A DNA stretch of 11,342 nucleotides from NCBI GenBank assembly GCA_020434495.1, contig JAGRAT010000082.1:1-11342 (forward strand). Reading direction: 5' to 3'. This stretch comes from Bdellovibrionales bacterium (GTDB lineage Bacteria > Bdellovibrionota_C > UBA2361 > RFPC01). Position numbers and translations under genes: made by a program. Positions 1 through 11,342 of this stretch are shown one piece after another. The notes under the pieces were generated by a model. That model made no database searches. It worked only from the letters and a program-made list of their open reading frames with translations, and had not been told where the DNA came from. Within the stretch, counting starts at the first letter, position 1. Each line of letters begins with the position of its first letter.

Positions 1-132
1 TGACAATCCACTCCTACCAGAGTGGAGAGTAGGTAAAGTTTGGTCTAACCGCTTGAGTTGGATAACCGTTCGCATAAAATTGTGCTTCTACGTGGCTGCC
101 TCTGTTAGCCACCTTTTCAAGGGAAGGTACTA

Positions 133-1794
133 TTGCAACAAAAGCTTGGCACAGTCATTCAATCTCCAGATAAACTCTTTGATATTTCGGCTGCTAACAT
201 GCCGGGCGATGGCATCGGTCGAGAAGTAGCAGCAGAGGCTATTGCTCTGCTCGAACAGGCTGGACGGTTAAGTGGACGACCAATCTTTAATTTTCAGCAT
301 TTCCTTCACCTTGGTGCCCGTTACATGGAAGACACAGGACAGTCTTGGACCCCTGCTGAACGAGATTTTATCGTAAATGAAGCGCAGGCATTCTTTATGA
401 TCGCCCTTGAGCCGGTGAGGAAAGAAGCGGGTTTCCCAGAGGCGAAGCGTTTTCAACATATGGAGGAGATTATCCTCCAAGGTGGACGGGTCGGTAAGGC
501 GACGAACATTAATATGCGCCCGGTTGTTGAGCCACACCCGGATTTTCGTTTGACACATACGCCTCAAACTGGAGGATTTCGGCTGTTCCTTACCAAGGGA
601 GATTCCAGCGAAGAGTTGTTACCAGCAGGCTTCGAAAGTTCAGCCGATGGAAAAACGTGTGTTGTTACGGAGTGTCACCGTCGAGAGGATTATCGTTCTG
701 CTATTCGAAATGGCATTGCCGCTACGCAGGAGGAATCGCTCGGACAGCCAGCAGCAGGAACTTTACTTGGTGGGGTGAGTAAGTGGAATGTTCTTAAGCA
801 CGCACACCGGATGGCCATGGTCGGTGCGTTTGAAGACCTTGCTGAGGAGATCTCTAATGCCGTGGGAGCAGGGTGTAACCCGCGACTCTTGACGGATTCT
901 TTCTGTGAACTCCTCGTACGTGCGCCCGAGAAAGCACCGCGGATACTCGTTTCTGATGCAACTCACGGGGCGTTACTGAGCCCAATGCTTGAGGCTTTGA
1001 ACGCGGGAGCGAGGGAACCACTCACTAAGCAGGTTAACCTTGTCATCGTTCGTGAGAACATTGAAGGCATGTACCGACAGATCGGCGAAGTGATTGAAGA
1101 AGTTGGTGGCCAACCGCAAGCGGTTACGCAGAAAGGAATTTTCACAGAGAGGATGATTCGAGAGGTCGTTGATGCTGGAATAGAGATAGCGATTGATCGA
1201 AGAAGTAGAGGACTAGACCACGGTATAAACGCCGTCACTGTGGTCCTTCCAGAGAGTTGGCCAGTCGCTGCCGAGCTTTGGAAGGAGATCGCGTTAAAGG
1301 TTGGAGAAGAGAAGTACTATCCCGTTAAATTCATGAATGGGTCAGAATTCCTCCTTCGATGCGTTACTGATCCTGACAGCATTGCTCAAGGAGTCTACGT
1401 TGCTTCGAACATGCTGGGGGACATTATAGGAGATGCTGCTGCAGGACTCGTAGGGGGACTGGGAGTGCCGGCTACTCATAATTTCAATTACGCGCGGCAT
1501 GGTTTCCGTCATACTGGAATGACGACCTCAGAACCACTTGGAGGAACAGCTCCTGATATAGCCGGGAAGGGTATTGCAAATCCGATAGCCGCGTTGCTGA
1601 CAGCTGGTGCAATGCTTCGCTATTACGGACATCCCGAACTTGAAGATAATTTGCTACGGGCAATTCATGATGTCACCGAGAGAAGCCCTGAACTCCGTAC
1701 TCCAGACATTGGTGGCCCTTCTCGGGATACCGCAACAAAGGAGTTTGGATCGGCTATTCGCAAGAGATTTGCTGAGATTACCAACGGCAGGTAG
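133..1794 (+). CDS. Isocitrate/isopropylmalate dehydrogenase family protein (beta-decarboxylating dehydrogenase fold) with a large internal insertion. The start is either TTG at 133 or ATG at 199.
   Basis: N-terminal dinucleotide-fold motif ANMPGDGIGREV (compare LeuB AVLPGDGIGPEV). Central VRENIEGMY (compare IDH IVRENTEGEY and LeuB VRELTGGIY). C-terminal NMLGDIIGDAAAGLVGGLGVPAT...GGTAPDIAGKGIANPIAALLTAGAMLRY almost colinear with LeuB NLFGDILSDE...[28 protein letters not shown]. The ORF is 553 aa against roughly 350-420 aa for the family. GGGAAGG lies 5 nt upstream of TTG 133. Confidence 0.8.
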   Translation: MQQKLGTVIQSPDKLFDISAANMPGDGIGREVAAEAIALLEQAGRLSGRPIFNFQHFLHLGARYMEDTGQSWTPAERDFIVNEAQAFFMIALEPVRKEAGFPEAKRFQHMEEIILQGGRVGKATNINMRPVVEPHPDFRLTHTPQTGGFRLFLTKGDSSEELLPAGFESSADGKTCVVTECHRREDYRSAIRNGIAATQEESLGQPAAGTLLGGVSKWNVLKHAHRMAMVGAFEDLAEEISNAVGAGCNPRLLTDSFCELLVRAPEKAPRILVSDATHGALLSPMLEALNAGAREPLTKQVNLVIVRENIEGMYRQIGEVIEEVGGQPQAVTQKGIFTERMIREVVDAGIEIAIDRRSRGLDHGINAVTVVLPESWPVAAELWKEIALKVGEEKYYPVKFMNGSEFLLRCVTDPDSIAQGVYVASNMLGDIIGDAAAGLVGGLGVPATHNFNYARHGFRHTGMTTSEPLGGTAPDIAGKGIANPIAALLTAGAMLRYYGHPELEDNLLRAIHDVTERSPELRTPDIGGPSRDTATKEFGSAIRKRFAEITNGR

Positions 1795-1814
1795 TTCAAC
1801 GATCGAACTTCCTA

Positions 1815-1846
1815 CAGCGGGAAAATGGAGCGCCCACATTTTTTTT
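1815..1846 (+). terminator. Possible weak intrinsic terminator or T-tract downstream of the dehydrogenase-family gene.
   Basis: Run of 8 T (1839-1846) preceded by GC-rich CAGCGGGAAAATGGAGCGCCCACA, which has only imperfect stem potential. The T-tract is clear; the hairpin is weak. Confidence 0.25.
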
Positions 1847-1910
1847 GCTTAACAAATTTAGTTCTTTATCCTTTTGCCTCGGAGATCGGGCAAAAGAAGG
1901 GGATGTCTTC

Positions 1911-4553
1911 ATGCGGCAAGCTACAGAGGTGCATCGAGCGTCACCTGAAGTTGATCAATACGACAAACTTGAATCCGAGGGCTTTTCCTCCAAACGTTCG
2001 CTTGGCCTCGGAAAACTCGCCAGTCTATTTGCTGCCTTTGTCCTTAGTACATCATTAGGGTCTGAAATTGGAGCACAAAATCGACCGGAGCGCCCAGCTT
2101 CGTCACCGTCAGAAAATTTGCCGCCAATTCCTAAAAACTACAATCCCGAGAGTGAAGCTGGAGCAAGAGCGTTTCTCGCACACCACGGTGTGAAACCAGA
2201 AGACTTGAAGATACTCCCGACCGAGGATGCTAGTGGAAATATCTCCTTCTCAGTAGTGGTTAAGGAAAAGAGAGAGTTCGTTTCCTTTTCGGAAAAAGTA
2301 GATTCCAAGAAGTGGGATTTGCGCGGCGGTTCTGCCATCGCGCTGAAACCCGGCGCTGATGCTTCAGAGTGGTATGCGGATATTCAAAATAACAACGGCG
2401 TGCGAAGGACAGTTCCCTTTGAGGAGCTAAAGGATCGGTTCGACCGGTCTCGCTTCTTTGTCTCGATTGAACTGTTCGGGCGTGATAGTGAGGGAGTGCA
2501 ATTCTATATCGGAACAGGTGTGCTTAAACCGCAACAGTTCACAGTTCGGGAGTTGTCCCGTTTGAAGGAAGAGAAGTCAGAGGCAGAGACTCCTGCTCGA
2601 GAACAGGTTGATACAGAAAAACAAGAACCGAATGCGACTCTAAAGTATGTCTGGCCAGGGTTAGCGCATGTTTGGGTAGGGCATGGAGAAGATAAAGTTA
2701 CCCAAGAAGAGCTAAGAGCTGAGGTAGAAGATCAACGGAACTCTCTTTGGAACGGGCGGCAAGTTTCTCTGCAAGCTGCTCGAAATGAAGTAGTGGCATT
2801 CAATCTTGTCCTTGAAGCGCCAGAAGGAGTGGCCAAAGATGTCACTGTTGAACTTCCAAAGCTCCAGAATAAAGCTCGTAAATACACCATCGATTCTAGA
2901 GAAACGAAGGGGGATGGGCTCTTTGATTACAGAAACCGTCCTATAGAACTCTTCGTCGTTGATTACCTTGAAATTAAAGGATTGAGTCGCGTTGGATGGG
3001 AAACCTACGATGAACGCCACATTCCAGAGCGTATGCGACGGCCATATTCCGGGGAAGGGTTCGGGGCAGGCAGTTGGAGTGATCGGCCAGATGCGAATCG
3101 GCACTATCCAGATATCGCCGTCCCGATTGAGGCAAAAGGTAAATTTTCTATCCAACCCGGTGCTAGTCAAAGTGTGTGGGTTGACGTATTCGTTCCCGTC
3201 GATGCTCCCTCTGGAAAGTACCAAGGAGAGATAGAGGTTCGTGAGAACGGGAAGCAATGGAAGAAAATTCCAGTTGAGCTTACCGTAATGGACTTCACCC
3301 TCCCGTTAGAACCCGCGGTGAATACTGTCATTCATATCGGGCAAGGCGAGGTAAAGCGACATCTTGGGATTCAAGAACCATCCACTGATAAAGAGTGGGA
3401 TCAGGCAAGAGAGCTTCGTGATAAATACTTTCAGATGCTGCACCGCCATGGCCTGATGGGAATTGGAGATGATGCTAGGGCTTGGGCAAGTGGAGGAGGG
3501 CACCCAAGTGAAGATTGGATCCCTCGGCTTTCCGGAGATCTCTTTACTCCGCGCCATCACTATGAAGGGCTTGGCCAAGGGGTGCCGAATGACGTCTATT
3601 CCGTAGGAACCTACGGCACATGGAATTGGAAGAATTTCGATCTCAGTACCCCAGCTGGTGTGGAGCAGGCTCGGTCCGCGATGTGGAAGCGAACCGATGA
3701 GTGGATGAAATGGTTTGCAAAATATGCCCCTGATGCTGAGGTGTTTCTCTACCTGGCTGATGAAAGTGATGATTTCACCTCTCTTGAAAGCTGGGCCAGG
3801 TTTATGAATGAGAATCCGGGTATCGGCAGGAGTATGAAATCATTTGCTACTATCTCGCTTCCCGATGCTCAACATCACGTGCCAGGGTTGGACATTGCTG
3901 CTACCCAGGCCGGTGCAGCTGGCATCCTCGATGAATGGATGGAGGCAGCGAGCTATTTTCGCGATCATCCCGAAAAAGAGCTTTACTATTACAATGGAGT
4001 ACGTCCACGCTCGGGAACTCTTTTGACAGAGGATGATGGGGTCTCTCCTCGAATGATTCCGCTTGTCGTTGAGAGAATGGCTCTCGATGGTTGGTTCTAT
4101 TGGGAATCAACTTACTACAACAACTATCAAGGCGGGACCGGTGAAACGAATGTCTTCGAACAGGCGCAGACCTTTGGAGGCAATAGCGCAGACAATGGAG
4201 AGCTCGGCCGGAACGGCTGGAACTACTCAAATGGGGACGGTGTACTTTTTTACCCTGGAACAGACACGGTGTTCCCTGAGGAGTCCCTTGGACTTCCTGG
4301 ACCCATCGCAAGCATACGACTGAAGTTGCTCCGTAGAGGCATGCTTGATGCTGCTTACGTCAAGCTCGCTGAAGAAAAAGATCCAAAGGCGACAGCAGAT
4401 ATTCTAAGGACTCTCTTGCCCAAGGTGCTATGGGAAATGGGAGTTTCGGATCAAGAGGACCCCACTTGGCTGCGGTCCGATATCTCTTGGTCTAATGACC
4501 CAGAGGTTTGGGAGGACGCTAGGAAAAAGTTGGCAAAGATAATCACTCGATAG
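1911..4553 (+). CDS. Secreted or membrane-anchored DUF4091-like protein, a putative GH123-type glycoside hydrolase. The ORF-track frame opens at TTG 1845; ATG 1911 is preferred.
   Basis: Long ORF with the RBS-like GAAGGGG 7 nt upstream of ATG 1911. Hydrophobic signal-like segment LGKLASLFAAFVLSTSLGSEIGA. C-terminal half has WFYWESTYYNNYQGG...NGWNYSNGDGVLFYPG and an adjacent Asp-Glu in FLYLADESDDF, reminiscent of DUF4091/GH123-like enzymes. The family assignment rests on motif recall, not a search. Confidence 0.55.
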   Translation: MRQATEVHRASPEVDQYDKLESEGFSSKRSLGLGKLASLFAAFVLSTSLGSEIGAQNRPERPASSPSENLPPIPKNYNPESEAGARAFLAHHGVKPEDLKILPTEDASGNISFSVVVKEKREFVSFSEKVDSKKWDLRGGSAIALKPGADASEWYADIQNNNGVRRTVPFEELKDRFDRSRFFVSIELFGRDSEGVQFYIGTGVLKPQQFTVRELSRLKEEKSEAETPAREQVDTEKQEPNATLKYVWPGLAHVWVGHGEDKVTQEELRAEVEDQRNSLWNGRQVSLQAARNEVVAFNLVLEAPEGVAKDVTVELPKLQNKARKYTIDSRETKGDGLFDYRNRPIELFVVDYLEIKGLSRVGWETYDERHIPERMRRPYSGEGFGAGSWSDRPDANRHYPDIAVPIEAKGKFSIQPGASQSVWVDVFVPVDAPSGKYQGEIEVRENGKQWKKIPVELTVMDFTLPLEPAVNTVIHIGQGEVKRHLGIQEPSTDKEWDQARELRDKYFQMLHRHGLMGIGDDARAWASGGGHPSEDWIPRLSGDLFTPRHHYEGLGQGVPNDVYSVGTYGTWNWKNFDLSTPAGVEQARSAMWKRTDEWMKWFAKYAPDAEVFLYLADESDDFTSLESWARFMNENPGIGRSMKSFATISLPDAQHHVPGLDIAATQAGAAGILDEWMEAASYFRDHPEKELYYYNGVRPRSGTLLTEDDGVSPRMIPLVVERMALDGWFYWESTYYNNYQGGTGETNVFEQAQTFGGNSADNGELGRNGWNYSNGDGVLFYPGTDTVFPEESLGLPGPIASIRLKLLRRGMLDAAYVKLAEEKDPKATADILRTLLPKVLWEMGVSDQEDPTWLRSDISWSNDPEVWEDARKKLAKIITR

Positions 4554-4774
4554 GGCGATAGGTGGCTCACAGGCATCTTATCCGAAGCACTAGCACTGCC
4601 CGATCATTGCGCGTTCTGGGGGGCCTTTGGCTACAGATTGTCAGAAATTCCCCCTGATTCTGCTAATTCTCACATTGGTTGGAAGGTTGATTGCGATGTT
4701 GTGAAGCTTGGCCTGTCAGTCGGATAGGTAAGTCGGTCTGGCAGAGAGTTAGGACTACTTTAAGAAGTTGAATT

Positions 4775-6682
4775 ATGACTTTACGGACAGCAAAGCGAGA
4801 ACCCTTTCACGAGTTGCCACTCAGCGATTTCGTTCAATTGGTAGCTCCGAAAAGCAAGGACTATCAGGGACCAAACAGTTTTCTCATCCCAGGTACCGAG
4901 CGAAAGGTCTCCATTCGAGAGATTGCTAATGATCCATTGCGCATCACAAAGACACCGAACCTGAAAGTAGCCTATGCGCAGGTGAAAACAGAGCCTGGAG
5001 CATTTGAGGAGAATCTCCGTGTGCATACCGAGGCTATGGCGAGGGCGCACGAGAGGGGGGCACATCTGCTACAGTTTCCCGAGATGTCTTTGCCGCATTA
5101 CTGTTCTCTAGATCTTTTGCTCGATCGAGACTATCTAAAGGCCCAGGAAGCCTGGCTTCAAGAAATAGTTGAGTTCTCAAAGAAAACTCCAGAACTTACT
5201 ACCGCGGTTGGCTATGTTGATGTGGATTGGGAGAGGGAACGAGCGGGCGGGAGGCCATACAATCGGAATGCTCTTGCGATAATTCGTGATGGCGAAGTGC
5301 TGGGTGTCGTTCACAAGAAGCTGCTCCCAAACTACGCTGTTTTCGATGAACACCGATGGTACGAACCAGGGACCGAGACCAAAGTCTTTGAAATCAACGG
5401 CACGAAGGTTGGTTTTCTCATCTGTGAAGACATCTGGGTCAAGGGATACGACGTTAATCCTATCGAGGATCTTGTAAATGCCGGTGCAGAGTTTCTCTCT
5501 CACTCGCAGGCATCACCATTTCATATTGGAAAGAATGCAACGAGAGCAGAGCTTGCTCAGTCCATTACTGATACCTATGGAATTCCCTTCGGCAGTGTGA
5601 ATGCCGTTGGTACCTTTGACGGATACGAGGGAGATCTGCCATTTGATGGACGAGGTATTGTACGTTCTGCAGATGGGCAGTGGCTTGCAATGGGAGCAGC
5701 TTATAACGAAGAGCTATTGCTACTCGATCCGTTCAGAGCAGCCCCAGACAAGATACCTGAACTCATGCCGATGCAGGAGCTCATTCTCTCTGTTGTTGAT
5801 TCGATGCAGAGCTACTTTAGCCGGCTGGATCAGGTAACTGGACAGACGAACTGCGCTGTGGTCGGTAACAGTGGTGGAATTGATTCAGCCGTGATCATTG
5901 CGCTTCTCCACCTAGCGATTGGACCGGACAGAATCCAAGCTATTAGTTTGCCGACAGTGATTAACTCTGAGGAAACAAAAGGTGATGCTCAAGAACTTGC
6001 TCACAATTTTGGTGTATCGTCTCGTGAAGTTTCGATTCAAGAGACATATGACTCCGTTAAGAAGCTGCTTTCTGAGGCGATAGAACTTGATCCGACAACT
6101 GACAATCGGGTTTCTCAGAATGCTCAGGCGCGGCTCAGAACGCTCGTATTGATGGCGTATTCTCAAGCGTTGGGTGGTGTGATGATTAACACCAGTAACA
6201 AGACTGAGCGCTTTACTAACAATTTTACTATCTATGCCGATTCGTCAGGGGCGTTCGGTCCAATAGCTGATGTTGATAAGGATAGAGTGTACGAGATGGC
6301 TCGATACCTTAACAAAGTGTTCGAGCAGATGGATGGCAAGCCGCGGATCCCTCAATCGATCATAGACCGAGAAGCGTCGGCTGAGCTCGATTTTCATCAG
6401 GTAGATGCCAATGTGATGGGGGGCAAACCTGAAGAGATCGCTCCTTTCATTCGAACCCTCATTGAGCAGGGACTGAATTCCTTTCCAAGTATGCGAGCAG
6501 CACTTCCTGACTCGGTAACTGATGAACTGATTAAACGTTGGGTTGGATCCATCGGAGCCTCCGAGTGGAAGGGAAGGCAATTGCCTCCAGGTACCCGTGT
6601 TACTCCTGTAGCCGCAGGATTCAATAGAAGAATCCCTATTAATCACCGGTGGAGAGGGCAGTTGCCAGGGGGAGCCGCATAA
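4775..6682 (+). CDS. nadE: Glutamine-dependent NAD(+) synthetase, with an N-terminal carbon-nitrogen hydrolase domain and a C-terminal NAD synthetase PP-loop ATP pyrophosphatase domain.
   Basis: CN-hydrolase signatures: LKVAYAQV...FPEMSL (Glu), VVHKKLLPNYAVFDEHRWYEPG (Lys) and GFLICEDIW (Cys). PP-loop motif VVGNSGGIDSAV followed by the NAD synthetase-like region. ATG start at 4775. About 60 aa precede the CN-hydrolase core. Confidence 0.9.
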   Translation: MTLRTAKREPFHELPLSDFVQLVAPKSKDYQGPNSFLIPGTERKVSIREIANDPLRITKTPNLKVAYAQVKTEPGAFEENLRVHTEAMARAHERGAHLLQFPEMSLPHYCSLDLLLDRDYLKAQEAWLQEIVEFSKKTPELTTAVGYVDVDWERERAGGRPYNRNALAIIRDGEVLGVVHKKLLPNYAVFDEHRWYEPGTETKVFEINGTKVGFLICEDIWVKGYDVNPIEDLVNAGAEFLSHSQASPFHIGKNATRAELAQSITDTYGIPFGSVNAVGTFDGYEGDLPFDGRGIVRSADGQWLAMGAAYNEELLLLDPFRAAPDKIPELMPMQELILSVVDSMQSYFSRLDQVTGQTNCAVVGNSGGIDSAVIIALLHLAIGPDRIQAISLPTVINSEETKGDAQELAHNFGVSSREVSIQETYDSVKKLLSEAIELDPTTDNRVSQNAQARLRTLVLMAYSQALGGVMINTSNKTERFTNNFTIYADSSGAFGPIADVDKDRVYEMARYLNKVFEQMDGKPRIPQSIIDREASAELDFHQVDANVMGGKPEEIAPFIRTLIEQGLNSFPSMRAALPDSVTDELIKRWVGSIGASEWKGRQLPPGTRVTPVAAGFNRRIPINHRWRGQLPGGAA

Positions 6683-6706
6683 GGTCAGAGGACGTTCATT
6701 AAAATA

Positions 6707-8278
6707 CTAAGGAGTTCCTATCCAGGCTCGAAGATGTCTACCCCATTCCGATGTGGAGTCTCGAAAAGTGGATGGCAAGTCAACACGAGTTAGAACGAGT
6801 TGTACCGGCAAATGGTTGTAAAGGGTTGCAGTATTGAATCCTGGAGGGAACTGATTGCGTGGATCTCGATAATCGTAAGTCATGATTCGGAACAGTGACT
6901 CGTCAAACACCGGCATCTTTGGTGTTGCTCCCGGTGCTTCCTGATAGGGGCGATCCAATGGAAGAGAACTGCCGTCAATAAATTGAGCTGTTGGCACATC
7001 GCCGTATGATACTGAAGAAAGAGGTTTTGGATACTGTTTCCAGTTATCTCTATCGATCAGATAACGCAGATATCCCCGATCTTCTCCGCACACTCCGTGC
7101 ACTAATTCATGGACGAATGTCCTTCCGATCGCCATGTTCTTTGATGGATCAGGATCGAAAATCTCTATCTCTCCATCGCCGTACCGCAATCCAAAAAGAT
7201 CTGCGCGAATTGTTGGGCATCGATATATGGCGTGAATGTCCTCCGCAAAAAGAATGCGGCCTTTCGGAAGCGCAATTCTGGTCGCCTTCTCGAGATACTT
7301 CTCGCATTGGAGGAGCTCAAACTCAGTCCATTTCCGTTCGTCATTCTTGACACTAACTGAACCGTCCTCATTTCGCCTCAGTCGCTTTTCTTGAAATCTT
7401 GGGTTGAGTGTTGAGCCAACCGCGTCCCAAATTTCCTTCCCTTCTTCGAGTTCGCTATGAACAAACGAAAGTCCAAAATTTCGAAGCATCCTGTCCTTTA
7501 TGACTTCGGCTCTATAGAAGGCTGGAAACTCTTCCATCGGATTTTTCATAGCTGCCATCTCGGTAAGGCAATACGCTCTTGAATACTGTAGAGCTCCGTT
7601 CAATTGTCGCCAAAGATTGGTGCGTTGGAGACTCGAATTTTCCTCTAGCACTTTTTGAATCTCCTGATGTCGCTCCATTAAAGCGCTATACAAGCCGGCA
7701 AGTTCTCGATCCAGAAGGGGACTTGGGCATTCAGGTAAATCATTGAGGTTGGCGAGTTTCGGGAGGAGCTCGGCGCAAACGGCGAGGTGCCTCGCACGAT
7801 GAGAAGAGCTTCCTAGCATCTGTTCTTTGCCAAGGGTCCGAACAACTGTTTCCAATTCGGCTGTATCTTTCGTGTAGAGCAAGATGGCATCGACAAAATC
7901 CCTCGCATCTTCATCGAAGGCTCGTGGGTCTCGATCAATCAGTGGAAAGAACTCTTCTAGAAGTATGCAGCGAGTCTCCAGATCTTGAAGCGCAACTAGG
8001 TAACGCTCGGTTTCGATTTTCTCCATTTTCGAGGAAGCCAAATACTCTTCTGTGACACCGGCTTTTTCTCCGAGAGCGGCTACTGCTTTAAAAACTCGTT
8101 GGAAGGTAAATTCTTCCTTACCTGTATCACGTTCGAAGGCAACAGCGCCTTCTAGATCATTAGCTACTTCACTTCCGGTTTTGGGAGTCGTTGAGCATGC
8201 CGCCAGTGTCAGGGCCAATGCGGCTACCTGCGTGGGTAAATGTTTTCTTAGAGGTTCCACGTCGACTACCCGGACCAT
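6707..8278 (-). CDS. Hypothetical lipoprotein with an HExxH motif, a possible zinc metallopeptidase of an uncharacterised family.
   Basis: ATG start (reverse complement of 8276-8278) with AAGGT about 9 nt upstream on the - strand. N-terminal ...QVAALALTLAACS contains a lipobox (L-A-A-C). Single HExxH in the context GRTFVHELVHGVCGEDRGY near the C-terminal third. No other recognisable family signature. Converges on nadE with a 24-bp gap. Confidence 0.7.
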   Translation of the reverse strand: MVRVVDVEPLRKHLPTQVAALALTLAACSTTPKTGSEVANDLEGAVAFERDTGKEEFTFQRVFKAVAALGEKAGVTEEYLASSKMEKIETERYLVALQDLETRCILLEEFFPLIDRDPRAFDEDARDFVDAILLYTKDTAELETVVRTLGKEQMLGSSSHRARHLAVCAELLPKLANLNDLPECPSPLLDRELAGLYSALMERHQEIQKVLEENSSLQRTNLWRQLNGALQYSRAYCLTEMAAMKNPMEEFPAFYRAEVIKDRMLRNFGLSFVHSELEEGKEIWDAVGSTLNPRFQEKRLRRNEDGSVSVKNDERKWTEFELLQCEKYLEKATRIALPKGRILFAEDIHAIYRCPTIRADLFGLRYGDGEIEIFDPDPSKNMAIGRTFVHELVHGVCGEDRGYLRYLIDRDNWKQYPKPLSSVSYGDVPTAQFIDGSSLPLDRPYQEAPGATPKMPVFDESLFRIMTYDYRDPRNQFPPGFNTATLYNHLPVQLVLTRVDLPSTFRDSTSEWGRHLRAWIGTP

Positions 8279-8294
8279 TGATAGTTACCTTACA

Positions 8295-8328
8295 AATTCT
8301 GCAAAAATTTGAGGGATTACGGAAATTT
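8295..8328. promoter_or_regulatory. Imperfect tandem direct repeat with 18-bp period (AAATTTGAGGGATTAC and AAATTTGAAGGGTAAG) in the divergent intergenic region, a candidate operator or regulator-binding site.
   Basis: Seen directly: copy 1 at 8295-8310 and copy 2 at 8313-8328 share AAATTTGA.GGG.TA.. Located 17-50 bp upstream of the lipoprotein gene start on the - strand. Confidence 0.3.
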
Positions 8329-8548
8329 GAAGGGTAAGTACCTGGCGATACTTGGGGAAAAGGTGCAGATAAGGGAAAAAAATTACCTTAAGAAAAATCG
8401 CTTTGTTAGCTTTCTAAACAGCTAGGCCCCGTTGGGCTTGGTCGTGGGATAGGTCAAGTGTTGCCGTCGCTTGGAGCGTCTGCCACTTCACCTGTATCCA
8501 CTGGTTCCCTTACAACCTGACTCGAGTAGAAGGAAAGAGACACACATC

Positions 8549-10702
8549 ATGTCTGAAGTTTTCACGTGGCTCGCCACCAACTGGTGGCTGGTCCTCATCG
8601 GCCTCGTCGCCCTCTGGTACCTCCTGGGCTTCCGGAAGGTCGGATCGGCCGACGTCGGCCTCGTCGAGTACATGATCTCGTTCAAGTCGAACGAGACCGA
8701 ACAGGCGGTGGTCGAGAGCGGTGCGGGCTACCGCATGCAGCTCAAGACCCCGGGTTGGCGCTGGGCGCCATTCCTGGTCGCCAGGATCCGCACCTTCCCG
8801 ATGGTGCAGGTGCCGCCGGGAGAAGTCGGCATCGTCTACGCTCAGATCGGTGAGTCGCTTCCTCAGGGTTTCCGTACTGCAGAGTACCTGCCCGAGATGA
8901 AGGACTTCACCAACCCGCGGACGTTCCTCGAGAAGGGTGGACAGAAGGGCATTCAGCGTCCGGTGCTTCGGCCCGGCGCGGTGCTCCCCATCCACCCGGT
9001 CGCCTTCCTGGTGATCACCTCCGAGAAGGTCTACGGACTTCCGATCGATCCGGCACTCCAAGGCAAGCGGGTCACCCCCGCGAGCTTCGGAGTGAAGCGG
9101 GCCGAGAGCCTGCAGCAGACCATCATCGAACCGAAGGTGGTCGAAGTCGATGACCCGGTGACGGGCCAGCGGGTGAGGCAACACACCGAGATGATCGGTG
9201 TCGTCACCTCGCACGAGGGTCCGCCGATCGACGGTGGTGAGATCGCTGGTCGCCTCGGTGGCTGGCAGGATCTTCAGGAGGCCTACGACGACGACAAGTC
9301 GCCGGAGGCCATCATCGAGCTCCTGCTCACCCCGAAGAACGGCAAGCACGAGAACTACCAAGACTTCCAGCAGTTCATCGCTGCCGGTGGTCGGGTGGGT
9401 CTTCAGCACGACGTGCTGCTGCCTGGTGCCTACAACATCAACCCGATCTGTGCGGTTGTCGAACAGGTTCCGATGCTCACCGTCGAGCAGGGACAGGTGG
9501 CGGTCATCAAGTCGTACGCGGGTCTCCCCACTGCTGATACCAGTGGTGAAGCCTTCAAGTACGGCTCGCTCGTCCGTCCTGGTCACCGCGGGATCTGGAA
9601 CACGGCGCTGACGACTGGTAAGTACGCGATTAACCCGCGGCTCTACCATCCGATCATCGTCCCGACCAGCATCATCAACTTGAACTGGGCGGACGCGACC
9701 TCCAACGCGCACCGACTGGACGCCGACCTGAAGCCGATCGAGGCGAAGTCCAAGGAAGGCTTCGTCTTCATGATCGACCTCGAAGTGCAGATCCACATCA
9801 GTGCGAACAAGGCACCGATGGTGATCAGCATGGTCGGTACCATCGAGAACCTCATCAACGAGGTGCTCCAAGGCGCGGTCGGCAACTACTTCCGTGACAC
9901 CCTGGCCTCGAAGGAAGCTGTCGAGTTCATCGAACAGCGCCAGAAGGTCCAGAAGGATGCGGAAGAGCACATCCGGGCCAAGCTCGCCGACTACCACGTC
10001 GAGACCCCGGGCGTCTACATCCAGGACGTCAAGCTGCCCGCTGACCTCGTCAAGGTGTTGCAGGAGCGAGAGATCGCGAAGCAGCAGAAGGCGACTTACG
10101 CGATGCAGCAGGAGTCCGAGCAGCAGCGTGTCGCAACCGAAGCCGCTCGCGGTGAGGCCGACATGCAGGCAGATCTCGCGCGCTCCAAGGTCGGGATCAC
10201 CATCCAGGCCAACAAGACGGATGCTCGCAAGCTGCAAGCTGCTGGTGATGCCGAGTACGTGACCTTGACCGGACAGGCCAAGGGCGCGGAGGTGCTTGCG
10301 ATCGGAGAAGCGAAGGCCAAGGGCTACAAGGCTCAGGTCGCTGCCCTCGGACGCAACAGCACTACTCTCGTCAACGTGATCACTGCCCTCGGCGAAGCAG
10401 GTCTGGACATCGTTCCGGATGTGCTCGTGAACGGCGGTGGTGAAGGCAACGGTGGTGGCGGCAACATGGCGGTCCTCGGACTCGTCACGAAGCTGCTGAA
10501 CGACCACCGCGACGATGACGACGACGACGGGAAGCCGGAGAAGCGCAAGCAGACCCGACGGACCAGGTCGAACGGCAAGGGTGGAGACGCTTCAGGCGAC
10601 TCTCCCAGGACTGATGCTCTGACCGACGCGCAGACTGATGACGACGACGAGGCCCTCACGGACCCCGACGAAGACACCAGTGGCGAAGAGGAACGCAGCT
10701 GA
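8549..10702 (+). CDS. Flotillin-like SPFH/band-7 family membrane protein with an acidic poly-Asp C-terminal tail, high GC.
   Basis: ATG 8549 preceded by GAAGGAAAGAGA. N-terminal TM helix WWLVLIGLVALWYLLG. SPFH-like start PPGEVGIVYAQ. Canonical SPFH C-terminal block GVYIQDVKLPADLVKVLQEREIAKQQKATYAMQQESEQQRVATEAARGEADMQ. Flotillin-type Ala/Glu/Lys/Gln coiled-coil repeats. C-terminal TTLVNVITALGEAGLDIVPDVLVNGGG resembles the FloT/YqiK C-terminus. Gly-rich linker and DDDDDDG...TDDDDE tail. Strong third-position G/C codon bias. Confidence 0.8.
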   Translation: MSEVFTWLATNWWLVLIGLVALWYLLGFRKVGSADVGLVEYMISFKSNETEQAVVESGAGYRMQLKTPGWRWAPFLVARIRTFPMVQVPPGEVGIVYAQIGESLPQGFRTAEYLPEMKDFTNPRTFLEKGGQKGIQRPVLRPGAVLPIHPVAFLVITSEKVYGLPIDPALQGKRVTPASFGVKRAESLQQTIIEPKVVEVDDPVTGQRVRQHTEMIGVVTSHEGPPIDGGEIAGRLGGWQDLQEAYDDDKSPEAIIELLLTPKNGKHENYQDFQQFIAAGGRVGLQHDVLLPGAYNINPICAVVEQVPMLTVEQGQVAVIKSYAGLPTADTSGEAFKYGSLVRPGHRGIWNTALTTGKYAINPRLYHPIIVPTSIINLNWADATSNAHRLDADLKPIEAKSKEGFVFMIDLEVQIHISANKAPMVISMVGTIENLINEVLQGAVGNYFRDTLASKEAVEFIEQRQKVQKDAEEHIRAKLADYHVETPGVYIQDVKLPADLVKVLQEREIAKQQKATYAMQQESEQQRVATEAARGEADMQADLARSKVGITIQANKTDARKLQAAGDAEYVTLTGQAKGAEVLAIGEAKAKGYKAQVAALGRNSTTLVNVITALGEAGLDIVPDVLVNGGGEGNGGGGNMAVLGLVTKLLNDHRDDDDDDGKPEKRKQTRRTRSNGKGGDASGDSPRTDALTDAQTDDDDEALTDPDEDTSGEEERS

Positions 10703-10718
10703 TCATCTTCCGATGATC
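10701..10718 (+). other. Perfect 7-bp-stem hairpin GATCATC-TTCC-GATGATC overlapping the flotillin stop codon. There is no following T-run, so it is more likely an RNA stability or processing element than an intrinsic terminator.
   Basis: Seen directly: 10701-10707 is the reverse complement of 10712-10718. Loop is TTCC. Confidence 0.4.
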
Positions 10719-11019
10719 GCGCGCTGAGCTGTCAGATTGCAACCGAGGCTGAGGGTGTGCTACGCGCATCTTCGGTCTCGGTCGCTTTGCAGGAATTCTT
10801 ATATGGTTTGCCATATTTTCCTTGCTCCTAGACAGGAACCGATGCGTTCCTACCTAGAAGCAGGGGAAAATGTTAAAGGTACAATATCGTTAACTAGGAT
10901 TTAGAATAGCAAAGCTCGCTTATACCTCACCTAAAAGTCTTTCCTTCTACTCACTTTTTTATTTCCTAGCTACTATCCAATAAGCTCCATTGGGCAGCGA
11001 TAAGAAAGGCATAAATTTT

Positions 11020-11342
11020 CTAAAAATCAGTCGCATTCTTTCTCAAGCGATTCTTGTAAACCTGAACTATTTGACTCGCCTGCTCCTTGTTTGCAGCGCA
11101 TGCAAACAACAGGGGATAGAATCCCTCCGAGAGAGGATCGGGAATGATCTTCTTTGAGGCATTTATTACTGCTTGTGCCACCGCAATTCTTTCCTCGTTT
11201 CTCGTGTGAGTCGATACACTAAACAGCGCCGCAGCTACCGCCCCTGCTGCGGCGATTAACGTTGCACGAGGGTCTCCCCCGGTAGCAGTAGCTAGACTTA
11301 TTCCAATCGATCCTGCAGAAGCCATTGCCGACAGAAGAACCT
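11020..11342 (-). CDS. Hypothetical small Ala/Gly-rich hydrophobic protein, possibly 5'-truncated by the window edge; the first in-window ATG is at 11325.
   Basis: Open frame to the window end. ATG at 11323-11325 on the - strand, but the frame stays open upstream. Sequence ...SAMASAGSIGISLATATGGDPRATLIAAAGAVAAALFSV... looks membrane-like. Host-like composition. No family recognised. Confidence 0.4.
   Translation of the reverse strand, partial: VLLSAMASAGSIGISLATATGGDPRATLIAAAGAVAAALFSVSTHTRNEERIAVAQAVINASKKIIPDPLSEGFYPLLFACAANKEQASQIVQVYKNRLRKNATDF

Follow-up and report, generated by a model that had tools for sequence, protein, structure and literature searches.

A GC-rich single-gene segment encoding an SPFH/Band 7 membrane-scaffold protein, most likely acquired horizontally, in a genome labelled Bdellovibrionales

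The window, by which we mean the whole stretch of 11,342 nucleotides that was analysed, belongs to a metagenome-assembled genome (MAG) labelled Bdellovibrionales by NCBI, with a GC content of about 49%, and contains a GC-rich segment with a single intact gene coding for a membrane-scaffold protein of the SPFH/Band-7 type (Table 1). The left neighbour, an ORFan, has in its translation an HELVH (HExxH) motif and, close to the N-terminus, a lipobox-like LAAC; no match to it was found in Pfam, NCBIfam or PADLOC, and a search of 5.8 billion proteins yielded no other member of its family. The right neighbour has no family match in Pfam or NCBIfam. A TTG codon at 8471 was considered as the start of the SPFH gene and rejected, because the N-termini of the homologs align at the ATG at 8549, which is thus the true start. 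No sigma-70-like promoter was found upstream of the gene, and the leader region folds no better than its shuffles (z -0.8). For the 3' region (10680-10830), the minimum free energy (MFE) is -67.8 kcal/mol (z -5.65), and none of 200 shuffles was as good. The original prediction, according to which the segment carries its own ribosome-binding site and 3' hairpins and has both junctions in non-coding DNA, is thus borne out, by a Shine-Dalgarno-like stretch and by hairpins that are real.

Table 1. Features in and around the GC-rich segment (positions are those of the window)
Feature	Position	Strand	Remarks
Left host neighbour, 523-aa ORFan	6707-8278	-	Divergent from SPFH gene; GC3 0.44
Weak hairpin, 9-bp stem	8421-8442	+	At left composition boundary; from folding
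GC-rich (~60%) non-coding leader, including 5' UTR	8421-8548	+	From 40-nt GC windows
665-aa antisense "shadow" ORF	8510-10507	-	Compositional artefact, no gene; low-complexity translation rich in Arg, Leu, Asp and Val
15-nt perfect inverted repeat, left arm GAGTAGAAGGAAAGA	8524-8538	+	Overlaps Shine-Dalgarno-like stretch
Shine-Dalgarno-like purine-rich stretch GAAGGAAAGAG	8529-8539	+	9 nt before ATG 8549
Intact SPFH/Band-7 membrane-scaffold gene	8549-10702	+	717 aa; NCBI MCB0329350.1
Hairpin, 7 bp (GATCATC-TTCC-GATGATC)	10701-10718	+	Overlaps stop codon; from folding
GC-rich 19-bp hairpin, terminator-like without U-tract	10742-10782	+	GC-rich segment ends at most 15 nt beyond
15-nt perfect inverted repeat, right arm	10938-10952	-	In low-GC DNA
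Right neighbour, 101-aa hypothetical protein	11020-11325	-	Convergent with SPFH gene; host-like GC3 0.45

The SPFH protein is laid out, as predicted, as an N-terminal membrane helix, a beta-rich region, the SPFH domain, a helix of about 100 residues and a disordered tail of acidic and basic residues. By its sequence, it is assigned to the SPFH/Band 7 superfamily: the Pfam Band_7 model (PF01145) matches residues 311-526 (E 4.2e-21; 76.2 bits, cut-off 23.6) over profile positions 2-175 of 176. A hydrophobic stretch, FTWLATNWWLVLIGLVALWYLLGF, occupies residues 5-28, with a helix predicted at residues 2-26, and the AF2 secondary structure places a long C-terminal helix at residues 498-599. The predicted combination of membrane anchor, SPFH domain and long C-terminal coiled-coil helix is the layout of the superfamily, in an AF2 model built from a 22-sequence alignment and of low confidence (pLDDT 54, pTM 0.34; 60-85 in the helix segments). 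More than 200 columns are invariant between the protein and 21 homologs, and every family-invariant column is kept. The product had been described as flotillin-like, a description that holds for the Band_7/SPFH match (E 4e-21) but not beyond it, as no flotillin-specific model was matched: Pfam gives only Band_7 and a sub-threshold Band_7_1, and NCBIfam nothing at E <= 0.01. The sequence thus places the protein outside the strict flotillin family (FloT/YqiK/reggie type). Rhizobium plasmid proteins named "flotillin family protein" by PGAP are 30% identical to it over 86% of the length.

Residues 407-608 are weakly but specifically similar to the SPFH2 and coiled-coil regions of prohibitin (8rrh) and QmcA (8z5g), with E values of 3e-4 to 3e-3; a PDB search with the family profile returned no entry at E <= 1e-3. 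Like prohibitin and QmcA, the protein is predicted to have a long helix after the SPFH domain, but it differs from both in having about 280 extra residues after the membrane helix, ahead of the SPFH domain as Pfam defines it. Solved SPFH scaffolds also include HflK/C and flotillin cages. By analogy with the family, the long C-terminal helix would let the membrane-anchored product build large oligomeric rings or cages at the cytoplasmic membrane, and these would organise membrane microdomains or partner proteins. A component of anti-phage defence was considered and rejected, because neither the SPFH protein nor its neighbours match a PADLOC model.

The segment deviates from its host in base composition, codon usage and oligonucleotide signature. 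In 300-nt windows, GC content is 0.56-0.66 across 8401-10800 and 0.40-0.54 in the rest of the window. Two-state maximum-likelihood segmentation and a maximal-scoring-segment test agree on a segment at 8565-10785 with 62.7% GC, versus 49.0% outside, a step of +13.7 points; the log-likelihood ratio (LLR) of the maximal segment is 83.8 nats, and the highest among 300 null sequences is 11.4. Non-coding DNA is rich in GC as well, from near 8420 on the left (60% in 40-nt windows) and up to about 10795 on the right, so that the limits first proposed, 8421-10795, are reasonable (62-63% GC, as against 49% elsewhere), and the reported jump of about 15 points is upheld by sliding-window GC, segmentation and LLR alike. 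Since the GC-rich tract extends into the non-coding DNA to the left and right of the gene, the segment is a genomic fragment and more than a run of biased codons. The SPFH gene has a GC3 of 0.809, the five other genes all fall within 0.44-0.47, and GC1 and GC2 are similar throughout. The near-exclusive use of G or C at third positions, also claimed before, is confirmed by the near absence of A/T-ending codons (AAG 40/40, AAC 24/24, TTC 17/17, TAC 19/19, ATC 95%), whereas the host genes favour GAT, AAT, ATT, GGA and CCA. Even after normalisation for base composition, the tetranucleotide comparison that the original prediction had proposed gives a foreign signature, with r = 0.42 between the island and the host against r = 0.72 +/- 0.04 (minimum 0.64) for equal-sized chunks of the host. 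The GC3 of the gene suggests a donor genome of roughly 64% GC. The amino-acid composition of the protein (GARP and FYMINK fractions) is the same as in its homologs, and thus adds nothing in favour of a long residence in a high-GC genome.

A native gene that owes its high GC3 to selection (e.g. translational optimisation) or to local mutation bias is hardly credible. The one-sided choice of codons, with AAG, AAC, TTC and TAC used without exception, does resemble that of highly expressed genes, and SPFH genes elsewhere lie slightly above their flanks (+1.4 GC points on average). However, the preferred codons are not those of the host, the normalised tetranucleotide signature deviates as well, the bias extends to the non-coding DNA on either side of the gene, and NadE and the other host genes do not share it. 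Moreover, at 53 homologous loci with both flanks, the gene-minus-flank difference in GC is 0.6 +/- 4.1 points, against +15 and +17 points in the window, and only one of these loci, L083, is comparable. The GC excess is thus an outlier of 3 sigma or greater that the gene family does not explain. Host-relative contigs (NadE 70-76% identical) are homogeneous, with a GC content of 0.48-0.56 in 1-kb windows, the baseline for host heterogeneity comprising some 45 kb from relatives and 9 kb of host sequence. Family baseline and host relatives together sustain the view that the excess is foreign rather than a trait of the family.

The homologs number at least 3899, the best of which are 50-55% identical over 84-98% of the length; among 5.8 billion proteins, none is an SPFH ortholog with more than 55% identity. 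The 119 best matches are all equally far from the protein (50-55%) but share 61-99.9% among themselves, and the donor is therefore unsampled. The matches include the long SPFH proteins (650-700 aa) of soil and sediment metagenomes, P0002-P0120, to which the window protein is 50-55% identical and whose full-length architecture it shares (aligned residues 7-624); identity to the Rhizobium/Ralstonia megaplasmid "flotillin family protein" is 30-31%. Unlike the metagenome clade, of which it is an outlier, the window protein has a unique C-terminal tail of about 90 residues rich in Asp, Arg and Lys. No member of the long-SPFH clade or of the plasmid relatives has been experimentally characterised. 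The nearest homologs are metagenome proteins, unnamed or of acidobacterial or planctomycete context, on contigs of 32-68% GC, and the sparse names among the best matches are "bacterium", Acidobacteria and Ca. Acidoferrum. The actinobacterial style that the original prediction had seen in the codon usage thus finds no support, the nearest homologs being all equally distant, and an actinobacterial donor was rejected; by sequence, the gene has no phylogenetic tie to an identifiable donor lineage. No plasmid matches the SPFH gene at the DNA level; phage and plasmid proteins comprise distant homologs only, and no relatives were found on viral contigs. On the host side, about 13 relatives of the lineage (NadE 54-76% identical) are present in the same database without an SPFH ortholog above 55% identity. 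Metagenome relatives with a NadE 67-76% identical have wholly different neighbourhoods, nadE synteny not being conserved, and a NadE search of genome contigs found relatives at no more than 35% identity.

Could the segment have been joined to the contig by the assembler, coming from another organism of the same metagenome? We regard such an assembly or binning artefact as unlikely. It is true that the MAG contig is short (11.3 kb) and ends 547 bp beyond the island, and that both the host and the SPFH gene are singletons in the databases, so that no independent copy confirms the junctions. The right flank, of those 547 bp, also matches the host signature only marginally, its tetranucleotide correlation with the host (r = 0.34) being at the low end of the expected 0.52 +/- 0.09. 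However, in GC and GC3 this flank resembles the host, and it bears no likeness to the island (r = -0.02); a chimera would therefore need two joins, both intergenic and together cutting out exactly one transcription unit. The DNA on the two sides of the island is equal in GC and GC3, neither junction has a shared repeat, tRNA, rRNA or IS sequence that could seed a de Bruijn mis-join, and a 15-nt inverted repeat ties the 5' UTR of the SPFH gene to the right flank.

In the window there is no tRNA, and no ORF has a recombinase (integrase or transposase) domain. The segment had been called a recently acquired cassette; its foreign composition agrees with this, but a cassette in the sense of a mobile unit finds no support, as a tRNA, a recombinase, an attC-type site and a significant direct repeat are all missing. 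It thus lacks the marks of a mobile genomic island or integrative element of the classical kind. The attC core GTTRRRY is absent between the stop codon and position 11019, and one copy at 8431-8437 is no more than chance would give (23 copies in the window, with 17 +/- 4 expected). The 3' hairpins are perfect GC stems lacking the attC layout, and an integron gene cassette was rejected on both grounds. A reading as a tRNA island was likewise rejected, no tRNA being found in the window, and so was one as a structured RNA. An 8-nt repeat present at both junctions, TCGCTTTG, is not significant (P = 0.057), and this microhomology was rejected as a target duplication.

The 15-nt inverted repeat is the sole perfect one of at least 13 nt in the window, and its arms bracket the SPFH gene. 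A small mobile or invertible unit bounded by these arms, with a recombinase or transposase encoded elsewhere, is quite improbable. The chance of any such non-overlapping repeat is 0.064 for the window as a whole, and 5e-5 for one that has both its arms in the two intergenic regions next to the gene, which speaks for a unit of this kind, as does L083, a second, independent single-gene SPFH island with a comparable GC excess, whose flanks carry paired direct repeats of 14 and 15 nt found nowhere else in its 10-kb locus. Yet the arms miss the composition boundaries, the left by about 100 nt on the inside and the right by about 145 nt on the outside; identity stops sharply beyond the 15 nt, no target duplication flanks the arms, no recombinase is encoded in the window, and none of 121 related loci has the motif. 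Window and L083 moreover have no common architecture, since the repeats of L083 are direct and not inverted. There is a slim chance that short perfect repeats, in the window as in L083, mark out a minimal unit that is mobile or invertible but not autonomous, with the SPFH gene as its cargo. If so, genes for long SPFH scaffolds would pass between distant phyla one at a time, as cassettes, through an as yet undescribed mechanism, with a deeply divergent and unsampled lineage of high GC as the donor.

Horizontal transfer of the SPFH gene, as an event of the ordinary kind, is the most likely explanation. We think it likely that the segment is a real and relatively recent acquisition, as a single transcription unit, from an unsampled bacterium of about 60-65% GC. 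The transferred unit would comprise the GC-rich leader, the ribosome-binding site, the SPFH gene and the terminator-like hairpins, inserted into intergenic DNA of a genome of roughly 49% GC, probably by illegitimate recombination and not through a site-specific element. The foreign composition, the intact and conserved protein, and the absence of close relatives and of mobility genes are observed directly; we infer direction, timing and mechanism of the transfer, as well as function and expression in the host. One point against a recent, unameliorated transfer is that it should have left a donor at more than 55% identity within the 5.8 billion proteins, which contain no such match. Other points on that side are that mobility genes, a tRNA, a significant target duplication and an upstream promoter-like site were not found, that the contig comes from a metagenome bin, and that its right flank is 547 bp long, with a low-end correlation to the host.

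Lateral transfer of SPFH genes is documented, in a survey (Hinderhofer et al., 2009; PMC2636767) and for PaFlo3-9 of P. aeruginosa (PMC13086221). As in those cases, the window has a patchily distributed SPFH-domain membrane protein that is apparently missing in near relatives and was probably acquired, its gene being a non-essential accessory scaffold gene; unlike them, it has a single gene, without an NfeD partner or an operon. Nearly all transfer candidates of the 2009 survey had already been ameliorated, and one showed a modest GC3 deviation (PMC2636767), whereas the deviation is extreme here (GC3 +0.35) and includes the non-coding flanks of the gene. GC-deviant, horizontally acquired regions are known in Bdellovibrio (PMC7137782; see also PMC3539863). 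The host resembles Bdellovibrio in having a GC content in the 43-51% range together with compositionally deviant acquired DNA. The Bdellovibrio regions, however, are at least 15 kb long, mostly of lower GC than the host, and often accompanied by phage or integrase genes, whereas the island is 2.4 kb long, of higher GC, and devoid of a mobility gene. Earlier SPFH surveys inferred frequent lateral transfer but rarely saw its compositional traces; the island would be a clean, unameliorated case of single-gene transfer into a poorly sampled lineage labelled predatory, and it flags a divergent branch among the long SPFH proteins, which form a large and uncharacterised family. It reveals no new mechanism or system, and its practical value lies mainly in annotation and in MAG quality control (contig chimeric or not).

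In the window, and at 2 of the first 3 homolog loci, the SPFH gene has a GH123-like gene nearby. As a functional partner it was rejected as a coincidence, since it occurs at only 3 of 83 loci and the window copy is 22% identical.

The antisense ORF of Table 1 and several out-of-frame ORFs rich in Arg, Ser and Pro are present as claimed, and they result from composition. In the SPFH gene, the codon-aligned antisense frame contains 1 stop, against 11-20 in the host genes, and the shadow ORFs are therefore compositional. The island thus illustrates how antisense ORFs of this kind originate.

The window spans a whole contig (11,342 bp) from a metagenome-assembled genome that NCBI labels 'Bdellovibrionales bacterium', and one of its six genes (see the table) lies in an island of sharply different composition. 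GC content in 300-nt windows is 0.56-0.66 across 8401-10800, as opposed to 0.40-0.54 in the remaining window (the host), and segmentation returns 8565-10785 at 62.7% GC versus 49.0%, with a log-likelihood ratio of 83.8 nats against a maximum of 11.4 in 300 null sequences. The jump in GC content is confirmed and lies far outside the range expected by chance. The limits of 8421-10795 proposed for the island in the original prediction are sound because GC-rich DNA runs past both ends of the SPFH gene into non-coding sequence, reaching from about 8420 up to about 10795. The predicted switch to G/C third positions is likewise borne out: the SPFH gene has a GC3 of 0.81 and the other five genes one of 0.44-0.47, with GC1 and GC2 nearly equal. 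In the SPFH gene AAG, AAC, TTC and TAC are used at 100% and ATC at 95%, A/T-ending codons are nearly absent, and codon preferences run opposite to those of the host. The island also deviates from the host in tetranucleotide usage normalised for base composition (r = 0.42, versus 0.72 +/- 0.04 for host pieces of the same size). A 665-aa antisense ORF and Arg/Ser/Pro-rich ORFs, also noted earlier, are present in the sequence but are artefacts, not genes: avoidance of the sense codons TTA, CTA and TCA leaves 1 stop in the codon-aligned antisense frame, versus 11-20 for the genes of the host.

The GC excess is a property of neither the SPFH gene family nor the host. As a family baseline we used 80 metagenome loci with relatives and three loci obtained via exact look-ups: gene GC exceeds that of the flanks by 1.4 +/- 4.0 points (70 loci), and the smaller gene-flank difference is 0.6 +/- 4.1 points (53 loci flanked by 0.8 kb or more on each side), against +15 and +17 points for the SPFH gene of the window. 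From the family regression of GC3 on flank GC, a GC3 of 0.81 predicts a genome of ~64% GC. In the contigs of the nearest host relatives, whose NAD+ synthetase (NadE) is 70-76% identical, GC varies little between 1-kb windows (0.48-0.56). Sampling of the host lineage is poor: in GTDB contigs representing one genome per species no NadE exceeds 35% identity, whereas identities of up to 76% occur among metagenome relatives. Loci of NadE relatives (L035-L038) have 34-54% GC and share no common gene order around nadE.

That the island was joined to the contig by an assembly artefact, the alternative raised originally, is unlikely. Such a chimera needs two joins, both intergenic and together isolating exactly one gene, no repeat is shared at either junction, and GC and GC3 are equal on both sides of the island. 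The 547-bp right flank is much closer to the host (r 0.34) than to the island (r -0.02), although its match to the host is marginal (0.52 +/- 0.09 expected).

A foreign origin of the island is likely. Among 5.8 billion proteins, the best matches to the SPFH protein are 50-55% identical to it, whereas the 119 best matches are mutually 61-99.9% identical (mean 76%). This places the window protein outside a widespread, slowly evolving clade whose contigs range from 32 to 68% GC. The sparse names and contexts of these matches indicate Acidobacteria and neighbourhoods of planctomycete type (DUF1559, PVC-type microcompartment genes), leaving the proposed Actinobacteria attribution unsupported. Phage, plasmid and viral collections yielded no close relatives. 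Moreover, the same database contains ~13 NadE relatives of the host lineage (54-76% identity) and no comparably close SPFH ortholog, which argues against vertical inheritance. Thus, of the recently acquired cassette originally proposed, composition and the lack of a close ortholog support the foreign origin; mobility is not supported, as the window has no tRNA, its ORFs no recombinase or transposase domain, and the region 3' of the SPFH gene no attC-type core site. No Rfam element was found.

The sole junction repeat, the 8-nt direct repeat TCGCTTTG (8398-8405 and 10782-10789), lies near both composition junctions and is not significant as microhomology or target duplication (P = 0.057). The fragment has the appearance of one complete transcription unit excised between terminator-like hairpins, and illegitimate recombination would be the simplest mechanism of insertion. 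The predicted 3' hairpins are real (z = -5.65); that at the left composition boundary (8421-8442) is weak. Alignment with the N-termini of homologs identifies ATG 8549, preceded by GAAGGAAAGAG, as the start codon; no sigma-70-like promoter was detected upstream of the gene. The 15-mer GAGTAGAAGGAAAGA is the only perfect inverted repeat of at least 13 nt in the contig, and its arms bracket the SPFH gene, as might those of an invertible or mobile unit. A repeat of this kind would arise by chance somewhere in the window with P = 0.064, and with both arms in the two flanking intergenic regions, a placement chosen post hoc, with P ~5e-5. A unit so delimited has a low probability, however, since identity ends abruptly at 15 nt, the arms do not match the GC boundaries and the motif occurs in 0 of 121 fetched loci.

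Features of the window and flanking direct repeats of the comparison locus L083
Feature	Position	Strand	Remarks
Isocitrate/isopropylmalate-dehydrogenase-like protein	133-1794	+	
GH123-like protein	1845-4553	+	
Glutamine-dependent NAD+ synthetase (NadE)	4775-6682		
523-aa ORFan	6707-8278	-	lipobox-like LAAC near N-terminus; HELVH (HExxH) zinc-protease-like motif
GAGTAGAAGGAAAGA left arm	8524-8538	+	5' UTR, overlaps ribosome-binding site
SPFH gene	8549-10702	+	717-aa product
3' hairpin	10701-10718		
3' hairpin	10742-10782		19-bp stem
GAGTAGAAGGAAAGA right arm	10938-10952	-	low-GC DNA downstream of island
101-aa hypothetical protein	11020-11325	-	
L083 direct repeat, perfect 14-mer	2019-2032 / 4421-4434		
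L083 direct repeat, 14/15 15-mer	2162-2176 / 4476-4490		same order as 14-mer

The SPFH gene product (MCB0329350.1; a neighbouring hypothetical protein is KDD70_06790) is an SPFH/Band-7 protein (Pfam PF01145, residues 311-526, E 4e-21). Its similarity to solved SPFH proteins (prohibitin, QmcA) is weak (E 3e-4 to 3e-3), and no flotillin-specific model in Pfam or NCBIfam matched. Residues 7-624 align at 30-31% identity with Rhizobium and Ralstonia megaplasmid proteins, under the PGAP name 'flotillin family protein'. The gene is intact and retains all columns invariant among 21 diverse homologs. An AlphaFold model of low confidence (pLDDT 54) begins with a membrane helix (2-26), followed in turn by a beta-rich region, the SPFH fold, a further helix (498-599) and some 100 disordered tail residues; from its family, the protein is probably a membrane-anchored oligomeric scaffold. 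A full-length long-SPFH homolog (29.6% identity, 87% of the query) is found at 343802-345544 of LR756502.1, a 642-kb uncultured 'megaphage', and shorter SPFH proteins occur in several Vibrio phages.

Elsewhere in the window, the best Pfam match of the dehydrogenase-like protein is limited to residues 294-542 and every NCBIfam equivalog score falls far under its cut-off; either it is a divergent enzyme whose long N-terminal part finds no match, or its TTG start was set too early. The 523-aa ORFan has no homolog among the 5.8 billion proteins and no family match. A GH123-like gene lies near the SPFH gene in the window and also in L039 (11463-12962) and L041 (8445-10109), two among the first three homolog loci, but the association did not hold: only 3 of the 83 loci show it, and the GH123-like copy of the window is just 22% identical.

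Phylogeny and patchy distribution have established that prokaryotic SPFH genes undergo lateral transfer; compositional traces were seen in only one SPFH candidate (Hinderhofer et al., 2009; PMC2636767), and PaFlo3-9 of P. aeruginosa are inferred recent acquisitions (PMC13086221). GC-deviant acquired regions are also known from Bdellovibrio genomes with a GC content of 43-51% (PMC7137782). The island is therefore one more instance, and a particularly clean one, of a known type of event. It is not a new system, and its SPFH gene represents a divergent branch of a family of long SPFH proteins that is uncharacterised. Single-gene SPFH islands occur more than once, in 2 of ~55 loci; the second, independent one is in L083, a 69-kb JGI contig of ~31% GC. 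Its SPFH homolog (CDS 2317-4347; 51% GC, GC3 0.60) is 51% identical to the window protein and 73% to its nearest relative, in locus L108, and the GC excess is confined to coding sequence. The direct repeats CCGGGGTGGGATTC and CACAATAGYGTCACA flank it and are absent elsewhere in the 10-kb locus; no repeat architecture common to L083 and the window island is evident. An HNH-endonuclease-domain gene lies directly downstream of the L083 island. A low-GC patch follows the SPFH gene of locus L076, and in L043, a contig of 55-64% GC, the SPFH homolog is followed directly downstream by a 4-kb low-GC (38-45%) island (7655-11608, - strand), whose single gene codes for an SMC/AAA_23-type ATPase of 1317 aa that looks defence-like.

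Follow-up and report, generated by a model that had tools for sequence, protein, structure and literature searches.

The window analysed here, the whole 11,342-nucleotide stretch of Bdellovibrionales contig JAGRAT010000082.1, carries a complete gene of the SPFH superfamily, the features of which are collected in Table 1. The 717-residue product is identical to the NCBI entry 'SPFH domain-containing protein [Bdellovibrionales bacterium]', which supports the ATG start at 8549. Scans with Rfam and for tRNAs, promoters and terminators returned no matches, and neither the protein nor its neighbours matched a PADLOC defence model. From the N-terminus, the protein consists of a transmembrane helix, two modules (R1 and R2), a linker, a third module (R3), the SPFH domain (module R4 followed by the alpha/beta part, SPFH2), a coiled coil of about 120 residues, a set of short C-terminal elements and a tail.

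Table 1. Features of the SPFH gene and its product. Coordinates are positions in the window.
Feature	Coordinates	Strand	Residues	Remarks
Ribosome-binding site AAGGAAAGAG	8530..8539	+		Seen in the sequence; 9 nt before the ATG
SPFH-superfamily CDS with tandem SPFH1/MVP-like repeats, complete	8549..10702	+	717 aa + stop	ATG at 8549
N-terminal transmembrane helix	8561..8629	+	5-27	AF2 helix 2-26, pLDDT 88-95
Module R1, membrane-proximal beta module	8630..8803	+	28-85	All-beta in the AF2 model
Module R2, canonical 73-aa repeat copy	8804..9028	+	86-160	Holds PPGEVGIVYAQ
Variable linker with small beta-hairpin	9029..9187	+	161-213	AF2 secondary structure
Module R3, interrupted by a helical insertion of ~50 aa (aa 229-278)	9188..9472	+	214-308	Repeat HMM
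SPFH/Band_7 domain, contiguous	9479..10126	+	311-526	Module R4 (SPFH1-type) makes up its first ~70 residues (aa 309-380)
Long C-terminal helices, coiled-coil 'wall' region	10040..10396	+	498-616	AF2 helices 498-600 and 602-616
C-terminal strand DIVPDVLV and Gly-rich linker GGGEGNGGGGN	10397..10462	+	617-638	VP[DE]xLV-GGG in almost all relatives
Short amphipathic helix	10463..10501	+	639-651	AF2; position conserved family-wide
Disordered acidic tail, lineage-specific	10502..10699	+	652-717	pLDDT <50 in the first AF2 model

The first hydrophobic segment (Kyte-Doolittle mean over 19 residues, 1.82) is a general feature of the family, as a transmembrane-like segment occurs in 144 of 151 members. 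Among the 133 informative relatives, lysine and arginine are richer on its C-terminal flank in 131 and on its N-terminal flank in 2. This clustering C-terminal to the helix points to a cytoplasmic location, and the bulk of the protein is thus predicted to be cytoplasmic, whereas HflK/C are periplasmic. The layout that follows is that of SPFH proteins, with the membrane anchor upstream of a domain of the SPFH alpha/beta fold and a long coiled-coil helix downstream of it; the coiled-coil region aligns to that of prohibitin (phmmer).

The original prediction had read the protein as a flotillin whose SPFH domain is split, its N-terminal strand (aa ~89) and its C-terminal block (aa ~490) being parted by an inserted independent domain of about 400 residues. 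The motifs on which this reading was built are all present (PPGEVGIVYAQ at aa 89-99, GVYIQDVKLPADLVKVLQEREIAKQQ at aa 488-513, GGGEGNGGGGN at aa 629-639 and DDDDDD at aa 655-660), the spacing of about 400 residues between the two SPFH-like blocks is correct, and the likeness of PPGEVGIVYAQ to an SPFH start is genuine. Nevertheless, we regard a split domain as highly improbable. The match to Pfam Band_7 (PF01145, clan CL0433) scores 76.2 bits, above the gathering threshold of 23.6 (E 4e-21), and profile positions 2-175 of 176 cover aa 311-526 without a break. The domain begins with a complete start strand of its own, MLTVEQGQVAVIKSY (aa 309-323), and in the AF2 model it is whole without aa 89-99. 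The sequence between the two motifs consists of copies of the same SPFH1-type module, and PPGEVGIVYAQ belongs to one of these copies, R2. What distinguishes the protein from textbook YqiK/FloT is therefore not an insertion between the SPFH halves; its architecture is indeed atypical, in that some 280 extra residues, all upstream of the SPFH domain, separate it from the membrane helix.

Profile comparisons identify these ~280 residues as tandem duplicates of the N-terminal module of the SPFH domain itself. An independent HMM, for which only the 73-aa repeats of P0121 were used, matches both R2 (aa 86-144, E 5.7e-9) and R3 (aa 268-315, E 1.1e-6), and in a Ralstonia homologue it also matches within the SPFH domain. 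By hhalign, R2 resembles R3 with a probability of 92% (E 6.6e-7) and R3 resembles R4 with a probability of 87% (E 4e-6). Moreover, the full length of the repeat profile can be aligned with the beginning of the Band_7 region (E 4.1e-5). The insertion in R3 is modelled as helices (aa 240-278), and the linker between R2 and R3 has the lowest conservation and occupancy of the protein body (0.60 at aa 201-220 of the family alignment). R1 is a less clear case: its profile similarity to R3 is weak (E 0.004), its strands in the AF2 model lie at aa 28-31, 35-41, 60-66, 69-72 and 78-84, and it lines up colinearly with the first module in giant relatives. It probably represents the SPFH N-terminal module in diverged form, with weak support as a repeat.

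The extra N-terminal region is not confined to this gene. At least 3899 homologues were retrieved, and the region is fully occupied in the family alignment. The family occurs in at least 565 genomes, and its members come from Acidobacteriota and many other bacterial phyla. Repeat copy number varies from 2 to 13 among these relatives, and a C-terminal VWA domain is found in 8 of the 26 long ones; scores for CshA_repeat and ATP-synt_ab_Xtn in the giants were disregarded as sums of weak repeated matches. No conserved gene neighbourhood was found across 82 loci, so that no neighbour hints at a client or partner. The neighbours that seemed most conserved at these loci were antisense shadow ORFs within the gene itself and were rejected. 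In the literature searched, no prior description of bacterial proteins with multiple SPFH1 modules was found, which does not prove that there is none.

The label of flotillin fares less well. Pfam searches returned Band_7 and a sub-threshold Band_7_1 alone, with no match to Flot, and no NCBIfam model, those for flotillins included, matched the protein. 'Flotillin' can thus be used as a loose label only, although some databases call some relatives 'flotillin family' or 'YqiK'. The closest PDB sequence matches are prohibitin and QmcA, not flotillin, and in structural score flotillin-1 ranks below prohibitin. Flotillins (flotillin-1/2, FloT/YuaG and YqiK) lack a repeat array, and HflK/HflC, QmcA, prohibitin, stomatin and erlin have a single SPFH1 module, against about four in the present protein (three extra modules, ~280 aa). 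The likeness to flotillins is found at the other end of the molecule. The long Ala/Glu-rich helix, followed by a C-terminal strand, a Gly-rich loop and a short helix, presumably resembles the flotillin C-terminus, and the conserved DIVPDVLV-GGG may correspond to the flotillin strand that closes the cage roof and to the Gly-rich loop after it. One could accordingly imagine an ordinary FloT/YqiK orthologue, organizing membrane microdomains and carrying an unrelated N-terminal domain whose vault likeness is incidental. Besides the missing flotillin matches and the ranking of prohibitin and QmcA, the homology of the N-terminal region to the SPFH start and its variation between 2 and 13 copies in relatives make this reading unlikely. 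We consider instead that the protein is probably a single-pass, membrane-anchored SPFH scaffold protein whose N-terminal beta-module (SPFH1, or MVP repeat in ECOD) has been tandemly duplicated.

The C-terminus ends in a conserved strand, a Gly loop and a short helix, and then in a variable disordered tail. The Gly-rich linker, which had been put forward as unusual together with the tail, turned out to be a conserved family element; with the amphipathic helix that follows, it is retained even in 30%-identical proteins of Rhizobium and Ralstonia, and relatives carry A[IL]EGLAATAMRF segments equivalent to this helix. The tail itself is unusual, as had been proposed, and is peculiar to this lineage. 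Aspartate and glutamate make up 36% of the tail (24 of 66 residues) and 11% of the rest of the protein, which is not a chance fluctuation of composition (binomial P 1e-7). Among 113 relatives it is the most acidic (net charge -13) and the longest, and it has the sole poly-Asp run; the tail of the median relative is slightly basic (net +2), and one subgroup has Glu/Lys-rich tails.

It was suggested that such a tail could be a functional module, binding divalent cations or polyamines or recruiting basic partners, and thus an adaptive novelty of the gene. Its marked acidity against the composition of the body would be in line with this idea, as would the accessory modules, such as VWA, borne by the C-terminus of relatives and the Glu/Lys-rich tails of the subgroup. 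We nevertheless find this idea improbable. The tail is common to no orthologue, and in the family alignment its occupancy is 0.23-0.53 and its identity about 0.07; the net charge of +2 in the median relative also speaks against it. The poly-Asp run is encoded by a GAC/GAT run (10511-10528) lying in a trinucleotide repeat (10510-10529), and the Gly-rich linker contains a 15-nt tandem duplication (10435-10465; Tandem Repeats Finder, period 15, 2.1 copies); neutral slippage typically leaves repeats of both kinds. The acidic tail looks like a product of such slippage and has probably expanded neutrally in this lineage alone.

The gene differs sharply in composition from its surroundings. Its GC3 is 0.81, compared with 0.44-0.47 in the five other ORFs, and the difference in GC between gene and flanks (+0.135) exceeds that at all 75 related loci. 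The exact protein was seen on one contig only. These observations could also be explained by a chimera of assembly or binning, in which case the high-GC gene would be foreign to the genome and its context meaningless. A chimeric join would, however, leave just one breakpoint, which could fall anywhere, whereas the composition shifts at both ends of the ORF, within about 100 nt (150-nt sliding window). Moreover, homologues reside on conjugative plasmids and on a megaphage, which makes the transfer of a single gene plausible. A chimera is therefore quite unlikely, and the gene seems to have arrived on its own by horizontal transfer.

A first AF2 run with a shallow alignment (53 close homologues) reached a pLDDT of 53; adding representatives of 30-45% identity to the alignment gave a better model (pLDDT 86.9, pTM 0.74), in which residues 1-530 are mostly above 90. 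[quoted passage not shown] At the level of fold, the protein thus has tandem MVP repeat domains N-terminal to a shoulder domain. None of this is visible in the sequence: Pfam, even at E<=10, gave no Vault-family match and nothing meaningful in the N-terminal region, so that neither a Vault repeat nor an MVP_shoulder model is matched, and no profile match was obtained either. With hhalign, the family profile aligned to human MVP in the shoulder region alone, with a probability of 12% (the human sequence used was validated against the PDB; residues 1-893, 1984 bits). The repeat profile reached E 0.4 against the MVP repeats, which were aligned from the single human sequence, and only a chance match (E 0.32) among PDB sequences. 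In the absence of repeat similarity at the sequence level, the likeness to MVP is structural and architectural only. The two proteins also differ in repeat length (~73 aa here, ~55 aa in MVP), in module number (four against nine) and at the N-terminus, where MVP has a free R1 joining two half-vaults. Here a transmembrane helix precedes the first module, instead of a soluble, free N-terminal repeat that could pair half-shells. A half-cage bound to the membrane is accordingly likelier than a closed, soluble 78-mer, which one would not expect.

Connections between the two groups of proteins have been noted before. MVP repeats are regarded as SPFH1 modules (PMC11348225, PMC13607799), and in the ECOD classification archaeal stomatin-like proteins have an MVP repeat ahead of SPFH (PMC13607799). 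Five-repeat homologues from Asgard archaea (PMC12962969) and MVP homologues in Myxococcales, Cytophagales and Oscillatoriales (bioRxiv 10.1101/872010) have been reported. Like the present protein, these prokaryotic MVP-like proteins combine MVP-type repeats with an SPFH domain. However, they were found by way of MVP itself (>50% identity or reciprocal best structural hits) or have a single repeat, whereas the present family is bacterial, anchored by a transmembrane helix, undetectable with MVP sequence models and variable in copy number, and its repeats demonstrably derive from its own SPFH start.

Both SPFH proteins and the vault assemble into cages, and what these do is still debated. To our knowledge, all SPFH proteins solved so far (HflK/C, QmcA, prohibitin, stomatin, erlin and flotillin) form large oligomeric assemblies. 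By analogy with these and with MVP, many copies of the protein would probably associate laterally to form a ring or a dome. The transmembrane helices would fix its wide rim in the cytoplasmic membrane, and stacked tiers of repeats would build up the wall, as repeats do in the barrel of the vault. Further up, the long helices would come together as a roof, sealed by the conserved C-terminal strand. Such a tall 'half-vault' would cover a patch of membrane and hold a lumen at its cytoplasmic face. All of this, the cage with its height and symmetry, is extrapolated from SPFH and MVP assemblies of known structure. The tail would project from the apex, which is the variable and probably partner-facing end of the family, since short low-complexity tails (in most relatives) and VWA domains (in the giants) are located there. 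In comparison with SPFH cage proteins, this gene has no adjoining NfeD or protease partner gene. It is tempting to suggest, although only as a tentative proposal that we would not yet favour outright, that this bacterial family could consist of membrane-anchored half-vaults, SPFH cages in which 2 to 13 tiers of duplicated, stacked SPFH1 modules add to the height of the wall.

For the gene studied here, the supposed insert is a feature of the family and the acidic tail is probably neutral. The ~280 residues upstream of the SPFH domain are covered by no Pfam model and could, for the purposes of annotation, be defined as a new repeat family. The transmembrane anchor, the variable repeat number and the detectable similarity between the repeats and the SPFH start make the duplication route testable, and members carried by culturable bacteria (Rhizobium, Ralstonia plasmids), among them the homologues WSH69272 of Rhizobium and UNK03869 of Ralstonia, are open to cryo-EM and genetics. 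If the half-vault proposal is true, the family would stand, as a living intermediate, between the eukaryotic vault and the classical microdomain cages of SPFH proteins, and would provide direct sequence evidence that tandem duplication of the SPFH N-terminal module can give rise to vault-type repeats. The giants, in which 13 repeats are combined with a VWA domain at the C-terminus, would then be a prokaryotic parallel to the vault with its VWA-containing partner.

The SPFH gene at 8549–10702 (+) encodes a real, atypical SPFH protein, although the original prediction mistook which part of it is atypical. The gene is a single long ORF, which the ORF listing of the window opens at TTG 8471. A ribosome-binding site precedes ATG 8549, and the 717-aa product counted from that ATG is identical to the NCBI entry 'SPFH domain-containing protein [Bdellovibrionales bacterium]'. 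All motifs quoted in the original prediction were found in the translation (Table). That prediction proposed that two SPFH halves are divided by a long insert. However, Pfam Band_7 matches in one unbroken stretch, aa 311–526, corresponding to profile positions 2–175 of 176 (score 76 bits; cut-off 23.6), and the domain possesses its own first strand; the split reading is thus unsupported. Membership in the flotillins is likewise unsupported by sequence models (Pfam, NCBIfam); annotation pipelines do label relatives 'flotillin'. The protein has no match in NCBIfam or PADLOC, and its nearest solved structures by sequence are prohibitin and QmcA. A 665-aa frame antisense to the gene was considered and rejected, being a shadow ORF that arises from the sense gene's high GC3; similar antisense ORFs occur in 46–63 related loci.

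The SPFH-like start noted near the N-terminus reflects a genuine similarity, as internal-repeat profile and HMM matches indicate: the SPFH domain's own N-terminal beta-module (SPFH1, the 'MVP repeat' of ECOD) has undergone tandem duplication, producing the extra N-terminal modules. In profile–profile comparisons of sub-alignments, R2 matched R3 (probability 92%, E 6.6e-7) and R3 matched R4, the resident copy inside the SPFH domain (probability 87%, E 4e-6). An HMM trained solely on repeats from P0121, a giant relative, matched the query at aa 86–144 (E 5.7e-9) and aa 268–315 (E 1.1e-6), and a mixed repeat profile aligned end to end with the opening 64 residues of the query SPFH region (E 4.1e-5). 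In the Ralstonia homologue, the repeat HMM also has a match within the SPFH domain. Two extra copies are firm in the query, R2 and R3, the latter with a helical insertion of ~50 aa; R1, adjoining the membrane, is probably a divergent third. No Pfam model covers aa 28–310, even at E ≤ 10. The stretch linking the membrane helix to the SPFH domain is shared beyond the query: it shows full occupancy in the 120 best homologues (49–55% identical to the query, 640–742 aa), with 24–67% of homologue residues equal to the query per 20-residue block.

Table. Features of the SPFH gene and its product, of the surrounding contig and of relatives
Feature	Position	Remarks
Ribosome-binding site	8530–8539 (+)	AAGGAAAGAG
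Transmembrane (TM) helix	aa 2–26	AlphaFold model
R1	aa 28–85	probable copy
R2	aa 84–162
PPGEVGIVYAQ	aa 89–99	quoted motif
R3	aa 205–310
R4	aa 308–380	Band_7 start
First SPFH strand	aa 309–323	MLTVEQGQVAVIKSY
Beta-rich modules	to ~aa 416	AlphaFold model
Alpha/beta SPFH2 part	aa 422–495	AlphaFold model
GVYIQDVKLPADLVKVLQEREIAKQQ	aa 488–513	quoted motif
Helices	aa 498–600, 602–616	AlphaFold model
Strand and Gly loop	between aa 616 and 639	AlphaFold model, unconfident
GGGEGNGGGGN	aa 629–639	quoted motif
Short helix	aa 639–651	AlphaFold model
DDDDDD	aa 655–660	quoted motif
15-nt tandem duplication	10435–10465	GGTGGTGAAGGCAAC / GGTGGTGGCGGCAAC, encoding GGEGN-GGGGN
GAC/GAT trinucleotide run	10510–10529	encodes poly-Asp
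Inverted repeat	10702–10720	GATCATC-ttcc-GATGATC; opens on the final base of the stop codon
Antisense shadow ORF	8510–10507 (−)	665 aa
Isocitrate/isopropylmalate-dehydrogenase family	133–1794 (+)	Pfam only at aa 294–542 of a 553-aa TTG-started ORF
902-aa protein	1845–4553 (+)	weak GH123 matches
Glutamine-dependent NAD+ synthetase	4775–6682 (+)	NF010588, 355 bits, under the equivalog cut-off of 479
Flanking ORF, 523 aa	6707–8278 (−)
Flanking ORF, 101 aa	11020–11325 (−)
Rhizobium ruizarguesonis pRlX4 (locus L083)	3968–6013	full-length homologue, same repeats
Ralstonia insidiosa pB1901 (locus L084)	3917–5992	full-length homologue, same repeats; adjoins PRTRC-system genes
642-kb uncultured phage, LR756502.1	343802–345544	full-length homologue, same repeats
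Giant relatives P0121, P0122, P0133, P0141		1300–1800 aa; TM segment, 7–13 73-aa repeats, Band_7, coiled coil, C-terminal VWA

An AlphaFold run with 53 close homologues alone gave a pLDDT of 53, which was improved by adding 30–45%-identical representatives; the model of aa 1–654 has a pLDDT of 86.9 and a pTM of 0.74, with residues 1–530 mostly above 90. [quoted passage not shown] From the content of 3gf5 and the alignment lengths, we infer that this match takes in the N-terminal modules. The query is an SPFH-superfamily protein of MVP-like build, combining multiplied SPFH1/MVP-like modules with a membrane anchor. At the sequence level, we found no link between its repeats and those of MVP, either with Pfam at E ≤ 10 or in profile comparisons with human MVP, whose sequence was verified against the PDB. 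Since the query neither belongs to MVP by sequence nor has a free N-terminal repeat, both defining features of MVP, we do not class it as an MVP.

The literature is split on the relation between vault and SPFH proteins. In an ECOD-based survey (PMC13607799), ordinary stomatin-like proteins of archaea were assigned an 'MVP repeat' upstream of their SPFH domain, whereas a 2026 in-situ vault paper describes the MVP domains as 'unique to the vault' and the vault as devoid of a membrane-anchoring motif (PMC13100048). Among prokaryotes, reports of MVP homologues cover a few bacteria as well as Asgard archaea, whose versions contain five repeats (PMC12962969; bioRxiv 10.1101/872010). In contrast to these described MVP/SPFH proteins, the query family is bacterial and widespread, carries an N-terminal TM helix, is missed by MVP sequence models and has repeats that are demonstrable copies of its own SPFH start. 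No earlier description of this large family was found in the literature searched.

By analogy with the assemblies solved for SPFH proteins and MVP, the protein could form a ring of many subunits standing side by side, with its rim fixed in the membrane by the TM helices. Modules R1–R4 and SPFH2 would be stacked into a wall taller than that of HflK/C or flotillin; the helices would converge, the conserved C-terminal strand would close the roof and the variable tail would leave at the apex. Lys/Arg residues are concentrated C-terminal to the TM helix in 131 relatives and show the opposite arrangement in two, so that the cage would lie on the cytoplasmic face by the positive-inside rule. We hold the architecture (domain map, repeats, fold and family conservation) with high confidence; for the tall half-cage itself, drawn from the solved assemblies, we would put the chances at about even.

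A phmmer search of 1.84 billion representative proteins with aa 1–310 found 721 clusters, including proteins of 1200–1800 aa that match in 7–14 separate stretches. In these giants, a 73-aa repeat recurs with perfect periodicity, in up to 13 copies, and is followed by Band_7 and a coiled coil; eight of the 26 long relatives carry a C-terminal VWA domain. PARP4, a vault partner, likewise has a VWA domain; this common feature may be a coincidence.

Towards the C-terminus, a VP[DE]xLV strand, a Gly-rich loop and an amphipathic helix are kept across the family. The Gly-rich linker is therefore ordinary for this family, being conserved even in the 30%-identical Rhizobium and Ralstonia proteins; the query's version is longer through a 15-nt tandem duplication. 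This duplication and the GAC/GAT run look like products of replication slippage. Past the amphipathic helix, the tail lacks conservation (occupancy 0.23–0.53, identity ~0.07). Among 113 relatives, it spans 22–90 aa after the motif with a median net charge of +2; in one subgroup it is rich in Glu/Lys (net −3 to −10). The acidic tail of the query is indeed unusual in this set, being the longest (90 aa), the most negative (−13) and the only one with a poly-Asp run; its Asp+Glu enrichment over the body has P ~1e-7. The tail belongs to the gene, since its GC3 (0.76) matches that of the body (0.82), and slippage in a freely varying region is the simplest origin. The tail could play a part in cation binding or recruitment, by analogy with relatives whose C-termini hold VWA or other modules. 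The proposed insert and tail peculiarities are mostly ordinary or idiosyncratic.

The gene forms a compositional island. Its GC content is 0.60–0.66, against 0.43–0.49 upstream and 0.36–0.53 downstream in the window, and its GC3 is 0.81, against 0.44–0.47 in the five other window ORFs. The gene-minus-flank difference (+0.135) is above those of all 75 related loci (median +0.010, maximum +0.090). These data suggest, as the best reading, that one gene alone was recently acquired by horizontal transfer from a high-GC donor. An assembly chimera could also have placed a high-GC gene in this contig, but the position of both composition shifts at the ORF ends, as resolved by 150-nt sliding windows, makes this less likely. 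The closest known relative among the matches listed is 55% identical. The inverted repeat at the stop codon is not followed by a T-run and was uncalled in a terminator scan. The remaining contig resembles housekeeping/metabolic genes. Neither of the two flanking ORFs matches anything in Pfam, NCBIfam or PADLOC, and neither accompanies the SPFH gene in any of 82 related loci; these loci share no conserved neighbour gene and no NfeD or protease partner.

Relatives occur in at least 565 genomes (one genome per species scanned). Those among the matches listed are all 49–55% identical to the query and belong mostly to Acidobacteriota, and also to Armatimonadota, Planctomycetota, Eremiobacterota, Actinomycetota and more. 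Full-length homologues of ~30% identity reside on Rhizobium megaplasmids, a conjugative Ralstonia plasmid and a 642-kb uncultured phage, and are evidence of gene mobility. The plasmid homologues, found in culturable bacteria, are useful experimental entry points into a family relevant to the unsettled relationship of the vault to SPFH cages.
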